Of a stretch of 64,000 nt of DNA, positions 1-64,000 are shown piece after piece; positions within the stretch are counted from its first letter, which is position 1; each line of letters begins with the position of its first letter. The translations under genes were made by a program, and so were the position numbers. The stretch is from sequence record MW748999.1; one strand, written 5' to 3'. The notes under the pieces were generated by a model, which saw nothing but the letters and a program-made list of their open reading frames with translations, was not told the DNA's origin and ran no database searches. This DNA comes from Escherichia phage vB_EcoM_Skers.

Positions 1-497
1 CGCATACCACGCCAGATAGCACATAAACGGTCTTCTGTTTCATTGGTTGGCGTAAAGTCTTCTACCCACGGGTGCTTAAATGTATGTGCATATTTGCTCT
101 TAACTCGCTTAATTTTGATTTCACCGTGTGGATGAATCGGTTTGCGTCGCCACGCCATACCATACATATTGCCGACATTATAACCATTGAATCGCAAGGG
201 ATTCTTTTCTTTCATATCAAGACAGTTGCCGCGCCAAATATCAAAGGCTTCCTCGTCAAACTTGCCGCGTGTAATTTCCTGTAAGCGACGGCGGTCAAGT
301 GATCCCTCCATAAACCATAGCAATTCGCCAATTACAGAGGCTGTAGCCATCTTTTTAGTGGTCAGTAAGGGGAAACCCTTGCTTAAATCAATTCGCATCT
401 CTGCGCCGAATTTAGAGAGCGTACCTACCCCCGTTCGGTCGTCACGAGGCCAACCATTATCAAGAACATCACGCAATAGTTTCAAATATTCTTTCAT
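1..497 (-). CDS. td: thymidylate synthase, N-terminal part (gene continues beyond window start)
   Basis: Minus-strand frame from ATG at 497 is open to position 1; N-terminus MKEYLKLLRDVLDNGWPRDDRTGVGTLSKFGAEMRIDL matches the ThyA/Td N-terminus; SD AAGGTGA upstream. Confidence 0.85.
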   Translation of the reverse strand, partial: MKEYLKLLRDVLDNGWPRDDRTGVGTLSKFGAEMRIDLSKGFPLLTTKKMATASVIGELLWFMEGSLDRRRLQEITRGKFDEEAFDIWRGNCLDMKEKNPLRFNGYNVGNMYGMAWRRKPIHPHGEIKIKRVKSKYAHTFKHPWVEDFTPTNETEDRLCAIWRGM

Positions 498-738
498 CCC
501 ACATCACCTTTTTCTTATTGATTGCTTTCTTACGCAGTTTTGCTACTGTCTCGTCAATGTCTATAAAGATAACACCACGGTCGAATACAGTAACAGGTCT
601 TGAAATGTCGCTATTTTCCTGTACTGGAAGCCATGACGCTTGAGCTTCATCATAGAGATATTGTAAACCGTAATAATCTACGGCTACTGCGTAGTTTTCA
701 CTGGTAGCTGACCATAATTGAATAATACCGACTTTCAT
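469..738 (-). CDS. hypothetical small protein between frd and td (start uncertain; track ORF 469..765 begins with GTG)
   Basis: ORF track; no recognisable motif; internal ATG at 738 has only a weak SD. Confidence 0.35.
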   Translation of the reverse strand: MKVGIIQLWSATSENYAVAVDYYGLQYLYDEAQASWLPVQENSDISRPVTVFDRGVIFIDIDETVAKLRKKAINKKKVMWDERIFETIA

Positions 739-831
739 TATTGTTCCCGTCCGCAATGTAAACACCGACTACCAGCAAACATCAAAGATTCACCACAATG
801 TTTGCACTCATAATCTGTCAGAATTTTCATG

Positions 832-1401
832 TTACGCCTTCTTACGTTCTAAAATTTGTTCGCTGATCAGGTAATCATCAAGGAAGTAATTATGTTCTTC
901 TTTTGTTGCAAAGTCAAAATATAATTCCTGAATCATTTCCTTAGAGATACCAACATCATATTCGAACGGATCATTAATTCCTGCTCGTTGAACATACGTT
1001 AATACAATACGGTCCGCAAAGTCAACCGCTTTTTCAATCAGGGAAGGTCCGCCGATAACACTTACCAAACCTTGCGTTTTCTCTAGGGCTTTTAACAGAT
1101 CCTTCAATTCAATTCCAGTATACACATCAGGTTGGTCGCCGTTTTTAGCTTTCGGTTCTGGCTTGTTGGTATCGGTGCTAACAACCACATTCAAACGTCC
1201 CCAAAGTGCTTTAGGCAGACTTTCAAAGGTATTGCGTCCCATTACTACCGCAGAAAAATCAACCTCACCAATAGTGCGGATTTGAAAGTTTTCCATATCT
1301 TTTTTGATTGGACGACCCCACGGTAAGCCACCTTTAAAACCAAAAGCCCAATTTTCATCCGACATTTTAGTGTTACCAATCGCAAATACACATTGAATCA
1401 T
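832..1401 (-). CDS. frd: dihydrofolate reductase
   Basis: DHFR motifs (GLPWG, VIGG) in track ORF 832..1419; start moved to ATG 1401 (MIQCVFAIG) which has SD AGGAG at proper spacing. Confidence 0.85.
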   Translation of the reverse strand: MIQCVFAIGNTKMSDENWAFGFKGGLPWGRPIKKDMENFQIRTIGEVDFSAVVMGRNTFESLPKALWGRLNVVVSTDTNKPEPKAKNGDQPDVYTGIELKDLLKALEKTQGLVSVIGGPSLIEKAVDFADRIVLTYVQRAGINDPFEYDVGISKEMIQELYFDFATKEEHNYFLDDYLISEQILERKKA

Positions 1402-1415
1402 AATATAATCTCCTG

Positions 1416-1745
1416 TCAAATCAGTTTAAAGAAGTTTTCGTTTACATTTTCTTCTGTGATCTCGGTTTTAAATTCATTACCATCATCGGGAGAAACATAA
1501 TAGCGTTCGGAATAATCACGCCACATTTTCAGTAAGCTGACACCAACATTAACACCGTTTTCCCAGAAACGGAATACAATTTTATGTGCGGTGTAACGAT
1601 AATCACTTTGAATTAAGCTGCCATCCCCGCGACGAGATTCATAAACCGTAATACAATCGCGGTTAGCGGCGTTAAGACATTCTTCAATAGTCCCGCATGA
1701 GACAATTTCGGTTGATTCGTCTACGATTTTTTCTACTGTCCACAT
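1416..1745 (-). CDS. hypothetical protein (109 aa)
   Basis: ORF track; preceded by promoter-leader cassette with SD GAGAGGA; no recognisable domain. Confidence 0.55.
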   Translation of the reverse strand: MWTVEKIVDESTEIVSCGTIEECLNAANRDCITVYESRRGDGSLIQSDYRYTAHKIVFRFWENGVNVGVSLLKMWRDYSERYYVSPDDGNEFKTEITEENVNENFFKLI

Positions 1746-1776
1746 AATATAATCCTCTCTTTGTTTCGATGTTTGT

Positions 1777-1804
1777 ATTATACACTGTTGCGTTACGCTG
1801 TCAA
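1777..1804 (-). promoter_or_regulatory. sigma70-type early promoter TTGACA-N16-TATAAT
   Basis: Minus strand reads GTTGACAGCGTAACGCAACAGTGTATAATACAAACATCGAAACAAAGAGAGGATTATATTATG; -35 at 1799-1804, -10 at 1777-1782. Confidence 0.7.
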
Positions 1805-2971
1805 CTCTTTTTCAAAAGATTTTACGATATACATGATAGTGCTCAATTCAGACGGCGCTACTGTCTCTGTCCAGCCATCCGGCATATCTTCTTTCGAGAT
1901 ATAGGAAGTTTTACCTTTCATCGCTTCCTTGATTTTGTTTTCTAATTCTAAGATCTTTTGACCATCTTGTAAAGTCAATTCATAAAAGATCTCGTGATCG
2001 AACTTTGAAACACGAGATTGGTTTCTCATGCGCTCATGTGTTTCTTTGTTTGTTATTCCAAATTTCACGCCAACAAAGGAATCATTGTTGGTTAATTTCT
2101 GTATATAAAGAGTTCCTGTCTTTAATGCCTGATAACCATGCTTAGAACACAACGGGCAGCGTGTTCCGCGATTAACAAAATTATCAATAGTTACAACCCA
2201 TTCATGGTTACGTTCGCATGTCAGAAGTATTCTTGTTAATGCACCTTTCCACTTTCCTGAAATCCCAATAAATTTTAGTCTGTTGGTTTCGCATATTTTT
2301 TCAATTTGTTTTAATCGGTCACTTTTTGTTATTGGTGCTGTTCCGCTACATTTGTGACACCGACGACCTAGTTTGAACTTATCATAACTTTGTTCGTAAA
2401 TGTGATTATTAGGACACTCAAATTTAAGTTTAGTTTTTGTTCCTTTCCATTCCCCAATTATACCCAAAAATTTATAATCTCCTTTATTTTCATTTATATA
2501 AGATAAGGAATCTTCTTTATCATACATCTTGCCACCGTTACATAAAGGACATCTTGTTTTTTGATGAATGAAATCTGTATATGTTGGTTGGTATGTGTGT
2601 CCGTTTGCACAGTTCATAATGAGTCTTGTTCTGCTATTTTTATACTCCCCACCAACAAAACCAACAAATACATCGTTTGTTTCTTGTTTTATTCTTTCTA
2701 TCACATGGTTTAGGTTTAATCTTTGAGAATCAACCACACATTTCTTACACGAAACTTTTTTCCTGATATTTGCTAGAGTTGATGTGTATTCATGCTTGTT
2801 ATTACATAATATAAGAGCTTTTGTTTTGAGACCAGACCATTCTCCAACAAACCCCATGAAAGAATAACCAACTTCCAAACATGAATTTTTTACAACATTT
2901 TCCCAATAGAAGGGAGTTTTCGTGTTTCCTTTTATTTCTATACGAATCTCATGTGCTTGACGTACTAACAT
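1793..2971 (-). CDS. putative GIY-YIG (T5orf172-like) nuclease with four N-terminal zinc-ribbon repeats; possible selfish/homing gene
   Basis: Four repeats of FVGEW.G.KTK...C...H.Y...C.xC; C-terminal GTLYIQKLTNNDSFVGVKFGITNKETHERMRNQ resembles the GIY-YIG core of I-TevI; start set at second ATG (2971) which has SD AAGGAGG, track start 3010. Confidence 0.55.
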   Translation of the reverse strand: MLVRQAHEIRIEIKGNTKTPFYWENVVKNSCLEVGYSFMGFVGEWSGLKTKALILCNNKHEYTSTLANIRKKVSCKKCVVDSQRLNLNHVIERIKQETNDVFVGFVGGEYKNSRTRLIMNCANGHTYQPTYTDFIHQKTRCPLCNGGKMYDKEDSLSYINENKGDYKFLGIIGEWKGTKTKLKFECPNNHIYEQSYDKFKLGRRCHKCSGTAPITKSDRLKQIEKICETNRLKFIGISGKWKGALTRILLTCERNHEWVVTIDNFVNRGTRCPLCSKHGYQALKTGTLYIQKLTNNDSFVGVKFGITNKETHERMRNQSRVSKFDHEIFYELTLQDGQKILELENKIKEAMKGKTSYISKEDMPDGWTETVAPSELSTIMYIVKSFEKELTA

Positions 2972-3001
2972 AATTTTATCCTCCTTTGTTTCGATGTTTG
3001 T

Positions 3002-3029
3002 ATTATACATCCTAACATCAGCATGTCAA
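3002..3029 (-). promoter_or_regulatory. sigma70-type early promoter TTGACA-N16-TATAAT (second copy of the 1777-1804 cassette)
   Basis: Minus strand GTTGACATGCTGATGTTAGGATGTATAATACAAACATCGAAACAAAGGAGGATAAAATTATG; shares about 33 bp with the 1746-1790 cassette. Confidence 0.7.
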
Positions 3030-3051
3030 CACCTTTTTCATAAAAATTTAG

Positions 3052-3081
3052 GCAATAAAAAAGCCTCCCCGAAGGGAGGCT
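3052..3081 (-). terminator. rho-independent terminator downstream of gene 32
   Basis: Minus-strand RNA AGCCUCCC-UUCG-GGGAGGCU followed by UUUUUUAUU; 8-bp GC-rich stem with UUCG tetraloop. Confidence 0.8.
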
Positions 3082-3091
3082 GTAAAATTCA

Positions 3092-4066
3092 TTACATCGC
3101 TAACAGAGAATCCAGGTCATCCAGATCAGAAGCGGAGGAAGTACCGCCACCCAGATCCAGAGATGCCATCAGGTCATCAGCGGAAGAATCTAACGCCGTG
3201 CTAGCTGCGTTAATACCAACTACAGTGCTAGCTGCGGTCATACCAGAATCGAATGCATTCATCTGTGCGTCAAAATCGTCAAGCTGGCTGTTAATCGCTG
3301 CCGCAGCACTGGAAGCCGCAGCACCAGCTACCATAGAAACGCCCATAGTTTTCTTAAATTTGGTTTCCAGTTCATCGAACGGTTTAAACTGGCTAGGCGC
3401 TACAATCTCACTCAGATCAACCATGTTTTCCATCAGATATTTCTGATATGCTTCGTCTTCAATTTTCGGAAGCTGTGATTGCTGCATGAAACGAGAATCA
3501 TCATAGTTCTGGTGTTTATCAACCTTCTTAGCTTTCAGGAGGAAGTTAGCACCAGAGAACACACAAGTTACATCGACCGGAACTTCGCCCATATCGGTAT
3601 TCACGTTCACCATTGCAACGATCTTATCATAAATTTTCTGACCGAAGCGGAATTTGAATACCTTACCTTCATTTTCTGGTGCTTGAGGATCTTTCAGTAC
3701 CAGAATGTTTGCGTAGTAAGACGCTTTACGCTTAATCAGTTGCCATTCGGTTTTATCGGTATTGTACAAGTCTTTTTCGTTAATATATTTGCACACAGGG
3801 CAAGAATCAAAATCACCGTGGGTGCTGGAGCAGTTTTCCCAATACCATTTGCCATTAACTTTGAAGGAATGGTTTACCAGTTTCACAATCGGCAGACCGT
3901 CTTCTGTCTTAGACGGCAGGAAGCGAATCAGGGCTTCACCGTTACCTGCTGCATCAGTCTTAATCTTCCACTCTTTCGGATCTTCTTTGGAGAAACCGTT
4001 GCCACCTTTCAGTGCGGCCAGTTGAGCTTGCAATTTGGAGCTATCTTGACGACGAAACATGTTCAT
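3092..4066 (-). CDS. 32: single-stranded DNA-binding protein gp32
   Basis: Strong match to T4 gp32 by recall ([25 protein letters not shown], zinc site [10 protein letters not shown], acidic Ala/Ser/Asp-rich C-terminus); SD AAGAGG. Confidence 0.9.
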
Positions 4067-4112
4067 AATTATACCTCTTTATACATTAACTATTGATTAA
4101 TTTACGTTTTAT

Positions 4113-4141
4113 ACTATATCAGATACTTAATTGCTTGTCAA
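4113..4141 (-). promoter_or_regulatory. sigma70-type promoter for gene 32 embedded in the 3' end of the upstream HNH gene
   Basis: Minus strand TTGACAAGCAATTAAGTATCTGATATAGT (TTGACA-N17-TATAGT), followed by a 46-nt AT-rich leader and SD AAGAGG. Confidence 0.6.
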
Positions 4142-4723
4142 TACTTTATCAATTATATCTAACAGTTTTGGCTTTCTATTTTCAAATTCTAACATCTCTT
4201 CGGGAGAAATGTCAACTACTTCTGTTTTGTTGAAAAAGTTTGGGTCTATAGCATCAGCAACAAAGTTTCTCGCAAGTGCTGCCGCTTTCTCATGAACATA
4301 TATTCCCAAATATATCAACTTCTTTCTTTCGACCTGAATATTGGCAACATATTTACCATCTCGTTTATAAAGACTAACACCGATATATTCAGACGATCGA
4401 CCTTTCTGTTTACCCATATTTCTTGAGTTTTGTTGCTCGTTCGCATCTCTCAAGTTTTCAATCCGATTATCTGTTATAATTCGGTTAACATGGTCAACGT
4501 ATTTTGGCATGTATCCATGATGCATAAAGAAAATTATTCTATGCTCTTTATGATGTTTACCATCGATACACACCAATCTGTATCCATGACTAGGATTAAC
4601 TCCACCCGCTCTAGATCCGACTTTATGCTTTCGGTTTGTCGATATCTTGCGAATCAGCTTACCGTTATCATATTTAAAGAGTTCATGACAACGAGCATAC
4701 AATTCAGGATCATATGTTTTCAC
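4127..4723 (-). CDS. free-standing HNH homing endonuclease with AP2 DNA-binding domain
   Basis: HNH_3-like HGYRLVCIDGKHHKEHRIIFFMHHG...VDHVNRIITDNRIENL followed by AP2-like SEYIGVSLYKRDGKYVANIQVERKKLIYLGIY; sits between 59 and 32 where T4 carries segG. Confidence 0.75.
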   Translation of the reverse strand: MKTYDPELYARCHELFKYDNGKLIRKISTNRKHKVGSRAGGVNPSHGYRLVCIDGKHHKEHRIIFFMHHGYMPKYVDHVNRIITDNRIENLRDANEQQNSRNMGKQKGRSSEYIGVSLYKRDGKYVANIQVERKKLIYLGIYVHEKAAALARNFVADAIDPNFFNKTEVVDISPEEMLEFENRKPKLLDIIDKVLTSN

Positions 4724-5387
4724 CTTTTAACCTCGATATTTCTTTACACTCTTTAACTACTTTAACAAATAATGCTCTTGCTTTTGCGGCGTCAATAACA
4801 AGTAGTTTCTTGTACGCCTTCATTTTAACACTATAAGTTTGCCAAATCAAGTCTTTGGCTACCTTGTCGTGTTCGTCGATTATATTTAGAAAGCTATCTA
4901 ACAACATAAACGACTCAAACGATATAATCCGATTTTGCAGTAGTTTAAAAATACCGCTTGTTTCGGTTGCGGGATTATATGTAATTAGCTCTTTAAGAGT
5001 AACCCCGCGTTTCTCGGAGAAGTATACCAGACTTTTAATGTCATCGTCAAATCTTGTTGCTGCATCGGTTATCTTTCCTATGTATTCCATATAAAAGCCG
5101 TATGCGTCAACATCAGTGATTTCACCTACCCATGCATCGGTATTGGCTACCAGATTGCTTAGGAATAGGAAGTATAATTCTCTTAGATTGTATTTTTCCG
5201 CTAATTTCGCGAAATAATACTTATCTCTGCGTTTATTGAATGCGGCATCAGATAACCGCATCCTCCAATTATATTTTACGCAATCATAACGCCCGTTCAT
5301 ATGAGCTTTCATCATGCAATATAACATATACACAGATTTAGCATTAATTCGCATATCTGGATCTGGAGGAAGACGGTTTCTGATCAT
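4710..5387 (-). CDS. 59: helicase loader gp59
   Basis: Near-colinear match to T4 gp59 by recall (GKSVYMLYCMMKAHMNGRYD, KYNWRMRLSDAAFNKRRDKY, IISFESFMLLDSFLNIIDEHD). Confidence 0.9.
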   Translation of the reverse strand: MIRNRLPPDPDMRINAKSVYMLYCMMKAHMNGRYDCVKYNWRMRLSDAAFNKRRDKYYFAKLAEKYNLRELYFLFLSNLVANTDAWVGEITDVDAYGFYMEYIGKITDAATRFDDDIKSLVYFSEKRGVTLKELITYNPATETSGIFKLLQNRIISFESFMLLDSFLNIIDEHDKVAKDLIWQTYSVKMKAYKKLLVIDAAKARALFVKVVKECKEISRLKGENI

Positions 5388-5396
5388 ACATACCCC

Positions 5397-5651
5397 TTAA
5401 ATATCGAGAGTGTTGGTCGGTTCGTCGATCACTCCCTTCCTGAGTGTTCTATTTACTATACATTCTTGTGTGATCTTGTCAATAATGGACACCGGAATAT
5501 ACTTCTGATAGTGACCATATTCTATAGAGTTTTCCTCTACAAACTGAGTGGTCGCTTCAAGATAAGTCAATCCCTCTTCAACAACCAGTTTTTCGATTGC
5601 AAGACCGTTTGCTGTTTTGTTCGCGGCTTTTACCGCATGTTCATTAAGCAT
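5397..5651 (-). CDS. 33: late transcription co-activator gp33
   Basis: LTYLEATTQFVEENSIEYGHYQKYIP resembles T4 gp33; T4 position between dsbA and 59; start set at ATG 5651 overlapping the dsbA stop (track start 5666). Confidence 0.55.
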   Translation of the reverse strand: MLNEHAVKAANKTANGLAIEKLVVEEGLTYLEATTQFVEENSIEYGHYQKYIPVSIIDKITQECIVNRTLRKGVIDEPTNTLDI

Positions 5652-5919
5652 TGAACACCCGATCATAGAGTTCTACCGCTTCATCGCGTTCTGCTTCGAA
5701 GGTTTCGCGCTGTTGCTGGTGATACAGTTTAAACAGAATGCCCCACATTTTACCATCTACGCCTAATTCTTCTTTAGCACGCTGTTTGATCTCTTTGATC
5801 TTATCGCCATATGCTTCTTGAATGGTTTTCTGATCGCTGGCTTCTTTAATCAGTTGTGCCAGGGTATTTCCGTGTACATTTTCATCGAATACTACTTTTT
5901 CTTTTTTCTGTTCAGTCAT
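5644..5919 (-). CDS. dsbA: dsDNA-binding protein DsbA (late transcription enhancer)
   Basis: 91-aa basic protein at the T4 dsbA position; resembles T4 DsbA by recall (LIKEASD...ELGVDGKM...FEAE..VELYD.VF). Confidence 0.55.
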   Translation of the reverse strand: MTEQKKEKVVFDENVHGNTLAQLIKEASDQKTIQEAYGDKIKEIKQRAKEELGVDGKMWGILFKLYHQQQRETFEAERDEAVELYDRVFNA

Positions 5920-5924
5920 AATAT

Positions 5925-6524
5925 TTAACCCTCTTTCGTCATTAATTGAAAACCACGTTCAGCTTTTGAAATTTCGCTAGGACTTAAATCGTCACCAACA
6001 TATCCTAGCATCATTTCTCGGATAATGTCAAGTGCTTTTTCATCACCTGATTTTAACTCGAACTCAAGTTCATAATTCGCGCTTGTGTTGATATATCTAC
6101 CTATTCCTGCATAATTAAATGCATCGGTGCATATTTCAACTACGCCTATACCAGTATCAATTGTTCGAGCTACTCTAGCTGTCATAACATAAAATTGCGG
6201 TCTAAGTTGTGTTAAGTTAACACCCAAACAATTAACAAATTCAGAAAAATCTTGATAACTACAAAACACTATTTCTTCTCGGTTAAATAAACCGCTTTCG
6301 TGACTTCCATGTTTTATTAGAAATTTATTTGTCTTTTTGTCAAGACGTGCATACACTCCCTGTTTATGTAAAATATATTCTTCGTCATCATAATACGATT
6401 CTAGCTTATTATAGATTTTTCTGTCTACAATACTATAACAATCATATAACTTAGAACATGCGTCAAAAATAGACTTAAGCCCTTTGTTTGACCTTGCATA
6501 GTATTTTAATTCAAGTTCTTTCAT
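5925..6524 (-). CDS. CYTH/triphosphate-tunnel-metalloenzyme-like protein (no T4 counterpart at this position)
   Basis: N-terminal ExExK motif (MKELELKYYAR) and C-terminal alternating-acidic strand YELEFELKSGDE typical of the CYTH fold; 199 aa; tightly coupled between rnh and dsbA. Confidence 0.5.
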   Translation of the reverse strand: MKELELKYYARSNKGLKSIFDACSKLYDCYSIVDRKIYNKLESYYDDEEYILHKQGVYARLDKKTNKFLIKHGSHESGLFNREEIVFCSYQDFSEFVNCLGVNLTQLRPQFYVMTARVARTIDTGIGVVEICTDAFNYAGIGRYINTSANYELEFELKSGDEKALDIIREMMLGYVGDDLSPSEISKAERGFQLMTKEG

Positions 6525-6534
6525 ATGTCAACCC

Positions 6535-7482
6535 TTAGAACTCACCAATTTTCTGCAACATTTTAACTAACGCATTTGTTACAAAATAGTTATAAATCTT
6601 ACCGCGTGGTGCTGGTTTAGATTTCTCCCATGACTCCAGGATCTGATTCTGGATATTGTCTGGGATCTCGTCAAAGTCAATCAACTGACGGTTTTCATCA
6701 AATCGACGTGCTTCTTCCTCTGTCATCAAAGACTTTGGATCTTCGGCATCGAAAATTTGCTCTAACCATTTGGTTGCAATTGGTTTAGCTCGTTCTCCTT
6801 CCAGTCGTGAGATAATGAAATCACTACGGCACTTGATCGAAGCTACACCGTCTTTTGCGTCACCCTTAACACATTTTACCATAAGGTCTTTGTAAGGGCT
6901 ACCATATTTGCATTTCTTCCATGCTTTCTGTACTGGCGCCCACTGTTTCACGTTTTTGTATTTGTGCAACTGTGTGTAGTCACCATCGCCGGAGTTGATT
7001 AGCACCTGGCGACCTTCTACAGAAAACTTTTTAGTTAACACAGCGATTATATCATCCGCTTCAACTTTGTCAACCTTAATAACGTGATAAGGCATGTTCT
7101 CTTTAAACTCTTCGGTGATCTTATTGATCGCAGCAAAGATCATCTCCCAATCACGCGGATCTGCGTCTCGTTTTTCCTTACGGTTGCGTTTATAGTAAGG
7201 GGCGATATCACGTCGCCAGTAACCTTTGCTTGAATCAAAGGCAAGTACCGTAATTGGGTATTGCTCTTTGAATTTTGTCATATTATAACGCATGGTGTCA
7301 AGAATAAGATGACGGATCATGCCTTCACTAATAGGGTCTTCCGGTTTAAAGGTATGCGAGATAGTAGCAATCATAAGCTGCGACATATCAATCAAATGCA
7401 CACCTTCCGGCAGTTTATCTTCTGGAGCATCGAAGAAATCATTAAGTGTAGCGGTAGTTTTTGTAAACGGGTTATACGTCAT
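6535..7482 (-). CDS. rnh: RNase H (FEN-1-like 5'-3' exonuclease)
   Basis: Strong match to T4 RNase H by recall (GYWRRDIAPYYKRNR, VIKVDKVEADDIIAVL, GDGDYTQLHKYKNVKQW, RGKIYNYF). Confidence 0.9.
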   Translation of the reverse strand: MTYNPFTKTTATLNDFFDAPEDKLPEGVHLIDMSQLMIATISHTFKPEDPISEGMIRHLILDTMRYNMTKFKEQYPITVLAFDSSKGYWRRDIAPYYKRNRKEKRDADPRDWEMIFAAINKITEEFKENMPYHVIKVDKVEADDIIAVLTKKFSVEGRQVLINSGDGDYTQLHKYKNVKQWAPVQKAWKKCKYGSPYKDLMVKCVKGDAKDGVASIKCRSDFIISRLEGERAKPIATKWLEQIFDAEDPKSLMTEEEARRFDENRQLIDFDEIPDNIQNQILESWEKSKPAPRGKIYNYFVTNALVKMLQKIGEF

Positions 7483-7484
7483 AA

Positions 7485-7670
7485 TTAAGTTCTCTCCACT
7501 CTCACAACAACAGACTCATCAAACGAGCTAGATACTTCACGATCATACCCGTATTTCTCCATAACTCGCAGAATTGCATTGTTTAATTCGGCACGGAAAT
7601 AATTGTAATCCTTATCTGGGATTCTGTCAACTACCCATTTTGCACCATCTGACAAATCAAATTTAACCAT
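7485..7670 (-). CDS. hypothetical small protein upstream of rnh
   Basis: ORF track; SD AAGAGGA upstream; first gene of the minus-strand block divergent from gene 34. Confidence 0.5.
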   Translation of the reverse strand: MVKFDLSDGAKWVVDRIPDKDYNYFRAELNNAILRVMEKYGYDREVSSSFDESVVVRVERT

Positions 7671-7708
7671 AATATATCATCCTCTTTTGTTTCTATCAAG
7701 CCTTATTT

Positions 7709-7716
7709 TATAAATA
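7709..7716 (+). promoter_or_regulatory. T4-type late promoter TATAAATA for gene 34
   Basis: Exact TATAAATA 29 nt upstream of ATG 7745, followed by SD AAGGAG. Confidence 0.7.
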
Positions 7717-7744
7717 TGAACATACTATAAAAGGAGACCCAATA

Positions 7745-10700
7745 ATGGCAGATTTTTCTCAACATTTCAAGGCCACATTTGGCTTTGATGCTGGTAATGA
7801 AAAGGTCGTCAATGTAGCATTGGCTGATAAGAATGTCAACACCGATGCGGTCAACGTTGAATTTTTCAATTACCATAATGGTATTACTCAGTATGACACA
7901 ACTCGCGGTTATGATCAATACGGAACTACAATCTATCAAAACCGCCCGTATTATGCAAAAGAAGATATCGCAAAACCAGCAGGTGACTTTGACCCGACTA
8001 AATGGCAAGCACTGCGCACGGACCCACGTTGGGATTATGTTGCAGCAACTTCCGGCGATACTCCTTTAAAGTCCGGTGATTATATCGCAGCGGACTGTCA
8101 GTTTGCAAACTTGACATTCTCAATGCCTACTAATCCGGCAGAGGGCGACACTATAACAGTAAAAGATATCGGTGGCAAGTGCGGTGTTAATGAGTTATCG
8201 TTCCTTGCGGCTGGTCATGAGTTCTATCATAACGGTGTGGTAAACAACCGCAAATGGTATTGTACTACCCCTTATGCAATGAACTACTTCATTTTTGCTC
8301 GCAATCGCTGGCACGTTTACCAGACGGGAACGGAGCCACGCGGGGTATATGCACAGCCATCTATTGATCCGATCCAGATGCAAAACGGTGATCAGGTATT
8401 CCGCCGTAGTTCTTTGGGTAACATTGTTTTGATGCTTCCTAAGTTTGCTAATAACGGTGATATGATCCAGACTACCGATCTTGACGGATTGACTGCAACC
8501 AACCATGTTACGGTAAAAGTGCATGAAGGTGCGCAAGAACAATCGATCGGTACTTTCGGGGTAAAAGAAATTGTTGGTAAGCGTAGCGGTCATGGTGTAT
8601 TCATCTTTGACAAACCGGAAAACTTATGGCGTTTGTGGGATGGCGATCAGTCTGTTCGCTTGAATCCTATCATTAGTGATACTCGCTTATCCCCTAATAG
8701 CTATGTTGCTGTATTTGGTGATCGTGATGTTACCTTGACTTTACCGACCAATGTCGAGCCGGGTGATCGTATTCAAGTTTCTATGCAGTATATGCACGGA
8801 AACCAGACTTGCCGAATCATTACCTCAGAAGAGGATACAAAAATCCTTATGCAGAAAAACATGGTTCAGTTTCCTAAGCGTAGCGAGTACCCATTCAATG
8901 GGACCGATACATGGACGGGAGTGTCTGAATTGTCTTTCAACGCTGCAAATGATTATGTACCTTATCTGGAGTTCTCTTATTCAGAAGGTGATGATGGTAA
9001 GAAATACTGGTTGGTGGCACATGCTCACCCGATTGTAGAACGAGTAGATCCGACTCGTAAAGATCGTGTTGGTGTAATTGCACTGGCTACCCAGGATGAA
9101 ACAAACAAAAACCATGAAGATAATCCTAGCGACGAAGTTGCGGTGACTCCAAAGGTTCTGGCTAACAAAACAGCCAACGAAACTCGACGCGGTATTGCTC
9201 GCATTGCAACTCAAGCGGAAACGCATCAAGATACTGGTTCCAGCTTCCTGGATGATGTTATCGTTACACCTAAAAAGTTAAATGACTGTGTTGCTACCGA
9301 AGACCGTCGTGGTGTGATGGAAATTGCAACTCAACATGAAACAAACGAAGGTTTAGACGATACCCGCGCAATCACTCCTAAGAAGTTAGAAGAACGTCGC
9401 GCGTCCGAGGATCTTGCTGGTATCGCTGAAATTGTTCAGGTAGGCGGTAATGCTGCCGCTCTAAGGGGTGAAGCTGGTACAGGGATCTATAATATCAATG
9501 ACCATGCTAAAATTGTTACACCGCAAAACATCAACGAAGTTAAGGCGACCGAAACTTCCCGTGGTGTTGGGTATCTGGCGACGGATGAGGAAGTTCAAGG
9601 GGCGACTGAATCAACCCCACAAGATGCATTGCTTATCACTACTCGCACGTTAACCAAGCGTACTGCCACCGAATCCCGTACTGGTATCGCTGAAATTGCT
9701 ACGCAGGAAGAAACTAACTTAGGCCAAAGTGACAACCATATCATCACGCCTAAAAAGCTACATACTCGCCGCGCAACGGAAACTTTACACGGTTTAGCAG
9801 AAATTGCAACTCAGTCTGAATTTGACGCAGGTCGTGACGATGCTCGCATTTCTACCCCATTGAAGATTAAAACCTTCTTTGAGAATGCACAGCGTTTGAA
9901 AGTAGATCCGACTCAGGGGCTTAACCTTACTGGTGATTTGTGGCAAGGTATCATGATCAGCGGTCTTGATGCAACCGAAGATACAAAAGGTGTCGCGAAA
10001 GTTGCAACTACTCAGCTTACAGACGCAGGAGAAGATGACGCTACGATCATTACTCCTAAAAAGCTGCAAGGCAAAAAGGCCACCGAAGGTAAAGAAGGTA
10101 TTATCCGAGTTGGTACTCAAGACGAAACCGTAGCTGGTACTATGGACAATGTAGCAATTTCTCCGAAGAACTTCAAATATGTTGTTCAGACAGAGGATAC
10201 ATGGAAAGCAACCGAATCGCGTCGCGGATTCCTGAAAGTAGCAACACAAGAAAACTGTTTTGTTGGTGACAATCTGCAAGGTTCTACTCAAGATCTTGAT
10301 AACTATCAGCATGACGGGATTGCGGTAACTCCGAAAGGATTAAACTACGCACTTGCTAATTTCTTACCTAAGATGGCAACCGCTCAGAATAGTTTGAAAT
10401 TGGGTAACGTAGAGGCCGCTAAATGGGCGCGTAGAGACATTGACCAGACCATAGAGAGCAATTACACGTTTAATAAAAACGTTAACGTGAAGGGCGATTT
10501 AGAGTGCTTAAAATCAGGTTCCTTTGAAACTCTGTCTGTGACTAAGAACTCTACTGATGATCCGAGTAATGGTCATCTGGTGTTGGGTGAGCGTGGAGTT
10601 GACGGTCACACCGGAATTACTCTGCATGGCACAACCGCATCGGAAGGCATGGAAAACTCATGGTCTATTATCGTTGGTGGCACTGGAACATCTCAAGTTG

Positions 10701-11485
10701 TTGATAGTAATGCTATCGCTTTCGGTAAAATCAATGATGGTGGAGTCGTCGAGCATTACGCCTTTGCTATGGAACACAATGGCGACGCGACAGCATATAG
10801 AGACTTTATTGCAGGTCGTAACCTGTATGCGAAACAAGGCGGTTTATACATTGTTGATCAGTCTAATCCGGCGATGACTCGCTCAGAAGACGGTATGTTG
10901 AATATCGGGCACGGTGGAAGTGTTAACATCAAAGCAGGTTATCAGACGCTTACTACAGAGATTGCCGGACAGAAATATCAGATCGTCCACGCAGGAAACG
11001 CAGACGAAGTTCTTAATCGTCAGTTTGTTAAGAATGCTGGCGATACGATGACCGGAAAGCTGATGATGGATAATGCGTCTATTGTATCAGTTAAGCATGA
11101 AGCGATCGCTACTACTGCGCCAGCAATTGGTAACATTGGCTTCTGGAACATGCGAGTAACTACCCAAAACATCAAAGAAACCTACCCAGAAAAGAAAAAT
11201 GGTACATTGATGCAATGGGGTACTGATGAAAACGGCCTTACCCAAATCTGGTCGCCTGATGGTACTCATAAGCATTATATCCGTTCTGGTACAGATGGTC
11301 AATGGACCGCATGGGGCGAAATTTACACCAAACAGAACAAGCCTACCGCTCAGGAAATCGGGGCAGTGGTTGCCGAAGGTGGTTTGATGAACTCTATGAC
11401 GGTTCGTGATTGGATCAAAGTTGGTAATGTTAAAATCATCGCCAATAATCTGACTCGTACCGTAGACTTTATCTGGGAAGACTAA
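7745..11485 (+). CDS. 34: long tail fibre proximal subunit gp34
   Basis: 1246-aa ORF first in the 34-35-36-37 order; repeated TPKKL/ATE..G.A.IAT motifs typical of gp34. Confidence 0.85.
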   Translation: MADFSQHFKATFGFDAGNEKVVNVALADKNVNTDAVNVEFFNYHNGITQYDTTRGYDQYGTTIYQNRPYYAKEDIAKPAGDFDPTKWQALRTDPRWDYVAATSGDTPLKSGDYIAADCQFANLTFSMPTNPAEGDTITVKDIGGKCGVNELSFLAAGHEFYHNGVVNNRKWYCTTPYAMNYFIFARNRWHVYQTGTEPRGVYAQPSIDPIQMQNGDQVFRRSSLGNIVLMLPKFANNGDMIQTTDLDGLTATNHVTVKVHEGAQEQSIGTFGVKEIVGKRSGHGVFIFDKPENLWRLWDGDQSVRLNPIISDTRLSPNSYVAVFGDRDVTLTLPTNVEPGDRIQVSMQYMHGNQTCRIITSEEDTKILMQKNMVQFPKRSEYPFNGTDTWTGVSELSFNAANDYVPYLEFSYSEGDDGKKYWLVAHAHPIVERVDPTRKDRVGVIALATQDETNKNHEDNPSDEVAVTPKVLANKTANETRRGIARIATQAETHQDTGSSFLDDVIVTPKKLNDCVATEDRRGVMEIATQHETNEGLDDTRAITPKKLEERRASEDLAGIAEIVQVGGNAAALRGEAGTGIYNINDHAKIVTPQNINEVKATETSRGVGYLATDEEVQGATESTPQDALLITTRTLTKRTATESRTGIAEIATQEETNLGQSDNHIITPKKLHTRRATETLHGLAEIATQSEFDAGRDDARISTPLKIKTFFENAQRLKVDPTQGLNLTGDLWQGIMISGLDATEDTKGVAKVATTQLTDAGEDDATIITPKKLQGKKATEGKEGIIRVGTQDETVAGTMDNVAISPKNFKYVVQTEDTWKATESRRGFLKVATQENCFVGDNLQGSTQDLDNYQHDGIAVTPKGLNYALANFLPKMATAQNSLKLGNVEAAKWARRDIDQTIESNYTFNKNVNVKGDLECLKSGSFETLSVTKNSTDDPSNGHLVLGERGVDGHTGITLHGTTASEGMENSWSIIVGGTGTSQVVDSNAIAFGKINDGGVVEHYAFAMEHNGDATAYRDFIAGRNLYAKQGGLYIVDQSNPAMTRSEDGMLNIGHGGSVNIKAGYQTLTTEIAGQKYQIVHAGNADEVLNRQFVKNAGDTMTGKLMMDNASIVSVKHEAIATTAPAIGNIGFWNMRVTTQNIKETYPEKKNGTLMQWGTDENGLTQIWSPDGTHKHYIRSGTDGQWTAWGEIYTKQNKPTAQEIGAVVAEGGLMNSMTVRDWIKVGNVKIIANNLTRTVDFIWED

Positions 11486-11518
11486 TTAAAGGGGGCTAAA
11501 GCCCCCTATGGGGTTATT

Positions 11519-12658
11519 ATGACACAAGAGATAGAATTACGCAATACTGGAATTAAGTTTGCGCATTTCGACGAAGACTCCGCGACATTTACAAGCATTT
11601 CAGAAAACAACTCTGTGATGTATAAGCTGGAAGTGCGCGGATCTAATGCAGATTCTACCAAACCAGCAAGGATTAGATTTAATGGAGCGGAGATCGTTGG
11701 TACTGGCTATGAAAATGGCCTAAATTTTAAAGTTCTTACTCCAACTGGACAACTACACGAAGAAAAGGTATTCTATGGTCGCGGTGCTGTTTTGGCAATG
11801 CGTGATTATCTTTCTTTGCTGAAAGGTGACTATATCATTGCGATGGCAACGCATGGAGAATTGTTTGCAGATCCGATAAGTGATGTTGTATTTTCTAAGA
11901 TGGGATCTGTATCATTCCCGAATCACATTTTGTTACAGCAAATGCCTCGTGTATCCTATGCAGCAATTTATTCTACTAAAATGGGTAAAATTGTGTGTGA
12001 AGGGATGCAAGCAACGAACGGGGAAGGTCAAGATTCGTCTATACAGATCGAGAAAGTTTATGATACTATAGACGATCTTGCAATAACAGGAACACCACAA
12101 CGATTTTTAGATTATCCGGTTGAGTATGTTAGCGAAGATGCCGAACATTTCGAGCTAATACAATGGCCTCATGATGAGATCAGCGCACCACTTGAATATT
12201 TTAACATAAAGGCAGGTGACAAACTATCAATATCCTTTGAATTGTTCCGTGATAGTGCCGCAGCCGCAGCCAACGTAACAGCGCGTTTCTATCACAACTA
12301 CTTCACTGATGGACAATATCAAACTGGCGTTCGTTATAATGCCAGCCAGAAAGATCAATGGGAAAAGTTTGAAGCCGTCTATACCGTACCGGAAGGAGTT
12401 GATAGTGTTACCACTGGTTGTATCAGATATCCAACCAACTCAAATGAAGGTATTGTTAAAATTAGAAACATACTAATAACGCCGATCAGTGGAGTCGTCA
12501 AAACTACTGGTCCTACTTCATTTGGTGTTAATGGTGTTAGAACAACTCATATTCAGGATAACGGTGATTTTACTAACCCTGTAATGAGTCTTCTTAAACT
12601 ACCAAGAGACAATAAACATATCACATCCAACAACTTTAAAGAGTTTGATGTTGATTAA
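11519..12658 (+). CDS. 35: long tail fibre hinge protein gp35
   Basis: 379 aa (T4 gp35 372 aa) at the expected position between 34 and 36. Confidence 0.75.
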   Translation: MTQEIELRNTGIKFAHFDEDSATFTSISENNSVMYKLEVRGSNADSTKPARIRFNGAEIVGTGYENGLNFKVLTPTGQLHEEKVFYGRGAVLAMRDYLSLLKGDYIIAMATHGELFADPISDVVFSKMGSVSFPNHILLQQMPRVSYAAIYSTKMGKIVCEGMQATNGEGQDSSIQIEKVYDTIDDLAITGTPQRFLDYPVEYVSEDAEHFELIQWPHDEISAPLEYFNIKAGDKLSISFELFRDSAAAAANVTARFYHNYFTDGQYQTGVRYNASQKDQWEKFEAVYTVPEGVDSVTTGCIRYPTNSNEGIVKIRNILITPISGVVKTTGPTSFGVNGVRTTHIQDNGDFTNPVMSLLKLPRDNKHITSNNFKEFDVD

Positions 12659-12668
12659 CATTTTTAAC

Positions 12669-12698
12669 AAGCCGATCCTCGTGGTCGGCTTTATTTTT
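12669..12698 (+). terminator. rho-independent terminator after gene 35
   Basis: AAGCCGA-TCCTCGTGG-TCGGCTT hairpin followed by TTATTTTTAT. Confidence 0.65.
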
Positions 12699-12819
12699 AT
12701 ACAGTTGGTTAAAACATAACCAAAACGAAGAAAGATCTTTAGAATAATAGAAAATTTGTTTCGGTTAAAAAGTAGTCAGTGCCTCCGGCACGTCGCAAAG
12801 CGATATTTTGTTAACATTC

Positions 12820-12827
12820 TATAAATA
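12820..12827 (+). promoter_or_regulatory. T4-type late promoter TATAAATA for gene 36
   Basis: Exact TATAAATA 34 nt upstream of ATG 12861. Confidence 0.65.
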
Positions 12828-12860
12828 CTCGGAACTATAACTAATTTTTGAGGTTACTTT

Positions 12861-14351
12861 ATGGCAGATTTGAAACATGGATCTACTGTAGGCGGATCTC
12901 CCATTTGGACGCAAGGAAACTTGACGATCCAGCCAGCGGGTGATCAGCTTTTCTACAAAGGTCATAAAATCTATACCGCTTTTGATAAACCTTCGGCTGC
13001 CGATTTTGATGCTGTTAGTGCATCCGAAGGTGGTACATTTCAGAAACTGGTCCATTTTGAGGAAGGTTTAAGCGTAGGTAGCGCATCCGGTGGAGAAACC
13101 AAAAAGAACGGGATCTTTAAAGGAAATAGTGATGCGGCTAACTTTGATGGTGTAAGTTGGGGTTTGCATTCGTGGAAATCTATTGGTTTTGTTAATGCTC
13201 GTGATGATGTTATCATGGCTTATATTGACACTACCACAGGTGATTTTAAAACTAAAGGGACTATCGAAGGGACAACCATTAAAGACACAGGTCAACGCGT
13301 CTATAGCCCTGTTAATAAACCAACGAATAATGATTTAGATTTGGTGTCTCGTCGCGGTGATACCCTCACAGGAACATATAATTTAAACACTGTCACTGTT
13401 AAACTATCGGTTGATTCTAAATTAATTGCAAGGGAACGTGATTTAATTAATTTTGATGCGACTAAGATCTATTATGGTAACGTTCTTGATACGTTGGTCT
13501 TCCGAAGTAAAGATGAGCCTACCATTTTTGTTAATGGCAGAGAAGGTCGTTTTTATCACACCAACAATAAACCAACTAAAGCCGATGTTGGGCTAGGCAA
13601 TGTCACCAATGATGCACAGGTTAAACGTGCTGGTGATATTATGGAAGGTAACTTGCAAGCGCCTAGAATGTTGGCGACAAACGATCCTGCTGGTCCTAAT
13701 GAATTGGTTCGTTTGAGCTACTTTGAGAGAAAATCAATGGTAGCAAATCCAACCATCATTGGAAACGTTGATTGGAACACTCTTATTAATCGCGGTATCT
13801 ATCGTGTGGAAAATGCTGGGTCAGGTACTAATAAACCGTCTGATAGCTATTATAACGGCGTTTTGATGGTATATCGCCCAGAAGATGCGGTCGGTACTCG
13901 TCGAATTGTTCAGGTGTATTATCCTGAATCTATTGACCATCCGATGTGCTGGCGTTCGTGTTCTAATGAATCATGGACTGCATGGAACTATGTAGATCAC
14001 CGTAAATTGGCTGATATTCGCTATGTTAACGTCACTGGCGATACCATGACAGGACCGTTAACTGTTCCGGCTGCAAACGGTGTTCATACCGCAGAAGCTA
14101 ACTATAATGGTGATAATTGCTACGCTGGACTTAATAGCTTAAATGGTACAGCAATGATTTATCGTGTTAGCGATATTAAAGCGCACGAGAAACTAGGAAT
14201 CACACATGATTCTAAAATTATTTTCGTTAAATCTCGTGACAATACTCAGGACACCGATACCTTTGAATTATACCACGAAGGACATAAACCAACTCCTGAT
14301 GAGGTTGGCGCGGTTCCGCTCAATGCGGTAATTGATTTTGGTACTTTCTAA
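12861..14351 (+). CDS. 36: long tail fibre distal connector gp36 (496 aa, longer than the roughly 220 aa recalled for T4)
   Basis: N-terminus MADLKHGSTVGGSPIWTQGNLTIQPAGDQLFYKGHKIY closely matches the T4 gp36 N-terminus. Confidence 0.8.
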   Translation: MADLKHGSTVGGSPIWTQGNLTIQPAGDQLFYKGHKIYTAFDKPSAADFDAVSASEGGTFQKLVHFEEGLSVGSASGGETKKNGIFKGNSDAANFDGVSWGLHSWKSIGFVNARDDVIMAYIDTTTGDFKTKGTIEGTTIKDTGQRVYSPVNKPTNNDLDLVSRRGDTLTGTYNLNTVTVKLSVDSKLIARERDLINFDATKIYYGNVLDTLVFRSKDEPTIFVNGREGRFYHTNNKPTKADVGLGNVTNDAQVKRAGDIMEGNLQAPRMLATNDPAGPNELVRLSYFERKSMVANPTIIGNVDWNTLINRGIYRVENAGSGTNKPSDSYYNGVLMVYRPEDAVGTRRIVQVYYPESIDHPMCWRSCSNESWTAWNYVDHRKLADIRYVNVTGDTMTGPLTVPAANGVHTAEANYNGDNCYAGLNSLNGTAMIYRVSDIKAHEKLGITHDSKIIFVKSRDNTQDTDTFELYHEGHKPTPDEVGAVPLNAVIDFGTF

Positions 14352-14355
14352 TATT

Positions 14356-14378
14356 AGCGGGGATTTCCCCCGCTTTTC
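14356..14378 (+). terminator. stem-loop / weak terminator between genes 36 and 37
   Basis: AGCGGGG-ATTTC-CCCCGCT hairpin followed by TTTTCT. Confidence 0.5.
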
Positions 14379-14419
14379 TAAATAATATTATTCTAATAAC
14401 CGTTTAAGGATTTTATAAA

Positions 14420-17400
14420 ATGGCAGATTTAAACAGAATCCAGTTTAAACGCACTAGCGCAGCCGGACGTAAACCGGATGCTGGTACGATGAATCCGGGA
14501 GAGTTGGCAATTAACTTAGCAGACCAATATCTGCTTACAAAAAATGATGGTGGGCAAATTGTTAATTTAAGTTGCCCGCCAGTTTATGACAAGAGCGTAG
14601 ATCGGAAGAGCACACCGTCTGAACTCCAGTCACCGGCTATGATCTCGTTGACCGCCGTGGTCTACACGGCCCTGAACACTCTTTCCTACACGACGCTCTT
14701 CCGATCTGCAGATTTAAACAGAATCCAGTTTAAACGCACTAGCGCAGCCGGACGTAAACCGGATGCTGGTACGATGAATCCGGGAGAGTTGGCAATTAAC
14801 TTAGCAGACCAATATCTGCTTACAAAAAATGATGGTGGGCAAATTGTTAATTTAAGTTGCCCGCCAGTTTATGACAAGAGCGTTAATGTAAAAGGTCGTG
14901 TGGTTGCAGATGACCTTATGTGGAGTAATACCGCAAACTATTTCGATGACCCAACCGCACGGAATCTTGATAAATTCGGTGCATTTCGTACTAATGATAT
15001 GGATGGTCATCTAGCATTGGCTTTGCATATTCCTCATCCTAGCGGTATAAACCATGCTCGTGGGTTGGATTTTACTTATGGTTCTAACGTTGTTCCTACT
15101 GTAAAAACCTATGGTTATAACGCTGATGGTGCATTGGCATATTCATATCGCATGTATCACGAAGGTGATAAGCCTAGTCCGTCAGAATTAAATGTATACA
15201 GCAAACAAGAAGTAGATCGGATGTTCCAGAAGACCATCAACTTTGGTGTAGAAACTGGATGGTTTAAAATTGCTACAGCATTTATTCCGCAAAATGATGG
15301 ACGTAGCTTGAAAATTAGATTGGTTGGTGGAAATGGGTGGAACGTAGGCCAAACGGGACAATGTAATATTATTGAACTTGTTATAAGGACTAGCAACGGT
15401 TCCCCTAAAGGAATTAACTTTGTTGCATATCATCATGTTTCTGGTTACGAAAATCAATTTTGTGCCATTAATACAGGTGATGACACTTATGATATCTATG
15501 CATATTACTACGAATTTACTAATATGGTATTGGCTGAATATCAAGCGTCCAGCGATGTTAATTTAACTGTATTTGATCGACCTGAATATGTAGGCGAAAA
15601 ACCTGTAGCTGATCATATCTATGATGCATATACAATACGCTCCTTTAACAGTTTCAGTAACCGTGGAACATTAAATTTTGCTGGCAACCATCAAGGCCAA
15701 TATGACATTGAGCATATGAACGAACAACCGACAAATGCTAAAAAGATGTTGCGTCGGTTTCGAAGCTCTGCCAGCGCGACAATCTGGCATGAAACCGTTG
15801 ATGACCAGAATTATCGTCTTGCCGCTGGAAGTACAGACTCAAGTCAACAATTATTGTTGTCTACTGGGACTGGTTTGCATATTCGTAGATTGACCATCGA
15901 TGGTGGCTTAGGTTCCGGTTCTAATGCTGGTATTGATATTCGTCGAGGACCAAACGAATCAAGCCATTTTAATTTTATGGATTATCGCACTGGTCAAGAT
16001 GTTCGTAATGGTTGGTTTGGTTTTGGTGATTTGACGACCAAAGATTTTATTTGGTGGAACGATAACGGTCAAAACTCGATAAACTTGATCGAAAACGGTG
16101 AATTACATATTACTGGTGGTAAAGGCCAGAAAATTGTAATGAATAGCGAAGTTGCATTATCTGAAAATGCTCGTTTGGCTGTTAAAGGTGGTAATTATGG
16201 TTTGTTGTTCCGTAATGATGGTGTTAGTTTCCATATACTGACTACTAATTTAAAGGATTCTTTTGGAAATTGGAATAATCGTAGACCATTTAGTTATGAT
16301 TTTGCCGAAGGTGGATTGGATCTAGGTGGTACTGAAACTGCTCGTTGTTTGCATCTGGGGATCGATGGTAGTACCCGCATCGAAGATAACTTAGTTTTCC
16401 GATCTGGGTCGCGTCAATCAATGGACTATATTGAAATGATCCATTGGGGTAACAGTAATACAGGACGCAACAACGTTTTGAGTATGAAAGACTCGAAAGG
16501 ATTCTTGGCTGAATTTGAGCGCACCGGAACCAATAGCATTAAAACTAGATTCTTTGGTGAAACATTCACTGATGGTACATTATACCTAAATCAGATGAAT
16601 AATAGCTCTGAACGATTCTCTATCAATAATTGGGGAAATTCAGAAGTTGGTCGCGCGGCAGTCTTAGAAGTTGGTGATTCTAAAGGTTATCACTTTTATG
16701 CTGAACGCAGGACTGATAATAGTTCTTTGTTCTCTGTTGGTGGTGCTTTGTTTGTGCAGGGACCTTCCGGGATTATTATCAAAAACTCTGCTGGTGCTCG
16801 CCATGTTTGGTTTAAAGATGACGGTGATAATGAAAAGGCTGTTATTTGGGCGACCGATGAAGGTATATTACATCTACGAAATAATCATGATGGTGCATTT
16901 AGTCATCACTTCCAGGGCGCAATGATTAAACTGCAAGGGCGTGTTCCTTATGATGCAGCAAAGGGAATTGTTCGTGGTGAAGTTTCTGGTGGTGCATATG
17001 TTGCATGGAGAGACCGCCCTGCTGGTTTGTTAGTTGACTGCCAGCAAAGTGTTGATAGTGCTCATGCTGTTTGGAAAGCGGTTGATTGGGGGCGTCAATA
17101 TATCGCTGCTATGGACGTTCACTGTCCTGGTGATGGTAATAATACCGCAGCCGCTGTTCTTCATGTTCAGGCTGCTGATTATCAATTCCATGCAAGCGGA
17201 GAATTTCATGCCAGTGGCAACGGAAACTTTAACGATGTGTATATTCGTTCTGACCGTCGCCTTAAAGACAATATAGAAGATTATACTGGAAATGCGTTAA
17301 GTTTGATTGGTAAACTGAAAGTGAAAACTTACGATAAAGTTAAATCTCTTAAGGACCGTGAAATTATCGGTCACGAGATCGGCATTATCGCACAGGATTT

Positions 17401-17602
17401 ACAAGAAATATTACCGGAAGCTGTAAAATCTTCAAAAATTGGCAATCTTGATAATCCAGATGAAATTCTGACAATTTCTAACTCTGCCGTGAATGCTCTT
17501 TTAATTAAGGCTATTCAGGAAATGAGTGAAGAAATTAAAGAATTGAAAACACCTCTCTTTACTAAAATTGCTCGCAAAATTAGTAAATATTTTAAATTCT
17601 AA
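14420..17602 (+). CDS. 37: long tail fibre distal subunit gp37 with C-terminal intramolecular chaperone domain; ORF as given contains a 285-nt in-frame artefact
   Basis: N-terminus MADLNRIQFKRTSAAGRKPDAG..GELAINL matches the gp37 N-terminus; C-terminal YIRSDRRLKDNIEDYTG is the S74-type auto-cleaving chaperone motif; native length likely about 965 aa. Confidence 0.85.
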   Translation: MADLNRIQFKRTSAAGRKPDAGTMNPGELAINLADQYLLTKNDGGQIVNLSCPPVYDKSVDRKSTPSELQSPAMISLTAVVYTALNTLSYTTLFRSADLNRIQFKRTSAAGRKPDAGTMNPGELAINLADQYLLTKNDGGQIVNLSCPPVYDKSVNVKGRVVADDLMWSNTANYFDDPTARNLDKFGAFRTNDMDGHLALALHIPHPSGINHARGLDFTYGSNVVPTVKTYGYNADGALAYSYRMYHEGDKPSPSELNVYSKQEVDRMFQKTINFGVETGWFKIATAFIPQNDGRSLKIRLVGGNGWNVGQTGQCNIIELVIRTSNGSPKGINFVAYHHVSGYENQFCAINTGDDTYDIYAYYYEFTNMVLAEYQASSDVNLTVFDRPEYVGEKPVADHIYDAYTIRSFNSFSNRGTLNFAGNHQGQYDIEHMNEQPTNAKKMLRRFRSSASATIWHETVDDQNYRLAAGSTDSSQQLLLSTGTGLHIRRLTIDGGLGSGSNAGIDIRRGPNESSHFNFMDYRTGQDVRNGWFGFGDLTTKDFIWWNDNGQNSINLIENGELHITGGKGQKIVMNSEVALSENARLAVKGGNYGLLFRNDGVSFHILTTNLKDSFGNWNNRRPFSYDFAEGGLDLGGTETARCLHLGIDGSTRIEDNLVFRSGSRQSMDYIEMIHWGNSNTGRNNVLSMKDSKGFLAEFERTGTNSIKTRFFGETFTDGTLYLNQMNNSSERFSINNWGNSEVGRAAVLEVGDSKGYHFYAERRTDNSSLFSVGGALFVQGPSGIIIKNSAGARHVWFKDDGDNEKAVIWATDEGILHLRNNHDGAFSHHFQGAMIKLQGRVPYDAAKGIVRGEVSGGAYVAWRDRPAGLLVDCQQSVDSAHAVWKAVDWGRQYIAAMDVHCPGDGNNTAAAVLHVQAADYQFHASGEFHASGNGNFNDVYIRSDRRLKDNIEDYTGNALSLIGKLKVKTYDKVKSLKDREIIGHEIGIIAQDLQEILPEAVKSSKIGNLDNPDEILTISNSAVNALLIKAIQEMSEEIKELKTPLFTKIARKISKYFKF
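14423..14883 (+). repeat. perfect 176-bp direct duplication (14423-14598 and 14708-14883) flanking the adapter-derived insert
   Basis: The two copies are base-for-base identical and re-encode gp37 residues 2-60. Confidence 0.9.
14599..14707. other. Illumina adapter-derived sequence (library/assembly artefact)
   Basis: Begins AGATCGGAAGAGCACACCGTCTGAACTCCAGTCAC plus 8-nt index-like CGGCTATG and ATCTCGT; ends ACACTCTTTCCTACACGACGCTCTTCCGATCT; both are adapter sequences with single-base indels. Confidence 0.9.
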
Positions 17603-17638
17603 CAACAAGGGGGCGTTGCCCCCTTTGGAGTATAAATT

Positions 17639-18418
17639 ATGGCAGTAGTTGGTGTTCCTGGTTGGATTGGAAGTTCAGCCGCAAATGAAACAGGACAACG
17701 TTGGATGAGTCAAGCGGCTGGACAATTAAGATTGGGTGTTCCCTGCTGGATGAGTCAATTTGCAGGTCGCTCGCGAGAAATTATTCATACTGTAGGAGCA
17801 AACCACAATTTTAATGGCCAGTGGTTCCGTGATAGATGCTTTGAAGCTGGCGGTGCACCTATTGTATTCAATATTGTCGGTGATATCGTTTCTTATTCTA
17901 AAGATGTACCACTTTTCTTTATGTATGGAGATACACCTAATGAATATGTGGTTCTTAATATTCATGGCGGAGTTCATATGTGGGGACGAGGTGGTAACGG
18001 TACTGTAAACGGAAACCCGGGCACAAATGGCGGCGATGTAATCCAAAATGATATCGGCGGAAGACTTCGTATTTGGAACTATGGCGTTATTGCATCAGGC
18101 GGCGGCGGTGGTGGTGCAGTGTCATTACAGAATAGCTGGGCGCCAAATGCTACAGCAGGTGGCGGTGGTGGTAGACCATTTGGCATCGGCGGAGGCGGCG
18201 TTAATTGGCCGGGTGGTAATGCTAGTTATGACGCACCGGGCGGAGCCGGTTACACTTCCCAATTCGGCGGAGGCAATGGCGGTGATGCTGGAGGTTGGGG
18301 TGGAGATGGATGGGGTAATCACTTATCTAGATCCGGCGGTGGTGCTCCAGGTAGAGCGGTATTCGGTTCTTCACCATCATGGGGTGCTGTAGGGACAATT
18401 TATGGATCTTACATTTAA
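17639..18418 (+). CDS. 38: T2-type receptor-binding adhesin gp38 with glycine-rich motifs
   Basis: N-terminus [50 protein letters not shown] closely matches the T2 gp38 N-terminus; C-terminal half has poly-Gly blocks separated by variable segments. Confidence 0.85.
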
Positions 18419-18478
18419 CCGTTAAAAAAGAATTAAGGAAAACTCCCACGGAAGGGAACTTACTAAGGAGAAACGGCT

Positions 18479-18718
18479 ATGGTCTATAATATCGTCATTG
18501 GTGCTTTGTCTAATTTCGGAATGAAACTATTATCAAAGTTAATTAGTGAAAAGATGCTCACTAAAATTTTCTTCTACTGCGCTCGTCGTCTTGCGGCTTA
18601 TACCAATACGCCAATTGATGATCGTTTTGTGGAAGAACTTTATAAGGAGTTTAATAAAGATCAGTCAGAAGATAGTAACGAGCAAGATAAACCTAGTGAT
18701 AGTCAAGTACCTAAATAA
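18479..18718 (+). CDS. hypothetical small protein between 38 and t (hydrophobic N-terminus, acidic C-terminus)
   Basis: ORF track; SD AAGGAG 9 nt upstream of ATG. Confidence 0.55.
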   Translation: MVYNIVIGALSNFGMKLLSKLISEKMLTKIFFYCARRLAAYTNTPIDDRFVEELYKEFNKDQSEDSNEQDKPSDSQVPK

Positions 18719-18751
18719 GAGTACACTGTCATAGTTATTTTAGGGCATTAT

Positions 18752-19408
18752 ATGCAAGTTTCTGAAAAAGAGAAAGACTTTGCTATCTCAAATGTCCTGC
18801 GCGCTATTTTCACAACTAAAAGCACGGAGTTGCTCGTACTTCGTGTTTTTGCTGCCGTCGTGTTGTCCATATTAGCATTTGTCGTTTATAGTAAAAACGA
18901 GTTATTTGCCTTGTATAAAGAGACTCGTTATGAGACTTATGCTCACGTTCTCCAGGTAGAGAAAGACCGCAATTTTGATAATGCAGCACAGGAGCAGTTA
19001 CAGATAGTTCATGTGTCGGCTGATGCCGATTTTTCTGCTGTTTTTAGTTTTCGTCCGAAAAACCTAAACTATTTTGTTGATTTGGTGGCATATGAAGGAA
19101 AGCTACCACATACAATCGATGAAAAGAATTTAGGCGGATTCCCTATCAATAAAACGAGTGAAGAATATCGTAGGCATCTTTTAGGTAAATCATATTTTAC
19201 CGATAAAGATTTCCAGTATATTCCATCGAGGGAGAAAAAATTAGAGAATATCGATATAGGGTTTATGTATTCTTGTCCTATATTCAATCTCGATAATGTC
19301 TATTCTGGTAGTATTGCCATTGCATGGAAGAATAAACCAGATATTGACATTGAGAATTTAGATACTCTTTGTAATCAATCTGCCAGAATCCTCGGAAGGA
19401 TTAGATAA
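18752..19408 (+). CDS. t: holin t
   Basis: 218 aa, same as T4 holin; matches by recall LQIVHVSADADFSAVFSFRPKNLNYFVDLVAYEGKLP, FMYSCPIFNLDNVYSG, CNQSARILGR. Confidence 0.9.
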   Translation: MQVSEKEKDFAISNVLRAIFTTKSTELLVLRVFAAVVLSILAFVVYSKNELFALYKETRYETYAHVLQVEKDRNFDNAAQEQLQIVHVSADADFSAVFSFRPKNLNYFVDLVAYEGKLPHTIDEKNLGGFPINKTSEEYRRHLLGKSYFTDKDFQYIPSREKKLENIDIGFMYSCPIFNLDNVYSGSIAIAWKNKPDIDIENLDTLCNQSARILGRIR

Positions 19409-19413
19409 AATTA

Positions 19414-19448
19414 AAGGGGAAGCCTTTCGGCTTCCCCTTCTTTTTTTA
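19414..19448. terminator. bidirectional rho-independent terminator between convergent t and the minus-strand block
   Basis: Perfect 11-bp stem AAGGGGAAGCC-TTTC-GGCTTCCCCTT, T-run on the plus side and A/T-rich run on the minus side. Confidence 0.85.
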
Positions 19449-19694
19449 TTGACGCATAGACGCGCCTGAATCGCATTTTGACGCTGTGTGATGAAAACAG
19501 GTAGCGTACCAGTCATCGGCTTGTTTGTCTTCGTCAGAAAACGCGTAATTTCGTTGTACGCCGTTTTCTACTTTGACCAGTGCAATAGCTGTTTCTGGAA
19601 GATCAATCAATCGGACAAAATCGCCATCTTCCCATTCTACACGAGCAATATCATAGCCCATCTCAAAGTATACAATCGCTTGTTCTAATTTCAT
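19446..19694 (-). CDS. hypothetical protein (82 aa)
   Basis: ORF track; ATGA overlap with the upstream gene; not recognisably AsiA. Confidence 0.5.
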   Translation of the reverse strand: MKLEQAIVYFEMGYDIARVEWEDGDFVRLIDLPETAIALVKVENGVQRNYAFSDEDKQADDWYATCFHHTASKCDSGASMRQ

Positions 19695-20002
19695 TCTGGA
19701 AACTTCCCGTAAATGTTCTCTGCCAACATACGCGCATCGCTAATGATATCTTTCATGCTATGACCGTAGTGTTCAGCCATTGAGTTGACACAATCAACAA
19801 AGAAATTATAACGGCGACGGTTTAAGATTTCTTCTCTGTTATAGTTTTCATATTTGACGGTCGAGTGTGCTTTCTCGATTGCCTTGATCGCTATATTGAC
19901 TTCATTGATAATGGTTTTAGCATTGTATGCGCCACGACGGATCAGGATATTTGTCAATTCTCTTGCAATATCTTGCAATTCTTCATATTCATGTTCAAAC
20001 AT
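19691..20002 (-). CDS. hypothetical protein
   Basis: ORF track 19691..20023 starts with TTG; internal ATG at 20002 has SD GAGAGG. Confidence 0.5.
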   Translation of the reverse strand: MFEHEYEELQDIARELTNILIRRGAYNAKTIINEVNIAIKAIEKAHSTVKYENYNREEILNRRRYNFFVDCVNSMAEHYGHSMKDIISDARMLAENIYGKFPE

Positions 20003-20026
20003 AATCAACCTCTCAAAATACAATCC

Positions 20027-20359
20027 TTACAGATGAAAACCTGTTACAATTACCGCATCGATCGTACCGCTAGGAATAAACGGTTCACCCTCTTTTATTT
20101 CAACTTTGAATTGATGCCATTTCGCTAATACTTCTTCCGGTACACCCAGCGATTCGGCGTCTGCTTTAGTTTCATCCATAATCCAACTAGGCTGCATGAG
20201 AGCATAGTTTACATAGTCCATTTCTGGGGTCATGTCATCAATGTTAATATATTTGCAGTTGACGCGTTTCAGAATTTCAAATTCTTTATTATCAACCTGT
20301 ACCATGTATAATTCAGTAGTTTCTGGAATCAGTTCCCACACAATCAGTACATTTTTCAT
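20027..20359 (-). CDS. hypothetical protein (110 aa)
   Basis: ORF track; SD GAGGTGA upstream of ATG. Confidence 0.55.
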   Translation of the reverse strand: MKNVLIVWELIPETTELYMVQVDNKEFEILKRVNCKYINIDDMTPEMDYVNYALMQPSWIMDETKADAESLGVPEEVLAKWHQFKVEIKEGEPFIPSGTIDAVIVTGFHL

Positions 20360-20367
20360 AGTTCACC

Positions 20368-20736
20368 TCACTTAACAAAGATTTTCTTTAATGCTTTCAG
20401 GATCGTTGCTTCCGGTGCTTCTTCCGGTGGAGGAAGCAATTCTACCACTTCCTCTTCCAACTCGATATAGTCTACCAGATATTCTACATAGAATGCAAGT
20501 GCTTCCATGAAATTAGATGCTACATCCGATTCACCACAAGCGCCTACATGCATTGTATAAACATCACTGCGATCAAGTTTGTGGATGCTTCCCAGATAGT
20601 TCCGGTTATACCAGACTTCCCACACTTTCAGCTTTCCGGTTTTGGTTGATGTTTTATAATCGGTTTCGTAATGATGCAATTGACGTTGCAAATCATTGAT
20701 AATAACACATTTTTCGTAATTGTTTTGAATTTCCAT
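20368..20736 (-). CDS. hypothetical protein (122 aa)
   Basis: ORF track; co-directional tight packing. Confidence 0.5.
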   Translation of the reverse strand: MEIQNNYEKCVIINDLQRQLHHYETDYKTSTKTGKLKVWEVWYNRNYLGSIHKLDRSDVYTMHVGACGESDVASNFMEALAFYVEYLVDYIELEEEVVELLPPPEEAPEATILKALKKIFVK

Positions 20737-20746
20737 GATGTAATCC

Positions 20747-20938
20747 TCACTTATCGTTAAGAAGTTCTAAAACTTTCTGTCGTACTTTGTCAATATTAGT
20801 TGATTCAAAAACTGTACGGTATCCCCAGCTTTGACCGTATGAGCGGTTGCAATCTCCATATCCCCATTGTTCAACCTGATAGTATTCAAGGAATGGATGC
20901 TGCCGAACTATGATACCATCGCGATTAAAAATTACCAT
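20747..20938 (-). CDS. hypothetical small protein (63 aa)
   Basis: ORF track; tight packing. Confidence 0.45.
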   Translation of the reverse strand: MVIFNRDGIIVRQHPFLEYYQVEQWGYGDCNRSYGQSWGYRTVFESTNIDKVRQKVLELLNDK

Positions 20939-20961
20939 AATATAATCCTCACGTCAACAAC

Positions 20962-21249
20962 TTATTTTCGGTTGTGGTCACGATATGTTTTAAAATATCC
21001 CTCGTACCACGGTAAAACATCTGGATTTTTACCACTATACAGACCTTTAACCATCATGTCAATAAGACCGTCCGGTGTTTGATAATTACCAGCTTTTATA
21101 AGCTCTCTGATTAAAATTTCCCTGTATATGTCTTTCGGATCTTCGTAATCAACTTGTATCGTTGTTGTGGTCTCATTCAATTTGGTTTCTGGAGTATCTT
21201 GCATCGCCTTCCACCAATCTTTTGTGATCTTCATGTTATTGAATTGCAT
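20962..21249 (-). CDS. hypothetical protein (95 aa)
   Basis: ORF track; tight packing. Confidence 0.5.
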   Translation of the reverse strand: MQFNNMKITKDWWKAMQDTPETKLNETTTTIQVDYEDPKDIYREILIRELIKAGNYQTPDGLIDMMVKGLYSGKNPDVLPWYEGYFKTYRDHNRK

Positions 21250-21260
21250 AATTTAACCTC

Positions 21261-22019
21261 TTACTTGCAAACGTATTGATCTACATCAATTGCGCCACCG
21301 AATGTAGGATGACGTTTTTCAAATCGAATAGTTCCGTCGTTTGGTTCGAAAACGGAGTATTCATATAGATCTTTCTTACCAACATTCTTATAAAACCCGC
21401 CTTTAGTCATAACGGTTTCTTGTACGTTTGCTTTGTGTACGTTGTATTCATCAATGTATACAAAATCAACCATCTTCCCATTTTTAATGGTTACTTTAAG
21501 ATCCCCTGGCTGGTTTCCATATTTTGCATACAGTGGAGCCTCTTTAATTTTGGTGGAAATTCCATCTTTCATACTCCACTCATAACGAACGGTGCATTGA
21601 TAGGTAAAAGTTTCGTCCTTCGGTTCTTCCACCACTTTTTCTTCCTGTTTCGGTTGTTCTTCGTCAACCTTTGCAGAAGTCTCTGAATCGCTTTCTGACG
21701 CGGTTTCTTCTTTAGGTAATACATTCATCAAGTTTTGGATTTGAGCGTTGTATACAGCCTCCAGTGGCTGAATCTGCCCGATATTGATCATTGTATCACG
21801 AACAGTTTTATTCCAGTTACGTTGTTCTTGTTTCAGAGATGGATCAATCTTAACAGCCTTAACATATACTTCATGAAGTTTCGAATCCAGTGCGGAAATT
21901 GACTCATTAGCACAAATAAACTTCTCTGATTTGGTAGTGGCTTTAGCGCAATCGAAGGACGCAGCATTAGCACCGAATGCAGTAGCAGAAAGAACGATAG
22001 CAGCGATAATGTTTTTCAT
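21261..22019 (-). CDS. exported protein with DUF1311 (LprI/lysozyme-inhibitor-like) N-terminal domain
   Basis: Signal peptide MKNIIAAIVLSATAFGANA; then SFDCAKATTKSEKFICANESISALDSKLHEVY...EQRNWNKTVRD matching the DUF1311 pattern. Confidence 0.6.
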   Translation of the reverse strand: MKNIIAAIVLSATAFGANAASFDCAKATTKSEKFICANESISALDSKLHEVYVKAVKIDPSLKQEQRNWNKTVRDTMINIGQIQPLEAVYNAQIQNLMNVLPKEETASESDSETSAKVDEEQPKQEEKVVEEPKDETFTYQCTVRYEWSMKDGISTKIKEAPLYAKYGNQPGDLKVTIKNGKMVDFVYIDEYNVHKANVQETVMTKGGFYKNVGKKDLYEYSVFEPNDGTIRFEKRHPTFGGAIDVDQYVCK

Positions 22020-22053
22020 AATATATTCCTCAGTGTTTTGTCTTGATGGGAGT

Positions 22054-22082
22054 ATATTACTACTCCCTTAATCCGGTGTCAA
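22054..22082 (-). promoter_or_regulatory. PeSL-like early promoter
   Basis: Minus strand TTGACA-N17-TAATAT with palindrome GGGAGTA-GTAATA-TACTCCC spanning the -10. Confidence 0.55.
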
Positions 22083-22089
22083 CTACTTT

Positions 22090-22245
22090 TTAAATTTCTT
22101 CTACAGTAAAGTCTTCAATGTTGTTGTGCTCGGAGAACGTTGCCAAACCAGCATCCCATGCATCATCCTCAGAGAAGAATACACCGTAACGTTCATATCC
22201 CTTAGCGCCTTCAAATTTAACCATTAATTTGTGAGTATGTTTCAT
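22090..22245 (-). CDS. hypothetical small protein (51 aa)
   Basis: Track ORF 22090..22332 runs through the upstream promoter; start set at ATG 22245 (MKHTHKLM) with SD AAGGAG. Confidence 0.45.
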   Translation of the reverse strand: MKHTHKLMVKFEGAKGYERYGVFFSEDDAWDAGLATFSEHNNIEDFTVEEI

Positions 22246-22276
22246 TTTGATTCTCCTTCGTTGTCTTGATGAGTTT

Positions 22277-22305
22277 AGTATAGGGGATCGCCGATCCCCT
22301 GTCAA
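22277..22305 (-). promoter_or_regulatory. PeSL-like early promoter
   Basis: Minus strand TTGACA-GGGGATCGGCGATCCCC-TATACT; the 17-nt spacer is a perfect palindrome. Confidence 0.65.
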
Positions 22306-22319
22306 CCAGTTTTTAGAAA

Positions 22320-22580
22320 TTATTTTCGCCATTCACCGGAAACAATGAAGTTTGTAAAGTGATTGTGGTCCGTGATAATGTCATTAAGTACCATATGCGG
22401 ATATGCTTTAGTGTAATCACGTTTACGATCAGTCATCCAACCAACGAAAGTCGGTGCAAAGTACGGCACACCGTCAGATGATGCCATATTAAACCCTTTA
22501 TCAGCCATAAATGCAGCCGCCCTAAGATTTTTAATTGAAGTAGTGCGACTAATTTCAAAAACTTTATCAGTAAAATTCAT
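22320..22580 (-). CDS. hypothetical protein (86 aa)
   Basis: ORF track; ATGA-type overlap with the upstream ORF. Confidence 0.5.
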   Translation of the reverse strand: MNFTDKVFEISRTTSIKNLRAAAFMADKGFNMASSDGVPYFAPTFVGWMTDRKRDYTKAYPHMVLNDIITDHNHFTNFIVSGEWRK

Positions 22581-22792
22581 TTTAAGCCCCCCGCTCGTGC
22601 ATTAATACGCATTTTCTGAATAGCCATGATCTGGCTTACTGCTTCTTCTTTACGTTCTTGCGTGATAACGTGACCAGATTCCGCAAACTCTCCAGCAACT
22701 TCTTCTACGATCTCGCGAACTTGAGAACGTCCAAAGATGCGGTTTCCTTCGTAGCTCATAAACTCTGTTACTACTTGCTCGATAGATTTCAT
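22577..22792 (-). CDS. hypothetical protein (71 aa)
   Basis: ORF track; SD AAGGAG upstream. Confidence 0.5.
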   Translation of the reverse strand: MKSIEQVVTEFMSYEGNRIFGRSQVREIVEEVAGEFAESGHVITQERKEEAVSQIMAIQKMRINARAGGLK

Positions 22793-22821
22793 GTGATTCT
22801 CCTTTTGTTTGGTATGGGAGT

Positions 22822-22850
22822 ATGTTACTACTCCCTTATCTTTACGTCAA
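22822..22850 (-). promoter_or_regulatory. PeSL-like early promoter
   Basis: Minus strand TTGACG-N17-TAACAT overlapping palindrome GGGAGTA-TGTTAC-TACTCCC. Confidence 0.5.
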
Positions 22851-22857
22851 CTAGTTT

Positions 22858-23100
22858 TTAGAAATTTTTCGCTTCTTCTTCGGTCATCATCACCGCGCAT
22901 TCGTGCATAACTTTGAAAACCGGGTCAATCATATCGAATGCTTCGCGAGACAATTTACGAGAAGCGATTTTGATTGCTTCAACGTCTTCTACTACAGGAA
23001 CAAAAACAGTTTTCAGTTCATCGAGAACGGCAGCTTCTTTTTCATTCAGGAAGATTCCAGCGTCGTACAATGCAACTTCGATAACATTAACTTTAACCAT
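22858..23100 (-). CDS. hypothetical protein (80 aa)
   Basis: Track ORF 22858..23163 starts with TTG inside the promoter; start set at ATG 23100 (MVKVNVIEV) with SD GGAGG. Confidence 0.5.
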   Translation of the reverse strand: MVKVNVIEVALYDAGIFLNEKEAAVLDELKTVFVPVVEDVEAIKIASRKLSREAFDMIDPVFKVMHECAVMMTEEEAKNF

Positions 23101-23134
23101 TTTTATTTCCTCCAGTTCGTTTCGGTATGGGAGT

Positions 23135-23163
23135 ATAATACTACCGATGACCTTTGGCGTCAA
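23135..23163 (-). promoter_or_regulatory. early promoter TTGACG-N17-TATTAT
   Basis: Minus strand TTGACGCCAAAGGTCATCGGTAGTATTAT. Confidence 0.5.
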
Positions 23164-23365
23164 CTAGTTTTTTGTTATTTTCGTGAAATTTTTTCGTCGC
23201 CTCATGTGCTTTTCGCTGGGCTTCTAGTTGTGCTTTCTGGCGTGCTGCCTCTTGTGAAGCCATAACGGAAGCATTTGCAGCAGTTACAGCCGCGACCATC
23301 GCTGCGGTATTAGCATTTACCGTACATGCACTAGCCAGCAAAGCAATCGCAATCATTTTCTTCAT
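23141..23365 (-). CDS. small exported protein (signal peptide or possible lipoprotein)
   Basis: N-terminus MKKMIAIALLASACTVNANT (hydrophobic core plus LASAC); Ala/Gln/Lys-rich mature part. Confidence 0.5.
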   Translation of the reverse strand: MKKMIAIALLASACTVNANTAAMVAAVTAANASVMASQEAARQKAQLEAQRKAHEATKKFHENNKKLVDAKGHR

Positions 23366-23601
23366 AGTTTCCCCTTTAGGTTATCTTCGACCTTCACCCA
23401 TTCCGCGTATTCTTGCGCGGCTACTTTCGGATTTAGTCCGTCTTCGTACATTGCTTCAAGTAATTCTTCGTCGGTGGGCTTATACCCTAGATAAGCCTCC
23501 ACCTGATTTTTCCAAATTTTATACCAGTTCATATTATCACCAATCAAGAGCGCGTGTCTCTGCGTCTTCCCATGCTTGATCCATAACAGCCTTGAAAACA
23601 T
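23362..23601 (-). CDS. hypothetical protein (79 aa)
   Basis: ORF track; ATGA overlap with the downstream gene. Confidence 0.45.
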   Translation of the reverse strand: MFSRLLWIKHGKTQRHALLIGDNMNWYKIWKNQVEAYLGYKPTDEELLEAMYEDGLNPKVAAQEYAEWVKVEDNLKGKL

Positions 23602-23809
23602 ATTCTAGAGTATCATCTTTAGAGAATCCGAAGACTTTAGACGGAATATCTTCAATTGCTACTCCCGCAACTTCTGCATTACGCGCTTGGCAATAATGCA
23701 ACTCTAAGTTATCGAGATAGCGACCGCCTAATTTCTCCATATCATCCCAACATTTCCAGTAACCTACTTTATCTGCAATTGCCAACACTTTGCTGTTTTC
23801 GTTGTTCAT
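23537..23809 (-). CDS. hypothetical protein (90 aa)
   Basis: Track ORF 23537..23902 runs through promoter and terminator; start set at ATG 23809 (MNNENSK) with SD AAGGAG. Confidence 0.5.
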   Translation of the reverse strand: MNNENSKVLAIADKVGYWKCWDDMEKLGGRYLDNLELHYCQARNAEVAGVAIEDIPSKVFGFSKDDTLEYVFKAVMDQAWEDAETRALDW

Positions 23810-23840
23810 CTTTGATTCTCCTTTTGTTTGGTATGGGTGT

Positions 23841-23869
23841 ATTATGCAATGCTGGATTATGGAAGTCAA
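23841..23869 (-). promoter_or_regulatory. early promoter TTGACT-N17-CATAAT
   Basis: Minus strand TTGACTTCCATAATCCAGCATTGCATAAT. Confidence 0.5.
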
Positions 23870-23881
23870 ACAACTTTTCAA

Positions 23882-23911
23882 ATAAAAAAAAGCCGACCAC
23901 AAGGATCGGCT
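23882..23911 (-). terminator. rho-independent terminator
   Basis: Minus-strand RNA AAGCCGAUCCUUGUGGUCGGCU followed by UUUUUUUUAUU. Confidence 0.75.
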
Positions 23912-23921
23912 TAATAGTCAG

Positions 23922-24293
23922 TTACTTACTAAATTTCTTTTTGGCTTCGTCTACTGCATGAGATGCTAGTACCGCTGCCGCATGTGCACTTTTATCTGTG
24001 TTGCAGAGAACACCCAGATAAACATCACGCCAAAGTTTAATCATCTCGTAGATCATATCAATATCATTTTCTTGTTTGTTGGCGATGCTATTCATCGTTA
24101 TCTGGTAAGGCAACGGCTTGATCTGTACTGGTTCCGCCATCGGGCTAATCGGTTTCGGATCAGTCATAATAGGTGCTGTTGTTGGTGGTGTTTTCCATAC
24201 ACCATTATTCCACGGTTTAATCGTTGTATCGTAAAGTTTATAAGGATTTTTGTCTGGATTAACCATCCAGGCATGATGAAGTACCCAAACCAT
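23922..24293 (-). CDS. hypothetical protein (123 aa, Pro-rich middle)
   Basis: ORF track. Confidence 0.5.
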   Translation of the reverse strand: MVWVLHHAWMVNPDKNPYKLYDTTIKPWNNGVWKTPPTTAPIMTDPKPISPMAEPVQIKPLPYQITMNSIANKQENDIDMIYEMIKLWRDVYLGVLCNTDKSAHAAAVLASHAVDEAKKKFSK

Positions 24294-24310
24294 TTGAAGT
24301 AATGCGTCGT

Positions 24311-24520
24311 TCAGTCATACTTTCCCTCCAAAAATTCTTTCATCAAATAGTCTATCGTTGCTCTGTGTTCTGGTGTGTTTGTTATCTCTGCTAACTTGTT
24401 CAGAGATTCAATAGTGATCCGGTTGGCTTCTTCCATAGTCTCAACGACCATCGGTACAATCTTTTTATTGTTGTACACGAAAGCCACATAACCGCCTTCT
24501 GGATATTCTTTCATAATCAA
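24311..24520 (-). CDS. hypothetical protein (69 aa)
   Basis: ORF track; ATGA overlap with the gene 52 stop. Confidence 0.5.
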   Translation of the reverse strand: MIMKEYPEGGYVAFVYNNKKIVPMVVETMEEANRITIESLNKLAEITNTPEHRATIDYLMKEFLEGKYD

Positions 24521-25878
24521 CCCTTCTTAAGTTCTTTAAGATCTTTCTTATATTCCTTCATTGCGGTCGTCTTTGTCCAATACTCATATTCACTATGATG
24601 TTTATCGGCATCTTTGACCAGTCGATCATACTCTTCTTGAGTAACGCTATACAATGGCATAGAAACGAGCTTATCGGCATATGGGCGAAGTTTTTCATGT
24701 TCATTGATGGATTGCATTACCTCGGCCTTTTTCTTGCCCTGTAGCTCGATTTCGCCCTTAATTACGCGGTCGATAAATTCGGCTTTAGCCATTGCATAAT
24801 TGTATGCTTCCAGCGTTTCCGCTTGCATCAATTCAATGCGTTTATCGACATAGCCTAATCGGATTTCGACGAATCGACGGATCAGATCGCTCGCTTTCTC
24901 GAATACTTCTACTAAACCACGTTCGTTAACTACTACGATATTCTGGGCTACTAACTGCGTTAGTTTAAAATCCTTCATGATTTGCTCATGTCGAGCGGAT
25001 TCATCTTCGCTTTTGAAATAATCGCGTTTCAGTGTTACCTCAAATCTGAATCCGTCCTTAGAGCAACGGTCATTATACGATACAATCAGATCTTTTTCTT
25101 CCAGTGCATCCAGTACCGCTACATATTCTTCACGGTCGAACTTATAAGGAACTTCTGATATTGTCAGTTTAGTCTTGCCGTTTAGTTCATATGTACCCTC
25201 AAGAATCACACCATCGCGATCATCTCGCGGGATAACTTTACCCGTGAATTTCGGGAATTGAACACTAGGTTCTTTATCCAGTTTTCCGGCAAGTGCTAGC
25301 TCTGTGCATTCAATAAGGCTTTCCAATGAATGCGGTAAAATGTCAGTTTTATACCCTGTAGCAATACCACTAATACCATTAGCCAATACCATTGGCACAA
25401 CTGGCAAGTAGAACGCTGGCGGGATGTGTTCCAGATCTTCGTGCTTAGGTGCGCAATTCATATCTTTATAGATTTTAAAGAAGTTTTCATGCACACGAGC
25501 AAAGATATAACGTGCCGCACCTGCTTTCTGGACTAAACGCGATCCGAAGTTACCTTGACCGTCAAGCAGTGGAGTATTATTGCTCCATGTATTCGCCATA
25601 AGTGATCCGGCTTCTACGGCATTAGTTTCCCCGTGGTGATAACCCAACTCAGCAACACCAGATCCAATATCTGCCATCTTACGGAATTTCTTACGGTCGC
25701 CTTTACTCTTTTGAAGTGCGCACTCCATAACAAAGCGTTGTACTGGTTTAAGCCCATCTACCAATTGAGGAATCCCGCGTTCCTCGGCAGAATAGATCGC
25801 ATATTCCTTAGCTTCATTATGTACAATGCTTTCAAGGCTGCGGTAAGTAACTGATTTATTCATCTTCACCTCATACAC
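24517..25878 (-). CDS. 52: DNA topoisomerase II medium subunit gp52 (GyrA-like)
   Basis: GyrA-type motifs LVDGLKPVQRF, DGQGNFGS, AARYIFARV; strong match to T4 gp52 by recall. Confidence 0.9.
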   Translation of the reverse strand: MYEVKMNKSVTYRSLESIVHNEAKEYAIYSAEERGIPQLVDGLKPVQRFVMECALQKSKGDRKKFRKMADIGSGVAELGYHHGETNAVEAGSLMANTWSNNTPLLDGQGNFGSRLVQKAGAARYIFARVHENFFKIYKDMNCAPKHEDLEHIPPAFYLPVVPMVLANGISGIATGYKTDILPHSLESLIECTELALAGKLDKEPSVQFPKFTGKVIPRDDRDGVILEGTYELNGKTKLTISEVPYKFDREEYVAVLDALEEKDLIVSYNDRCSKDGFRFEVTLKRDYFKSEDESARHEQIMKDFKLTQLVAQNIVVVNERGLVEVFEKASDLIRRFVEIRLGYVDKRIELMQAETLEAYNYAMAKAEFIDRVIKGEIELQGKKKAEVMQSINEHEKLRPYADKLVSMPLYSVTQEEYDRLVKDADKHHSEYEYWTKTTAMKEYKKDLKELKKG

Positions 25879-26233
25879 GCTTACAAATCACATTCTTTAC
25901 TTTATCAGATTTATCCGCCCAATCCAATAGCCATTTTAACGGAAGGATTGAAACAATAAACGGGGCAGCAATCAAAGCAAACATGATACACCGGATAATC
26001 AGAAAAACGCAAGTAACAAAACTAGCGATAGTGATCCCGACAAAACAAAATACCATAGAAAACAGAGTAATGATATAGAAAGGCCAGAATACCCACTCCC
26101 GCATCTTAACGCCTTTGTATTCCCTGAATTGCTTAAAATCTACAAACAATTCTCGGATAGACGCGTACAGGACCGAAAAATCATCTTTCATTGCTCTGAA
26201 TGAGCAATCTTCTATTTTAGAATGATCTAGCAT
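25871..26233 (-). CDS. hypothetical integral membrane protein
   Basis: Two long hydrophobic segments (FYIITLFSMVFCFVGITIASFV and LIIRCIMFALIAAPFIVSILPL). Confidence 0.5.
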   Translation of the reverse strand: MLDHSKIEDCSFRAMKDDFSVLYASIRELFVDFKQFREYKGVKMREWVFWPFYIITLFSMVFCFVGITIASFVTCVFLIIRCIMFALIAAPFIVSILPLKWLLDWADKSDKVKNVICKRV

Positions 26234-26235
26234 TA

Positions 26236-26529
26236 TTAACCGCCTTTAACCATTGATACCGGAATTGTTTTCTGATTTGTGTATAAGTGGCCTACTTCAA
26301 ATTTTTCCTGAATCACCACAACGTTACAATATCCACTGTCTTTAAGTTTTCTGATAATGTCTCGCTTTTGTTCGTCGGTGATAGGATTGACTGTTCTCAC
26401 CAATTCATCGCAAATAATAGCACCATCTTTACAATTACCAGTAACTTTCATGCTACGACCGTGAACAACAACCACATCACCGTAAATCACATTTTTGTCT
26501 TCGTATTTGGTAATAATCGTGACCGTCAT
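26236..26529 (-). CDS. hypothetical protein (97 aa)
   Basis: ORF track; SD AGAGGGA; 5' UTR hairpin GGCCGC-TTTGC-GCGGCC upstream. Confidence 0.5.
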   Translation of the reverse strand: MTVTIITKYEDKNVIYGDVVVVHGRSMKVTGNCKDGAIICDELVRTVNPITDEQKRDIIRKLKDSGYCNVVVIQEKFEVGHLYTNQKTIPVSMVKGG

Positions 26530-26574
26530 AATGTATTCCCTCTAAGAAAGGCCGCGCAAAGCGGCCTATGTTGA

Positions 26575-26892
26575 TTATTGTTCTACAGTATAACCGTTGT
26601 TTTCAAGCCATGCAATAACAATCTTTTCACCAATTTCATCGAGCATTTCATCAGCGCCATATTCTTTAATGAAAGTCGATGGATCATTATTGCTTACTAC
26701 GTGCTGGATCACAACATGTTCAGGGATTGCATCTAGCAGTTCGCTATGATCATACTCATTAACGATATCTTCAACGGTAACATTATTAGCCAGATCCACA
26801 TCGTCTAAAGTCACCGTAACGCGTCGAGATGGATATGCTACCTGTTCTACTTCAACATGTGCACTTTCGCAAGTAACCTTCATATCAATCAT
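26575..26892 (-). CDS. hypothetical acidic protein (105 aa)
   Basis: ORF track. Confidence 0.5.
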   Translation of the reverse strand: MIDMKVTCESAHVEVEQVAYPSRRVTVTLDDVDLANNVTVEDIVNEYDHSELLDAIPEHVVIQHVVSNNDPSTFIKEYGADEMLDEIGEKIVIAWLENNGYTVEQ

Positions 26893-26906
26893 AATTAATT
26901 CCTCTA

Positions 26907-27899
26907 TTAGTAATGGCTAAAACCTTCGGTTACATCTTCAACCACATAGTAACGATGACAGCGCATTTTGGCATTCGCATAATCTTTCGGGATACTTACA
27001 ACGTGACGCGGATCAACTTTGCATTTAATGATTCGGCCTCGCCCACCGCCATAGTGCGGAATATAGTGTTTCGCTGCAACGTGGAGGCCATTAGAGCAAG
27101 TACGATCATCATCTGGGTCCACGTCTTTACGCTTCATTTTAACCGTTCGCCCTGGGCTATTATCAAACGTATGCGTAAAGAAATCTTTATAATCAACATC
27201 AACACGTTTCCATGCATAGAAACAACCGTCTTCCCCGATCTCAATGTCGTTGTGCTCTAAGAAGTCAAACAGACGATCTACGGCCTTACGGCTAGGGTTT
27301 TTCTTGCACTTCTCAAAGAAGTTCAGATAGTGCGTATATGGCTTATTCTCTTTAATAGACTCCACAACTCGACGAGTCAGATTATTATCAAGAACAATAT
27401 TATGATAATACACAATACCATTTTCGATACGGAAAGCGCCGTGATAATATACTTCAACCGCTTTCTTAATGTCAATCAGCGTAATTGCTTTAATGAAATC
27501 ATTCTGCTTAACTGCTTCCAGTGCTTCATTAAAGTTAACATGTGATGGATCAGCAGTATAAACAATGTCACCACATGTAATAGTAATAAACTTAGTTGAG
27601 GCTATGGCTACGATTTTTGAGGAAGTAGTCACGGGCTTTTTTGCGCGTTCACCGCCTTTTCCTTTACTGGTTTTACGGCGTGCTTTACGTTTTTCTAGTG
27701 CCTTGCGACCTTCCGCTACTGCGTCTTTCTGAATCAGTAATACACGGGAGGCAGTACGACGAGATACCCCAAATGCTGCCGCAAGTGCTTCGCGGGTAGT
27801 AAACTTACCTTCGCCCCACTGTTTAGCCAGTTTGATTTGTTTTTCAGAATCCAGGCATTGAACGTTACGGTCAGAGACGGTGATTTTTGCTTTAGTCAT
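26907..27899 (-). CDS. rIIB: rIIB protein
   Basis: Matches T4 rIIB by recall (SRKAVDRLFDFLEHNDIEIGEDGCFYAWK, FDNSPGRTVKM, HPRDVVSIP.DYNDAKMR); start set at second ATG (MTKAK) with SD AGAGGA, track start 27908. Confidence 0.85.
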   Translation of the reverse strand: MTKAKITVSDRNVQCLDSEKQIKLAKQWGEGKFTTREALAAAFGVSRRTASRVLLIQKDAVAEGRKALEKRKARRKTSKGKGGERAKKPVTTSSKIVAIASTKFITITCGDIVYTADPSHVNFNEALEAVKQNDFIKAITLIDIKKAVEVYYHGAFRIENGIVYYHNIVLDNNLTRRVVESIKENKPYTHYLNFFEKCKKNPSRKAVDRLFDFLEHNDIEIGEDGCFYAWKRVDVDYKDFFTHTFDNSPGRTVKMKRKDVDPDDDRTCSNGLHVAAKHYIPHYGGGRGRIIKCKVDPRHVVSIPKDYANAKMRCHRYYVVEDVTEGFSHY

Positions 27900-27961
27900 A
27901 GTATTCATTCCTCTATTAGTTGGGCGACTATCGCCGCCCGATTCACATCATTATACCAGAA

Positions 27962-28093
27962 TTATTTTGCTTCGACAACCTTGCGGATTGTGCGGTCTGA
28001 TACATTATAGATTCGTGCCAGTTCGCCTTTAGTCAAGCCGCGAGCGTATTGTTTACGGATGGTTTCTTTCTGGATAGCGGTCAGTTTAGTCAT
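27962..28093 (-). CDS. small HTH protein (43 aa) between rIIA and rIIB, paralogous to the rIIB N-terminal region
   Basis: MTKLTAIQKETIRKQYARGLTKGELARIYNVSDRTIRKVVEAK; strong SD GAGGTGA right after the rIIA stop; not in ORF track (<60 aa). Confidence 0.5.
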   Translation of the reverse strand: MTKLTAIQKETIRKQYARGLTKGELARIYNVSDRTIRKVVEAK

Positions 28094-28104
28094 AATATCA
28101 CCTC

Positions 28105-30213
28105 TTAAAATTTAACATTCTTAACCAGTTTCATAAAGTCTTGTGCGCGTTTGTCGTTATGCAGAATACGATACCAGTTATCTACAATATCATACAGTAA
28201 CGGGCTATTCTCTTTAAACTTCGCACAAACTGCTTTAATTCGTTCGTTTGCTGCCGTGAATTTTTCATCACAAATCTTTTTAGTTTCTTCGTCCATAATC
28301 CAACGAGTATGAAGGAGTAACTTGGAAACCTCTTTATTATAATGACGACCGTACAGTCTGTCAATAAATTCTGGAACACAGCGTTCTAGTTCATCGTCAT
28401 GAAACAACATAGTGATCACACCCAGATATTCGCCATACCCCAGATGATTGGTCTTAACCTTCTTAGCCAGACCAGCCAGCTTACCGCAAACAAATTCTAG
28501 CGCACATTCCAATTGTTCGTCAACGAGATATTTTTGTGTCTCGTTTCGAGTAATAATATACTTTGTTACCCCGAAGTAGTCAAGCGCCGTGTGTAATGTA
28601 TTTTCACTATGGATCGATTTACGACTACGGCTTTCGAATGCATCACCTACGCGGAACATGTGCAAGCCTGATAACTCGCGAATCTCTGCCGCTTTCATGT
28701 GATGGCTGGTTTTATGCCAATTGTCACCAATCTTTTCCATAATATACACGTTAGGCAGCTTGGGAGTAGCTTCACGTTGTGTACGCTCGGTCTTTTCCGG
28801 TTTAACTGCTTTAGCACGCAGATCATCGGCCTCAGACACCTTAATCACGGTCATTTCAGAATCATCATAATACTGTTTGATGTACTCGAAAGTCTCCATA
28901 TGTTTTTCGTTGCGCTGACGGAACACAAGTACCTTTTTATTGATGCCGTATTCCTGGACCATACCGTTAAGAGTCAGTGCACGCAGTTTCGGTTTATCGG
29001 TATCATCAATAAGACACGTAATATCTTCTTTATGCATCCATACAAAATGCGTAATGTTGTATTGACTGCTAACGAAAGCAGGGCGCAATTTGCTGATCGT
29101 GTGTCGATGATGATACAGAGTATACACTTGACCTTCTACGTCATTAGGCGAATCTTTACCCGCATTCACAAACTTATTATAGATTGCTACCGGATCGTCC
29201 CATTGTCCGATCTTACCCATCTTGCTAATAATATTGCGTTGAGTCGATGAATACTCGCTCATAAATTGCGCAAGTTTACGCTCTGTTTTAATGTTGGCGA
29301 TCTTTTCTTTAACCTTTTCCAACATCATTTCATTGATTTCTGCAATGCGTTTTTCGATGTTCGCTTTAGTCTCAATTGACAAGTGAACTTCTTCACGCGA
29401 TGGCATCAGGTCCAGATCACCCAACTCAAAATTAATGTAAATGGTCTGGTGCTGGCGGTTTACAGCTTCTAACCATGTTCCGCGAACATATTCATACGGG
29501 ATCGGATACTGGATCTTACCCATGATTGCATATACTACATAGGAATCGTTATCACGCCCATTACAAACATAATAATTATCAAAGCTAGGGAAATAATTAA
29601 TTTCGATTGCATTGATATTAGGTTTGTGTTCCCCAAAATGACGAAGTACAAATTGTGCTTCTCGATGCCATGTTTGAATGTCTTTTTCTTTCACCGGAAT
29701 AGTGATTTTCAGACCATTGTCTTCATAGGTCGGTTCGTCGAAAATCTGCACCATTTTCGGCATAGAGTTTTGCACAAATGCAGTAAAGCCATAAGCGCGA
29801 CCATTGTAGTAGTTTACGATTGTAAAGGTGTCGGTATAGCTATAAGCAGACTTCGCACCCAAACCAAAAGACCCGATATAGTCATTAGTCTGGTCTTTTG
29901 TTGATTCAAAGTAAACCGTAAACAGTTGTTCTAATTCTTTCTTAGACGGAATACCAGTACCATAATCACGCACAGAAAAATACGGTTCGATTGCAGTCGG
30001 TAAATGAATATCAAACGGACGATCTAAGGTTCCGGCTTCTTTGTGAGTGTCGGTAGCATTGCACGAATACTCACGGACGCAAGCGCGTTCACAATATTGA
30101 TAAGTGTTCTTAGAAAGCACCATAAAAGCCTTGCTACTTGCTTTCAGTGAAAAATCAACCGCACCGCTCAAGTCACTGCCAAATACTTCTTCATTATCAA
30201 TATGCATTTTCAT
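28105..30213 (-). CDS. rIIA: rIIA protein (GHKL-type ATPase domain)
   Basis: 702 aa (T4 725 aa); ATPase-like glycine motif FGLGAKSAY; directly upstream of rIIB as in T4. Confidence 0.8.
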   Translation of the reverse strand: MKMHIDNEEVFGSDLSGAVDFSLKASSKAFMVLSKNTYQYCERACVREYSCNATDTHKEAGTLDRPFDIHLPTAIEPYFSVRDYGTGIPSKKELEQLFTVYFESTKDQTNDYIGSFGLGAKSAYSYTDTFTIVNYYNGRAYGFTAFVQNSMPKMVQIFDEPTYEDNGLKITIPVKEKDIQTWHREAQFVLRHFGEHKPNINAIEINYFPSFDNYYVCNGRDNDSYVVYAIMGKIQYPIPYEYVRGTWLEAVNRQHQTIYINFELGDLDLMPSREEVHLSIETKANIEKRIAEINEMMLEKVKEKIANIKTERKLAQFMSEYSSTQRNIISKMGKIGQWDDPVAIYNKFVNAGKDSPNDVEGQVYTLYHHRHTISKLRPAFVSSQYNITHFVWMHKEDITCLIDDTDKPKLRALTLNGMVQEYGINKKVLVFRQRNEKHMETFEYIKQYYDDSEMTVIKVSEADDLRAKAVKPEKTERTQREATPKLPNVYIMEKIGDNWHKTSHHMKAAEIRELSGLHMFRVGDAFESRSRKSIHSENTLHTALDYFGVTKYIITRNETQKYLVDEQLECALEFVCGKLAGLAKKVKTNHLGYGEYLGVITMLFHDDELERCVPEFIDRLYGRHYNKEVSKLLLHTRWIMDEETKKICDEKFTAANERIKAVCAKFKENSPLLYDIVDNWYRILHNDKRAQDFMKLVKNVKF

Positions 30214-30227
30214 AATATAATCCTCAC

Positions 30228-30485
30228 TTAATTAAAATCTTCTTTGTCCATCTCTGCGTAAATTACATCCCACGCCCATAAATCAATAAACGCATTATAT
30301 GTCACGGTGCAATCGTTGTCAATCACTTCTTTCGCATATTTCTTGATGTTTTCGTAGGAAACTTGCGGATCAATTTTGTGTTTACGAAGATGCGCATATT
30401 CATACCTCAAACACTCCATAAACAGGTCCATCGATTTCTTTTCTCGATGACACTTGGCGATCATAAAATCAAAACTTCGACTCAT
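30228..30485 (-). CDS. hypothetical protein (85 aa)
   Basis: ORF track. Confidence 0.5.
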   Translation of the reverse strand: MSRSFDFMIAKCHREKKSMDLFMECLRYEYAHLRKHKIDPQVSYENIKKYAKEVIDNDCTVTYNAFIDLWAWDVIYAEMDKEDFN

Positions 30486-30495
30486 TTTCTACTCC

Positions 30496-30690
30496 TTATA
30501 CATTTTCAATCACCCATTGCAGATGGGCTTCTGCGTCAACCAGTTCAGCGCGGCTTTTCTCTAAGCACTTGCTGTATTCTTTACGTTCCCACTCGGCAAT
30601 TTCGTTTTTCAGGACTTCTTCATAGTAAGCAATTACGCCTTTCAGATCGGAAACTTTACGGCTTGCCAGTTCGATGTAATGGTTACGCAT
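30496..30690 (-). CDS. hypothetical protein (64 aa)
   Basis: ORF track. Confidence 0.45.
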   Translation of the reverse strand: MRNHYIELASRKVSDLKGVIAYYEEVLKNEIAEWERKEYSKCLEKSRAELVDAEAHLQWVIENV

Positions 30691-30877
30691 TTTGATTCTC
30701 CTTTGTTACTAGATAACGAATTTGGTCTTGCATTGCAATCAGTTCCCAGCGTGCTACTTTCATCATAGAAACCGACTCTTTGAACATAATATTAGCTTTT
30801 TCCTTATCCCCTGTCAAGTAGATTTCTGCAATTTTTTCACAAAATTTTTGAGTTTCTTCATTCTTAAACGGTTTCAT
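30683..30877 (-). CDS. hypothetical protein (64 aa)
   Basis: Track ORF 30683..30886 starts with TTG; ATG at 30877 (MKPFKNEE). Confidence 0.45.
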   Translation of the reverse strand: MKPFKNEETQKFCEKIAEIYLTGDKEKANIMFKESVSMMKVARWELIAMQDQIRYLVTKENQNA

Positions 30878-30907
30878 ATAAGTCAACCTTTTGTTTTCGA
30901 TGGGGAT

Positions 30908-30936
30908 ATTATGATATATCCCCGATCCGGTGTCAA
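30908..30936 (-). promoter_or_regulatory. PeSL-like early promoter
   Basis: Minus strand TTGACA-N17-CATAAT overlapping palindrome GGGGATAT-ATCATA-ATATCCCC. Confidence 0.55.
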
Positions 30937-30943
30937 CAGATTT

Positions 30944-31243
30944 TTAATCTTTTTTCAGTGCATCCATTACTCGCTCTGCGATCAGTTCTCTTAAGCACTG
31001 ATAACCATGATATTTGATGGCAATGTCACGCAGATCATTAACCAGTTCCCGTACTTCATGGTCTTTCAGATCGTCTCTGTATTTCGATTTAATCGTATCT
31101 TTAGGTGGATTGCGGATAACCTGAAAACCTTGTTCTGCAATCACTGCGGCTTCTCGCTGGCGTTCATGCTGTACTGTATTTTTGATCAGGTCTGCTTCCA
31201 TGAACTTTGCCACACTCATCATCATGTTATTCTTTTTGCTCAT
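30944..31243 (-). CDS. hypothetical protein (99 aa)
   Basis: Track ORF 30944..31324 overlaps the gene 39 3' end and the promoter; start set at ATG 31243 (MSKKNN) with SD GAGGA. Confidence 0.5.
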   Translation of the reverse strand: MSKKNNMMMSVAKFMEADLIKNTVQHERQREAAVIAEQGFQVIRNPPKDTIKSKYRDDLKDHEVRELVNDLRDIAIKYHGYQCLRELIAERVMDALKKD

Positions 31244-31277
31244 CGTTAAATCCTCATAAAAGAAAAGGGAGACTCCC

Positions 31278-31305
31278 ATTATAGAGAATCTCCCTTGTAT
31301 GTCAA
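31278..31305 (-). promoter_or_regulatory. PeSL-like early promoter immediately downstream of gene 39
   Basis: Minus strand TTGACATACAAGGGAGATTCTCTATAAT with GGGAGA...TCTCCC palindrome. Confidence 0.55.
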
Positions 31306-31308
31306 GTG

Positions 31309-33132
31309 TTATGATTGCATCCAAATTTTGCGTTGATCTGCATCTTCACTATAGAGCAAATCGAATAGCTCTTTATAGTTTTCCGGTAACGTGATGATCT
31401 CCATTACAGGATCGTTGATCACGCGATGATAATCTGATTCTGTAAGCGATGCTAACCCTTTGATATATCGAATGTTGTAACCTTTGATATTATCTCGGTC
31501 GTTCTCGAAATCTTCTAGGTCATAATACCATCGAACATCATCACCTTTCTTTGGTTCCGCAATGATAATAGGTGTTTTGATAAACCGGATTCGACCATCT
31601 TCGAACAATTCAGGCCAACGAGCAAAGAAAGAGATCAGACTAGGCTTAATAGACCCGATCCCGTCGGTATCAGCGTCTGTCATAATCGCAATATTTTTGT
31701 ATTGCATAACTTCCAATGCATCAACACCAAATTGCAAACCAGTGATCGCCATGATGTTAAAAATTTCAGCGTTCTTAACGATCTTTGCCTCCGGTTGTTC
31801 CCACGTTGTAAGAGTTTTGCCTCGCAACGGGAAACCGCCATGTAAATCTTGATCACGTACAGAGATCAGATAGTTGATCGCGGAATCACCTTCCGTCAAA
31901 AACAGGGTAGTTTCTGCGTCAGTTCCAATAAGGTTAGCTTTAACGTGCTTTGCTACCTTAGCCCGTTTTGCTGCCTTTGCTGCCTTAGTCGCTGCCGCTT
32001 TATCTGCTGCCTCTTTGCGTGCCAGGACTACAGCAATAATAGGCATGATAATGTTTTCTTTCTTCGCAATGACTTTAGCCAGCTTTTTAAAATCAAGATC
32101 AATATGACGCTTGATATCACCAGTCGGGTTAGTCAAGCGTTCTTTTGTCTGTGAATCAAAACGAAGGTTAGGCAATTCACGAACAATAAGAATACAGGTC
32201 AATCCAGATTTAACCGCAGCTTTAGTAACATCAACCTTATATTCTTTTTTGATTCGTTTTACAATCTCTTCACAAAGATCATCTGTCACATAATCAACGT
32301 GTGTTCCCCCGTTTTTGGTAAACAGACCGTTAGCAAAGGATACTGATTTAAAACCTTCTCCCTCGACCGCCGGAACGAGGGCAAGTGAAAAGTTTTTATC
32401 TTCAATGACAAACGGATCATCATTGTATAGTTTGGCATAATCCTTGAACTTGCTGGTTATCTTTTTGCCATTAAACTTAAACGTGATCTTAGGAAAGATT
32501 ACACTCAATGAATACATTCGATCGCAAATCACATCTGAAATTTCTTGTGACATGATCATACCTTCAAAATGATCGAAATCGGGGCAGAACGTAACCTTAG
32601 TTCCTTTCAGTTTTGACGGCTTAGATGACCAGCTAATATTTTCTGCACCATTGGTACATTGAACGGTCAGTTCATTCTCTCCGTCACACGTCACACCAGT
32701 AAACCAGGACGAGAAAAATGATGTGAGCGCGCTTCCGATCCCATTCATACCCATAGTAACACGATTTGTATCATCAAAGTTAGACCCTGCTTTAGCTCGT
32801 GTCCATGCAGCAACTGGTTGTGGAATCTGTTTCCCCTCTGGCGTCGTAACAATATGTTGCGGAATACCGCGACCATTATCTGTTACTGACACAATGTTAT
32901 CTTTTATATCCACACTAATAACATTAGCGTACTCAAAATTAGTGCGGATCGCCTCGTCTACCGAGTTGTCGATGATCTCATCAATGATTTTAACCAGTCC
33001 AGGAACGTATGAAACTTTGGTCCATTTTCCAAATAGGAAACGATTGTGTGATTCATAAGTCGTTGACCCGATGTACATTGAAGGTCTCTTAAGACAGTGA
33101 GCGCGATCATCTAACAGCAAAAATTCAGACAT
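31309..33132 (-). CDS. 39: DNA topoisomerase II large subunit, fused gp39/gp60 form (GyrB-like ATPase plus Toprim)
   Basis: 607-aa single ORF; GyrB-like N-terminus (RPSMYIGS, DNGRGIP) and Toprim EGDSA; no split or bypass as in T4 gene 60. Confidence 0.85.
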   Translation of the reverse strand: MSEFLLLDDRAHCLKRPSMYIGSTTYESHNRFLFGKWTKVSYVPGLVKIIDEIIDNSVDEAIRTNFEYANVISVDIKDNIVSVTDNGRGIPQHIVTTPEGKQIPQPVAAWTRAKAGSNFDDTNRVTMGMNGIGSALTSFFSSWFTGVTCDGENELTVQCTNGAENISWSSKPSKLKGTKVTFCPDFDHFEGMIMSQEISDVICDRMYSLSVIFPKITFKFNGKKITSKFKDYAKLYNDDPFVIEDKNFSLALVPAVEGEGFKSVSFANGLFTKNGGTHVDYVTDDLCEEIVKRIKKEYKVDVTKAAVKSGLTCILIVRELPNLRFDSQTKERLTNPTGDIKRHIDLDFKKLAKVIAKKENIIMPIIAVVLARKEAADKAAATKAAKAAKRAKVAKHVKANLIGTDAETTLFLTEGDSAINYLISVRDQDLHGGFPLRGKTLTTWEQPEAKIVKNAEIFNIMAITGLQFGVDALEVMQYKNIAIMTDADTDGIGSIKPSLISFFARWPELFEDGRIRFIKTPIIIAEPKKGDDVRWYYDLEDFENDRDNIKGYNIRYIKGLASLTESDYHRVINDPVMEIITLPENYKELFDLLYSEDADQRKIWMQS

Positions 33133-33138
33133 ATTATA

Positions 33139-33897
33139 TCATTCTCCGTCAGTTCGTTTCAGGTATTCCAATGCCGCATATAATCTTTGAGGATCGTCTT
33201 TGAACATCCCTAATCCGGCATTACATTTTCCACAAAGAACACCTCTTATCTTACCAGTCTTATGATTATGGTCAAGATGTTTCCACTTTTGGCGTTTTCT
33301 CTCGCCGCATCGTTCATTTATGAATTTTACACCGCATATCTCGCAATTGTCAACTCTGCCTAAAATTTCTAACGCTTCTCTTTTTGATATTTTTATACCA
33401 TTTTCGGCATGATGATATGGCCTATCTAGTTCTCGCTCTCGCTTCTCAAACAATCGACACTCATCAGAACAATACTTTTGAGATGCGTTTATTGCAACAA
33501 ATGGTTTACCACATTTAGCGCATTCTCGTTCAATCTTTATGTTTTGTGCCTGGTCCAACGATGCGCAACGAGAACAGCAAAATTTATGATAGCCTCTAGA
33601 GTATGTATGATAATTTACAGGATTTGGGCATCTTGCACACTTAACTATTCCTGTTATTCCGTGGCGCAATCTATAAACAGCCTCGTTATATGGTTGTTGA
33701 TTTCTGAGACCTCCATTACAGAACTTAAACTCATTCCTTATAATCTGAAATTCCGCAGGATACAATTTTTCCATTTCTGGAATTTTATTTTCTTTAAAAA
33801 GATTTGAGTTTAGTCTATTTCCGCTTTTCGCCTCCAGAACATCAACAATAAACTTTTTGATGTTCACTTTTCTCTCTCCAATACATAACATAACCAT
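33139..33897 (-). CDS. Endonuclease VII-type nuclease with Cys-rich zinc-ribbon N-terminal region; probable free-standing homing endonuclease
   Basis: C-terminal HLDHNHKTGKIRGVLCGKCNAGLGMF matches the T4 endo VII (gp49) catalytic motif; N-terminal CxxC pairs CARCP...CCSRC, CAKCG...CSDEC. Confidence 0.65.
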   Translation of the reverse strand: MVMLCIGERKVNIKKFIVDVLEAKSGNRLNSNLFKENKIPEMEKLYPAEFQIIRNEFKFCNGGLRNQQPYNEAVYRLRHGITGIVKCARCPNPVNYHTYSRGYHKFCCSRCASLDQAQNIKIERECAKCGKPFVAINASQKYCSDECRLFEKRERELDRPYHHAENGIKISKREALEILGRVDNCEICGVKFINERCGERKRQKWKHLDHNHKTGKIRGVLCGKCNAGLGMFKDDPQRLYAALEYLKRTDGE

Positions 33898-33969
33898 AAC
33901 TTACTGCAACCGCCACAAAGACGGCTGCAACAATCATATTAAAAATTGAGTGATTGTCAAGTATATGAC

Positions 33970-34143
33970 TCATGACACGCGCACATTTTTATCATAGTAC
34001 CCGCCATTAATCCCGCGCGGGGCAGTTAATCCCTGTTTGCATTCTTTACCACATTCAGGGCATTCTGCCTTTTCACGCTCGGAAATTTTGCGGATTTTCT
34101 GAAATTGACCGTGTTCTTCACAAGAATAATCGTATAATGGCAT
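33970..34143 (-). CDS. FmdB-family zinc-ribbon protein
   Basis: MPLYDYSCEEHGQFQ...CPECG matches the FmdB zinc-ribbon signature; start at ATG 34143 with SD AAGGGG (track start 34224). Confidence 0.5.
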   Translation of the reverse strand: MPLYDYSCEEHGQFQKIRKISEREKAECPECGKECKQGLTAPRGINGGYYDKNVRVS

Positions 34144-34144
34144 A

Positions 34145-34813
34145 TTATCCCCTTTGTTTCTTAACTGAATTTGGATCTGGATTTTCTGGTAGGTCTTCCA
34201 GACCCATAGCATAACGTTGTGCATAGATTAGCATAAGAATATCGCGAGCGCAATCATGAATTGCATCATGTGCGATAAAACCATCTAGCGTACCCATTGG
34301 TAACGGACACTCACACATCCCGCGATGCATCAATGTACGCTCAATGGCGGTGCGAACATCTCGGATATTCCAGAATCGCACAGGTTCAAGGCTGAACGTC
34401 TCTCGTGTATTGTGTGCACGGCGGATCATATCAACTAGTAACGGAATATCAAACGCATTACCGCGTGACCACAATACGGATTTAACCGGATCTACTCCTA
34501 CGGCTTCACAGAATGCGTTAAAACGCGCTAAACCTTCTTTAGTTGATACTTCCGTACCATTTGTGATTAATTGCTTTCTCATGCCTTCTGAGGCGGTATT
34601 CTTCCACCATTCAACCACACCATGATCAAACACCCTTACACCTTTCTGGGAAGGAATATCAAATTTTACCAGAAAGGAATTGTCCACCAGTTCTTTAAAT
34701 GTAGGTGGATTGTGCGGATCTTCTTTAAATCCGATTGCCGCCATATTGATCACCGCCCCATCAGGCGGATAACCTAAACTTTCAAAGTCAATCATTAAAT
34801 CCACTGGAAGCAT
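34145..34813 (-). CDS. dexA: exonuclease A (DnaQ-like 3'-5' exonuclease)
   Basis: Matches T4 DexA by recall (MIDFESLG, HGVVEWWKN, CPLPMGTLDGFIAHDAIHDCARDI, YAMGLEDLP); start at ATG 34813 with SD GGAGG (track start 34885). Confidence 0.85.
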   Translation of the reverse strand: MLPVDLMIDFESLGYPPDGAVINMAAIGFKEDPHNPPTFKELVDNSFLVKFDIPSQKGVRVFDHGVVEWWKNTASEGMRKQLITNGTEVSTKEGLARFNAFCEAVGVDPVKSVLWSRGNAFDIPLLVDMIRRAHNTRETFSLEPVRFWNIRDVRTAIERTLMHRGMCECPLPMGTLDGFIAHDAIHDCARDILMLIYAQRYAMGLEDLPENPDPNSVKKQRG

Positions 34814-34814
34814 T

Positions 34815-35057
34815 TTAAATATCCTCCGCGATATGCCGGAACAACTCCAGATCGTTTTTATCCAGAATGAAACCGCTACAATCAATAATCCCGTTACCGT
34901 AATTATCGGTTAACAGTCGGTCCGTTGCCATGTATGCGCGTACTTTGTTGTTAAAATTCATTACATGTTGTGCATAGTCACAATGAATCTTTTGACGGTT
35001 CCACGCGACAATTGATTGTAGATGTATTACATTAGCCATATTATTAATAACAACCAT
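34815..35057 (-). CDS. hypothetical protein (80 aa), third of three tandem small genes
   Basis: Track ORF 34815..35120; ATG 35057 preceded by SD GCGAGGG and the TGATATG stop-start junction. Confidence 0.5.
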   Translation of the reverse strand: MVVINNMANVIHLQSIVAWNRQKIHCDYAQHVMNFNNKVRAYMATDRLLTDNYGNGIIDCSGFILDKNDLELFRHIAEDI

Positions 35058-35290
35058 ATCAAAACCCTCGCTTAGTGGAATGTTCTGGCATTTTATTGAT
35101 ACATACAGCTTGGTAGTCACGAGATTTTTTTGACGAATTAAGAGCTACAGCCAAAAAATCCTGTAACTGTTCGTTTGTCATTTTTGGCTTACACCGCGTA
35201 TCTAAACCCTTCGTTCTTCTAGCTTCATTAGCCATATCAAAAACCTCGCTTAGTGAAATGCTCGATCATTTTATTGATACATGCAGCTTC
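35053..35290. repeat. two ~58-bp direct repeats (about 85% identical) at 35053-35110 and 35231-35290 spanning consecutive stop/start junctions
   Basis: ccatatcaaaaccctcgcttagtggaatgttctggcattttattgatacatacagctt versus ccatatcaaaaacctcgcttagtgaaatgctcgatcattttattgatacatgcagctt. Confidence 0.7.
35059..35235 (-). CDS. hypothetical small protein (58 aa), shares C-terminal tail with the next gene
   Basis: MANEARRTKGLDTRCKPK...AVCINKMPEHSTKRGF; stop-start TGATATG; not in ORF track. Confidence 0.45.
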   Translation of the reverse strand: MANEARRTKGLDTRCKPKMTNEQLQDFLAVALNSSKKSRDYQAVCINKMPEHSTKRGF

Positions 35291-35404
35291 ACTATCGCCG
35301 GACACGTTCCAGCCGTATAGACCCCATCTAAAGCACATGGTAACAGTTCCATTGTGACGGCTTACCGTCACATCATTAAATTCTGGGATACTTCGCATAA
35401 TCAT
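35237..35404 (-). CDS. hypothetical small protein (55 aa)
   Basis: MIMRSIPEFNDVTVSRHNGTV...AACINKMIEHFTKRGF; SD GAGGAA overlapping the dda stop; not in ORF track. Confidence 0.45.
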   Translation of the reverse strand: MIMRSIPEFNDVTVSRHNGTVTMCFRWGLYGWNVSGDSEAACINKMIEHFTKRGF

Positions 35405-35414
35405 AATAATTTCC

Positions 35415-36806
35415 TCAAATATAGTCTACTCGATACCGCGCACGGGTAACACCCACATATAATAACTGCATTGCCAATTCAAAGTCAACATTGTCTGTAC
35501 ACATGCAAGGAGTATACAGGAACACGCGGTCTACGCTGATCCCTTGTGACTTATGAATGGTGCAAGCTGGTAATGCTTTTACATTCAAGAACATACGCTT
35601 CATCGTCCAGAAGGAATCCCAATCTGGTTTAAATTTTGGATTCTCTTTCTTCATTTCGCGATATTGTCCGGCGACCGTATTCAGATAGATAGAGAAAATG
35701 TTCTTCTGACGTTGTTCTGTCAGAATGTTGATTTCTACTAAATCTGGTTTATCTGTAGTGATTCCGACTGCATCTAAACCGACTTTCTGATTTAGGATTT
35801 CTTTGTCTTCGTCATCATCGACGCTTTCCACTTTCAGAGTATAGCCTAAAACTGGTTGCGGATCTACCCCCGTGCAACGTAATGTAAATTCGCGCGGGAT
35901 GACCTCTTTAACTCGGATCATCTCACCATTGTTAAAAATAACATTGGGAATCTTCTTCCCGCGTTCATCTCGCAGATATTCGATCAATGGTTCCTGAGTA
36001 ACCAGAATTTCATCTACAATCACTGGTTCATCGGTGTTATAAACGCGCTTACGCACAATTTCATTGAGTTTTTCGACGCTCTTGTTAGTGTAGGCCAGAA
36101 TACGGTTTTCTAGCAGGTCTTCCGGCGTTTTAACGGTTTCGAAATAATGCTTCATAAACTCCGGCAGAGTTGAGCTATGGAATACACCCTCGTTGCCGCA
36201 CTGCTTTTCGAATACCCATTTACCATTACGGACAGCGGTCGCCACATCAATGATCGGTGCATTAGATCGTTTAATTTCTGTCAACTCCACGTTTTGAAAA
36301 TTTTCATCCGTGAAGAAAGGAGAGATCGACGTTGCACCGCTCGGATCAACTGGTCGTAACTGGTGCGGATCGCCAACTGCAATAACAACAATTCGACCGT
36401 TGATACTCTTCATGAGAATATCAAATAGTTTCTTATCGACCATACTCGCTTCATCAACAATGATGATCTGAACATCATCTAGCTTAGGAGTATCTTTTTG
36501 TTCAAATACTTGAGTATCTTCATAGTTGGTTGGATTTAGTCGCAGTAGTGCATGTAAAGTAAATGCTTGACGACCTACCGCCTTACTCAAAACTTTTTTA
36601 GCCTGGTGGGTAGGCGTTGCCAAAACCACACCAGTTACACCACGGCGGACCATTTCCTGAACAATGAATTTCATCATTGCGGTTTTACCAGTACCCGCCG
36701 CACCACGGACAGTTGTATGCTTCTTTTGTTCAATACGTTTCATTAGAACATCAAAAGCATGTTTTTGCCCGTCTGTTAACATATCGAAAGTTAATACTCT
36801 GCTCAT
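35415..36806 (-). CDS. dda: Dda DNA helicase (SF1B)
   Basis: Walker A GAAGTGKT, IIIVDEASMVD, KRSNAPIIDVATAVRNGKW, YVGVTRAR; strong match to T4 Dda by recall. Confidence 0.9.
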   Translation of the reverse strand: MSRVLTFDMLTDGQKHAFDVLMKRIEQKKHTTVRGAAGTGKTAMMKFIVQEMVRRGVTGVVLATPTHQAKKVLSKAVGRQAFTLHALLRLNPTNYEDTQVFEQKDTPKLDDVQIIIVDEASMVDKKLFDILMKSINGRIVVIAVGDPHQLRPVDPSGATSISPFFTDENFQNVELTEIKRSNAPIIDVATAVRNGKWVFEKQCGNEGVFHSSTLPEFMKHYFETVKTPEDLLENRILAYTNKSVEKLNEIVRKRVYNTDEPVIVDEILVTQEPLIEYLRDERGKKIPNVIFNNGEMIRVKEVIPREFTLRCTGVDPQPVLGYTLKVESVDDDEDKEILNQKVGLDAVGITTDKPDLVEINILTEQRQKNIFSIYLNTVAGQYREMKKENPKFKPDWDSFWTMKRMFLNVKALPACTIHKSQGISVDRVFLYTPCMCTDNVDFELAMQLLYVGVTRARYRVDYI

Positions 36807-37156
36807 TATCCTAAAATCCTCACCTTGCGAACACAGATAGTATTGAGTTCTCGCCGTACCCGTTCTTTTTCATATTCAGGAATTTTATATTCGATACCAT
36901 CCCGAACAATTTCAGAAGACCGGATTATGCCAAATTTTCGTTTAGGTACAACCTTGTATTTCGGTTCACCCGCCAATAGACTCTCACAATAATCTATCTG
37001 ATCACACATTGACGCTAACGCAGCATCATGTGTTTCGCAAGTTAGGACGCGACCCTTCGCGTCCACTGAGTATTGAAAGAATCCGTCTTTATCACGATAA
37101 CATACAGCAAATACATGCATTATAAACCTACCTTCGCTTTCATCAATTCGATCCAC
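36806..37156 (-). CDS. hypothetical protein (116 aa)
   Basis: ORF track. Confidence 0.5.
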   Translation of the reverse strand: MDRIDESEGRFIMHVFAVCYRDKDGFFQYSVDAKGRVLTCETHDAALASMCDQIDYCESLLAGEPKYKVVPKRKFGIIRSSEIVRDGIEYKIPEYEKERVRRELNTICVRKVRILG

Positions 37157-37875
37157 GACGCATCAATCGGAAGCCCGTATTTCACGCGTTCTTTTTGTGC
37201 TGGCGTTAAGTTCTCATACTTAGAAAGAGATTCAATCAAAACGCTGGTATATTTTAGCACGATTTCGGTATTGTTTGCAATAGCCTTAAGTTTTTCTTCT
37301 TTCTTGTTGATTTCGCTAAGGGCTTGCTTGAGATCTGCAATTTTCTGATAACGTTCTTCCATACGTAAGAGAGTATTTTTAATCGCTCGCTCGGCTGCCT
37401 CTGCTTTCTCCGGTTCGTTGTGCTTTTTGTGGCGCTCTATTGCTAATTTCTTTTCTTCGATTGCCATTTCCTGATTTTTGATGCGATTCTCGTTAAGTTC
37501 GATCCACTCGATGTACTTCGCACGTAGGGCAATTTCATCATCAGAAAGTTTACCGTTAGTTCCTAGTTCCTGGATCTCTTTAAGAGATTCGATAGTGTGA
37601 TTGCCACGGAAAGAATTGTATTTCAGTTTAACCGGAATTACATTGCCATCAACATATCCCAGATTGCAATCAATGCGCTCTAAGGAGAGTCCGTCATCAC
37701 CTTCACCGAAAGCCTCACCTGAATAGGCACAATGAGTCTGGCGGTAAATGTTACGCACAGTGACTAAGCTCATAGAGAAGTCTTTGTTGCGACGTGAAGC
37801 ACCAGCCATGATAGAGTTCAGCCGGAAAACAACCAGCGCCAATTCTTCGTTAGATTTAAAAGCAAACAGTTTCAT
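37120..37875 (-). CDS. hypothetical protein with long coiled-coil C-terminal half (occupies the T4 srd position)
   Basis: ORF track; SD AAGGAG; N-terminal Cys/His segment HCAYSGEAF...LERIDCNLGYVDGNVIP, then a Glu/Lys-rich heptad region. Confidence 0.5.
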   Translation of the reverse strand: MKLFAFKSNEELALVVFRLNSIMAGASRRNKDFSMSLVTVRNIYRQTHCAYSGEAFGEGDDGLSLERIDCNLGYVDGNVIPVKLKYNSFRGNHTIESLKEIQELGTNGKLSDDEIALRAKYIEWIELNENRIKNQEMAIEEKKLAIERHKKHNEPEKAEAAERAIKNTLLRMEERYQKIADLKQALSEINKKEEKLKAIANNTEIVLKYTSVLIESLSKYENLTPAQKERVKYGLPIDASWIELMKAKVGL

Positions 37876-37904
37876 AATTGATTCTCCTTAGTTGGTATGT
37901 GTGT

Positions 37905-37933
37905 ATTATTGTCTATCTGGTTTGTGCTGTCAA
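37905..37933 (-). promoter_or_regulatory. early promoter TTGACA-N17-AATAAT
   Basis: Minus strand TTGACAGCACAAACCAGATAGACAATAAT. Confidence 0.45.
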
Positions 37934-37936
37934 CAC

Positions 37937-38440
37937 TTAAATTAAAGAAAATTTGTAAATCTCTATCAGATCGCCATTACACGCGTAAACTTCCTCGATC
38001 TCATCAAGGATCATGGTCGTCCCTGTCTTGTATATGCACTCGCGCTCATCTGCCAACATAGCATACAAAGACAGTCGAGTAGTCGGATTGTCATACTCTT
38101 TAGACACCACTCGGTCAATAGCATGTTCGTAATAATTCATGCAAGGCTTGGTAGGTTTTATTGCAATAATCTTTCCTGTTGCATAAACATCGGTTGCAAA
38201 GTCCTCTGCTGTTGATTGCAGTGGCGTAAAGCTCATAGGACGCTCTACAACGAAAGAATCGCCTACAATTAAGGTATCCAGCTTACGGCCTTCTCTTTTG
38301 CTCACACCGCGATACAAGGCTTCATGATGCACTAACCGCTCAGTCTTTTCAATCAATCCATTAAGGATCGACATATCGATATTTTCTTTAGAGTTCATCA
38401 CCTCATCAATGATGTTAAGTTCTTCTGGTGTAAATTGCAT
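37937..38440 (-). CDS. putative ADP-ribosyltransferase (Mod-like), tentative
   Basis: 167 aa at the T4 modA/modB position; candidate R-S-E triad (YRGVS, LQSTAED, ADERE); weak evidence. Confidence 0.4.
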   Translation of the reverse strand: MQFTPEELNIIDEVMNSKENIDMSILNGLIEKTERLVHHEALYRGVSKREGRKLDTLIVGDSFVVERPMSFTPLQSTAEDFATDVYATGKIIAIKPTKPCMNYYEHAIDRVVSKEYDNPTTRLSLYAMLADERECIYKTGTTMILDEIEEVYACNGDLIEIYKFSLI

Positions 38441-38473
38441 AATAAAAAAGCCTCCAATCTTTCGACGGGAGGC
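38441..38473 (-). terminator. rho-independent terminator whose 3' arm doubles as the SD of the downstream gene
   Basis: Minus-strand RNA GCCUCCC-GUC-GAAA-GAU-UGGAGGC followed by UUUUUUAUU and then AUG. Confidence 0.7.
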
Positions 38474-38502
38474 ATAATAAAACCATTATAGAGTAGTGTC
38501 AA
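38474..38502 (-). promoter_or_regulatory. early promoter TTGACA-N17-TATTAT immediately upstream of the terminator hairpin
   Basis: Minus strand TTGACACTACTCTATAATGGTTTTATTAT, 8 nt after the gene 56 stop. Confidence 0.55.
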
Positions 38503-38509
38503 CTAATTT

Positions 38510-39034
38510 TTAGTAGCCGCGTTCTTGACGGGCGAAGTTTTCAGCATTTTTCAGATAGTACAGAATAAAGAGTTCTTGAGCGTCAATACCCAGCGGGATC
38601 ATCTTTGACAGAATGAAGTGGATCGCGTCCACAAATTCAAATTTCACTTCAAGCTGATCTTCCGGTGACAGTTCAGAGAATTTACGCGCTCGCGCTTCCC
38701 CGTGGTTCTTTTTCCACATTTTCCAGATTGCACTTGCATCTTTACCATTGGACATTCCACCCAGCGATGTGTAAAGCTCTCGTGTTTCGTCTGCGATAGC
38801 GTCATCCATCCGTTGCATCCAATCCAGCATTTCACCGCAAGTCTCTAGCTTAGTTGGATTTGGGACCCAATCAAATTTTTCGGATAATGCAACCTGCAAA
38901 CCAGTTTGCATTTCGAGCATCACCTGAAACGGATCTTTACCTTCTGCAATCGCGTGATGATATGCGGCGATAGCCGCGTTAATATCTTTTTCGTTAACCA
39001 GACCAGCACAAGAATTAAATTCTGACATATTCAC
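38510..39034 (-). CDS. 56: dCTP pyrophosphatase gp56 (MazG-like)
   Basis: Matches T4 gp56 by recall (DPFQVMLEMQTGLQ, ELYTSLGGMSNGKDASAIWKMWKK, SPEDQLEVKFEFVDAIHF, YYLKNAENFARQERGY). Confidence 0.85.
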   Translation of the reverse strand: MNMSEFNSCAGLVNEKDINAAIAAYHHAIAEGKDPFQVMLEMQTGLQVALSEKFDWVPNPTKLETCGEMLDWMQRMDDAIADETRELYTSLGGMSNGKDASAIWKMWKKNHGEARARKFSELSPEDQLEVKFEFVDAIHFILSKMIPLGIDAQELFILYYLKNAENFARQERGY

Positions 39035-39042
39035 CTCATTAA

Positions 39043-40071
39043 TTAAAATTTACAATATTTCATAAACCGCATTTTAGCCATCAGACCTTGTACGGTGTTC
39101 TCTTTGATATATTCCATGATCTGGTCGCGTGTAGCGCCCTCGTCCTGAATCATGGCGTTAACGTCTTTAGAATGCCACGGGCAGCGATCCCACAAAACAA
39201 TCTTTTCCCCTGCATTGATAAACTTTTCCAGTCGGTGCATTGTATCGGCAGACCGTGGTTCCGCATCAAGTACAAACACTCGCTGATCAGGGAAAGGAAT
39301 TTCATCTAATCCCAAAGTACCGCCAGTAATTGCACACCCGTTATCAATAAACAATGAATCGATCGGACCTTCTAAGAAATACACAGGTTTACTCGGATCG
39401 GCGCGTTCAAGACCATAGACCTTACTCGCTAACTCATGAGTTTTAATCGTCATATATTTGGTCTTTCCGTAATCCTTTCTCAATGCTCGCCCCTGAATGG
39501 ATTCTATCTTGTTCTCGCGGTTAAAGATAGGAATCACTAAACGCGGTTCAGGTTGTGGATTCTTGAAAGTATCAGCCTTAATGTGATTTGCTACCTTTTG
39601 CCATTCTCTCGTGAAATACAGAAGATCCCATTTATCGTGAGGAATACAGCGATCACTGACATACTTTATTATAGGATGATTAGCCGGAAGAGTATCTAAT
39701 CTCTCGCAGAAAGGCAATGTTTGCACTTTCTTAATCTCCGGCTTTTCTACCTTTTTCAGTGGCTTGAACGTGGTGTTCTTGTGGTCGCCTTGTTCCTTCC
39801 GTCTCTCCATAAGCCATTCCCTGAATAGGTCCGGCTTATACTGTTTGAGAAATTCACCTAACGGCTGATTGTAGTTACAGTTGAAACAACCACAACGCAA
39901 ACTATCTTTATAGGTATAGATACGGAATCGCGCTTGAGTATGATTTTTCTTTGAGTCACCGCAGATCGGACAACTACAGACCAGCGTAAATGAGCTAGTA
40001 TGCAACCGTTTAAAATTTCGTTCGCCGTATATGGCTTTTTCCGCTATTTCATAATCTGCGTAGTAAATCAT
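39043..40071 (-). CDS. 61: DNA primase gp61
   Basis: 342 aa, same as T4; zinc ribbon CSCPICGDS...CGCFNCNY and Toprim-like C-terminal half. Confidence 0.85.
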   Translation of the reverse strand: MIYYADYEIAEKAIYGERNFKRLHTSSFTLVCSCPICGDSKKNHTQARFRIYTYKDSLRCGCFNCNYNQPLGEFLKQYKPDLFREWLMERRKEQGDHKNTTFKPLKKVEKPEIKKVQTLPFCERLDTLPANHPIIKYVSDRCIPHDKWDLLYFTREWQKVANHIKADTFKNPQPEPRLVIPIFNRENKIESIQGRALRKDYGKTKYMTIKTHELASKVYGLERADPSKPVYFLEGPIDSLFIDNGCAITGGTLGLDEIPFPDQRVFVLDAEPRSADTMHRLEKFINAGEKIVLWDRCPWHSKDVNAMIQDEGATRDQIMEYIKENTVQGLMAKMRFMKYCKF

Positions 40072-40080
40072 AATAACCTC

Positions 40081-40284
40081 TTATAGCTCAAATTTCATGA
40101 AAGTTCCTACACTTTCATTTTCATTCTCTCCGTTTTCATCTAAGCCAAATTTGTAGACACTACCATCTGGCGATGTGTAAGAGAATACACGAAAACGGCC
40201 TACCGAATCAAGTTCTGTAAATTCATATTCTTTTCCGGCTTCAAAAAGTGCATATGTGCTTTTAAGACATTTCATCGTAATCAT
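40081..40284 (-). CDS. hypothetical small protein (67 aa)
   Basis: ORF track; ATGA overlap with the upstream micro-ORF. Confidence 0.45.
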   Translation of the reverse strand: MITMKCLKSTYALFEAGKEYEFTELDSVGRFRVFSYTSPDGSVYKFGLDENGENENESVGTFMKFEL

Positions 40285-40424
40285 TTAAGCGCCACCGACA
40301 ACAGAATGAGAACTACACCAACATACATTGTGATCTCGGATAACTTTTCTGTTTTTGTTTTGTGTCCAGATAATCCGAAAACAACAACACCGATAATAGC
40401 GGACAGCAAGCCAACGATAAACAT
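40281..40424 (-). CDS. predicted 47-aa two-transmembrane-helix micro-protein
   Basis: MFIVGLLSAIIGVVVFGLSGHKTKTEKLSEITMYVGVVLILLSVALK; stop overlaps the next start (ATGA); not in ORF track; SD weak. Confidence 0.35.
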   Translation of the reverse strand: MFIVGLLSAIIGVVVFGLSGHKTKTEKLSEITMYVGVVLILLSVALK

Positions 40425-40431
40425 GATGATA

Positions 40432-40608
40432 CTAAGCACCGTCTTTCTCCTTTTTGCGTTTTTCTTTACCCGCTACACTAGGTCCACGATTGGTAATAGA
40501 TCCGCTCGTTTCACCTGCTGCGATCTTCTCAGGATTGCCGCCAGCATCGCCAGCGGTCATATCTTCTTTGAGTTTATTTTCTTCAACAAACTGTTTAAAG
40601 CCAATCAT
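40432..40608 (-). CDS. predicted 58-aa Lys/Gly-rich micro-protein
   Basis: ATGA overlap with the stop of 40605..40982; not in ORF track. Confidence 0.35.
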   Translation of the reverse strand: MIGFKQFVEENKLKEDMTAGDAGGNPEKIAAGETSGSITNRGPSVAGKEKRKKEKDGA

Positions 40609-40982
40609 AGAATAATCTCTTTCAGTAAGTCAACAATCTGGTCTTTCGTCAGTTTATCCTGATTCTCTACAATCTTGATAACACAAGCGTTAACATCTTT
40701 TCGAGTAACGCGGGAGATCGTTTTAATACGATGAAACGGTTCGTAGAAATATACTGCTTCATTATAGAGCGCAGCAATTTTTCGACGCATTTGATCTTTA
40801 TCCGACAAGAAAACAAGTGCTGTTTTATGACCTTCTACACCCGCCACGTTATATAGTTCAGCAACACCCCAGCGACCTTCCGGTTCAATCATTCCGGCGT
40901 GTTTACCGTCGATAAAAATAAGAATATCTCCGTTGAATGCGGTTTTGAATGCTACATCTTCCGGCGTAATCATATTTTTCAT
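40605..40982 (-). CDS. hypothetical protein (125 aa)
   Basis: ORF track. Confidence 0.5.
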   Translation of the reverse strand: MKNMITPEDVAFKTAFNGDILIFIDGKHAGMIEPEGRWGVAELYNVAGVEGHKTALVFLSDKDQMRRKIAALYNEAVYFYEPFHRIKTISRVTRKDVNACVIKIVENQDKLTKDQIVDLLKEIIL

Positions 40983-41012
40983 AATATAGTCTCCTTAGAG
41001 TTTCATTATAGA

Positions 41013-41648
41013 TCAATCGAATGTAGAAAGCAAATGTTTTGTTTCTTTCAGTTGTCGTTCAAGATCTTTGCGTTTCTCTTTAAGTTGCATTTTAGCATTA
41101 TTTCGCTGTTTTTCAACATCTTTATCAATGCTCTTATTCCAGTTATCAATATCAGAATAAGTTGGCATACCCAATTCTAGACCTAATGCGGTTGGATACA
41201 GGGTAACAGTCCATAAACCGCTAATCTTCTTAAATAGGTCGGGGTGTAGTGTACTATCTACATCTTCCGGTGTCAACTCTTTTTCTTCTTTCAGTGGTGG
41301 GATCTCGTCATATGGTTCCAGTGCATTTACTTTAATATCAGATACCTCATCAAAGAATCCGCGTACATCCGCAGGAAATACACAAGCAATTTCCCAACCG
41401 TGATCACGCAGAGAAGTAATATTTTTCACTCCCCCACCATGTGTGATGATTGATGTGACATTGCCATCAAGGTCCACCGAATTTACGAGAAATGGCTTAT
41501 CGTCTGTCAGATCATTATAAAACTGTGCTTCGGCTGTAGTCATCTCCAGAAACAGATCTCGGATCGGACGACCATCAGGTGCGTTACCTTCCTTGAGAGT
41601 ATAAAAGCGACTTACGATCCATTTTGGCGGTAAAGCATTAGCGATCAT
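41013..41648 (-). CDS. hypothetical protein (211 aa)
   Basis: ORF track. Confidence 0.5.
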   Translation of the reverse strand: MIANALPPKWIVSRFYTLKEGNAPDGRPIRDLFLEMTTAEAQFYNDLTDDKPFLVNSVDLDGNVTSIITHGGGVKNITSLRDHGWEIACVFPADVRGFFDEVSDIKVNALEPYDEIPPLKEEKELTPEDVDSTLHPDLFKKISGLWTVTLYPTALGLELGMPTYSDIDNWNKSIDKDVEKQRNNAKMQLKEKRKDLERQLKETKHLLSTFD

Positions 41649-41698
41649 GTTATATCTCCTATCAAATCATTCACCAGCGCCCCGCAGGGCGCATTTTA

Positions 41699-43111
41699 TT
41701 AGAAAGTCATGTTATTTGCTAGCTCGTCGAGTTTTTCTCGTTTCTCGGCTTGCTGTGCGCTTTGTGGTTTAACTTGTGCATTCTCCTGATCTGCGATCTG
41801 GTTTGGTACTTCATACCAACGCTGATTGCCTTTCTTCACACCAACGTTAAACCGTGAATAATAGTTCTTGTCACCGTAACGAGACTTGATCTGCTTCATG
41901 AGTTGGACGCCCATTTTAGCCAGGTCTTCGGTTTCGATAACACCCAACATAAAGTCGGCAGTAGCCGGAAGACCTGCTGATTCAGCGGTATCACTCATGT
42001 TAAGGTCGGAAGCATCCCAACCCGCGCGGGTAGTCTGTGCCGCAGTCCAACCAACAACATCCCACTTAACAAAAAATCCTCGCAGTTCTTCCGCAATCGC
42101 CTTAACTAGTGTGTAACTATTTTCAGAGTATACACGCAAGCGAGACGATGCGCAAATCCCAAGATAGTCAACAATCACAACATCAGGTTTAAACTGTTTC
42201 TTGAGTCGCAATTCATTCATTAACGCCTCAAAGTGATTGGAGTTTGCGCCACCAGTCGGATACTGCTTGATCATCAATTTTCCAACCGGACGATCTCCGA
42301 TCTTCTTATTCTTAACACGCTTCATGCGTGCGGAATATTCCGCAAAAGAAACATTACCATTATCCAATTCATCTAATGTAATGTCAAGCAAGTTTGCGTC
42401 GATACGTTTTGCTACTACATGCTCTGCCATCTCCATTGAGATATACAATACATCATAACCACATTCCATATAATCCGCAGCAAGAGAACACAAGCCAAGC
42501 GATTTACCAACGTTTACACCAGCAAGCAACACATTTAGCGTTTTTCTTTCCGCCCCTCCTTTCGTGATTTTATTCAACATCGGCAGCTTAAACGGGATCT
42601 TATTCGCCTTAGTCTGATATAGCAAGAATCGTTTTTCAAAGTCATTAAACCAGTCATGACCTACATCAGAATCAAACGTAATGGATAGTGCTTCCTGCAT
42701 GATCTCAGGAATAGCACCCTCACTCGGCAATTTCTTATTCTGTTTCTCTTTTGGTAGTTGTGCGTTCGCCTGAATCTCTAGCGCCCGTGACATTGCATTG
42801 TACATAGCACGGTCACGAATAAATTTTTCGGTTTCCTTCATTAACCAATCAAGGTCTTCCGGTGTATTCTCCAGCGAATCGAGAAGATTTTTAGCCCCTT
42901 CATATGTTGTCTGATTGCCTCTCTCCTTGTCTAAAGCAATCTGTAATGCAGTTGGCGTAGGAATATTGGAATATTCGTCTACGTGCTTTTTAATCAGCTT
43001 ATAAATCAGTTTTTCTTCGTCTTCGGTGAAGTAGTCCGCTTTAAGGTGAGGCCATACATTCGTAAAGAATGCGCCATTGTAAATCAACTGTGAAAAGATA
43101 GTTTTAATCAT
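41699..43111 (-). CDS. 41: replicative DNA helicase gp41 (DnaB-like)
   Basis: Walker A GVNVGKS, RecA-like core; 470 aa (T4 475 aa); position between 61 and uvsX. Confidence 0.9.
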   Translation of the reverse strand: MIKTIFSQLIYNGAFFTNVWPHLKADYFTEDEEKLIYKLIKKHVDEYSNIPTPTALQIALDKERGNQTTYEGAKNLLDSLENTPEDLDWLMKETEKFIRDRAMYNAMSRALEIQANAQLPKEKQNKKLPSEGAIPEIMQEALSITFDSDVGHDWFNDFEKRFLLYQTKANKIPFKLPMLNKITKGGAERKTLNVLLAGVNVGKSLGLCSLAADYMECGYDVLYISMEMAEHVVAKRIDANLLDITLDELDNGNVSFAEYSARMKRVKNKKIGDRPVGKLMIKQYPTGGANSNHFEALMNELRLKKQFKPDVVIVDYLGICASSRLRVYSENSYTLVKAIAEELRGFFVKWDVVGWTAAQTTRAGWDASDLNMSDTAESAGLPATADFMLGVIETEDLAKMGVQLMKQIKSRYGDKNYYSRFNVGVKKGNQRWYEVPNQIADQENAQVKPQSAQQAEKREKLDELANNMTF

Positions 43112-43425
43112 ACATAGCTCCCAACTACACGCATAACAAAGGTCTTGAGTTTATACCAGAAAGTTTCTTTTTTCAACTTTTCTTCTGCTTCTTTGATCTG
43201 CGCGGTTAACGCCTTAATGACGTGTGGATATACCACATCACGATCTGACGGCGTGGAGTAGTCGACCACAATACCTTTAGTGTCTGGATCGTATTCAACA
43301 TTATGAATATAGACAATATGATGTTCTCCCTCTTCATCAACAATTATCAGTTCCTGGATAACTGTCTTCATTGCTTCTTGAATCAAGCTGTGTGCTTCTT
43401 CTAAACTTGTTGGTTTCTTATCCAT
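43108..43425 (-). CDS. 40: gp40-like protein (assigned by position between uvsX and 41)
   Basis: 105 aa with hydrophobic C-terminus; ATGA overlap with gene 41; assignment by synteny only. Confidence 0.45.
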   Translation of the reverse strand: MDKKPTSLEEAHSLIQEAMKTVIQELIIVDEEGEHHIVYIHNVEYDPDTKGIVVDYSTPSDRDVVYPHVIKALTAQIKEAEEKLKKETFWYKLKTFVMRVVGSYV

Positions 43426-43480
43426 AATATAATCCTCTCTAGATATGAAAAAGGGGCACGTAGCCCCTTTACTACCATTG

Positions 43481-44551
43481 TTATGCTAACATATCTTCGA
43501 TTTCTTTGTCAACTGCTTCGTCGCTGATCACTTGCCCCAGCTTATAATGATCGTTGATTGCTTCGTTAAACTTATCGTTTGTCAGAAGTGGTTTCCAGAA
43601 CTCAATGCTATTGGTTTCTTTAGCACGGAACTTGCGTTCTTCGGTTTCCATCTCTCCGGTCTCGGTATTTAGGATTGAACGAGAATACCAGCCGTTTGAC
43701 GGTTTCACTACCCAGCCTAACTCTACAGCCAATTCCAGCAAGCCGGAATAAGGATCGATGCCACCGCTAAATGTTACGCTAATCGGGAACTTAGATTTTT
43801 CTTTAACGGTTCGTGATTTTTCCGCATTCAGGATAAAATCATAACCAGTAATTTCGGTTCCTTCTTTCTGCTGACGACGACCAATAATGAAAACTTCATT
43901 GGCTGAATACATCGCGCCAGTACCGCCGGACATAACGGTCTTACTAAACATTTCTTGCGTTTCGTAAGTGTGGTTAATAGCGATGCACGGGATATCATTC
44001 ATAGTCAGATACGGCGTAACCATACGGAACAAGCCTTTAAGTGCTTTCGCTCGCGTCATATCCTGTGCGGATTTCTCATTAATCGCGTCTTCAACTTCTT
44101 TTTTACTTGCTAAGTTACCGATTGAGTCAATAAAGATGATCACTTTATCTTCACGGGTAATTTGCTCAAGCTGGTTCATGATTTCAAATTTAAGTTCTTC
44201 GATGTTCTTGATTGGAACATGCACCACGCGATCAGGATCTACGCCCATAGATTCCAGATAAGCGGATGTAATACCGAACTCAGAATCAAAGAACAAACAC
44301 GCCGCATCAGGATTCTGTTTCATGTATGCACTAACACAGGTTAATCCCATGTTTGATTTAAAGTGCTTAGACGGACCAGCAAAGAAAATCAGACCAGATT
44401 GAAAGCCTTTTTTAAGATCACCTGAAAACGCAATATTCAGCATCGGGATCTTAGTGCGAGTATTTGTTTTTTCGTTAAAGAAGCTGGATTTAGACAGTAC
44501 CGCAGTAGTTTTCAGGGTAGAGTTCTTTTTCAGTTTTTCCAGTACAGACAT
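43481..44551 (-). CDS. uvsX: UvsX RecA-like recombinase
   Basis: Matches T4 UvsX by recall (KIPMLNIAFSGDL, FAGPSKHFKSN, INHTYETQEMFSKTVMSGGTG, EKSRTVKEKSKF). Confidence 0.9.
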   Translation of the reverse strand: MSVLEKLKKNSTLKTTAVLSKSSFFNEKTNTRTKIPMLNIAFSGDLKKGFQSGLIFFAGPSKHFKSNMGLTCVSAYMKQNPDAACLFFDSEFGITSAYLESMGVDPDRVVHVPIKNIEELKFEIMNQLEQITREDKVIIFIDSIGNLASKKEVEDAINEKSAQDMTRAKALKGLFRMVTPYLTMNDIPCIAINHTYETQEMFSKTVMSGGTGAMYSANEVFIIGRRQQKEGTEITGYDFILNAEKSRTVKEKSKFPISVTFSGGIDPYSGLLELAVELGWVVKPSNGWYSRSILNTETGEMETEERKFRAKETNSIEFWKPLLTNDKFNEAINDHYKLGQVISDEAVDKEIEDMLA

Positions 44552-44562
44552 TATTAATACCT

Positions 44563-44751
44563 CTATTCAGTTAATCCGTAATACTTTAATTGCTTCATTG
44601 TTATTCGATCTTTGTAGTGCTCTTGAATTAACTTTTTCATCGCACCAACATCGATCGTCACAAATACTTCGTTGCTGTGATTTCCGTGAACTTTCTTGAA
44701 ATGCTCTATGCCTTCCTCACGTCCACGTTTAATCTTTTCAATGTATCTCAT
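44563..44751 (-). CDS. hypothetical small protein (62 aa)
   Basis: Track ORF 44563..44790 begins with GTG; ATG at 44751 (MRYIEKIK). Confidence 0.4.
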   Translation of the reverse strand: MRYIEKIKRGREEGIEHFKKVHGNHSNEVFVTIDVGAMKKLIQEHYKDRITMKQLKYYGLTE

Positions 44752-44795
44752 AATATATTTCTCACATTGACGGGTATCGTCACCCAACACCCGCC

Positions 44796-44823
44796 ATTAT
44801 ACACACTTTATCTTAAATGTCAA
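44796..44823 (-). promoter_or_regulatory. strong sigma70-type promoter TTGACA-N16-TGTGTATAAT (extended -10) just downstream of gene 43
   Basis: Minus strand TTGACATTTAAGATAAAGTGTGTATAAT. Confidence 0.65.
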
Positions 44824-47491
44824 ACAGGTCAGTCAGAGAAGCAACTTTTTCATATTGCAGCTTTGCAGCCGTGGTAATGTTCTCCAGTGGTTTGACGAAA
44901 GTCTTATTAAACAACAAAGGCCAGTCCAACCACTTCAACACCTCTGATTCAATTTCTGGCGGAATACGAGTACCGGACAACCAACCAAAACAGATTTCTC
45001 CAAACGGATTTCGATCTTTAAGCGGTACAATCATAACCTTCTCGCCTTCACGAATCGGATCTAGTCCGAATTTTCGAGCATTACGATTATAACACAATAC
45101 ACTCTTAACCGCATACGGACAACCCTTAATCGGATACCCGTTTGAATCGCTGTATTTCTGTAGGTTGTTTGCAGATGATACCGCAGCAACCTCAAGATAG
45201 TCAAGTTTTCTAAACTCTTGCTCAAAAATACCGTAGTATTCCTGCAATGACTCTTCACCTTCCTGCAACATACGGCGAATACATTCTTTCAGTGATTTCT
45301 GACATGCTTTAGGGGTGGAGCTACGTTGCGTTTCCAAGCCCATGATTTTTAGCTTAGGCTCAGCAAAGCGCGTTCCTTCCATATCCCAAACATTAAGAGC
45401 ATAACGCTTTTTGCCAGTCCAGAATCCACCGATACCCGCAGATTTCAACGGAGGACCAGCAATTGCCTCACGGTCCATAAACATCAAGTGCTCATAGTTG
45501 TTCATGTACTCGCATAACTCGCGATATCCCTTGTCGATAATCGGTTCCATTCTATGTTTACCGAAATTATCAAGGAAGTCAACAAGTTTTTCGGTATCGT
45601 CGAAACGATCTTCCCCGCCAACCTTATCAACAACATTGTTAACCAGCACATAAACGGAGTCAGTATCACAATAACGAACATATGCAAAATCAGTTGTTCC
45701 GCAAAGCTCGTTTAAGTATTCGTTAATCTTGCGCTCAATCCACTGAATTGCAAGCTGACCGAACAAGGTGATCGCACTAGCGTTGCGGAGATCATAAAAA
45801 CGGAATTTAGGATTCCCCAACGCACCATAAAGGGAGTTGATCAAAACTTTTCGAGAAAGCTGGTTTGTATTGCACAAGATCGACTCGTCTTTACATTCTT
45901 CCAGCAATTTCTCTAAGGCATCTTTACTTAATTCAGAAAGCATCGATTTAAACGCTTCATCGAAGTCGTGACGTACTTCAACGCTATAGCTAATGGTTCC
46001 CCCATAAACATGATTTTCATCGTGTAGAATCGCTTTACAGAGTTCAGCATTGCGATCACATGCCAACATCATGTTTTTGTACTGCTTACGCTGATCGAAT
46101 ACCTTTTTAATCTCAATAGGTACGATACCGTGAATATCTTTTCTATACATCCATCCGTTAGGCGAGCAAGAATACTCATCACTCGGACGTGGTGCAGTTT
46201 TATTGATATACTCGTGCATCGGTGCAGCATCAAAAGATCCGGCGATTGTTTCCGGCGAAATGTTAACCTGTCGAATAATAGATGGATACAGACTTGTTAG
46301 GTCAAAGCTCATCATCCAACGGTAAGCATTCGGCACAGGTTCTTTTACAAATGCGCCTGGATACGTCTGCTTAGGATGTATCTTATTTTCCGGTACTACT
46401 TTACCCTCAGCTTTCAGAGATCCGAAGATAATAGCATCCCATACTTTCATCGGGTTATAAACATGGTTAAATTTAATCTTTGCATAGAAACATAGGCTAT
46501 ACACCAGATCGATAAATCCGCGCTTTTTATCAATCGCCAGCACACGATCAACGTCGCCGATGTTATAATCGATGTAAAGTTGATGGTTGTCATCACGCAA
46601 TTTCTTTAACGGACCATCATAATCAACCTTACCGATTCCGGTCTCATATTCAGCAACATAATCTAATGCATATGTTGGTTGAGTCGTAAAGCTAAACTTC
46701 TTGTACAGGTCAATATAATCAAGGCTTTCGATCCCCATGATCGTAAATGCTTCACGCTCGTTGCCAAAATCATCCTGTGAGATTCGGGATTTAATCTTAC
46801 CGCACGGGCTTAGACGGTTTGCCGTTCGACTTCCAAACTTATTCCCGATACGTTTAATGATATATGGAATATCGAATGTTTCTGTGTTCCAGCCAGTGAA
46901 ACCAACGGGTCGGTTTTCCTCAAAGAATCGGATGTATTCTAACAGCAATTCATCTTCTGTGTCATAGACGTTATAAACAACGCGCTCTACAATATCAGGT
47001 CGAAGAATAGACTTGCTAGATTCCCAGATTTCACCGTTTTTTCCTTTCAAATCAAATACAAAGAAACGATCATGTACGGAATCATAATGCGTAATTGCAT
47101 CGATAGGATATTTCGCTTCTTCTGGTTTAGGAAATTCTGGGGCAGTGACCTCAATATCAACCCATGCTACACGGATTTTATTTCGGTCATATCGAATCTC
47201 GCCTTTATATGTATCGGACAGATAGGAGATGATAAAATCATCCATCCCTAGTGCCTCCTGCCCCATTTCTCCCATCTTTTTACGCCATTTGTTGGCCTCG
47301 TTCATAGATGGGAATTTTTTAGCAATGCAAGGCTTGCCGTAGATATCTTTATAATTCGTAACCATACCAGGCGCGGCATGATGAAATAAAGTTGGCATAT
47401 ATTCAACGTAACGCTCTTGTTCTTGTCCAGCATCATCAATATAACGCTCGTAGATCTTATCACCCACTCGCTCACATGACAGAAAATACAT
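44813..47491 (-). CDS. 43: DNA polymerase gp43 (family B)
   Basis: Strong match to T4 gp43 by recall (ERYIDD, YDRNKIRVAWVDIEVT, FDLTSLYPSIIRQVNISPETI, NSLYGALGN, YCDTDSVYV); start at ATG 47491 with SD AAGGAG (track starts at GTG 47521). Confidence 0.9.
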   Translation of the reverse strand: MYFLSCERVGDKIYERYIDDAGQEQERYVEYMPTLFHHAAPGMVTNYKDIYGKPCIAKKFPSMNEANKWRKKMGEMGQEALGMDDFIISYLSDTYKGEIRYDRNKIRVAWVDIEVTAPEFPKPEEAKYPIDAITHYDSVHDRFFVFDLKGKNGEIWESSKSILRPDIVERVVYNVYDTEDELLLEYIRFFEENRPVGFTGWNTETFDIPYIIKRIGNKFGSRTANRLSPCGKIKSRISQDDFGNEREAFTIMGIESLDYIDLYKKFSFTTQPTYALDYVAEYETGIGKVDYDGPLKKLRDDNHQLYIDYNIGDVDRVLAIDKKRGFIDLVYSLCFYAKIKFNHVYNPMKVWDAIIFGSLKAEGKVVPENKIHPKQTYPGAFVKEPVPNAYRWMMSFDLTSLYPSIIRQVNISPETIAGSFDAAPMHEYINKTAPRPSDEYSCSPNGWMYRKDIHGIVPIEIKKVFDQRKQYKNMMLACDRNAELCKAILHDENHVYGGTISYSVEVRHDFDEAFKSMLSELSKDALEKLLEECKDESILCNTNQLSRKVLINSLYGALGNPKFRFYDLRNASAITLFGQLAIQWIERKINEYLNELCGTTDFAYVRYCDTDSVYVLVNNVVDKVGGEDRFDDTEKLVDFLDNFGKHRMEPIIDKGYRELCEYMNNYEHLMFMDREAIAGPPLKSAGIGGFWTGKKRYALNVWDMEGTRFAEPKLKIMGLETQRSSTPKACQKSLKECIRRMLQEGEESLQEYYGIFEQEFRKLDYLEVAAVSSANNLQKYSDSNGYPIKGCPYAVKSVLCYNRNARKFGLDPIREGEKVMIVPLKDRNPFGEICFGWLSGTRIPPEIESEVLKWLDWPLLFNKTFVKPLENITTAAKLQYEKVASLTDLFDI

Positions 47492-47523
47492 AATATAAAC
47501 TCCTTCACTTACGAAAGACACTC

Positions 47524-47552
47524 ATTATAGGGGAATCGACCTAGTTTGTCAA
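47524..47552 (-). promoter_or_regulatory. early promoter TTGACA-N17-TATAAT for gene 43
   Basis: Minus strand TTGACAAACTAGGTCGATTCCCCTATAAT, with TAGGGG...CCCCTA palindrome around it. Confidence 0.6.
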
Positions 47553-47573
47553 TACCCCTATCCCATCAGTATC

Positions 47574-47936
47574 TTATCGCCCGATCTGATATTTCTCTAT
47601 CAGCGTCCACTCTTCTTTCTGTTTGAAAGACAGTACACGGAAATTATTAACTTCGGTAGTTTCAAAATCACTATCAATCAGGGTACACAGATTCCACTGC
47701 GCCAGAAGTTTTGCAATGTTATTACGGCGTAATTCATCTTCCCACGTCATTTTAACACTACGACCATCTAATTTCAACAACTCCTTGAAATGAACGATGT
47801 AATAGCGCCCTTTCTTCTGGAGAATATGACAAGACTGATACAGTGTCTTGTCACGATTGTTGGCAATGCCGCAGCGGGTTAAAGTTTCCTTAATTTTAAG
47901 GAAGTTTTCAGGACTAATCAAATTAATTTCAATCAT
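47574..47936 (-). CDS. regA: translational repressor RegA
   Basis: Matches T4 RegA by recall (ETLTRCGIANNRDKTLYQSCHILQKKGRYYIVHFKE, NNFRVLSFKQKEEW). Confidence 0.9.
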   Translation of the reverse strand: MIEINLISPENFLKIKETLTRCGIANNRDKTLYQSCHILQKKGRYYIVHFKELLKLDGRSVKMTWEDELRRNNIAKLLAQWNLCTLIDSDFETTEVNNFRVLSFKQKEEWTLIEKYQIGR

Positions 47937-47937
47937 T

Positions 47938-48516
47938 TTACCACCTTTCTATAATCTTTTTAAGTCGTTTCCTTTCTGTCTGATTCTTAGTAACACCCGC
48001 CAAAAGTTCATCGGTCGCATACGGTTTAATGTGCTTCAATAACTTGTCCATATATCCCTTTTCATTAGCCAAATCGAGATAAAACCGGGCGTCATCCATA
48101 TTTACACAATATGCTTTCGCCACTGCCATTAAAACCAATTTTTGGTCCAATTCTTCTGTTAGTTTAGCCCATTTACCGTATCGTTTCCCCTTAGAAATAC
48201 TCTGTAAGAGATAATCAAAATGCATTTGATCTGGGAGGCCATGACCGATTAAATTCATCACATACGCGCTATATAGGCAATCTGCGTGCTGGGAAAGAGC
48301 GGTATTAATCCATCTCTGATTGTATGCAGAATTATTCCCAACATTCACGCGCTGTTTATCTAAGGTGATATGATCCATCAGAGCAAATAATGCATTGTCG
48401 GTTTTCTCGGTGAATGTATCCGCTAATTCAGACACCTTTTCCCAATCACGAGAGCGCCATGCAATTTCATGCTCGTTTAATTGTGTATCATCTTCACCGA
48501 AAAATTGACCTAACAT
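47938..48516 (-). CDS. 62: clamp loader small subunit gp62
   Basis: Matches T4 gp62 by recall (QLNEHEIAW.S.DW, YVMNLIGHGL, KGKRYGKWAKL). Confidence 0.85.
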   Translation of the reverse strand: MLGQFFGEDDTQLNEHEIAWRSRDWEKVSELADTFTEKTDNALFALMDHITLDKQRVNVGNNSAYNQRWINTALSQHADCLYSAYVMNLIGHGLPDQMHFDYLLQSISKGKRYGKWAKLTEELDQKLVLMAVAKAYCVNMDDARFYLDLANEKGYMDKLLKHIKPYATDELLAGVTKNQTERKRLKKIIERW

Positions 48517-49490
48517 TATACGAACTCCAATTCAACCATTAATTGCATTAACAAAAAGACAATGTGAATCTCTTTATCAGCCGCGTGCGCAAACATCTGA
48601 TTATTTTCACCGATAATCTCGGTCAGACGAATAATCGACGCTGGCTTAACTTGAGTATACAACTCATTATAAAGTTTCTTGATAAATTGAGGGTATGTAT
48701 TGGTATATCGCGGTGCAAGTTTACGCACATTAGCAAACTGTTTAGTTTTCAGTGCTTCCACCACATCGGTTACTTCGGTATTGCTACTTTCGATAACCAT
48801 GCTCAATACGCCAGCATCAATTTTACCATGTTTAGCGTAGCGGTCCAAAAGTTTCATTACGCGTCGGAAGTCTGGGAAGTTCTGCTTAACCAATTCCGCT
48901 AATACGCGCATTTCTTCTACTGGTACACCTTCTTTATCAAGAATTGCTTTACACCGGACGATCATTTCTTTCATCATGCGAAGCTGATCATCTTTAGTCG
49001 GAGATCCAAACGTGATGGGGTCAAAACGAGATCGTAACGCTGGGATAATACCTTCTAGATCGTTTGCTGTGATAATGAATGTTACATTGTTTGAGTATGC
49101 CTCAGAGAAACTACGCAAGTGTCTTTGAGCGTCAGCCAACCCCGCTCGGTCATACTCATCGATAATAACAACTTTGCCTTTTTCTCGTTTTTCTTCATCG
49201 AGTGATACACTCTGCGCAAAGCGTGTAATCTCATCGCGGATAAAATCAATCTTACAATCTGCGCCGTTAACAAACAGATAATCAACACCCACATCTTCGC
49301 AAAGCGCCTTAGCAACGGTTGTTTTACCAGTACCCGGCGATGGGCTATGCAGGATCATAGAAGGGATTCGGCCTTGCTTAACAATCTGCGCGAAGATCTT
49401 TTTATCTGCTTCCGGCAGAATACATTCAGAAATTGATTTCGGACGGTATTTCTGTTCCCACTGAAACTCATTTTCATTAACACTCAGCAT
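48516..49490 (-). CDS. 44: clamp loader large subunit gp44 (AAA+)
   Basis: Walker A SPSPGTGKTT, Walker B IIDEYD, sensor ITAN; start at ATG 49490 with SD GAGAGGTGA (track start 49505). Confidence 0.9.
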   Translation of the reverse strand: MLSVNENEFQWEQKYRPKSISECILPEADKKIFAQIVKQGRIPSMILHSPSPGTGKTTVAKALCEDVGVDYLFVNGADCKIDFIRDEITRFAQSVSLDEEKREKGKVVIIDEYDRAGLADAQRHLRSFSEAYSNNVTFIITANDLEGIIPALRSRFDPITFGSPTKDDQLRMMKEMIVRCKAILDKEGVPVEEMRVLAELVKQNFPDFRRVMKLLDRYAKHGKIDAGVLSMVIESSNTEVTDVVEALKTKQFANVRKLAPRYTNTYPQFIKKLYNELYTQVKPASIIRLTEIIGENNQMFAHAADKEIHIVFLLMQLMVELEFV

Positions 49491-49515
49491 ATAATCACCT
49501 CTCACAAATTACATC

Positions 49516-49543
49516 ATTAAAACGGGGAGTATTTACACTCCCC
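49516..49543 (-). terminator. intercistronic hairpin / attenuator between 45 and 44
   Basis: Minus-strand RNA GGGGAGU-GUAAAU-ACUCCCC followed by GUUUUAAU. Confidence 0.5.
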
Positions 49544-49555
49544 ACAAACATTATA

Positions 49556-50245
49556 TTAGTCGGTGTAGCTGGAGTCAAGGTCACACGCGATCATATAAGA
49601 TACGGTTTCACTTGCCAGCCATACAGCCTTACGGCGAGTGAAGCTCAGTTTGTAATCGCCGAAGTCAGTAGCAACCAGTTTCATGTTATCTTTACGAATA
49701 AAGAAATGGAAGTCGGCGGTTCCGGCATATTCGCCCATGTCAAGACAAAACATCTCATTAGGATTATTTTTGTCAATCTCTTCCCAACCTTTGATCATCA
49801 GACGACCATCAATCGGAAGAAATTCAAGGCGGTCCACTTTAAGCTGATTGCTCATTTTCATAAGCTGTTTCAGATCGTCGTTGCTCAGTTCGTAATCTAC
49901 ATCGCTTGCAGGTGGAGTAACTCGGCCTTTCGGTGATACGATAGCAGCAGCACTAGCACCAGGATAATTAATTTTCAGACGATCATTAGACACACGAATG
50001 TTTCCGGTGCGGTTATCAACCGTAATATCTGCTTCATCGCCTACCAGATTCAGAATACCCAAGAAAGAGTTAAGATCATAGATCCCAATTTCGTGTTCCA
50101 GTTCTTGATTCAGAGTCGCTTCACCATATACAACGTTTGTCATGTTTTTGGTGATCAGGACGTTTCCTTTTTTCAGGATGATACCTGGGTTAATAGCGGA
50201 AAAGTTTTTCAGGGTAGCAATGGTTTCTTTAGTCAGTTTCATCAA
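49556..50245 (-). CDS. 45: sliding clamp gp45
   Basis: 229 aa (T4 228 aa); matches T4 gp45 by recall (ATLKNFSAINPGI, IYDLNSFLGILNLV). Confidence 0.9.
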   Translation of the reverse strand: MMKLTKETIATLKNFSAINPGIILKKGNVLITKNMTNVVYGEATLNQELEHEIGIYDLNSFLGILNLVGDEADITVDNRTGNIRVSNDRLKINYPGASAAAIVSPKGRVTPPASDVDYELSNDDLKQLMKMSNQLKVDRLEFLPIDGRLMIKGWEEIDKNNPNEMFCLDMGEYAGTADFHFFIRKDNMKLVATDFGDYKLSFTRRKAVWLASETVSYMIACDLDSSYTD

Positions 50246-50272
50246 ATCACCTTTATCATGTTAATCAATTAA

Positions 50273-50671
50273 TTACGGGTTTACTTCGTGCTCATTTTGA
50301 ATCTTTAGCATTCTTTCGATAAATTTTTTCTCGGCTTCCTTATCGGATGAGTGAGTATACTTCAATCCAATGTAAGCTGTCAAGTATTGTTGCAGAGCAT
50401 AGACAGTAACAGGATTCTTTGCGGTCTTTTTTCCGTCGAGATATACCAGATCACCACGAACATCAAACGCAAGTTTACGACGAATCACATCATCAACAAA
50501 TTTATCTAGGACAAAATACCACTCAATACACTCTATCCCGTGACGGTAGTTCATTACATCATTATCTTTGATATAGTCAAACGGAATATGACATAATTTA
50601 CTATTTTGTAGGATGAATAGCATTTGTTCTTTTAAGCTCATACGTTTCATTCTATCACTTCCCATCAGCAA
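50273..50671 (-). CDS. rpbA: RNA polymerase-binding protein RpbA (assigned mainly by position)
   Basis: 132 aa immediately upstream of gene 45 as in T4. Confidence 0.55.
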   Translation of the reverse strand: MLMGSDRMKRMSLKEQMLFILQNSKLCHIPFDYIKDNDVMNYRHGIECIEWYFVLDKFVDDVIRRKLAFDVRGDLVYLDGKKTAKNPVTVYALQQYLTAYIGLKYTHSSDKEAEKKFIERMLKIQNEHEVNP

Positions 50672-51047
50672 TTGCGATCAGACGAGTTACTACTACGCTA
50701 GCGGCTTCAATCAGCAGTTCATCAGTGTCAATCTGATAACCCTTTTCGAGAATATCTTTACCTCGAATAGTTTTAGCGCCTTTAGCAATTGAATCATCGT
50801 AATACTTGCGCATTGCCGCGATCCATTCTTTTTGCACCATATCATCAATATGCGCGTACAGTTCAAAGCGTGCTTGCTGCGGGATAACCTTCATTTTAGC
50901 TTTCTCGCTTTCCGGCATTTGTAGTACCCACGCTTTACGGATCTTGTTCATTGCTCGGTCAAATTCGAGACTGGTTTTCTTGTTCTGAATGTCTGCTACA
51001 GTAATTTTAGCCAGGTTTGCGGAATTAGTCATAATATTAATCTCCAA
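50655..51047 (-). CDS. hypothetical protein (130 aa)
   Basis: ORF track. Confidence 0.5.
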   Translation of the reverse strand: MEINIMTNSANLAKITVADIQNKKTSLEFDRAMNKIRKAWVLQMPESEKAKMKVIPQQARFELYAHIDDMVQKEWIAAMRKYYDDSIAKGAKTIRGKDILEKGYQIDTDELLIEAASVVVTRLIAIADGK

Positions 51048-51061
51048 ATAAAATCAGTATA

Positions 51062-51292
51062 TCACGTTCTAAAGTTTGTTGCAACCCCAGCATCAGGGTA
51101 ATCAAGTTTATCAAAGTTGGGGACCAGCATAAACTCATGATGACGGCAAGACAACATTTTTGTTATGTCTTCATCGCTGTATATGCTGTTTTTCATATCC
51201 CCCATACTAACTACATATTCTTCACCGGAATATAGATTGATTAAGGTATACAATTCTAACTCCGGCTGCGTTACTCTGTCAAATGTTAACAT
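51062..51292 (-). CDS. hypothetical protein (76 aa)
   Basis: ORF track; overlaps the gene 46 stop. Confidence 0.45.
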   Translation of the reverse strand: MLTFDRVTQPELELYTLINLYSGEEYVVSMGDMKNSIYSDEDITKMLSCRHHEFMLVPNFDKLDYPDAGVATNFRT

Positions 51293-52961
51293 TCATTTCA
51301 GTGAATCGCCCACGTTTAACCATCTTGAGATGACGGCTAAAATCATCAGGGTTATGGTCACGATGGCTGATAATATACACGTTATCATCTAACTTGTCAA
51401 TGATGGAATCAAGTGCTTTTACGCCTTGAACGTCCGTAGCCCCATCATAAATTTCGTCGAGTACCAACAAAGAAATATTAGTACCAGATACTTTACCAGC
51501 AACATCACGCCATGTAAAGAGCATCGCAAGGTCAATACGTGCTTTTTCGCCTTGACTGAATGATGTATACGAAAACGATTCACGCCCCCGTGATTTGATT
51601 GTTTCGTTAAACTCTTCATCTAGCGTAAAGATATAATCCGCTTCCATGATATCTAGATAATACGCAATCCGATCATTGAAATATGGAATATATTTCTTGA
51701 CGATAGACGCCTTAACACCGGAATCCTTCAACATTTCTGTTACAAATCCACGATGATATTTTTCAAGAACTAGCTTTGATTTTTCATTAGTAATCTCTAC
51801 CAGTTCGTGTTCCAGTTTAGCAAGTTCTTCGGAATTGTCAACCCTTTCTTTTTGTAATTCCTGAATTGCTTTCTGGATCTGTTTAGCCCGACCTACAGAT
51901 GCCGTTAAATTCGCTCTCTGTGACTCTATAGCGCGTTTAATTTCCAAGACCTTAGTTTGTGCTGTCTGGAAAGAATTGGCCTTCTCCGCGTATTCTACGC
52001 GTTTCTCGTCAATCAGAGACAGTTTATGTTCTGCTTGTGCTTTTTGTTCGCGTACAGCTTGATCATTACCTTGAATGATCGGTTGTGTGCACGTAGGACA
52101 GACCCCGCCTTTCTCATGCATATGAATAACACGGTCAAAGTTCTGGATCTGCGCACCAATCTGTGCGATAGCCGTATTAATTTTAGCCAATGCCGCGCTA
52201 GGATCTTCCGGCATAACAACAGCCAATAGCTCATCGGTCAAGCGCGTTTCTTCGGCTTTAAATGCTTTAGCCGATTCTACCTCTTTATCATACATATTCT
52301 GTAAACGCTGGATATTCTCGGCACTCGCCTTGCTAGCGTCTTCTATGTACTTTTTATGAGTGTTGATTTGTTGCTGAACGTGATTAGCTTTCATTTCCTG
52401 CATTTGGATATTCTGGGTAATCTCGCGCACATACGCTTTATTCAGTTTATCCATTTCGCCTAGCGTAGCAATATCAAGCAAATCCTCTACCAGTTTACGG
52501 CGACCCGCTGCCGGAAGACTCATAAACGGAACATAACCAGCAGTGCCTAAAACAACGATCTGTTTGAAGCTGGCTAGGTTCATGCCTATGATACCTTCAA
52601 AATATTCCTGAAAGTCTTTGGTGCTTGCGCTCTCGTCGATCTTTTGACCGTCGCGATGCACTTCGAATACTTCCGGCTTTTGACCACGTTTGATATAAAA
52701 CTCTTTCCCGTCCAGTTCAAACCAGACTTCGACTAACAGTTTCTTTTTGTTGACGCTGTTAATCAATTGGCCTTTCTTGATACTACGAAACGGTTTACCG
52801 AACAACACAAAGCAAAGCGCCTCGATCATGGTCGATTTACCAGCACCGTTAACACCAGTGATTAGTGTCTTTTTGAATCCGTCTAGCTGAATCTCAACAG
52901 GTTCAGCACCCACGCTCATTATATTTTGATAGCGCAAGGTTTTAAAATTTAACTTTGCCAT
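51279..52961 (-). CDS. 46: recombination endonuclease subunit gp46 (Rad50/SbcC-like)
   Basis: Walker A GVNGAGKST, signature FSQGEKARIDLA, Walker B LLVLDE; start at ATG 52961 (MAKLNFK, SD GGAGTG) gives 560 aa as in T4. Confidence 0.9.
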   Translation of the reverse strand: MAKLNFKTLRYQNIMSVGAEPVEIQLDGFKKTLITGVNGAGKSTMIEALCFVLFGKPFRSIKKGQLINSVNKKKLLVEVWFELDGKEFYIKRGQKPEVFEVHRDGQKIDESASTKDFQEYFEGIIGMNLASFKQIVVLGTAGYVPFMSLPAAGRRKLVEDLLDIATLGEMDKLNKAYVREITQNIQMQEMKANHVQQQINTHKKYIEDASKASAENIQRLQNMYDKEVESAKAFKAEETRLTDELLAVVMPEDPSAALAKINTAIAQIGAQIQNFDRVIHMHEKGGVCPTCTQPIIQGNDQAVREQKAQAEHKLSLIDEKRVEYAEKANSFQTAQTKVLEIKRAIESQRANLTASVGRAKQIQKAIQELQKERVDNSEELAKLEHELVEITNEKSKLVLEKYHRGFVTEMLKDSGVKASIVKKYIPYFNDRIAYYLDIMEADYIFTLDEEFNETIKSRGRESFSYTSFSQGEKARIDLAMLFTWRDVAGKVSGTNISLLVLDEIYDGATDVQGVKALDSIIDKLDDNVYIISHRDHNPDDFSRHLKMVKRGRFTEMNVNI

Positions 52962-53205
52962 TAATCCACTCCGCAATCACACATTCCATAATATTAAATG
53001 CTAACACATCTTCATCAATGTTGTAAACACTTGCTGCCTTCACTTTAACTAATGTGTCTCTGCGATCTGGCAGCATGATCACATAATCCAGTGTCGCAGG
53101 ATCATATGTCATAAAGGGATCAATGTAAACCCCTTTATTCAGTGCCAGATATTCGCGAAGACCTTCTATAACCCTATGTCTAAGGTAGGTCATCGATAGA
53201 ATCAT
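52942..53205 (-). CDS. hypothetical protein (87 aa)
   Basis: ORF track. Confidence 0.45.
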   Translation of the reverse strand: MILSMTYLRHRVIEGLREYLALNKGVYIDPFMTYDPATLDYVIMLPDRRDTLVKVKAASVYNIDEDVLAFNIMECVIAEWINGKVKF

Positions 53206-53798
53206 TTTAGTTTATGTTCCTCTAAAAATTCTTCAATTTCACCTTGCAGGTCTTCCGCTTGCTGTTCCAGAATATCGCGAAATTCACCTACAGTCAAGCG
53301 GTAATCACATTTCACCAGTCGATGCGGGAGAATATACCCTTTATACATTGTCTCTGACGCTTCCAGGAATACCCCACTATGCATGACAGAGATCCAACCT
53401 GTTAACGTCAATGGAGTATTCGGAAAATAATACTTGCTGGATTGTTTCCACTGTACGAAAGCACCATATACAATCGGATTATATTCACCAACCACACTCT
53501 TAATAATGGATTCTACTTTGTCTTTTACAAAGTCGCCAATGTCCATAGTTACCATCAAATCCTGTGGATGAATCACTTTAAGGTAACGACGATAACCGTC
53601 ATCATACCACATCTTAACCACTGGCTGACCCCACATTTTAGCAATACGCGCTTTCAGATAGCCATAGATCGGATTCTTGTAATATGATTGTTTTAGTGTG
53701 TATGTGTGCACCAATTTAATAAAATGTTCCATTACCAGCAAATCAGAATCAGCCGCGACCATAGTCGTATTCATAATATGTTCCTCGTTCAATCTCAT
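53202..53798 (-). CDS. hypothetical protein (198 aa)
   Basis: ORF track. Confidence 0.5.
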   Translation of the reverse strand: MRLNEEHIMNTTMVAADSDLLVMEHFIKLVHTYTLKQSYYKNPIYGYLKARIAKMWGQPVVKMWYDDGYRRYLKVIHPQDLMVTMDIGDFVKDKVESIIKSVVGEYNPIVYGAFVQWKQSSKYYFPNTPLTLTGWISVMHSGVFLEASETMYKGYILPHRLVKCDYRLTVGEFRDILEQQAEDLQGEIEEFLEEHKLK

Positions 53799-54066
53799 AT
53801 TGTTTCAGGTCTTCTAAAAGTTCATCCACTGCTTGTTTCAGCACATGACGCAGCGTAAAGTAATAACTTTCATCAAATTCTATTTCCGCGCGAGGAATAG
53901 AGCGAAACTTACACTTAACAGTAGTATCGGTGAGTCGCTTTTCGACCATCATCCGAACTTCTTCATGCTCTTTGGAATACCATACATCAACGGAGATCCC
54001 CTTACGTCGAGCAAACATAGGCAACGCTGAATTAAATTCCATTACTTTTTGTGCAAGTGTTTTCAT
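53749..54066 (-). CDS. hypothetical protein (105 aa)
   Basis: ORF track. Confidence 0.45.
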   Translation of the reverse strand: MKTLAQKVMEFNSALPMFARRKGISVDVWYSKEHEEVRMMVEKRLTDTTVKCKFRSIPRAEIEFDESYYFTLRHVLKQAVDELLEDLKQYEIERGTYYEYDYGRG

Positions 54067-54314
54067 CGTACAGACTCCATAGATCCACGCGCAATAACAT
54101 TCTGGGTAATATCAGCAACCTTACGGGATACGATGTTTGTTAGCCCCTCTTTGGTGATATTTTCACGATCAAATGGGATTTCGTCATGAGTCCACAAACC
54201 ATAGTTAGACCGAAATGATAGCATATACTGACCATCTCGCACAACCTCAAATACATGGATCTTAGTGAATTTCGATAAACCTTCGTTGATTTCTTTCAGT
54301 GCATTAGTAATCAT
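54063..54314 (-). CDS. hypothetical protein (83 aa)
   Basis: Track ORF 54063..54326 starts with TTG; ATG at 54314 (MITNALKE) with SD GGAGG. Confidence 0.5.
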   Translation of the reverse strand: MITNALKEINEGLSKFTKIHVFEVVRDGQYMLSFRSNYGLWTHDEIPFDRENITKEGLTNIVSRKVADITQNVIARGSMESVR

Positions 54315-54339
54315 AACAACCTCCAATCAATTTTTAGAG

Positions 54340-54368
54340 AGTATAACGGGGATTTCTCCCCGCGTCAA
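54340..54368 (-). promoter_or_regulatory. PeSL-like early promoter
   Basis: Minus strand TTGACG-CGGGGAGAAATCCCCGT-TATACT; spacer is a hairpin with GAAA loop. Confidence 0.6.
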
Positions 54369-55394
54369 CTAACTTTTTGCGCTATTTACTTCGGCTAAAA
54401 GTTCATCAGAAATACGCTTGACCGCCGCAAGTTCTTCCGGTTCTAGGTTTTGTTCTTCCAGATATTCATAGACCATCTGAATAGTGCTTTTAACTTCAAT
54501 AACACCTGTTTCCTGTGATGCGCTACTCTCCAGCTTATGGACCACTTTTAGCTTGTGCACAACGGACTCTAACGCGCTTTCTAACTTAGTTAACCCATTA
54601 TCAGCGACCGTTGCGATAAGACGCACACTAAGCCCTTTAAAGCGTTCTACGTCGATTTTATCATCTGACGGGTAAGTGATACGCACATGATAAGTTTTGT
54701 CATTCTGAATAAACTCTTTTTTGTGTGTATCGGTATCGAATACCCAAAAACCACGAGGGTCGTTTTCGTCACCCGCCGTTAGTGTGTATGGTGTACCGAT
54801 ATATGTTACGTTACCGCCATCGCTGATAGTATGAAAATGACCGGAAAACACTTCACGGTATTTCTTTAGGAAGTCCGCGCTATAACCTTCGGATTTTAGT
54901 CCTTTATAGAAATAGTAGCCAGACAATTCCCAATGGCCTACACAATATTCACTGAATGAGTTTTGAATAAACTCTAAAATCTCTGATTTATTGTCATCAC
55001 AAAACCACGGGAACAGATCAAATGATACACCATCAAAGGTAACTGTTTCCGGTTTATCGATAACCTTAATGCAATCATACTGGCTTAACACTTCACGCGG
55101 TGCGTTAGGCTGGATCTTGTTTCGTTTAAACATATCATGATTCCCGACCGTGGTATAACAAGTAATATCAGCCTCTTCCAGTAACGGGATGACCTTAGTA
55201 CGGTTAAATTTCATGGTTTCATGGGTAATTGCTTTTCGGCAATCAAACCAATCCCCTGTTTGAATCCATGTCTTAATATTATGCTCTTTGGAGTATTCAA
55301 CCGCTTTCTTGATGGTATCAAGAATATACTCATGCACCCACGGATCATCGCCACCGATACCAGTATGCAGATCACCCAAAAGCAAAATTTTCAT
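54369..55394 (-). CDS. 47: recombination nuclease subunit gp47 (Mre11/SbcD-like)
   Basis: Calcineurin-like phosphoesterase motifs LLGDLH, GDWFD, GNHD; 341 aa (T4 339 aa). Confidence 0.9.
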   Translation of the reverse strand: MKILLLGDLHTGIGGDDPWVHEYILDTIKKAVEYSKEHNIKTWIQTGDWFDCRKAITHETMKFNRTKVIPLLEEADITCYTTVGNHDMFKRNKIQPNAPREVLSQYDCIKVIDKPETVTFDGVSFDLFPWFCDDNKSEILEFIQNSFSEYCVGHWELSGYYFYKGLKSEGYSADFLKKYREVFSGHFHTISDGGNVTYIGTPYTLTAGDENDPRGFWVFDTDTHKKEFIQNDKTYHVRITYPSDDKIDVERFKGLSVRLIATVADNGLTKLESALESVVHKLKVVHKLESSASQETGVIEVKSTIQMVYEYLEEQNLEPEELAAVKRISDELLAEVNSAKS

Positions 55395-55435
55395 AGTCTC
55401 TTCCTCTCTTCGTTTTCGATGCTCTCACTATATCA

Positions 55436-55473
55436 CAGAAAAATAAAAAGGGAAACCCCTTTCAGAGTCTCCC
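55436..55473 (-). terminator. rho-independent terminator
   Basis: Minus-strand RNA GGGAGAC-loop-GUUUCCC (one G-U pair) followed by UUUUUAUUUUU. Confidence 0.6.
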
Positions 55474-55484
55474 TTATAAAGCCA

Positions 55485-55799
55485 TTACAGCATACTTAAT
55501 ACCGTTTGCCGTGTACTAATCCACATAGCAGAAAGCAGTTCTGGCGTGTGTGGCTGTTTGTAGATATCACGTAACTTTCCGATAGCGTAGATATACGCAT
55601 CACGGTTATCATCGATGATAGCTTGTTCAGCCCACCGCTTAAGGCGTGCAATCTCTCGCGAGTTCTTACGCAAGATCTTTTCCGCTTTCTTAGCGGCTTT
55701 AGCCTCTAGTTCTGCTTGTACTTTGTCTACTTCACTCACTGCAATCTGGTCATGCTGTTCATCGTAAGTCATGTTATTTTCCTTCTGGGATATAATCAA
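55485..55799 (-). CDS. hypothetical protein (104 aa)
   Basis: ORF track. Confidence 0.5.
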   Translation of the reverse strand: MIISQKENNMTYDEQHDQIAVSEVDKVQAELEAKAAKKAEKILRKNSREIARLKRWAEQAIIDDNRDAYIYAIGKLRDIYKQPHTPELLSAMWISTRQTVLSML

Positions 55800-56007
55800 T
55801 TATTAAAGAAAATTCATCTTCTGATACATTATAGCTATGTGAGATTGTACCCGTCAAGACCTCAAGATCCGGTGATTTGATATTGCACGGATCGATAATC
55901 ACCGGAACGCCGCAATCTCTCAAAAATAATTTGGCGAAATACGGCACAAGGTCAGTTTCAAACTCTGCTTCTTCCAGCAAACGGGAAATGTTAATTTTCA
56001 ATCTCAT
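55774..56007 (-). CDS. hypothetical protein (77 aa)
   Basis: ORF track. Confidence 0.45.
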
Positions 56008-56524
56008 AAAATTGGTCCAGGCTAGGCAATTCCTCGGTCAATACATCTTCAACCTTTGGCGCTTTCGGTTTATTGACCGATTCCTCGTAGTTGTTGATTT
56101 TATCGTAAATGTCCTGTATGAATGCCTCATCAGCAATCTGGCACATATCAGCGTCGCGTTCGTCATATACATGATGCACAAAATATTTGTATTTTGCGGC
56201 TGTCGCTGTTCTCTCTTTTTTAATGCGCTGTACAAAAGCATTAAAGCACGCTTGCGTGATGTAAGCATGAGGATTTTTATACTTTGTCTCGTCAAAATTA
56301 ATCAAACCCTTGACCGCCGCTTCGATTCCGTCGTCGATCATTTCTTCGCGCCATGTTTGACTATAACCAGAAAAGTTAAAACGACGTGATAGATTTTTAG
56401 AGATTTGCATAATTGCTAGGCCGATTTGATCGCTCATTGGAACTTGCCGACCTTCTGCTGCAATTCGTTGTTTCCAACGGCAAATTTCTTCGTAAAGCTC
56501 TTTATTGTTTACATAATCAGACAC
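55991..56524 (-). CDS. 55: late sigma factor gp55
   Basis: Strong match to T4 gp55 by recall ([67 protein letters not shown]). Confidence 0.9.
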
Positions 56525-56564
56525 TTCGCACCCTCGCTATTATTTAGGAAATAACCCTTTCGGA

Positions 56565-58034
56565 CTATTCCCCATTACCATTATACTTTCTTTGTTTAGT
56601 TATCCACACTCTAACCATCTCTACTGATTCACCGTCAGACGGGTCAAGAGTTTTTCCCTTTTTCTTCATGCGGTACTTAAATCCGTTAAATCTTGCATTC
56701 TCTTGTTCGTTAAAGTCGAACATCTTTTTAAATGATTTTCGCCCTTTACGCTCACCACATTCTAGCGGAATCATTCGGTCTGTTATTACATTGGCATTAG
56801 GTAGAAACGTTTTTAGATAATCGACCAACGCCCAATCAGGAACATATAGATTAACATTCTCCTTGCTCTCGTTGTCTCTCAGGTTACAACGCAAACATAA
56901 TTGAAATGCTGGTTCCAGATAATCAGACACATGACGCGCTTTCAAAAACTCGTTTGTTGGGAGATCGCAACTATTAGCAAGACCTTTTAAAATATCAATC
57001 TCCCATCGTTGAGGGTTAAAGCTGAACATCACAGCAACATTTTTATGATGAATGTAAGAGTTAAGACCATAAGATCCGTAAGGTATCCGCTCACCAATAC
57101 CATTTGTACACGCTTCACGGTCCCGATTCACGGTATAAATGAAGTCATCGCCACATTCATTTTTAACCATATCAACAAGACGTTCAAAGGTATTGTTTGT
57201 TTCTGACTGGTGACGAGACCATCGTTCGGAGTCCGTCATAAGGATGATGTTAACTCTATCTGTATTTTTATACTCTTTGAAATATAGTCTGGATTCTAGC
57301 GCACTCGGAACAAAATCGCAATTTGCATAGTATCGTAGATACTTCCCACTATATGTATCAAAGAGATTTGCACATGCTATCGTAACCTTTTTAAAGTCTC
57401 CCCACGTACCGTGTTTGTTATCGTTCAAGAAAACAATTTTCGACCCATTCTTCCGGTGTCCTTCGTTATGTTTTACCATAACGTTGATTTTCTTCTCTAA
57501 TAACGCCTCATAAAGCCCTCTAAGAGAAGAATCGATCATATCAGTACCATCCTTTGCACTTTCTATCTTTTCTTTGATAGCGGCCTTCTCAGAGTCTTTT
57601 AGAACTAAGTTCTGTAGGCATTCCGATTCGTCGGCGATTGGTTCGCAATGCTTCGTGATAAGTTCAAGATTAGACTTAAACGGATACTCATTAAATTCAA
57701 CCAGTTGAGGAACTTCATCAATATAAAGAGCATATTCACTAAACATTTTTGAACGTTCCATATTAGATAACGCTGTATGTGTGATGAATATCACATCAGC
57801 ACCATCTTTAACTGATTGCATTATCGACGCTTGCACTGTCTTAAGGCTTCTTAGTCTGGTGCTATCAATCAAGACAGCACGACCGCCCATTCTTTTAAAC
57901 TTATTGTAAGATTGTTCACTTAAAACACGAGATGGCGAAGCAATAACCGCTTTTTCTTTTGTCTCTAGGACGTGGGAAAGTATAGCATCCGTTTTCCCCG
58001 CCGCTGGCAATGCGATTAATGTTTCAATCTTCAT
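56565..58034 (-). CDS. P-loop NTPase of unknown function (489 aa)
   Basis: N-terminal Walker A ALPAAGKT and Walker B-like LYIDEVPQ; Lys/Arg-rich C-terminal tail; no confident family assignment. Confidence 0.5.
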   Translation of the reverse strand: MKIETLIALPAAGKTDAILSHVLETKEKAVIASPSRVLSEQSYNKFKRMGGRAVLIDSTRLRSLKTVQASIMQSVKDGADVIFITHTALSNMERSKMFSEYALYIDEVPQLVEFNEYPFKSNLELITKHCEPIADESECLQNLVLKDSEKAAIKEKIESAKDGTDMIDSSLRGLYEALLEKKINVMVKHNEGHRKNGSKIVFLNDNKHGTWGDFKKVTIACANLFDTYSGKYLRYYANCDFVPSALESRLYFKEYKNTDRVNIILMTDSERWSRHQSETNNTFERLVDMVKNECGDDFIYTVNRDREACTNGIGERIPYGSYGLNSYIHHKNVAVMFSFNPQRWEIDILKGLANSCDLPTNEFLKARHVSDYLEPAFQLCLRCNLRDNESKENVNLYVPDWALVDYLKTFLPNANVITDRMIPLECGERKGRKSFKKMFDFNEQENARFNGFKYRMKKKGKTLDPSDGESVEMVRVWITKQRKYNGNGE

Positions 58035-58339
58035 TAGAAACCCTTACGTCGTGCTTTCTGGCATTTCTTGATCATTTTATCAGAAATTTCGCGCTTAGGT
58101 GCAATCTCTTTCACACCGAAAGCACTAATGCCAAATTCAGAGAGAATATATTCAACTAACAATTCACGCACACGCGCTTTACCGATATTCACGCCGTTAT
58201 TTTTCAGATATGTCTGGCCTTCGACTTGCATCAGATCTAAATCTGCGTCGGTAATATTGATTTCTTCCATGCGCCCAAATCGAGAATAAACCATGTGTGC
58301 GATTGCATTGTGTACTAACATAATATATTCCTCACTCAA
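58034..58339 (-). CDS. hypothetical protein (101 aa)
   Basis: ORF track. Confidence 0.5.
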   Translation of the reverse strand: MSEEYIMLVHNAIAHMVYSRFGRMEEINITDADLDLMQVEGQTYLKNNGVNIGKARVRELLVEYILSEFGISAFGVKEIAPKREISDKMIKKCQKARRKGF

Positions 58340-58490
58340 GAATTACTTAATGATACTTACTTTACCAGATCCGTGACAATGAGCACAACACCCATCACCA
58401 CGCAATCCTGTTCCGTTACAGTGTTTACACTTCTTCAACGGTAAAGTCATTATAGCAAATAAAGCAATAATGAACACCGAAACTAAATTC

Positions 58491-58760
58491 TCAATAATCA
58501 TAAATCGCCCTCAGTTCTTTATAGCCTCCAATGTGCTCGTTGTCAATGAATATCTGGGGGTATACAAACCGGAGGCTCTTTGAGTTCAGCCTCCCCGCCA
58601 GTTCTTCAATCATATCACGGTCGGGAATAATGTCAACCCCGACCTGCTTGAATACTGGTTTAAGTGTATACGGAATACCCAGATCATCCAGTAGCTTCAT
58701 TGCACTAATACAACCATAACAATGATAAGCCTCTTTCGGTATACCGTATATCTCGATCAT
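58491..58760 (-). CDS. nrdH: glutaredoxin-like protein NrdH
   Basis: 89 aa with CYGC redox motif in a glutaredoxin-like context (IEIYGIPKEAYHCYGCISAMKLLD). Confidence 0.75.
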   Translation of the reverse strand: MIEIYGIPKEAYHCYGCISAMKLLDDLGIPYTLKPVFKQVGVDIIPDRDMIEELAGRLNSKSLRFVYPQIFIDNEHIGGYKELRAIYDY

Positions 58761-59257
58761 TTCTCAGCCTTTAATCTTTCTAGTTCTTCTTCCAGTTCCT
58801 TGATCCGTTGGTCACGTTCAAAGTCACGCTGTATCTTAGTGGCGAATACTCGTTTAAACTGATTGTAATCATCGATTTTAAACACTTCTTCTTCGCCATA
58901 GCGACGCACAGAAACTTCGTAGTTATTGAAGAATTGTTGCATCATTGCTTCGGATGATAGCTCTGCTGATACCACTTTAAAATATTGATCTTCGGTAGGT
59001 GAAAACCAATTACAAGCATAAAGATAAACCTTTTCATTGTCTGGACACTGGTAAGCCTTACCATCGATTTCAATCACAGAAACATATTCAGGTATACTAG
59101 ATGAATCAATAGCTAAGACTTTAAACGCACGGTCCCCGATAAACTCGGAGATCACACGATTCGCATCACTGGTTGCAAATGCTTTACGCGCTTGTTCGTT
59201 TTTCCACTGATAGGTCATACCAACAACAAACATATTACCAACCTCGCTCTTTACCAA
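58757..59257 (-). CDS. paralogous family member P4 (WExGKTY module plus coiled-coil tail)
   Basis: MTYQWKNEQARKAF...AFKVLAID...VIEIDGKAY...NWFSPTEDQYFKVV; C-terminal IKELEEELERLKAEK. Confidence 0.55.
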   Translation of the reverse strand: MVKSEVGNMFVVGMTYQWKNEQARKAFATSDANRVISEFIGDRAFKVLAIDSSSIPEYVSVIEIDGKAYQCPDNEKVYLYACNWFSPTEDQYFKVVSAELSSEAMMQQFFNNYEVSVRRYGEEEVFKIDDYNQFKRVFATKIQRDFERDQRIKELEEELERLKAEK

Positions 59258-60059
59258 TCAAAAATTCAACTTCACGACGTTTAATGTCTTCTTGAAGGTC
59301 TTTAATCTTCTGGCGATCTTGCATTATTTCATCCATCTTGTCAAGTGCCGCAATGAAATCATCGAAACGTTCAAAGGTTTTACCTTCATTTGCTTCGCCA
59401 AATTTAACCATTGTCAGGCCATAACGACTACTAAAAAGACGCTTCAACTGTCCAACGATCTTAGAATCAGTGGTTATAACTTCCAATTCTTCTACTTCTT
59501 GAAAGAATTTTCTATCAGAATCAATAAACCAGCTAGTTCCTTTATGGTCGCTATCTTCTGTTGCACTCATTAGAGTATGGTCTTTACCATCAATTTCAAT
59601 TACATTAACTTGCCCACATAGACTAACATTTTTAACAGTAAAAGGTCTATAATTTATTGCTCGTGCAATAACATAATTAAGGTTAGATACGTTTTCAGCA
59701 TAATGACAGAAGTCGGTCATAGCATTCGCATCTTTCCAAGTATAAGTTTTACCAACTTCCCATTTCTGGGGAACTTCTTCAACTTCACGAAAGAATTTTC
59801 GATCGAATGGACTAAAGAAATATGTTGCAGTCCAAATGTCTTTTCCTGTAGCAGTTTTCGCCGTATGATAAACACCGTCTAGCTCTATTGCATTAATCCA
59901 ACCGTTACCCTCGATCTCGATGATGGTAAATGGCTTGTCACCAATAGCTGCACTAATATCGCTGTTAAGTGGAGAAAGAACACCTTCTCCGTTAGTAATA
60001 AACTCAGTTTTAGCGTTTTCATCTTTCCAAGTGTAAGTTTTACCAATTTCCCATTTCAT
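59235..60059 (-). CDS. paralogous family member P3 (two tandem WExGKTY modules)
   Basis: MKWEIGKTYTWKDENAKTEF... and internal QKWEVGKTYTWKDANAMTDF...; each followed by RPF.V, IEIDG and DRKFF.EVEE. Confidence 0.55.
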   Translation of the reverse strand: MKWEIGKTYTWKDENAKTEFITNGEGVLSPLNSDISAAIGDKPFTIIEIEGNGWINAIELDGVYHTAKTATGKDIWTATYFFSPFDRKFFREVEEVPQKWEVGKTYTWKDANAMTDFCHYAENVSNLNYVIARAINYRPFTVKNVSLCGQVNVIEIDGKDHTLMSATEDSDHKGTSWFIDSDRKFFQEVEELEVITTDSKIVGQLKRLFSSRYGLTMVKFGEANEGKTFERFDDFIAALDKMDEIMQDRQKIKDLQEDIKRREVEFLIGKERGW

Positions 60060-60071
60060 AATATATTCCCC

Positions 60072-60551
60072 TTAACCGATTTTATCAAGTTCGTTTAATG
60101 CTTTCTCTGCTTCCTGTATAGCTTGCACCCTTTCCGGCATTTTGTCAAGAAAATCTTTCAACTCTTCAAAACTGGAGATATGACGCAAGGCGTTAGCACC
60201 GATAGCTGCATGTGATTTGCATTCAAAGCGGATTTTATAATTATCCATAGCCAGCTTGAGTAGGTCCATTAGTTTAGATTCTTCTGGAATACTAATTTCT
60301 TCAAATCTGCTACGGTCGTGATCCAGAAACCAACAATATAGACCTACATCGGTTGAACTCATATAAGTTCCATCATGAAGATATACAGATCGCACGTATC
60401 CTTTTTTCGCATCAACCGACGCAACTTTAAACGGTAATCGCAGATATTTCAAATAATCAACATCATACCATTTAAAAAATTGGTTTGCATCTTTTACATC
60501 TTTCCATACATAGGTCTTACCAGCTTCCCATTTCATAATATCATCTCTCAT
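60072..60551 (-). CDS. paralogous family member P2
   Basis: MKWEAGKTYVWKDVKDANQFF...LPFKVASVD...FLDHDRSRFEEI; helical C-terminus. Confidence 0.55.
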   Translation of the reverse strand: MRDDIMKWEAGKTYVWKDVKDANQFFKWYDVDYLKYLRLPFKVASVDAKKGYVRSVYLHDGTYMSSTDVGLYCWFLDHDRSRFEEISIPEESKLMDLLKLAMDNYKIRFECKSHAAIGANALRHISSFEELKDFLDKMPERVQAIQEAEKALNELDKIG

Positions 60552-61077
60552 TTTTGATACGTGATTCTAATTGGATCATACGGTCGCGCGTTTGTTTGTA
60601 TTCTCGGATAGCACCGATCCGGCTAGGCATACCATCCAGTACGCTCTTAATACCTTCTAGGGTAGTAATTTTGGCAATGCTATTATGTAACCCCATCTTA
60701 TCGATCAACTGAATGTCGTAGGCTTCCATAAGCAGACCCAGGCGTTCTAAAGTTAGGTCTTCTTCTTTTTCTTCTGAATCTGGAATCTTAGGTTCAATAG
60801 TAACTTCGGTAAAGAAACGACGCTCACCCGACCAAAACCACACACCAGAACAACCAATAGGGGATTCTTTTAACGTCATAGAGTCGAAATCACTACCAAT
60901 AATAGTAATTTCTCTAACATCACCATCATCGTCAAGGTCTTCTACCCTAAACGGGCGACCAGCCAACAAGTCAACAATACATCTGTTAATAAACGACGAA
61001 AATTTAGTCAGTTCGGCTTTCGACGCTTCGCATTCGATCTTGTAAGTTTTACCAACTTCCCATTCCATAATAATCAC
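60541..61077 (-). CDS. paralogous family member P1
   Basis: MEWEVGKTYKIECEASKAEL...RPFRVEDL...WFWSGERRFFTEV; helical C-terminus. Confidence 0.55.
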   Translation of the reverse strand: MIIMEWEVGKTYKIECEASKAELTKFSSFINRCIVDLLAGRPFRVEDLDDDGDVREITIIGSDFDSMTLKESPIGCSGVWFWSGERRFFTEVTIEPKIPDSEEKEEDLTLERLGLLMEAYDIQLIDKMGLHNSIAKITTLEGIKSVLDGMPSRIGAIREYKQTRDRMIQLESRIKNER

Positions 61078-61078
61078 C

Positions 61079-61582
61079 TCAAATAATTTTCACTGGAATA
61101 CTATTAACAATCTTGTATTGTACTTGATTGTCAGATCCCCGCCACGGCTTCTTCGTTGGCATATCTTTAATATAACGCCCATCGATGAACATGTCAACTG
61201 ATTCTACAATTTTTCTTTGCTCATCATTCAATTGGTCAAGGGTATAACCAGACCATAGCCAAATATCTTTATTTGGCATCCATGATTTTACTTCATCGAT
61301 GATCCGCTGTACACCCTTTAAATTGCGTTTATACAATGGATCGCCACCTAAGAATGTTAGCCCCTGAATAAAATCAGGTCTAAGCAGATCCAGAATCAAT
61401 CCCATTGTATCATCGGTGAATGGTTCCCCGTTCTTAGGATTGAGTAGACTGGAATTAAAGCAACCATCACATGCGTGTGAACATCCGGTAACGTAAAGGG
61501 AGACTCTCACTCCCTCACCGTTAACCATATCACAATCTTTAATATCGGCATAGCGTAGTTTGCCGTATGTATCAGAACTCAT
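61079..61582 (-). CDS. nrdG: anaerobic ribonucleotide reductase activating protein NrdG (radical SAM)
   Basis: Radical-SAM cluster motif CSHACDGC; track ORF 61079..61588 starts at TTG, ATG at 61582. Confidence 0.8.
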   Translation of the reverse strand: MSSDTYGKLRYADIKDCDMVNGEGVRVSLYVTGCSHACDGCFNSSLLNPKNGEPFTDDTMGLILDLLRPDFIQGLTFLGGDPLYKRNLKGVQRIIDEVKSWMPNKDIWLWSGYTLDQLNDEQRKIVESVDMFIDGRYIKDMPTKKPWRGSDNQVQYKIVNSIPVKII

Positions 61583-61724
61583 ATTCAATTACCCCGAACT
61601 CGTTTACAATCTGCGCTTTATAGTAACCACCGCGAGATGCTAATAGATAAGCTGGGCTTAGGTATTCGTATTCACGGATTTCTACTTGTGCGTTTTCAGT
61701 TTCCCAAATCAGTAAAGTCCACAT
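61572..61724 (-). CDS. hypothetical small protein (50 aa)
   Basis: Track ORF 61572..61799 runs through the promoter; ATG 61724 (MWTLLIWE) with SD AGGAG. Confidence 0.4.
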   Translation of the reverse strand: MWTLLIWETENAQVEIREYEYLSPAYLLASRGGYYKAQIVNEFGVIEYEF

Positions 61725-61766
61725 ATTTGATTCTCCTGTAAAGTTGTATCTCGTCTTGATGAATAT

Positions 61767-61795
61767 AGTATAGGGGATCTCGCGATCCCCGTCAA
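61767..61795 (-). promoter_or_regulatory. PeSL-like early promoter
   Basis: Minus strand TTGACG-GGGATCGCGAGATCCCC-TATACT; palindromic 17-nt spacer. Confidence 0.65.
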
Positions 61796-61799
61796 GCAT

Positions 61800-62333
61800 T
61801 TATTTTAAATTTTTTCGAATGTATTCAGACCATTCCTTCCCTGTCATTTCGGACCCATTCTGGAAACTGAAATATTCATACGGCATCGAGTCAAGATAAA
61901 ACAGGATCATACATCGCGCCATATAATACCAATCACGATTAAAGTAAACTACGTTATCGCCAGTACCATCAGCACCTTTATCATAACCATCGCGGGTACG
62001 GGCGACCCATTGAATGGTATCATTTTTCTCACGGATAGTAACAGGTTCCCAATATCCAGCACATCCAGCATGACCACACGAACAAGTAAGGAAATATTGA
62101 CCTTTTGCTTTGTTGTCATCCCATTCACGATGAATTGGTTCGATTTCGTGAAACAGTGCTAAGCAATCATGATTATGCAACACTGGCTCACCATCAATCA
62201 ATGCATGGAATGTATACAAACGACCCGTAGACAAATAGCTATCCTCACGCTCAACCAGTTCAATAGCAATCTTTTTAGCTTGTTCTTTGTGTCGTTGTGC
62301 TTTACGTTTACGGTTTAATGATTTCATAGTCAC
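61800..62333 (-). CDS. hypothetical protein (177 aa; Cys/His cluster CSCGHAGCAGYW)
   Basis: ORF track. Confidence 0.5.
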   Translation of the reverse strand: MTMKSLNRKRKAQRHKEQAKKIAIELVEREDSYLSTGRLYTFHALIDGEPVLHNHDCLALFHEIEPIHREWDDNKAKGQYFLTCSCGHAGCAGYWEPVTIREKNDTIQWVARTRDGYDKGADGTGDNVVYFNRDWYYMARCMILFYLDSMPYEYFSFQNGSEMTGKEWSEYIRKNLK

Positions 62334-62344
62334 CTCACATTATT

Positions 62345-62884
62345 TCAAAGATCGCGATATTGTACATTATGAAAATGAGAACTTGCATTACCAATATTGT
62401 AGATAACAAATTCTTCATCCGGCGCTTGCGCTACAAATTGAGTATGAGCAACCGCTACGACTTTAAAAATACGATCCGTGATCTTGTGTTTAATTTCGAC
62501 TCCTACTTCCATAGGAACATATTCATGTGTTTCTGTTTCAGTCGCAAAACAGCCATCTTCTTCATAAGCACGAACAAATCGATCGCAATCAGTACGCTTA
62601 ACAAATTCAAGAGTATACAATTCTCGTGAATTGTCGGTATAGACCAATACAGAATTATTATGATAGCGAATCACATACAGGTTATTATCATCGTCAATTA
62701 CGCAAAAGCTACGGATTCCTTCGCCTTGACTCCAGCAGATATTAACCACCGTTCCTCTAATAAAAAAACTTTCCTTTAAATTAAAACTAGTCAATGTGCT
62801 AGCGTGCATTTTAACAACAACACCATCGCCAATTTCCAGTTTACGAAGTTTAACTTCTTTGCTCAGTACACAAAACATCATCAT
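62345..62884 (-). CDS. hypothetical protein (179 aa)
   Basis: ORF track; SD GAGAGGA; preceded by the promoter-leader cassette. Confidence 0.5.
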   Translation of the reverse strand: MMMFCVLSKEVKLRKLEIGDGVVVKMHASTLTSFNLKESFFIRGTVVNICWSQGEGIRSFCVIDDDNNLYVIRYHNNSVLVYTDNSRELYTLEFVKRTDCDRFVRAYEEDGCFATETETHEYVPMEVGVEIKHKITDRIFKVVAVAHTQFVAQAPDEEFVIYNIGNASSHFHNVQYRDL

Positions 62885-62913
62885 GTTGTCCTCTCGTTGT
62901 TTTCGATGTGAAC

Positions 62914-62941
62914 ATTATACATTAGCTAATCAGGTTGTCAA
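62914..62941 (-). promoter_or_regulatory. early promoter TTGACA-N16-TATAAT with the ACATCGAAAACAA leader (third copy of the cassette)
   Basis: Minus strand TTGACAACCTGATTAGCTAATGTATAATGTTCACATCGAAAACAACGAGAGGACAACATG. Confidence 0.65.
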
Positions 62942-62946
62942 CACCT

Positions 62947-62979
62947 AAAAACGAAAAAGCCGACCCTTTCGGATCGGCT
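62947..62979 (-). terminator. rho-independent terminator downstream of nrdD
   Basis: Minus-strand RNA AGCCGAUCCGAAAGGGUCGGCU followed by UUUUUCGUUUUU. Confidence 0.7.
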
Positions 62980-62984
62980 GAAAA

Positions 62985-64000
62985 TTACATGTGCTTAACG
63001 CGGTTTACCATCTCGGAGTGTTTCCCGTGGTTAAATGGACGCAGATCAACAGATCCAAGATATCCACTAACGCGACGGATAACATTCATCTTTTCCAGAT
63101 TATCATTTCCGCAATCAGGACAAACAAAACCAAACTCGGTCGCTCTCATTTCCTTAGTAGACCCGCATACATGACATACATCAGAAGGAGTATTAACACC
63201 GAAGTAGTGCAATTTATCCATTGCATAGTCTACTACAGTTTCAAGACCTTTCAGGTTGTTTTTCATGTCTGGGAACTCAACATAAGAGATCATGCCACCG
63301 GACGCCAGCCAGTGATAATCTTTCTCAAAGTCGATTTTCTCAAATGGAGTGACTTTCCGGTCTACGTCAAGGTGGAATGAGTTGGTGTACCAGTCTTTAT
63401 CGGTAGCACCCTTAACAATACCAAATTGCTCTCGGTCCAGTCGATTAAATCGATAGCAAAGGCTCTCGGCTGGCGTACCGTAAAGACTAAACCCAAGTCC
63501 GGTTTCGTCCTTCCATTTTTCAGTATAATGACGCAAGATCTTAAGAATATGTTTACCGTATCGCTGCGCATCTTCCGAATCAAACGGATGAACACCAAAC
63601 AGGACGCTCAATACCTCATGTAAACCAATATATCCAAGAGAGATACTAGCGCGACCATCTTTCAACACTTCCAAAATTTCATCGTTTTGATGAATACGGA
63701 AAAATGCACCTTCTGTATACAGCACCGGAGCAACATTGGCTTTAGCCCCTTTTAAAGCGTCTACGCGACTCATGAGCGCATCAAAGCAAATAGGCATACG
63801 ATTAGCTAGCTCTTGTTCGAATAGCTCAATTCTGCGCATTACAGACGCTTTACCAGCACGACGCGCGGCAATAAGGGCAATACGCGGAAGATTCAGAGTC
63901 ACAACACCTAAGTTATTACGTCCGTCTAATACTTCCTCGCCTTTCTCATTATGCCACACACCCAGGAAGCTACGACAACCCATCGGGCTAACCGGAACAC
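62985..64000 (-). CDS. nrdD: anaerobic ribonucleoside-triphosphate reductase NrdD, C-terminal part (N-terminus beyond window end)
   Basis: C-terminal zinc site CHVCGS...CPDCG and glycyl-radical motif RRVSGYLGSVD; frame open to position 64000. Confidence 0.85.
   Translation of the reverse strand, partial: VPVSPMGCRSFLGVWHNEKGEEVLDGRNNLGVVTLNLPRIALIAARRAGKASVMRRIELFEQELANRMPICFDALMSRVDALKGAKANVAPVLYTEGAFFRIHQNDEILEVLKDGRASISLGYIGLHEVLSVLFGVHPFDSEDAQRYGKHILKILRHYTEKWKDETGLGFSLYGTPAESLCYRFNRLDREQFGIVKGATDKDWYTNSFHLDVDRKVTPFEKIDFEKDYHWLASGGMISYVEFPDMKNNLKGLETVVDYAMDKLHYFGVNTPSDVCHVCGSTKEMRATEFGFVCPDCGNDNLEKMNVIRRVSGYLGSVDLRPFNHGKHSEMVNRVKHM

Follow-up and report, generated by a model that had tools for sequence, protein, structure and literature searches.

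A putative CapR-T5orf172-type homing endonuclease gene between repeated promoter-leader cassettes in a variable slot of a Krischvirus

Putative homing endonucleases of the CapR/T5orf172 type have been described in vibriophage ICP1 and other phages (Netter et al. 2021, 10.1101/2020.11.28.402263; Barth et al. 2023, PMC10448857). Their genes encode a C-terminal T5orf172 domain and N-terminal CapR fingers in 1-6 copies, they show domain swapping and placement at the boundaries of genetic exchange, and one nuclease of the family is biochemically supported and Glu-dependent (Netter 2021; PMC10448857). From phages RB49 and phi1, mobile regulatory cassettes named PeSL (promoter-early stem-loop) are known, and circles joined within PeSLs were detected by inverse PCR (PMC2839356; PMC4122927). 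Both the protein family and repeat-mediated shuffling are therefore already described. The locus analyzed here is a clean example, and the cassette-mediated excision or insertion proposed for it is the published PeSL mechanism, from the same phage group.

We analyzed 64,000 nucleotides of Escherichia phage vB_EcoM_Skers (MW748999.1), a stretch referred to below as the window. The phage is a T4-type coliphage of the RB49-like genus Krischvirus. A query with the 4-kb neighbourhood of the gene matched 65 phage records, nearly all of them Krischvirus, at 90-95% identity. All genes around the endonuclease gene lie on the minus strand (ORF list, Pfam): gene 59 (4710-5387), an HNH-AP2 endonuclease gene (4127-4723), gene 32 (3092-4066), the endonuclease gene itself (1793-2971, encoding 392 aa plus stop), a conserved 109-aa ORF homologous to RB49 ORF239 (1416-1745) and frd (832-1419). 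In Krischvirus, gene 32 and the frd operon are separated by a hyperplastic slot.

The endonuclease ORF starts with the ATG at 2971-2969, and AAGGAGGA is found 8 nt earlier (ORF list). A 405-aa reading from 3010 is unlikely, as it would run through the promoter. The GEC-3S annotation contains the same 1179-nt gene, which is 98.6% identical to the Skers gene at the nucleotide level and carries the RefSeq label 'endonuclease'. PHROG 681, also named 'endonuclease', matches the 392-aa protein with an E-value of 3e-100. The Pfam family CapR (PF21817) matches the protein in four stretches (E 2e-28, 98.7 bits, cut-off 24.2), and so does DUF4379, a related treble-clef model (Pfam, E 2e-11).

Self-alignment of the protein resolves four repeats of about 63 aa at the N-terminus, each with the ligand set C-x3-H-x15/16-C-x2-C. 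On the minus strand, these CapR-type zinc-finger repeats lie at 2732-2920 (aa 18-80; C56-x3-H60...C75-x2-C78), 2531-2722 (aa 84-147; C121-x3-H125...C141-x2-C144), 2336-2524 (aa 150-212; C186-x3-H190...C205-x2-C208) and 2138-2326 (aa 216-278; C252-x3-H256...C272-x2-C275). The best Pfam CapR stretch, aa 221-276, falls within the fourth. The above-threshold Pfam match and the conserved zinc ligands together place the protein in the CapR homology zinc-finger family (PF21817). An earlier note, made from the DNA sequence, had described four zinc-ribbon-like repeats here, and they correspond to the four CapR stretches and the four C-x3-H...C-x2-C motifs.

The C-terminal 114 aa (aa 279-392; 1796-2137, minus strand) form a GIY-YIG-fold domain of the T5orf172/MUG113 branch. 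The Skers protein reaches no Pfam threshold for a nuclease domain, its MUG113 match, at 13.8 bits (E 0.09), falling short of the 22.3-bit cut-off. When the C-terminal 116 aa were searched alone, T5orf172 and GIY-YIG were not listed by Pfam and NCBIfam returned no match. A word-indexed homolog search with the domain retrieved 8 close relatives only, and an exhaustive HMMER search that covered 1.84 billion representatives retrieved 435 homologs (E ≤ 0.001). Across the 156 hit proteins examined, the domain is C-terminal, with a median of about 218 residues ahead of it. In a Pfam scan of 76 proteins (the Skers protein and 75 homologs), CapR was present in 41, DUF4379 in 36 and DUF723 in 23. Nuclease families were matched at E ≤ 0.01 as follows: MUG113 in 35 of the 76 proteins, T5orf172 in 14 and GIY-YIG in 2. 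All three belong to the GIY-YIG clan. Thus, the homologs that match them form a bridge from the sub-threshold Skers domain to the Pfam families.

Residues Y289, K303, G305, R314, E344, G366, E369 and T370 are invariant in 66 diverse domain sequences, and Y289, K303 and G305 are invariant across 66-76 homologs. The beta1 motif is GxxY (G-T-L-Y289-I) and the beta2 motif is K-x-G (K303-F-G305), so that Lys stands in place of the canonical second Tyr of GIY-YIG. We take K-x-G with Lys to be the T5orf172/MUG113 form of 'YIG' (Pfam consensus). The first Tyr and the (Y/K)-x-G motif of this branch of the GIY-YIG superfamily are both present. R314 lies nine residues past G305 and eleven past K303, the second helix carries E344, and the terminal motif is G-x-T-E-T. 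GIY-YIG enzymes are expected to carry a catalytic Arg some 8-11 residues past the second motif and a metal-binding Glu in alpha2, and R314, E344 and E369 sit where expected in the predicted secondary structure. Judging from motif order and position, R314 and E344 are candidate catalytic residues.

A single-sequence AF2 model of the full protein was unusable (pLDDT 39), and the C-terminal domain was therefore modelled separately from an alignment. The resulting model is of high confidence, has GIY-YIG structural neighbours and shows the GIY-YIG alpha/beta fold (beta1-beta2-alpha1-beta3-alpha2-alpha3). Using Foldseek against viral models, 106 phage proteins match the domain at E ≤ 0.001, among them proteins named 'CapR homology domain-containing', 'GIY-YIG domain-containing', 'homing endonuclease' and 'T5 Orf172'. 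When the PDB was searched with Foldseek, nothing reached significance, SLX1 being among the few entries with a sensible TM-score, and a profile search of PDB sequences with the domain gave no match. An hhalign comparison of the family profile with an I-TevI sequence was uninformative. No paralogue of the nuclease domain was found within the window. The GIY-YIG/T5orf172-like nature of the C-terminal segment, as proposed in the earlier note, is thus borne out, though indirectly, by the homologs, the fold and the pattern of residue conservation. Loss of the catalytic Arg/Glu, which that note had named as the finding that would count against it, is not seen as far as motif order shows: R314, E344 and E369 are all present. 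We consider the 392-aa protein a putative free-standing homing endonuclease of the CapR-T5orf172 type, and infer its membership of that family.

The gene is bracketed by two copies of a promoter-leader cassette, both on the minus strand, which form a direct repeat (1759-1812 and 2984-3037) of 54 nt with 78% identity. The exact part comprises 26 nt and spans the -10 plus the leader, TGTATAATACAAACATCGAAACAAAG. A 24-mer from this repeat occurs exactly twice in the 64 kb, against 0.00 occurrences expected. Both flanking promoters match the sigma-70 consensus at 12 of 12 positions (TTGACA-N16-TATAAT), and in each cassette the promoter is followed by an A-rich leader, a Shine-Dalgarno (SD) sequence and an ATG. 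These findings bear out the near-identical promoter-leader-SD cassettes reported in the earlier note.

The upstream cassette (2972-3037) has its -35 at 3029-3024, its -10 at 3007-3002, its leader at 3001-2984 and the SD AAGGAGGA at about 2986-2979, and is predicted to drive the endonuclease gene. Ahead of it lies the terminator hairpin of gene 32 (3052-3081, minus strand; AGCCTCCC-TTCG-GGGAGGCT plus a T-run in the terminator scan), of which the hairpin proper at 3062-3081 has an 8 bp stem and a DNA fold z of -3.3. This terminator is the stem-loop part of an upstream PeSL-like element. The downstream cassette (1746-1812) has its -35 at 1804-1799, its -10 at 1782-1777, its leader at 1776-1759 and the SD GAGAGGA at 1759-1753, and is the predicted promoter of the 109-aa ORF. 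It has no stable stem-loop (z = -0.79), just a 3-bp GCG/CGC stem. The downstream -35 lies inside the final endonuclease codons (...E-L-T-A-stop), and the 3' end of the endonuclease gene is therefore part of the next promoter.

The window contains 12 consensus early promoters, all on the minus strand and all sharing the hexamers. Only the flanking pair has the leader in common, with identity extending 18 nt beyond the -10. A structured RNA element was considered for the conserved leader and rejected, the leader being A-rich and unstructured in the fold analysis. The earlier note had also listed a third copy of the leader. The element (62882-62979, minus strand, with promoter and leader at 62885-62941) is real and shares the hairpin, promoter and leader layout, but it is a partial and distant relative only. 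Its hairpin is at 62979-62958, its -35 at 62941-62936 and its -10 at 62919-62914, with ACATCGAAAACAA at 62910-62898, then an SD and an ATG at 62884. The layout is the same hairpin, GGTGTTGACA-N16-TGTATAAT, ACATCGAAAACAA and SD. It lies downstream of an nrdD-like ORF and is predicted to drive a 179-aa ORF without known function. For the 12-mer by itself, with 2 mismatches allowed, the 14 occurrences do not fall below the 10.5 expected by chance.

In 14 related loci we compared the slot that separates gene 32 from the 109-aa ORF. In LF73P4 the slot is empty and consists of just one hybrid cassette, the upstream half of which is of the gene-32 type and the SD half of the ORF239 type. An unrelated 109-aa ORFan is the only occupant in KFS-EC, Makalu_002, E26 and kvi, and the endonuclease is the only occupant in Skers, GEC-3S, RB49, Phi1 and JK32. 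Endonuclease and ORFan occur in tandem in FL04, Cognac and Makalu_001, where there are three cassettes and the third separates the two genes. The endonuclease is shortened to 281 aa in Sf20, and in MIZ4 it is pseudogenised by internal stops. Neither Pfam nor PHROG has a match for the ORFan, the alternative occupant of the slot.

In every one of the 14 loci the slot boundary falls inside a cassette. The Skers downstream junction aligns with the outer halves of both Makalu_001 cassettes, with the ORFan module precisely missing, and the LF73P4 hybrid cassette likewise aligns with the outer halves of the Makalu_001 cassettes. Chimeric cassettes are found as well: in kvi the ORFan 3' end is followed by the spacer usual after the endonuclease, and in Cognac the endonuclease 3' end is followed by a gene-32-type spacer. 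The ORFs next to the cassettes are thus inserted, lost or replaced with crossovers inside the motif, as described for PeSLs. Polymorphisms of the terminator or cassettes that track endonuclease presence, as candidate target sites, were not evident by eye in the 14 loci.

Across the database, the endonuclease gene is present at least in part in 28 phage records, compared with the 65 matched by the 4-kb neighbourhood query. Seven of the 28 are full-length, about 16 have the nuclease-domain portion only, and 4-5 have only the last ~100 nt. The ORFan is found in a further 28 records, always in one place per genome. The gene thus occurs sporadically among close relatives, always in one intergenic position next to conserved genes, and some of its copies are degenerate, as expected of a free-standing homing endonuclease gene (HEG). 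The comparison of the frd-32 interval that the earlier note had suggested thus gives a gene that is not universal, and the cassette-precise boundaries it anticipated are seen in the empty LF73P4, the ORFan-only and the tandem slots.

The slot is also mosaic in sequence. The Skers endonuclease is 98-100% identical to that of GEC-3S, whereas the adjacent ORF is 79-84% identical to its GEC-3S counterpart and 92-93% identical to those of Makalu_002 and FL04. From this shift in identity we conclude that Skers is a mosaic with a breakpoint at the cassette. A mosaic breakpoint at the gene boundary is consistent with homing. Among endonuclease alleles, the DNA of the nuclease domain is 85-91% identical and the breakpoints vary, from 105 to 357 nt from the 3' end. 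The finger arrays of these alleles differ in finger number and cannot be aligned with one another as DNA.

The explanation that we consider probable is that a CapR-T5orf172 homing-type module resides in a PeSL-shuffled Krischvirus slot. Slot residents would be self-contained early modules, each consisting of a -10, an A-rich leader, an SD and an ORF whose 3' end overlaps the next -35, and the Skers slot would hold one such module, the free-standing endonuclease gene. Host RNA polymerase would transcribe it from the consensus sigma-70 early promoter, with predicted early timing. The four CapR-type CHCC zinc-finger modules may act as a modular DNA-recognition array that tethers the C-terminal GIY-YIG-fold catalytic domain. 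During mixed infection the endonuclease would cut the DNA of relatives without the Skers allele, and recombinational repair of the cut would copy the endonuclease gene along with markers on either side. In a separate process, the PeSL mechanism, the repeated cassettes would undergo homologous exchange, and whole modules would be deleted, inserted or swapped with cassette-precise ends. Nuclease activity at a cognate target site and homing are suggested by the published CapR/T5orf172 genes of ICP1 and other phages, and cassette exchange, including transfer through circles, by the circles detected by inverse PCR at other loci of RB49 and phi1.

The nuclease may instead be domesticated and not homing. 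Its fingers would then target foreign DNA (of a satellite, a rival phage or the host) or regulate in the manner of the CapR of PLE, and the patchy distribution would reflect only the shuffling of an accessory gene by the cassettes. The same family offers precedents: CapR is a repressor and Odn an anti-satellite nuclease. The ORFan, which has no nuclease, moves with the same cassette boundaries, and no target site was found for the Skers endonuclease. Nevertheless, we regard domestication as unlikely: the gene adjoins the essential gene 32, a classic HEG position, and its catalytic-type residues are invariant. The truncated and pseudogenised alleles of Sf20 and MIZ4 fit the HEG life cycle, as does the fast turnover of finger arrays over a conserved nuclease domain.

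Homing alone could also have produced the polymorphism, in which case the flanking repeats would be two conserved early promoters without a role in recombination. Early promoters of T4-type phages are strongly conserved, all 12 consensus promoters of the window share the hexamers, and mosaic boundaries arise from HEG-driven co-conversion. The leader identity, however, extends 18 nt beyond the -10 in the flanking pair only, and the empty site of LF73P4 is exactly one hybrid cassette. Moreover, the non-nuclease ORFan shares the boundaries, spacers are swapped between cassette types in kvi and Cognac, and cassette-joined mini-circles were shown experimentally in RB49 and phi1, at other loci. We therefore find it rather improbable that homing acted alone. 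It is more improbable still that the C-terminal domain lacks catalytic activity and that the protein does no more than bind DNA through its fingers, given that Lys at the K303 position is presumably the T5orf172/MUG113 norm (Pfam consensus), that published work has demonstrated a T5orf172 nuclease whose activity depends on the aligned Glu, and that Y289, R314, E344 and E369 are invariant in 66 diverse homologs.

A PeSL-shuffled slot with a homing-type module leaves room for a further coupling, which we see as a long shot: the CapR-T5orf172 enzymes of Krischviruses might cut in or beside the cassette or the gene 32 terminator of rival alleles. If this were true, nuclease breaks would drive the PeSL-type shuffling of modules, and the rapid diversification of the fingers, next to a nuclease domain that stays constant, would represent an arms race among the alternative occupants of the slot.

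No new kind of element emerges from the Skers locus. Modestly new is the proposal, which we infer, that RB49 ORF240 and its alleles join the CapR-T5orf172 family through a divergent MUG113-like domain that standard Pfam thresholds miss. A text search of supplementary files of Barth 2023 (PMC10448857) returned none of the names RB49, GEC-3S, Phi1 or Krischvirus, and the main texts of PMC2839356 and PMC4122927 discuss neither the frd-32 slot nor ORF240. Also modestly new is that sequenced, culturable coliphages provide, at the frd-32 slot, a full set of natural alleles (empty, ORFan, nuclease, tandem, truncated and pseudogene), and this makes the locus convenient as an experimental system. Two published drivers of T4-type mosaicism, homing-type nucleases and PeSL recombination, coincide here at one locus. 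The system could address whether T5orf172-type enzymes home, and how CapR finger arrays encode target specificity.

Among known homing endonucleases near gene 32, SegG adjoins gene 32 of T4. Seg/Tev enzymes have an N-terminal catalytic domain and a C-terminal DNA-binding region. Relative to T4 Seg and I-TevI, the domain order of the Skers protein is reversed, its motif is K-x-G instead of Y-x-G, and its DNA-binding part is a zinc-finger array. The inverted architecture emphasized in the earlier note therefore holds against Seg/Tev, but proteins of the CapR-T5orf172 family normally have this order. HNH-AP2 ('IPA-HNH') homing endonucleases are represented on the other side of gene 32 by one variably present gene (4127-4723), which has an unrelated fold and is a separate element.

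The cassettes resemble the PeSLs of RB49 and phi1, phages of the same genus, in their sigma-70 consensus early promoter, AT-rich upstream region and 3' SD and start, and the two also share variable flanked ORFs and crossovers inside the motif. Strictly, the terminator-like hairpin that forms the stem-loop of a PeSL is found with the upstream Skers cassette only, and the cargo at the Skers locus is a nuclease gene, whereas it is an ORFan in the published PeSLs. The closest likeness in the protein is to the CapR-T5orf172 HEGs, with repeated CapR/DUF723-type zinc fingers arranged N-terminally as 'beads on a string' and a GIY-YIG-clan domain at the C-terminus. In the Krischvirus protein the zinc ligands are C-x3-H...C-x2-C, and the nuclease domain is divergent, nearer to the MUG113 than to the T5orf172 HMM and below Pfam thresholds. 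Like those HEGs, the Krischvirus gene is variably present, has frameshifted or truncated alleles, adjoins essential genes and lies at boundaries of genetic exchange, with finger arrays swapped on a conserved nuclease domain.

The conserved 109-aa ORF immediately downstream of the slot (1416-1745, minus strand), the interval that separates it from gene 32, has homologs in the related loci L001-L014, and these fall into two allele classes, with approximately 74% or 89-100% amino acid identity to the protein encoded in the window. Across these loci the allele class reassorts independently of the slot occupant, which indicates that crossovers at the cassette, the repeated promoter-leader unit bounding each slot gene, are frequent. 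One such occupant, an unrelated 109-aa ORFan (positions 1504-1833 of the KFS-EC locus), alternates or co-occurs with the GIY-YIG-fold endonuclease. It is carried by KFS-EC and by 27 other phage records, always as one copy per genome and with 97-100% conservation, and Pfam and PHROG searches with it gave no match. Its stop codon falls within the following cassette's -35 hexamer.

In the MIZ4 locus (region 1800-2240), a 380-nt 'gap' lies upstream of the annotated 182-aa endonuclease. Translated, this gap has 66% amino acid identity to residues 1-117 of the Sf20 endonuclease and contains in-frame stops. It is what remains of the degraded 5' region of an Sf20-type endonuclease allele, and because of the in-frame stops the MIZ4 copy is a pseudogene.

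On the other side of gene 32, between it and gene 59, is a gene (4127-4723, minus strand) whose product matches HNH_3 (E 2e-11) and, below threshold, AP2 (23.4 bits vs a cut-off of 33.3). It is a second putative homing endonuclease gene, of the 'IPA-HNH' type. Copies were found in MIZ4, Makalu_002, Cognac and kvi (99-100% identity) and in E26 (84%); among the loci compared, the gene is missing in GEC-3S, RB49, Phi1, KFS-EC, FL04, LF73P4, Sf20 and JK32. The overlap with the 3' end of gene 59 is 14 nt long. A promoter-like site (4141-4113) within the 3' end of this endonuclease gene precedes gene 32.

Two further repeats were observed in the window. A near-tandem direct repeat of 21 nt (3198-3245; 90% identity, spacing 27) in the C-terminal region of gene 32 falls within the Ala/Ser-rich acidic tail of gp32. 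At the 5' end of a tail-fibre-like ORF (14420-17602, 1060 aa) there is a perfect, in-frame direct duplication of 176 nt (14423-14598 and 14708-14883, plus strand, 285 nt spacing), which repeats the N-terminal ~59 aa; it may be genuine or may have arisen during assembly.

The 12 consensus promoters detected in the window all lie on the minus strand. At three consensus early promoters away from the slot (31278-31305, 44796-44823 and 49527-49560), G+C-rich hairpins overlap or directly follow the -10 element, and these hairpin-bearing promoters match published subclasses of the PeSL, the promoter-early stem-loop mobile cassettes of RB49 and phi1 (Arbiol et al. 2010, PMC2839356).

Follow-up and report, generated by a model that had tools for sequence, protein, structure and literature searches.

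We analysed a 199-aa open reading frame (ORF) that lies between rnh and dsbA in a 64,000-nt stretch of DNA from Escherichia phage vB_EcoM_Skers (MW748999.1), referred to below as the window. The ORF product is a genuine CYTH/triphosphate-tunnel (TTM) protein. On balance, we consider it likely that this protein is a catalytically competent, metal-dependent TTM phosphohydrolase acting on an organic triphosphate, and that it is specified by an accessory gene that carries an exchanged cassette and is co-transcribed with replication genes. The CYTH similarity of the corresponding RB49 gene had already been recorded, both in the RB49 record and by Nolan et al. 2006; the new points are the signature of the pocket and the cassette. 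The gene is fixed at one locus across a genus of widely used coliphages and has an active-site signature unseen in 77 bacterial homologues, which makes it a tractable candidate for a new TTM substrate specificity.

Gene position and distribution

An earlier note, made from the sequence of the window, had described a 199-aa ORF between rnh and dsbA with spacers of 10 and 5 nt, and its coordinates agreed exactly with ours (Table 1). More specifically, nucleotides 6525-6534 separate the ORF from rnh, which ends at 6535 with its stop codon included, and nucleotides 5920-5924 separate it from the dsbA ATG at 5919. The product of 5925..6524 (minus strand) has the N-terminus MKELELKYYARSNK, and its residues 151-162 are YELEFELKSGDE; the ExExK motif occupies residues 3-7 and ELEFELK occupies residues 152-158. 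Following dsbA are gene 33, gene 59 (N- and C-terminal domains), an HNH-AP2 homing-endonuclease gene and gene 32, all of which were confirmed by Pfam. The gene order claimed for T4 was likewise correct: rnh is followed directly by dsbA, with a gap of 8 nt and no gene between them.

Table 1. Location of the CYTH gene, its segments and neighbouring features in the window
Feature	Coordinates	Strand	Evidence
TTM/CYTH gene, 199 aa, YgiF lineage without CHAD domain	5925..6524	-	ORF, PHROG, profile, AF2, Foldseek
rnh (T4-type RNase H / 5'-3' exonuclease), immediately upstream	6535..7482	-	Pfam RNaseH_C E 5e-38, 5_3_exonuc_N E 4e-18
dsbA (dsDNA-binding late-transcription factor), downstream	5644..5919	-	Pfam Phage_DsbA E 5e-22
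gene 33 (late-transcription co-activator), overlaps dsbA end	5397..5666	-	Pfam Trans_coact E 1.8e-26
Codons 58-62 (Y-A-R-L-D): catalytic Arg60 with phage-specific Tyr58 and Asp62; cellular Ala-x-Arg-x-Arg	6339..6353	-	alignments
Conserved 5' segment, codons 1-10 (MKELELKYYA), ExExK strand; 5' junction at its end	6495..6524	-	97-100% nt identity, all allele types
Central cassette, codons 11-150, type A, AT-rich (32% GC)	6075..6494	-	blastn gap, 30-nt windows, GC
Conserved 3' segment, codons 151-199 and stop: ExExE-K strand, helix 163-172, plug helix 187-196	5925..6074	-	nt identity
Sigma-70-like site TTGACA-17-TAAAAT, straddling the start codon	6503..6531	-	consensus scan, 11/12 matches

The window represents an RB49-like phage of the genus Krischvirus, with flanks that share 96-98% DNA identity with coliphages such as G2494, MIZ4 and kvi. 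In tblastn searches, the protein was found in 58 phage records, all from Escherichia or Shigella Krischvirus and always at <60% identity. A survey of the interval between rnh and dsbA located the gene at this position in every one of these records (58/58); it is absent from T4. Because all 58 Krischvirus isolates carry the gene at the same position, it is not a recent insertion. The term insertion, used in the earlier note, is accurate only relative to T4, and the gene is a fixed resident of the genus. The RB49 orthologue, RB49p245, also lies between rnh and dsbA. Its record bears the remark 'similar to ... ygiF', and Nolan et al. 2006 listed the gene, as RB49ORF244c, with a CYTH match of E 0.0026.

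Relatives were also found in two uncultured T4-like lineages. The relative in P0044 (~43% identical) is flanked by rnh and dsbA, with gene 33 following. The P0121 contig (39% identical) begins 31 nt before the gene, and dsbA and gene 33 are visible downstream. According to an HMM search of 1.84 billion representatives, phage-type members are limited to the Krischvirus, P0044 and P0121 lineages, and the next matches are bacterial CYTH proteins, either stand-alone or fused to CHAD. The closest cellular relative found, P0043, adjoins PhoU/PHO4 phosphate-transport genes. As the earlier note had supposed for T-even phages, the literature searched yielded no characterised phage CYTH/TTM protein, and no functional study of such a gene was found there. 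The phage-resistant ygiF mutant of P. aeruginosa concerns a host gene and is explained by surface polysaccharide; it is therefore not applicable here.

Fold and family assignment

When searched alone, the window protein had a single match, to PHROG 14893 (E 2.6e-76), which is labelled function unknown. The protein was below any Pfam threshold, that of CYTH included, and neither NCBIfam nor PADLOC returned anything. Two further candidates from the single-sequence searches, His_Phos_2 (Pfam, E 0.14) and Cas2 (PDB, E 0.53), were at chance level and were discarded. A profile of 19 family sequences, searched against the PDB, matched only YgiF (5a60), with residues 2-194 aligned to YgiF residues 5-200 at E 4.3e-12. 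Moreover, 17 of the 19 aligned family members matched Pfam CYTH (PF01928) at E<=0.1, and precomputed PF01928 matches are present in most RB49-type relatives.

The AF2 model of the window protein (pLDDT 90.8, pTM 0.85) comprises eight predicted strands, spanning residues 2-10, 32-46, 57-62, 67-76, 79-87, 108-123, 127-140 and 150-160, and a predicted C-terminal plug helix at residues 187-196. In a Foldseek search of the PDB, the best match was again YgiF (5a60; E 5e-10, TMq 0.77), followed by archaeal, plant and bacterial TTMs, thiamine triphosphatases, class IV cyclases and Mediator Med18/20. The search gave 57 matches at E<=1e-3, and the best 50 of the 57 were all TTM structures or complexes containing Med18/Med20. 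Among viral models, the best match was a Krischvirus orthologue (TM 0.92 at 57% identity), and weak matches to giant-virus capping triphosphatases (TM ~0.5) came next. The CYTH/TTM identity proposed from two motifs was thus borne out by the profile match to YgiF, the eight-strand barrel of the model and a structural search that returned the TTM fold, not an unrelated one.

Active-site residues

The residues of YgiF found to be important by structure or mutagenesis are E4, E6, R56, K69, E160 and E162: metal 2 is bound by E4, E6 and E162 and metal 1 by E160, while R56 probably donates the proton and K69 positions the substrate (PMC4641920). In the profile alignment, these residues align to E3, E5, R60, K71, E154 and E156 of the window protein, respectively. 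Of these, E3, E5, R60, E154 and E156 are invariant across 43 phage cluster representatives and 77 cellular homologues, as are E152, R82 and R117. K158 is invariant in the phage sequences and present in 66/77 cellular ones, whereas invariance of K71 is confined to the phage copies, its cellular counterpart varying with the alignment. The full ExExK motif (E3-L-E5-L-K7) is invariant in the 43 phage sequences and occurs in 76/77 cellular sequences. Both hallmarks named in the earlier note, ExExK and the acidic strand, are therefore present and aligned to the metal-binding strands of YgiF, and the profile and the fold place them beyond chance.

Because the catalytic residues of YgiF are conserved, the window protein is predicted to be catalytically active. 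By homology, the triphosphate group would be held within the barrel by Arg60, Lys71, Arg82 and Arg117, with one Mg2+/Mn2+ on Glu154 and a second on Glu3, Glu5 and Glu156. The terminal phosphate would then be hydrolysed, an organic triphosphate yielding R-PP and Pi.

The phage protein shares with YgiF (PDB 5A60/5A61) the ExExK motif, the catalytic Arg, the strand-4 Lys, the strand-8 ExE, the SKAxRG motif of the plug helix and an 'ELELELxSGD' strand. The two are only ~17% identical and differ in several respects. YgiF has 433 residues, whereas the 199-aa phage protein ends directly after the plug helix and thus lacks the linker and the C-terminal CHAD (polyphosphate-binding) domain, which is also missing from many ~200-aa cellular homologues. 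It also lacks an insertion of ~12 residues that follows strand 5 of YgiF. Finally, strand 3 of YgiF consists of a small residue followed by RxR (G54-L-R56-I-R58). The window protein has Y58-A-R60-L-D62, such that Tyr58 replaces Gly54 and Asp62 replaces Arg58. The phage enzyme probably descends from YgiF-like stand-alone CYTH proteins of Proteobacteria.

Tunnel substitutions and substrate class

Comparison of the 43 phage representatives with the 77 cellular homologues of ~200 aa revealed about eleven tunnel substitutions that are fixed in all or nearly all of the phage sequences, where tunnel-facing positions were assigned by strand parity anchored on the known catalytic residues, not from model coordinates. 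Two of the substitutions lie on either side of Arg60: position 58 is Tyr in 42/43 phage sequences versus Ala in 76/77 cellular ones, and position 62 is Asp in 43/43 versus Arg in 77/77. The remainder are Tyr9 (Leu, Ala or Ser in the cellular homologues), Lys40 (Leu), Glu42 (Asn or Ser), Phe80 (His or Ser), Val113 (Thr), Thr115 (Phe), Cys132 (Ala), Phe136 (Gly) and Tyr138 (Val or Ile). One end of the tunnel appears to have been rebuilt in every phage copy, with Tyr9, Tyr58, Phe80, Phe136 and Tyr138 as a set of aromatics and Asp62 in place of the second Arg of RxR.

In TTM hydrolases, the organic part of the substrate points toward the plug helix; in the W/YxRxR motif of thiamine triphosphatase (ThTPase), the thiazolium ring packs against the aromatic side chain that precedes the catalytic Arg by two positions (PMC8233210). 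Of this motif, the window protein contains Y58 as the aromatic residue and R60 as the first Arg, with Asp62 at the position of the second Arg. Mammalian 25-kDa ThTPase (PDB 5A64/3BHD) shares the TTM fold and both Glu residues of ExE with the phage protein, and W53 of ThTPase occupies the position of Y58, two before the catalytic Arg. By contrast, the second Arg of ThTPase is Asp62 in the phage protein, and overall similarity is low (12-14% identity, TM 0.53-0.57). The loss of a phosphate-binding Arg, together with the new aromatic cluster, suggests that the substrate is more likely to be an organic triphosphate, of the nucleoside, deoxynucleoside or thiamine type, than PPPi. Alternatively, Asp62 might provide an extra metal site rather than a change in specificity.

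PPPi is a serious candidate substrate because YgiF, the nearest characterised relative, is PPPi-specific. The protein could accordingly be an ordinary inorganic tripolyphosphatase of the YgiF or NeuTTM kind, clearing PPPi or short polyphosphate during infection; the roles suggested for such an activity are phosphate recycling and removal of a chelating by-product. This reading fits the retention of all metal ligands and the catalytic Arg, the specificity of the closest solved relative and the location of the closest cellular relative beside phosphate-transport genes. Nevertheless, we regard it as somewhat unlikely. The second Arg of RxR has become Asp in all 43 phage representatives, and five aromatics occupy tunnel positions filled by Ala, Gly, Val, His or Leu in the 77 cellular homologues; the resulting reduction in positive charge and hydrophobic pocket would be unexpected for a substrate with five negative charges. 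The protein also lacks the polyphosphate-binding CHAD domain, and the bulk PPPase activity of E. coli is already supplied by inorganic pyrophosphatase (PMC3440374). If PPPi were the only substrate, the finding would be an ordinary one.

A central cassette between conserved ends

The most unusual feature of the window copy, which the earlier note had missed, is the replacement of the central 420 nt of the gene. In blastn comparisons with RB49, G2494, L007 and L009, the flanks were 94-99% identical and nt 31-450 of the gene (6075..6494) did not align. The corresponding gap with respect to phage kvi spanned 6077-6494. Relative to other Krischvirus overall, the stretches on either side of the cassette share 96-100% identity. 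At the protein level, RB49p245 (PHROG 14893) has the same position and length as the window protein, and the two are nearly identical over the first 10 and the last ~49 residues. Between these ends (residues 11-150), identity is only ~41%, compared with 58% for the whole protein, and the DNA encoding this middle part is unalignable.

Clustering of the middle 140 residues yielded four Krischvirus types: A (the window and P0001-P0006), B (the RB49 type, 33 clusters), C (P0036) and D (P0040). The distant P0044 fell outside these types. Between types, the middle segments are 35-57% identical, whereas the ends are 88-98% identical among Krischvirus types and 58-65% identical to P0044. In 30-nt windows, nucleotide identity within the cassette was ~50%, with a drop after nt ~30-33 and a recovery at ~450 that were the same for every allele pair. 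In the 3' segment, whose ExExE-K strand comprises E152, E154, E156 and K158, identity in 30-nt windows was mostly 90-100% to types A-C, with a minimum of 0.80 at the 3' end, and was 0.73-0.97 to type D. Type B occurs in all 58 sequenced isolates; type A was found only in a few metagenome/SRA assemblies and one NCBI assembly.

The types also differ in base composition: the GC content of the cassette is 32% in type A, 34.5% in C, 36.6% in D and 38.8% in B, compared with 39% in the backbone. Because the GC content of type B equals that of the backbone and that of type A is 32%, the data suggest that the resident form is type B and that type A came from a relative richer in AT, through recombination in the conserved, strand-coding ends. 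The central 420 nt would then be a polymorphic cassette swapped by recombination in the two conserved acidic-strand segments, and the window copy a rare, AT-rich and probably imported type. No donor of the cassette DNA was found by blastn of the 420 nt against 50,697 phage records or by megablast against 5,426 E. coli genomes. A search of 5.8 billion proteins returned only six near relatives, the two inspected (P0001 and P0004) both having a Krischvirus context, and a scan of IMG/VR with the family alignment detected three loci, all of the RB49 type.

Synonymous divergence between types is saturated (pS ~0.8), whereas pS in the gene ends is 0.09-0.12 among types A-C and 0.28 between types B and D, and dN/dS within allele types is 0.15-0.30. 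Judged by these sequence measures, the alleles are old and under purifying selection, and are not products of rapid local diversification. A diversity-generating retroelement and fast positive selection were both rejected on the grounds that every kind of base is affected by the differences, indels occur, pS is saturated and dN/dS is low.

Across five allele types, the cassette β-strands are identical at 21/35 positions of tunnel parity versus 1/35 outward positions (Fisher p 2e-7). The tunnel lining has thus been held constant across cassette types while the exterior has been replaced, which hints at a host factor that interacts with the protein surface. The swap also constitutes a clean natural experiment on constraints in the TTM fold.

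These features allow a more specific reading, which we consider quite unlikely: that the protein is a counter-defence or host-takeover enzyme that destroys a triphosphate nucleotide, that its exchangeable surface cassettes are kept by host recognition and that type A is an escape variant. Candidate targets are a non-canonical (d)NTP immune signal, a linear oligonucleotide precursor with a 5'-ppp end and an alarmone, and the host factors that recognise the exterior may be inhibitors or immune sensors. Signals of the non-canonical (d)NTP class include dITP, in the Kongming system. Should the substrate prove to be a signalling or non-canonical nucleotide, the protein would represent a new enzyme class in phage counter-defence.

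Sharply bounded divergent segments are not peculiar to this gene. A comparison of the first 50 kb of the window with kvi revealed about ten unaligned islands in an otherwise 94-98% identical backbone, indicating that mosaicism is normal for the window genome; tail-fibre adhesin regions and small early ORFs are among the other islands. The cassette shares its sharp boundaries with the adhesin and other mosaic segments of T4-like phages. Unlike the other islands, the swap occurs within an enzyme gene, has its junctions in catalytic-strand DNA and preserves the lining of the active site. An 11-nt imperfect direct repeat (6061-6071 and 6508-6518) flanks the cassette; it encodes the E-L-E of the two catalytic strands and is uninformative.

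Other candidate activities

The location of the gene is consistent with an RNA 5'-triphosphatase whose substrates would be either the 5'-ppp primers of Okazaki fragments, in aid of the neighbouring RNase H, or transcripts of the phage or host. The gene is 10 nt from rnh in the window and directly upstream of dsbA in three lineages, in two of which rnh is visible, and the structural matches include giant-virus TTM-fold RNA triphosphatases (TM ~0.5). However, primers are processed in T4 and the majority of T4-like phages although no gene of this kind is present, the matches to capping enzymes are far weaker than that to YgiF, and a tunnel closed by a plug helix and furnished with an aromatic pocket would seem better suited to a small molecule than to a polymer. 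An RNA triphosphatase is therefore improbable.

We consider it very improbable that the protein is a non-catalytic binder, sponge or decoy whose variable exterior mediates protein-protein interactions with host factors. The extreme variability of the exterior around a fixed tunnel is compatible with such a role, and phages are reported to use sponges against nucleotide signals. Nevertheless, a complete two-metal acidic patch and an invariant proton-donor Arg would not be expected in a pure binder, and Med18/Med20 exemplify inactive TTM folds in which catalysis has been lost (PMC4641920).

The earlier note had also suggested a class IV adenylyl cyclase or another role in second-messenger synthesis. 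According to Vogt et al. 2021, such cyclases are recognised by HF four residues before ExExK (HFxxxxExExK), a small neutral residue in place of the first Arg of the strand-3 motif and Ala in place of the second Glu of ExE (PMC8233210). The protein has none of the three signatures (0/3): Met-Lys alone precedes ExExK, making the HF motif impossible; the first strand-3 Arg is kept as the invariant R60; and the second Glu of the strand-8 ExE is kept as the invariant E156. The signatures are absent from all 43 phage sequences. CyaB and YpAC-IV (PDB 3N10, 2FJT) share the superfamily fold and two-metal site with the phage protein, but the phage protein retains the Arg that blocks the cyclase binding mode. 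An adenylyl or other nucleotidyl cyclase making cAMP or another cyclic nucleotide is thus scarcely credible, despite the 'adenylate cyclase' annotation in PHB13, AV108 and KMB43 and the presence of CyaB structures among the fold matches (TMq 0.50-0.54). Since the three class IV signatures are lacking, the GenBank label on these orthologues is probably wrong, and the present analysis corrects it.

Dispensability and transcription

The CYTH gene is accessory rather than essential because it is absent from T4 and frameshifted in G2494, an isolate that forms plaques. The G2494 frameshift, at codon ~59, could be a sequencing error. In P0042, a separate metagenome contig, the gene product is 130 aa, which is approximately the length left by a G2494-like truncation, the likeness being one of length alone.

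Judging from its spacing of 10 nt and 5 nt, the CYTH gene is probably co-transcribed with rnh-dsbA-33-59-32. The earlier note had stated that the gene has no promoter of its own. This holds insofar as the sigma-70-like site in the spacer cannot serve the ORF: the TTGACA of the 6531..6503 site falls within the 10-nt rnh-CYTH spacer and TAAAAT lies 17 nt further downstream, such that a transcript would begin within the CYTH gene. The statement needs the qualification that sigma-70-like sites are present in both the spacer and rnh. The spacer sequence is kept in all allele types, and its predicted start is near the 5' cassette junction. The second site, at 7073..7046 within rnh, matched the consensus at 12/12 positions, both sites being consensus matches only.

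Predicted promoters near the TTM gene

Two sigma-70-like sites lie close to the gene encoding the CYTH/triphosphate-tunnel (TTM) protein. The site inside rnh has the sequence TTGACA-16-TATAAT, with a TGn motif preceding the −10 hexamer. From this match to the consensus, transcription would be predicted to run toward the TTM gene and dsbA; the site carries no promoter annotation in the record of the Krischvirus RB49. In the second site, TTGACA falls within the 10-nt rnh-TTM spacer and TAAAAT within TTM codons 6-8. This site is kept in all TTM allele types, and its predicted transcript start lies at the point where the gene's variable cassette has its 5' junction. The meeting of predicted start and junction may be a coincidence, as the ELK codons fix the −10 element.

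Features of the window and of related loci
Feature	Coordinates	Strand	Remarks
405-aa ORF, CapR-homology repeats	1793..3010	−	Directly downstream of gene 32
HNH + AP2-domain homing-endonuclease-like gene	4127..4723	−	Between gene 59 and gene 32
Sigma-70-like site	6503..6531	−	rnh-TTM spacer into TTM gene; 11/12 consensus matches
Small mosaic patch (second), 3' part of rnh	~6614..6704	−	Local identity drop
Sigma-70-like site	7046..7073	−	Inside rnh coding region; perfect consensus, 12/12
61-aa ORF	7485..7670	−	Between rnh and gene 34 (divergently transcribed)
Unaligned to kvi	14590..14707; 16522..17467; 17950..18421		Long-tail-fibre distal and adhesin genes
Unaligned to kvi	19758..20017; 22307..22589; 22872..23374; 33080..33883		Small hypothetical early ORFs / near gyrase-B-like gene
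TTM orthologue of cultured phage G2494	L002 3406..4001		Split by frameshift
P0043, stand-alone CYTH	L005/L006 3597..4187		Closest cellular TTM relative; bacterial contig

Relatives of the TTM protein

The TTM orthologue of the Krischvirus G2494 is represented by ORFs of 66 and 130 aa, the frameshift occurring at the GIYARLD catalytic strand. Either the TTM gene is dispensable or the frameshift is a sequencing error. The cellular relative P0043 shares ~30% identity with the TTM protein. Its gene adjoins, in divergent orientation, genes for a PhoU-like protein and a PHO4 phosphate transporter, and lies upstream of an RsmD-like methyltransferase gene.

Mosaicism and other features elsewhere in the window

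The patch in rnh spans ~90 nt and encodes the C-terminal region of RNase H. Its identity to RB49 and to loci L003 and L007 is 60-77%; to L011 and L012 it is still 83-100%. The 61-aa ORF upstream of rnh had no Pfam match. Krischvirus records show it to be conserved (RB49p247, kvi_114), and the corresponding interval of T4 lacks it.

The HNH-AP2 gene, which shares 14 nt with the end of gene 59, is carried at the junction of genes 59 and 32 by the window, G2494, phage kvi and L012; it is missing there in RB49 and L003. T4 has a different endonuclease at the junction, the GIY-YIG enzyme SegG.

Segments unaligned to kvi were defined by megablast of the window against this phage, the two being otherwise 94-98% identical. 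Pfam (E 2.7e-29) shows the 405-aa ORF to have four CapR-homology repeats along with matches to treble-clef zinc fingers. The ORF lies in one of the unaligned segments, an island of 1160 bp (1813-2972). At this position, kvi has instead two 109-aa ORFs, L012 encodes a 338-aa CapR protein, and the RB49 annotation reads 'endonuclease'.

Follow-up and report, generated by a model that had tools for sequence, protein, structure and literature searches.

Does gene 37 of Escherichia phage vB_EcoM_Skers, which encodes the distal subunit of the long tail fibre, truly open with a duplication of its own 5' end, or were the second copy and the foreign-looking spacer before it introduced between the sequencing library and the finished record? 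We analyzed a window of 64,000 nucleotides (nt) of the genome record (MW748999.1), the whole stretch of DNA considered here, in which the initial annotation had described adapter-derived sequence between two identical fragments of gene 37. The window belongs to a Krischvirus genome (RB49-like, Straboviridae) and was matched best in a phage collection by FL20 (96.4%), kvi, and KFS-EC; a literature search found no publication on vB_EcoM_Skers. The feature at 14423-14883 is not biological. Judged from its letters and from comparison with relatives, the additional 285 nt are almost certainly an assembly artefact, not phage DNA, and would have arisen from the read-through of a single library molecule whose insert measured 176 bp.

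Module-by-module alignment to canonical sequences identified the 109 nt at 14599-14707 as TruSeq dual-index adapters (Table 1). Written out, the insert opens with AGATCGGAAGAGCACAC+C+GTCTGAACTCCAGTCAC at 14599-14633, continues past the i7 index and the start of P7 to a degraded P5 end that reads T + GACCgCCGtGgTCTACAC (14649-14667), and closes with ACACTCTTTCC(-C)TACACGACGCTCTTCCGATCT at 14676-14707, where the universal adapter lies directly 5' of genomic sequence. The initial annotation had reported an extra C, a missing C, and an 8-nt index within this adapter-derived stretch, each of which the alignment reproduced. By comparison with the D7xx/D5xx lists, the indices correspond to D709 (exact) and D504 (1 mismatch). 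The exact 17-mer GTCTGAACTCCAGTCAC occurred once in the window, against 0.02 occurrences expected from shuffles (≤2 mismatches), and the exact 21-mer TACACGACGCTCTTCCGATCT also occurred once, against 0.00 expected (≤3 mismatches). An adapter screen of the complete 64-kb window, which covered Illumina, Nextera, MGI, Ion Torrent, 454, ONT, and PacBio sequences, returned 14599-14707 as the only adapter site; it gave no match of any other type.

Table 1. Features of the gene 37 region and of the adapter-derived insert in vB_EcoM_Skers (positions in the 64-kb window).
Feature	Position	Strand	Evidence or remark
Gene 37, long tail fibre distal subunit, as recorded: 1060 aa, 95 too many	14420..17602	+	ORF list, QXN69117.1, Pfam
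Copy 1, 176-nt fragment (gene 37 codons 2-59 + 2 nt of codon 60)	14423..14598	+	100% identical to copy 2
Index-adapter read-through AGATCGGAAGAGCACACGTCTGAACTCCAGTCAC + one extra C	14599..14633	+	Alignment to canonical adapter
i7 index CGGCTATG = D709/i709, exact	14634..14641	+	D7xx/D5xx index lists
ATCTCGT, nt 1-7 of P7' (reverse complement of the P7 flow-cell sequence)	14642..14648	+	Position-by-position comparison
Noisy join: T + GACCGCCGTGGTCTACAC = last 18 nt of P5, 3 substitutions	14649..14667	+	Position-by-position comparison
D504-like i5 index GGCCCTGA (D504 = GGCTCTGA; one substitution, GGCcCTGA)	14668..14675	+	
TruSeq universal adapter ACACTCTTTCCCTACACGACGCTCTTCCGATCT minus one C	14676..14707	+	Alignment to canonical adapter
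Copy 2, 176-nt fragment, running on into authentic gene 37	14708..14883	+	
gp38 adhesin gene, untouched by the artefact	17639..18418	+	Pfam GP38 (PF05268) E 2.2e-80; Gp38_N E 6.7e-20

Much can be learned from the module order. The 3' adapter precedes the 5' adapter, with the P7 and P5 flow-cell ends facing each other, and the centre of the insert is 27 nt short of an end-to-end join of P7' and P5. The ligation ends (A at 14599, T at 14707) each adjoin a genomic copy, and these two bases match the A-tail and T-overhang positions of ligated-adapter library chemistry. An adapter dimer would likewise contain nothing but the adapter pair of a single library kit, but it has the 5' adapter ligated straight to the 3' adapter (...CTCTTCCGATCT followed immediately by AGATCGGAAGAGC...), an order that is reversed in Skers. 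A dimer was therefore rejected: its GATCT/AGATC junction is absent, and both of these ends point towards the genomic copies instead.

The copies at 14423-14598 and 14708-14883 are direct repeats with a start-to-start spacing of 285 nt, and their complete identity over 176 nt was as the initial annotation had stated. Extension by even one base is not possible on either side, the left neighbours being G and T and the right neighbours A and T. A repeat scan of the window found no other long exact repeats beyond divergent biological repeats. What is duplicated coincides exactly with the stretch between the two ligation junctions, a precision that we attribute to both junctions being the ends of one 176-bp insert. 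Earlier, the structure had been ascribed to a chimeric read or a misassembly; the artefact stands, but because its junctions are the two ends of a single insert, the random chimera does not.

The added sequence (285 nt = 3 x 95) leaves the ORF at 14420-17602 open. Its 1060-aa product matches GenBank QXN69117.1 ('putative tail fiber protein', vB_EcoM_Skers) exactly; residues 2-60 return at 97-155, with translated adapter (DRKSTPSELQSPAMISLTAVVYTALNTLSYTTLFRS) occupying residues 61-96 in between. Of the 14 full-length members of the corresponding 90% protein cluster, the other 13 measure 956-966 aa vs 1060 aa for QXN69117.1, and the adapter peptide was found in 0/13 of them. ORF and cluster lengths thus agree with the earlier description of an in-frame, uninterrupted addition of 285 nt that makes gp37 95 aa too long and repeats residues 2-60. 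After repair, the 965-aa gp37 aligned gap-free to five 965-aa cluster members at 94-97% identity. Nucleotide comparison gave the same picture. Positions 13900-15500 (1601 nt) corresponded to matching stretches of only 1315-1318 nt in FL20, kvi, and KFS-EC, and multiple alignment showed one 176-nt copy and a clean 285-column gap in these three genomes and in RB49. KFS-EC is identical to the window over the native junction (GACAAGAGCGT/TAATGTAAAAGG). By local BLAST, the window is colinear with kvi, and the offset changes by 285 nt at the artefact site only.

Could the arrangement be a real genome feature, either a natural in-frame duplication of the gp37 N-terminus around a foreign spacer or an engineered insertion? 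The ORF remains open, and T4 host-range mutants with in-frame gene 37 duplications offer a precedent. Such T4-type duplications are in-frame, affect the C-terminal receptor-binding region, and consist of phage sequence only. The Skers repeat resembles them as an in-frame tandem repeat that lengthens the fibre protein, but differs in being N-terminal and in carrying a synthetic spacer. A natural tandem duplication of the tail fibre was rejected, the spacer not being phage-derived and no relative having two copies. A real feature of any kind also has against it that the spacer is made of synthetic Illumina adapter and includes a catalogue index, that the copies show zero differences, that the arrangement is absent from FL20, kvi, KFS-EC, RB49, and all other cluster proteins, and that unrelated phage records contain these adapter sequences too; we regard it as wildly improbable. 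An insert of this kind would be in frame and stop-free by chance in ~6% of cases (1/3 x (61/64)^36, a rough estimate), so the open frame is weak evidence of selection; moreover, artefacts that break a frame stand a greater chance of being spotted and taken out. Equally far-fetched is a recombination of library DNA into the phage stock during laboratory handling, which would have lengthened gp37 by 95 residues at the end that binds gp36 and left the phage viable; the sequence offers no support for it. The earlier verdict of a misassembly artefact instead of phage biology is hence upheld by the modular adapter order, the catalogue index, the relatives that lack the 285 nt, and the unrelated records.

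We propose that the artefact originated from one TruSeq-type molecule (ligated Y-adapter, dual-index D709/D504-like) whose 176-bp insert represented native gene 37 nt 4-179. As this insert would have been shorter than the read length, both reads would have entered adapter sequence: read 1 would have continued past the insert into the index adapter and on to the i7 index and P7, and read 2 past the insert into the universal adapter and on to the i5 index and P5. In plus orientation, the untrimmed tails would run from the fragment into the 3' adapter and from the 5' adapter into the fragment. Joining these low-quality tails would create a path from the fragment end back to the fragment start, and a single traversal of that path would give upstream - fragment - adapters - fragment - downstream, in effect a circular permutation of the library molecule. 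The part attributable to read 1 comprises 176+50 nt and that attributable to read 2 176+59 nt, both <250 nt, from which we infer reads of at least ~235 nt and hence 2x250 or 2x300 chemistry. Candidates for the joining step are a de Bruijn short loop or paired-end gap closer, a gapped overlap consensus, an abutted contig end and start, and a physical chimera. A literature search for loop-type adapter artefacts gave nothing useful.

The distribution of errors bears on this proposal in both directions. In its favour, substitutions concentrate in P5/i5, at the greatest distance from the insert, where reads are poorest. The two single-base indels sit in the adapter parts nearest the insert and count against read-through with tail joining, as do the 27 nt missing from the central join and the assembler's retention of what was presumably a low-coverage path. 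Indels are uncommon in Illumina base-calling, and those seen here hint at faulty oligo synthesis, at a consensus built with gaps, or at one aberrant molecule. We also considered the noisy centre (14639-14665) as a per-column mosaic of the P7' tail superposed on the P5 head and rejected it, since the sequence switches cleanly from one to the other at 14648-14650. Of the P5 deviations, 2/3 carry the in-register P7' base (~26% chance, not significant). When the tails are superposed in the observed register, 8/27 bases agree, and at least one other register scores higher; the join was therefore not guided by sequence similarity.

Were the structure a physical chimera, the indels would be explained as traits of one molecule. 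Such a chimera would be a head-to-tail dimer of the 176-bp-insert molecule, formed with a truncated P7/P5 junction during library PCR, then sequenced and assembled. It would account for a contiguous k-mer path via ATCTCGT-T-GACC (the ATCTCGTTGACCGCC junction), and the 461-nt structure is within reach of an overlapping 2x250 pair. Against this, the P7'/P5 join shows no obvious microhomology, and the substitutions sit where read quality is worst, so that base-calling noise fits them better than a clean molecule does. We consider a chimera of this kind unlikely and favour read-through of a short insert with joined tails.

What does the artefact distort? Corrected gp37 is 965 aa long, which is obtained by removing 14599-14883 or, equally, 14423-14707. 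The recorded protein carries the Pfam domains Gp34_trimer and Peptidase_S74; the latter, an intramolecular chaperone domain, occupies residues 944-1003 of the recorded model, in the C-terminal part of gp37. The artefact lies on the N-terminal side, which we take to be the end that joins gp36. The initial annotation had warned that any host-range inference from this gp37 model would be wrong. This holds for whole-length comparison, for structure prediction, and for the gp36-gp37 joint, but the warning was overstated, because the error is confined to N-terminal residues 61-155 and both the C-terminal part of gp37 and the gp38 gene are intact and unaffected, so that conclusions on receptor specificity drawn from these two regions still stand. 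As a database error, the 285 nt are carried by QXN69117.1 and by the genome record, and their importance is one of data hygiene only. Length comparisons, structure prediction, alignments of the gp36-gp37 junction, and pangenome clustering are distorted by QXN69117.1, and the adapter-encoded peptide can seed false matches. Adapter contamination of this class is screened for by NCBI VecScreen/FCS-adaptor. Slightly degenerate adapter inserts that keep the frame can slip past submission screens and gene-calling checks, and the present one went unflagged because its 285 nt are in frame and stop-free, so that one long ORF was called.

Several further observations concern the record and the window as a whole. 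The vB_EcoM_Skers record measures 154,769 nt vs 162-169 kb in related Krischvirus genomes and may be incomplete or contain further assembly problems. An intergenic cassette is repeated on the minus strand (22263-22325, 30894-30956, and 61753-61815) and consists of TTGACA, a G+C hairpin (GGGGATCGGCGATCCCC), and TATACT, with the stem-loop placed between the -35 and -10 boxes; the arrangement resembles the 'promoter-early stem-loop' cassettes of RB49-type phages. A 405-aa ORF (1793-3010, minus strand) encodes four CapR-homology/treble-clef zinc-finger modules (PF21817 E 3e-29, PF14311). It lies within a 1.16-kb stretch that is absent from kvi and has a 54-nt direct repeat on either side (1759-1812, 2984-3037; 78% identity), possibly a mobile or shuffled gene cassette. 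The DNA polymerase is one intact 902-aa ORF in the window (44813-47521, minus strand), whereas kvi (MN850615.1, 117883-121675) has it annotated as two CDSs ~1.1 kb apart with a hypothetical protein between them; the kvi polymerase thus looks as though it carries an intervening element that is absent from the Skers window.

Adapter remnants are known from microbial genome databases, in which forward adapters cluster at contig ends and their reverse complements at contig starts (PMC11536531; Moeller et al. 2024, BMC Genomics). The survey and the Skers insert share their adapter sequences (the AGATCGGAAGAGC core, CACACGTCTGAACTCCAGTCA, and the reverse complement of CGTCGTGTAGGGAAAGAGTGT) and also the orientation of these, in which genomic sequence leads into the forward adapter and follows the reverse complement. 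Unlike the surveyed adapters, which sit at contig extremities and break contigs, those of Skers are internal, joined to one another, and bridge a 176-nt duplication; they also lie inside an uninterrupted annotated CDS and contain indels and substitutions. The shared orientation supports the proposed artefact and is also relevant to the stage at which the tails were joined. Given the same short-insert origin, the join could date from finishing, when the adapter-capped ends of a circularly permuted contig were concatenated on circularising or re-orienting. The contig would then have begun with the 5' adapter and the fragment and ended with the fragment and the 3' adapter, and the 176-bp overlap would have been missed because the adapter tails hid it. 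The module order agrees with the contig-end/contig-start pattern of PMC11536531, the error-rich, truncated adapter ends resemble single-read contig tips, and deposited phage records capped with adapters at both termini exist (SSMH01, Andhra, and Whiting18). A finishing-stage join requires both contig ends to have been capped by reads of one pair, however, and 176 nt is atypical as a k-mer terminal overlap; we regard it as possible but doubtful.

Within the phage collection, parts of the 109-nt insert matched 30 phage records from >10 unrelated host genera, among them phages of Klebsiella, Salmonella, Staphylococcus, Bacillus, Mycobacterium, and Caulobacter. No record in the collection covered ≥80% of the 109 nt, and none had back-to-back adapters between two copies of a fragment. 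Three records have adapters on both termini (SSMH01, OR360270.1; Andhra, KY442063.1; Whiting18, MW477480.1), and in Nsp-JY21 (PP438413.1) and WPEC3 (PV611058.1) the adapters are accompanied by poly-G/poly-C runs. The Andhra record (KY442063.1, NC_047813.1) also has an annotated 155-nt terminal repeat_region (14-168 and 18380-18534), the outer ends of which are ~42 nt of TruSeq index adapter each (14-55, reverse complement; 18493-18534, forward), and the true inverted terminal repeat of Andhra is probably shorter than annotated. Two further records have complete internal adapters. In HMD-P3 (PQ462667.1, ~7536-7605), a P5 adapter flanked by a 40-nt direct repeat splits an endonuclease gene, whereas the frame is kept in Skers; in Ccr29 (KY555145.1, ~150480-150542), a P7 adapter is followed by a 295-nt copy of the upstream sequence. 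Since adapter-bearing phage records with duplicated flanks thus exist beyond Skers, an adapter together with a duplicated flank represents a recurrent type of artefact.

Follow-up and report, generated by a model that had tools for sequence, protein, structure and literature searches.

The window, i.e. the complete stretch of 64,000 nucleotides from the RB49-like Escherichia phage vB_EcoM_Skers (MW748999.1), contains, on the strand opposite to holin t, a cluster of small ORFs between t and gene 52. Two exported proteins had been proposed for this cluster from the sequence alone (referred to as the original prediction), one encoded at 21261-22019 (ORF A) and one at 23141-23365 (ORF B). Both ORFs were found at these positions, each on the minus strand, and the ORF A peptide sequence quoted in that prediction is correct. 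The region comprises the following features:

18752-19408, plus strand: holin t (Pfam Phage_holin_T, E 4.9e-61)
20962..21249, minus strand: downstream gene, homolog of RB49ORF259c (phrog_15915)
21261-22019, minus strand: ORF A, 252 aa, corresponding to RB49ORF260c
21264..21608, minus strand: C-terminal 8-stranded β-barrel cassette of type 2, ORF A aa 138-252
21609..21713, minus strand: acidic, Lys/Pro/Ser-rich linker of low complexity, ORF A aa 103-137
21714..21962, minus strand: DUF1311/LprI-family domain (Pfam match), nearly invariant, ORF A aa 20-102
21963..22019, minus strand: signal peptide predicted heuristically by hydropathy and the -3/-1 rule, ORF A aa 1-19 (MKNIIAAIVLSATAFGANA/AS, the slash marking the cleavage site)
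22027..22031, minus strand: Shine-Dalgarno sequence GAGGA, 7 nt before the ATG of ORF A, read directly from the sequence
22048..22067, minus strand: stem-loop GGGAGUA(6 nt)UACUCCC, overlapping the -10 element
22054..22082, minus strand: σ70-type early promoter of ORF A (TTGACA, 17 nt spacer, TAATAT)
23141..23365, minus strand: ORF B, 74 aa, with the hydrophobic N-terminus MKKMIAIALLASAC…, an Ala-rich stretch and then a charged helix

RB49ORF260c is annotated as ‘hypothetical’, and a DUF1311 match with an E-value of 0.2 was tabulated for it already in 2006 (PMC1524935). Searches with PADLOC and NCBIfam gave no significant match, and the neighbors of ORF A in the phage are phage ORFans. The N-terminus starts with MK, followed by the hydrophobic segment NIIAAIVLSATAFGA and by ANA/AS. 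This n/h/c-region pattern, assigned heuristically, predicts a Sec signal of the classical SPase I type with the site …ANA/ASFDC, and no lipobox Cys was found in the signal region by sequence pattern. The …A/ASFDC junction is kept throughout the DUF1311 family. The cleavable signal peptide of the original prediction is thus borne out at the level of prediction by the SPase I-type pattern, hydropathy and the -3/-1 rule. Cysteine pairs are present in the N-domain and in the barrel alike; ORF A is probably exported to the periplasm, where its disulfides would form.

The promoter annotation given independently by the GEC-3S authors sits at the position homologous to the early promoter of ORF A, and no late promoter TATAAATA was found near ORF A. 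The stem-loop has a 7-bp stem, a folding energy of -11.9 kcal/mol and a z-score of -2.83. Together, promoter and stem-loop seem to resemble the PeSL cassettes of RB49-type hyperplastic regions, a concept described in PMC2839356 together with the typical GGGG…CCCC tract; the ORF A element differs from a typical PeSL in that this tract is missing and the stem shares bases with the -10 element.

For ORF B, a signal peptide or a possible lipobox (LLASAC) had been suggested. The hydrophobic N-terminus stands, whereas the lipobox is non-canonical: the strict pattern [LVI][ASTVI][GAS]C does not match, position -3 being Ala, only a permissive PROSITE-like pattern fits, and there are alternative SPase I sites, e.g. 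VNA/NT. ORF B is kept in about 27-30 Krischvirus records with ω of 0.11-0.27. Its stretch is indel-variable, and neither the RB49 reference nor ELT3 has the ORF. It belongs to no Pfam or PHROG family and no homologs were found beyond Krischvirus-like contigs. By these sequence comparisons, ORF B is a real, constrained ORFan restricted to Krischviruses.

Domain architecture of ORF A

The DUF1311 fold suggested in the original prediction agrees with the Pfam search. The profile PF07007 (LprI) matched ORF A with 26.2 bits (E 1.1e-5), i.e. above the Pfam gathering score of 22, whereby the match covers aa 24-76 and only positions 1-71 of the 106 profile positions. An LprI match was obtained for 21/21 family members. 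A profile of the N-domain retrieved 470 LprI-family proteins with E-values down to 3e-29 and a query coverage of up to 100%; nearly all are short proteins of the PF07007/YecT type, most of them with a PF07007 match or named LprI family or YecT. Between homologs, the N-domain is at least 83% identical, and its ω of 0.02-0.09 corresponds to strong purifying selection. Typical DUF1311 members have four conserved cysteines, which form two disulfides (PMC7933661). The first pair (C23 and C35) is present and invariant in the N-domain; the second is missing from the Krischvirus and prophage proteins, but kept in some relatives. The full-length AF2 model has four helices in the N-domain, but the pLDDT of 35-57 is poor because the alignment is nearly invariant. 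A profile search against the PDB gave a single weak match (6ar7, E 0.037).

The linker varies between 23 and 47 aa in the homologs, has a pLDDT below 50 (AF2) and contains the recombination breakpoint zone. It is followed by the C-terminal 115 aa, which AF2 models confidently (pLDDT 90) as a barrel of 8 strands, bracketed by the invariant C142 (β1) and C251 (β8). At least seven types of this barrel cassette exist, which are 17-52% identical to each other; the cassette is exchanged as a whole among related phages and E. coli prophages. On the DNA level, the types share no similarity between 21280 and 21611, whereas the flanks are about 95% identical. When remote homologs of the barrel were searched for with HMMER among 1.84 billion representatives, only the family itself and tandem-repeat noise were retrieved. 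The barrel is a sequence orphan confined to the Krischvirus/prophage family. Its nearest Foldseek neighbors include barrels of surface lipoproteins which bind host proteins, the structural matches being generic. Barrel and cassette polymorphism, which the original prediction overlooked, are the most informative feature of the protein. An invariant module combined with one that is swapped as a cassette is characteristic of an arms-race interface.

Membership of the barrel in the MliC family of lysozyme inhibitors was considered and rejected at sequence level by Pfam and by the PDB profile search. MliC (PF09864) did not match any of the 21 family members at E ≤ 10, and the MliC motifs SxSGAxY and YxxxTKG are missing or unconserved in the alignment (A3). 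An MliC-like structure of the barrel is not demonstrable from the models. Inhibitors of the MliC/PliC/ACP class can be without the MliC motifs, as is the case for ACP (PMC5507604).

Distribution in Krischviruses and E. coli prophages

The ORF A gene is present in 100% of the sequenced Krischviruses. It was further found in 26/5,426 E. coli genomes as the last gene of a lambdoid prophage. There it occupies a ‘moron’ position proximal to the attachment site, its neighbors being the terminase genes and the attachment site, and it lies far from the prophage lysis genes. Some of the prophage copies keep a remnant of the RB49ORF259c homolog, namely its Shine-Dalgarno sequence and the first ~25 codons. 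Judged from the sequence, the prophage copies derive from a Krischvirus-like segment. No effector or toxin adjoins the prophage copies, and no effector or T6SS gene was found next to any copy of ORF A, whether in a phage or in a prophage. The presence in every Krischvirus and the moron position in prophages argue for a function which is useful to infected cells and to lysogens. The E. coli carriers include O55:H7 and ETEC strains.

Candidate functions of ORF A

Among the functions considered, ORF A most likely neutralizes an incoming protein which damages the cell wall, acting as an orphan ‘immunity-type’ binder; we hold this reading tentatively. ORF A would be produced as a soluble periplasmic protein from its own early promoter at the start of infection, and the same protein would be made by lysogens carrying the prophage copy. 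A flexible acidic tether would join the invariant helical DUF1311/LprI domain to a disulfide-closed, exchangeable barrel. The target would reach the periplasm from outside, as a peptidoglycan hydrolase on the tail of superinfecting phage or as an effector of bacterial origin (T6SS or bacteriocin). The conserved domain may provide the common binding or inhibition of a conserved partner, and the barrel may confer specificity toward a polymorphic partner, so that infected cells and lysogens would retain an intact envelope. We infer that ORF A acts as an inhibitor, and what its target would be, from the predicted export signal, the paired cysteines, the PF07007 membership and the early promoter; from the periplasmic, cell-wall-related roles of DUF1311 proteins in enterobacteria; from the modeled barrel, which is built generally like the MliC/PliC/ACP inhibitors with 8 strands and a predicted β1-β8 disulfide; and from the cassette polymorphism, the universality in Krischviruses, the prophage moron position and the lack of spackle. 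The lack of an MliC match or MliC motifs, the lack of an adjacent effector and a barrel which tracks neither gp5 nor the fiber tip argue against it. So do the DUF1311-only protein ScwA, which gives no lysozyme protection, and the tested immunity protein Etsi4 (both described below): Etsi4 reaches just 18.7 bits with LprI, a weak match, and shows no pairwise resemblance to the domain of the phage protein, so that function can be transferred at superfamily level only.

The original prediction had proposed a non-homologous analog of spackle. Taken strictly, ORF A would inhibit the gp5 lysozyme domain of superinfecting Krischviruses or T-even phages and thereby cause superinfection exclusion as well as resistance to lysis from without. 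Prophages would have captured the gene as a defense against such phages. We consider this unlikely, although several parts of it fit. Krischvirus gp5 carries a tail lysozyme, and no spackle homolog was found in the ORFeome of RB49 or the window; the spackle niche is therefore open in Krischviruses. An early promoter and a (predicted) periplasmic signal are shared with T4 sp, DUF1311/LprI membership holds, the N-domain and gp5 are alike in being invariant, and the prophage copies come from a Krischvirus-like segment. However, the barrel polymorphism is unrelated to gp5, whose identity among Krischviruses is 98.8% or more whatever the barrel type. In the Klebsiella phage PWKp16 (Marfavirus), spackle and an LprI-domain protein occur together; the two are hence not simple alternatives. 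DUF1311 by itself is not known to inhibit a lysozyme. The name ‘lysozyme inhibitor’ goes back to M. tuberculosis LprI, in which an MliC barrel is present as well and is credited with the inhibition of lysozyme, and the Salmonella protein ScwA, consisting of DUF1311 only, gives no protection against lysozyme (PMC7933661). Annotations as ‘lysozyme inhibitor LprI family protein’ should be taken with caution as evidence of function.

Homology to spackle was excluded for ORF A, ORF B and any other ORF of RB49 or the window: phrog_1586 matched neither of these two, nor any ORF of the syntenic 61-41 slot (PWKp16 control, 6e-25), and the best hit of the spackle HMM among all 6-frame ORFs (E 0.012) came from a signal peptide only. 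A co-variation of barrel type with gp5 was rejected given the near-identity of gp5 across types. Co-variation with the tail-fiber tip module was absent in a single comparison, in which the window phage and RB49 have an identical barrel and different g37/g38 tip modules.

It is somewhat less probable still that ORF A is an orphan immunity protein against bacterial toxins acting in the periplasm (T6SS peptidoglycan hydrolases; colicin M/pesticin-type bacteriocins), one polymorphic effector being neutralized per barrel type. The DUF1311 protein Etsi4 of E. coli O157:H7 was tested as immunity to the T6SS effector Etse4 and rescues its periplasmic toxicity in E. coli (PMC12981562). Pantoea T6SS islands contain arrays of orphan LprI-domain genes, predicted as immunities, beside lysozyme-like effectors (PMC9796082); such arrays occur next to WHIX effectors as well. 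Cassette polymorphism is typical of immunity/effector systems, and the moron position fits lysogenic conversion. With no effector or T6SS gene near any copy, however, ORF A would be an orphan at best, and the search of 1.84 billion representatives placed its barrel in this phage and prophage family alone, not in any immunity locus of a bacterium. A virulent phage, whose latent period is short, would draw little evident benefit from such immunity, yet the gene is universal in Krischviruses.

Similarly improbable is a modulator of host cell-wall enzymes (ScwA-like, acting e.g. on MltD) or an accessory of lysis timing or of t/rI lysis inhibition. The periplasmic, DsbA-dependent ScwA controls MltD levels and lyses cells when overproduced (PMC7933661), a conserved host target would agree with the extremely conserved N-domain, and the gene cluster adjoins holin t. 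Little weight can be given to this proximity in a hyperplastic ORFan region whose transcription converges with that of t, and the distance from the lysis genes in prophages speaks against such a role. Furthermore, at least seven exchangeable barrels would be unexplained while t, rI and gp5 stay conserved. Masking of a receptor from the periplasmic side (T5 Llp/Cor-like), by which a barrel bound to an outer-membrane receptor would block readsorption or superinfection, agrees with a predicted-exported, early and polymorphic protein and with the surface-lipoprotein barrels among the Foldseek neighbors, but is very improbable, as ORF A is by sequence pattern neither a lipoprotein nor membrane-anchored, the structural matches are generic, and barrel types, which should follow receptor specificity, are identical in two phages with different tip modules.

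The immunity-type binder could also be read more broadly, in that ORF A founds a new class of modular, polymorphic periplasmic phage ‘immunity’ proteins, which we regard as doubtful. Such proteins would combine an invariant DUF1311 handle with interchangeable barrels as ‘specificity heads’ and would circulate between virulent T4-type phages and prophages, each barrel type countering a different protein that attacks the envelope, be it part of a phage tail or of a bacterial weapon. If true, this would be a new superinfection-exclusion or anti-competitor system and a defense gene passed from a virulent phage to a prophage. For T4-type phages, few means of protecting the envelope of an occupied cell are known besides Imm and Spackle in T4. 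Being universal in the genus, early, predicted to be exported and composed of one frozen and one swapped module, ORF A is a concrete and easily testable candidate for envelope protection in Krischviruses. The prophage copies may affect the resistance of lysogens to phages or bacterial weapons, a point to consider when Krischviruses are used in phage therapy.

Comparison with known systems

T4 Spackle (gp61.3) and ORF A are both small early proteins of T4-type phages which are exported (for ORF A, by prediction); in sequence and architecture they are unrelated, mature Spackle being helical and about 75 aa long. Stand-alone DUF1311/LprI proteins (YecT-type, Etsi4) share with ORF A the signal peptide followed directly by the core (A)SFDC…E..IC…D..L..Y…QR.W. 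ORF A differs from them by the missing second cysteine pair and by the long acidic linker and orphan β-barrel added to DUF1311, whereas its nearest relatives are single-domain proteins of 76-159 aa; ORF A further has no adjacent effector. Proteins of phrog_4675, similar to ORF A in total length (232-250 aa), have the same signal peptide and DUF1311 N-domain, but differ in the C-terminal half, which bears no relation to the barrel of Krischviruses and gave no match to any known domain. They occur in Klebsiella Marfavirus, Aeromonas Ceceduovirus, Salmonella SSU5_101 and as lambdoid prophage copies, i.e. as accessory genes in virulent and temperate phages. M. tuberculosis LprI has its parts in the same order as ORF A, namely export signal, DUF1311 and 8-stranded β-barrel (PMC7933661), but is a lipoprotein, whereas ORF A has an SPase I-type site and no lipobox Cys. 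With the MliC/PliC/ACP class, the modeled ORF A barrel seems to have in common the small antiparallel fold of 8 strands and, by prediction, the β1-β8 disulfide.

Architecture and family of ORF A

ORF A is real at 21261-22019 on the minus strand (252 aa) and is orthologous to RB49ORF260c, with 99% identity. The original prediction had seen a signal peptide and a DUF1311/LprI-like domain in it, which was borne out, but had overlooked a C-terminal barrel domain. The protein consists of three parts:

aa 1-102: signal peptide and DUF1311 domain, almost invariant in all homologs
aa 103-137: linker, acidic, Lys/Pro/Ser-rich and of low complexity
aa 138-252: separate C-terminal domain, the barrel

Identity over aa 1-102 is at least 83% among homologs and mostly exceeds 95%. 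The n/h/c pattern at the N-terminus predicts a Sec-type signal peptide with an SPase I cut at MK-NIIAAIVLSATAFGA-ANA|AS; the signal region contains no Cys, and no further hydrophobic segment was found in the protein. Pfam LprI matches ORF A with 26.2 bits against a gathering score of 22 (E 1.1e-5; aa 24-76 aligned to profile positions 1-71 of 106), and a match was obtained for 21/21 homologs. A profile of the DUF1311 part (N-domain), built from diverse phage homologs and designated A5, retrieved 470 proteins with a best E of 3e-29. Nearly all are single-domain proteins of 76-159 aa of the PF07007/'LprI family'/YecT type, and they share the core '(A)SFDC.KA....E..IC…D..L..Y…QR.W'. These three results establish the N-domain as a member of DUF1311, with the reservation that the second conserved Cys pair of the family is missing. 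The assignment as such is already known: a sub-threshold match of RB49ORF260c (E 0.2) was tabulated in 2006 (PMC1524935), and some recent records name homologs 'LprI domain-containing' or 'lysozyme inhibitor LprI family protein'.

The linker varies from 23 to 47 aa across homologs and is disordered in the AlphaFold model. When an alignment of its variants was used to model the barrel by itself, the result was eight antiparallel strands and one short helix (pLDDT 90.3, pTM 0.82). C142 in the first strand and C251 in the last are both invariant and would form a disulfide closing the barrel in the periplasm. Foldseek against the PDB returned no match at E ≤ 1e-3, the MliC Pfam model did not match any barrel variant even at E ≤ 10, and MliC motifs are not conserved among the variants. 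An exhaustive HMMER search with the barrel profile against 1.84 billion cluster representatives found the family itself and tandem-repeat artefacts only. Given these negative searches and the confident eight-strand model, the barrel has a common fold but is an orphan at sequence level.

Genomic surroundings, expression signals and ORF B

The phage belongs to the genus Krischvirus (RB49-like, T4-type coliphages), and many Krischvirus genomes match its region 20900-23700 at 93-97% identity. Small minus-strand ORFs fill the interval between holin t and topoisomerase gene 52, and every one of their RB49 counterparts, RB49ORF253c-266c, is annotated 'hypothetical'. RB49-type genomes have hyperplastic, ORFan-rich parts, this region among them (Arbiol et al., PMC2839356). 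Features of the region:

18752-19408, plus strand: holin t (Pfam Phage_holin_T, E 4.9e-61)
22082-22054, minus strand: σ70-type promoter of ORF A (TTGACA, 17 nt, TAATAT)
24517-25878, minus strand: topoisomerase gene 52

A 7-bp stem-loop overlaps the -10 element of the ORF A promoter, and the Shine-Dalgarno sequence is GAGGA. In GEC-3S, a promoter was annotated at the same place by the authors of that genome. Since the promoter is of the σ70 type and no T4 late promoter (TATAAATA) was found in the ORF A region, early expression of ORF A is likely, judged from these motifs.

Near-consensus σ70 promoters (TTGACA, 17 nt spacer) occur in intergenic gaps of the cluster at 22054-22305, 22822-22850, 23135-23163 and 23841-23869, and a hairpin resembling a terminator at 23890-23912, all on the minus strand. 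Short promoter-region repeats have matches at several places in other Krischvirus loci. Promoters and repeats are compatible with the shuffling of PeSL (promoter/stem-loop) cassettes known from RB49 and Phi1. Upstream of holin t, directly between g37 and dc5/t, lies a gene for a T2-type gp38-like adhesin with Gly-rich repeats (17639-18418, plus strand). Its product is only 44% identical to RB49 gp38, whose gene is found at RB49 45367-46143, in a different part of that genome; homology to RB49 returns only from about 18425, which indicates an exchanged tail-fibre tip module.

ORF B (23141-23365, minus strand, 74 aa) is likewise a real gene and is constrained (ω 0.11-0.27, from small counts). 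Of the signal peptide or lipobox proposed for it, the hydrophobic N-terminus (MKKMIAIALLASAC) is present, but a strict lipobox is not, since Ala occupies position -3; SPase I-type sites lie downstream, e.g. VNA|NT. The gene occurs in about 27-30 Krischvirus records; the RB49 reference and ELT3 lack it because it lies in an indel-variable stretch. About 500 bp (22872-23375, with ORF B and ORF 22858-23163) are missing from these two and present in GEC-3S, FL04 and others, an insertion/deletion polymorphism inside the hyperplastic region. No Pfam or PHROG family matched ORF B, and relatives among 5.8 billion proteins were found on Krischvirus-like contigs only. Its signal region is similar to that of T4-type spackle (…FALSSCAAQPAMA), which accounts for a weak and meaningless spackle HMM match. 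Compared with sp of RB14 (L012:401-694), MKKMIAIALLASACTVNA and MKKIIFATIFALSSCAAQPAMA are alike, and their hydrophobic cores each contain a Cys. The likeness does not extend to the mature parts, which are unrelated; that of ORF B is an Ala/Gln/Lys-rich helix similar in size to Lpp. ORF B is an ordinary genus-restricted ORFan.

Barrel exchange and spread of ORF A

The ORF A gene is present in all Krischvirus genomes of the collection. At a typing threshold of 60% identity, at least seven barrel types in two deep groups were distinguished, with mutual identities of 27-45% for types 1-4, 35-52% for types 5-7 and at most 25% across the groups. Type 2, found in the window, has 44 records among sequenced phages (95.7-100% identity). 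Type 4 has 11 phage records, including Phi1, GEC-3S, MIZ2/3/6, ELT3, E26, PHB13 and AV108; UPWr_E1 has a different group-I type, and JSE a barrel of group II. Compared with GEC-3S and ELT3, the DNA is ~95% identical over 21612-22097 (promoter and N-terminal half), without detectable similarity over the barrel-coding 21280-21611, and similar again from the stop codon. Very strong purifying selection acts on the first 115 codons (ω 0.02-0.09 at dS 0.16-0.27). Dissimilarity limited to the barrel, next to a constrained N-terminus, shows that a module was replaced from a deeper pool, as opposed to fast point-mutational drift.

Chromosomal homologs were detected in 26 of 5,426 complete E. coli genomes. 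Their first 370-403 nt are 94-96% identical to the phage gene at the DNA level, similarity stops in the linker, and the barrels are of types 1, 3 and 6. In each of the three strains inspected, a lambdoid prophage sits in hicB and has the homolog as its last gene, flanked by the terminase genes and the attachment site, a position typical of morons. Neither a toxin nor an effector gene was found near these copies. In DEC5A and H2, the ORF A stop is followed by a Shine-Dalgarno sequence and ~25 codons of ORF259c, the Krischvirus gene downstream of ORF A, and then by a stop ('MQFNNMKITKDWW…' against 'MQFNSMKITQKWWDAMKANHQNDIN*'):

L005:9776-9856: ORF259c remnant after prophage ORF A, compared with window 21187-21265
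L004 ~9772-9850: ORF259c remnant after prophage ORF A, compared with the same window segment

The presence of this truncated T4-type neighbour gene in temperate prophages indicates that the segment reached them from a Krischvirus-like genome. The same N-domain and signal peptide, joined to unrelated and unassignable C-terminal halves, recur in more distant relatives (phrog_4675), which occur in Klebsiella Marfaviruses, Aeromonas Ceceduoviruses, the phage-plasmid SSU5 and other lambdoid prophages.

As far as searches show, the two-module architecture with an orphan barrel, the cassette polymorphism against a strongly constrained N-domain, the universality in Krischviruses and the evidence that the gene passed from a virulent phage into E. 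coli prophages are new.

Candidate roles of ORF A

Early expression, export, a frozen module joined to cartridge-like ones, universality in a virulent genus and moron capture by prophages are best read as signs of an immunity-type binder. ORF A may thus be an orphan immunity-type periplasmic binder against an incoming envelope-attacking protein, a reading we advance tentatively, as the most likely one though at somewhat less than even odds. The protein would be made early, exported and bind in the periplasm, neutralising an envelope-attacking protein from outside, such as the tail hydrolase of a superinfecting phage or a bacterial T6SS/bacteriocin effector. In the literature, enterobacterial DUF1311 proteins are tied to periplasmic, cell-wall-related protein-protein interactions, and LprI-domain genes beside lysozyme-like effectors are predicted orphan immunities (PMC9796082; PMC12135965). 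Function may be transferred to ORF A at the superfamily level only, because Etsi4 scores 18.7 bits against Pfam LprI, under the cut-off, and no pairwise similarity of Etsi4 to the phage N-domain was found.

The main alternative is a ScwA-like controller of a host enzyme or of lysis timing: Salmonella ScwA, periplasmic and with DUF1311 only, gives no lysozyme protection and instead acts on MltD, controlling its levels (PMC7933661). Within the immunity-type reading, a bacterial toxin (T6SS/bacteriocin effector) as target is listed as a separate sub-case, and so is the strict version of the original prediction, a lysozyme-inhibiting analog of T4 spackle. The latter agrees with the predicted export, the early-looking gene, an N-domain family named after a lysozyme inhibitor, and the presence of gp5 tail lysozyme without spackle in Krischviruses. 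No spackle is named in the RB49 annotation, and the spackle HMM detected none among all six-frame ORFs of the window and RB49. Unrelated ORFans occupy the 61-41 slot syntenic with the spackle site (T4 sp, 61.3), between genes 61 and 41, at 40605-41648 (minus strand; Dc1 and Dc2) and 40081-40608; these ORFans are Krischvirus-specific (phrog_16174, phrog_16187, phrog_9181, phrog_18360). However, the family name misleads as a clue to function, as M. tuberculosis LprI also has an MliC barrel, and it is this barrel that lysozyme inhibition is attributed to (PMC7933661); the phage barrel is not demonstrably MliC-like. If the barrel bound gp5, its type would be expected to vary with the gp5 allele, but gp5 identity is 98.8% or more among all Krischviruses regardless of barrel, and Klebsiella phage PWKp16 has spackle and an LprI-domain protein together. 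Nor is barrel type tied to the tail-fibre tip, since the window and RB49 have the same barrel with different g37/g38 modules.

On sequence grounds, ORF A is a well-defined candidate, cheap to test, for protecting the envelope or excluding superinfecting phages in a genus without spackle. The known lysozyme inhibitors MliC, PliC and ACP are small disulfide-closed 8-stranded barrels, ACP without the MliC/PliC motifs (PMC5507604), and the ORF A barrel would be alike in general build, with eight modelled strands and a predicted disulfide closure.
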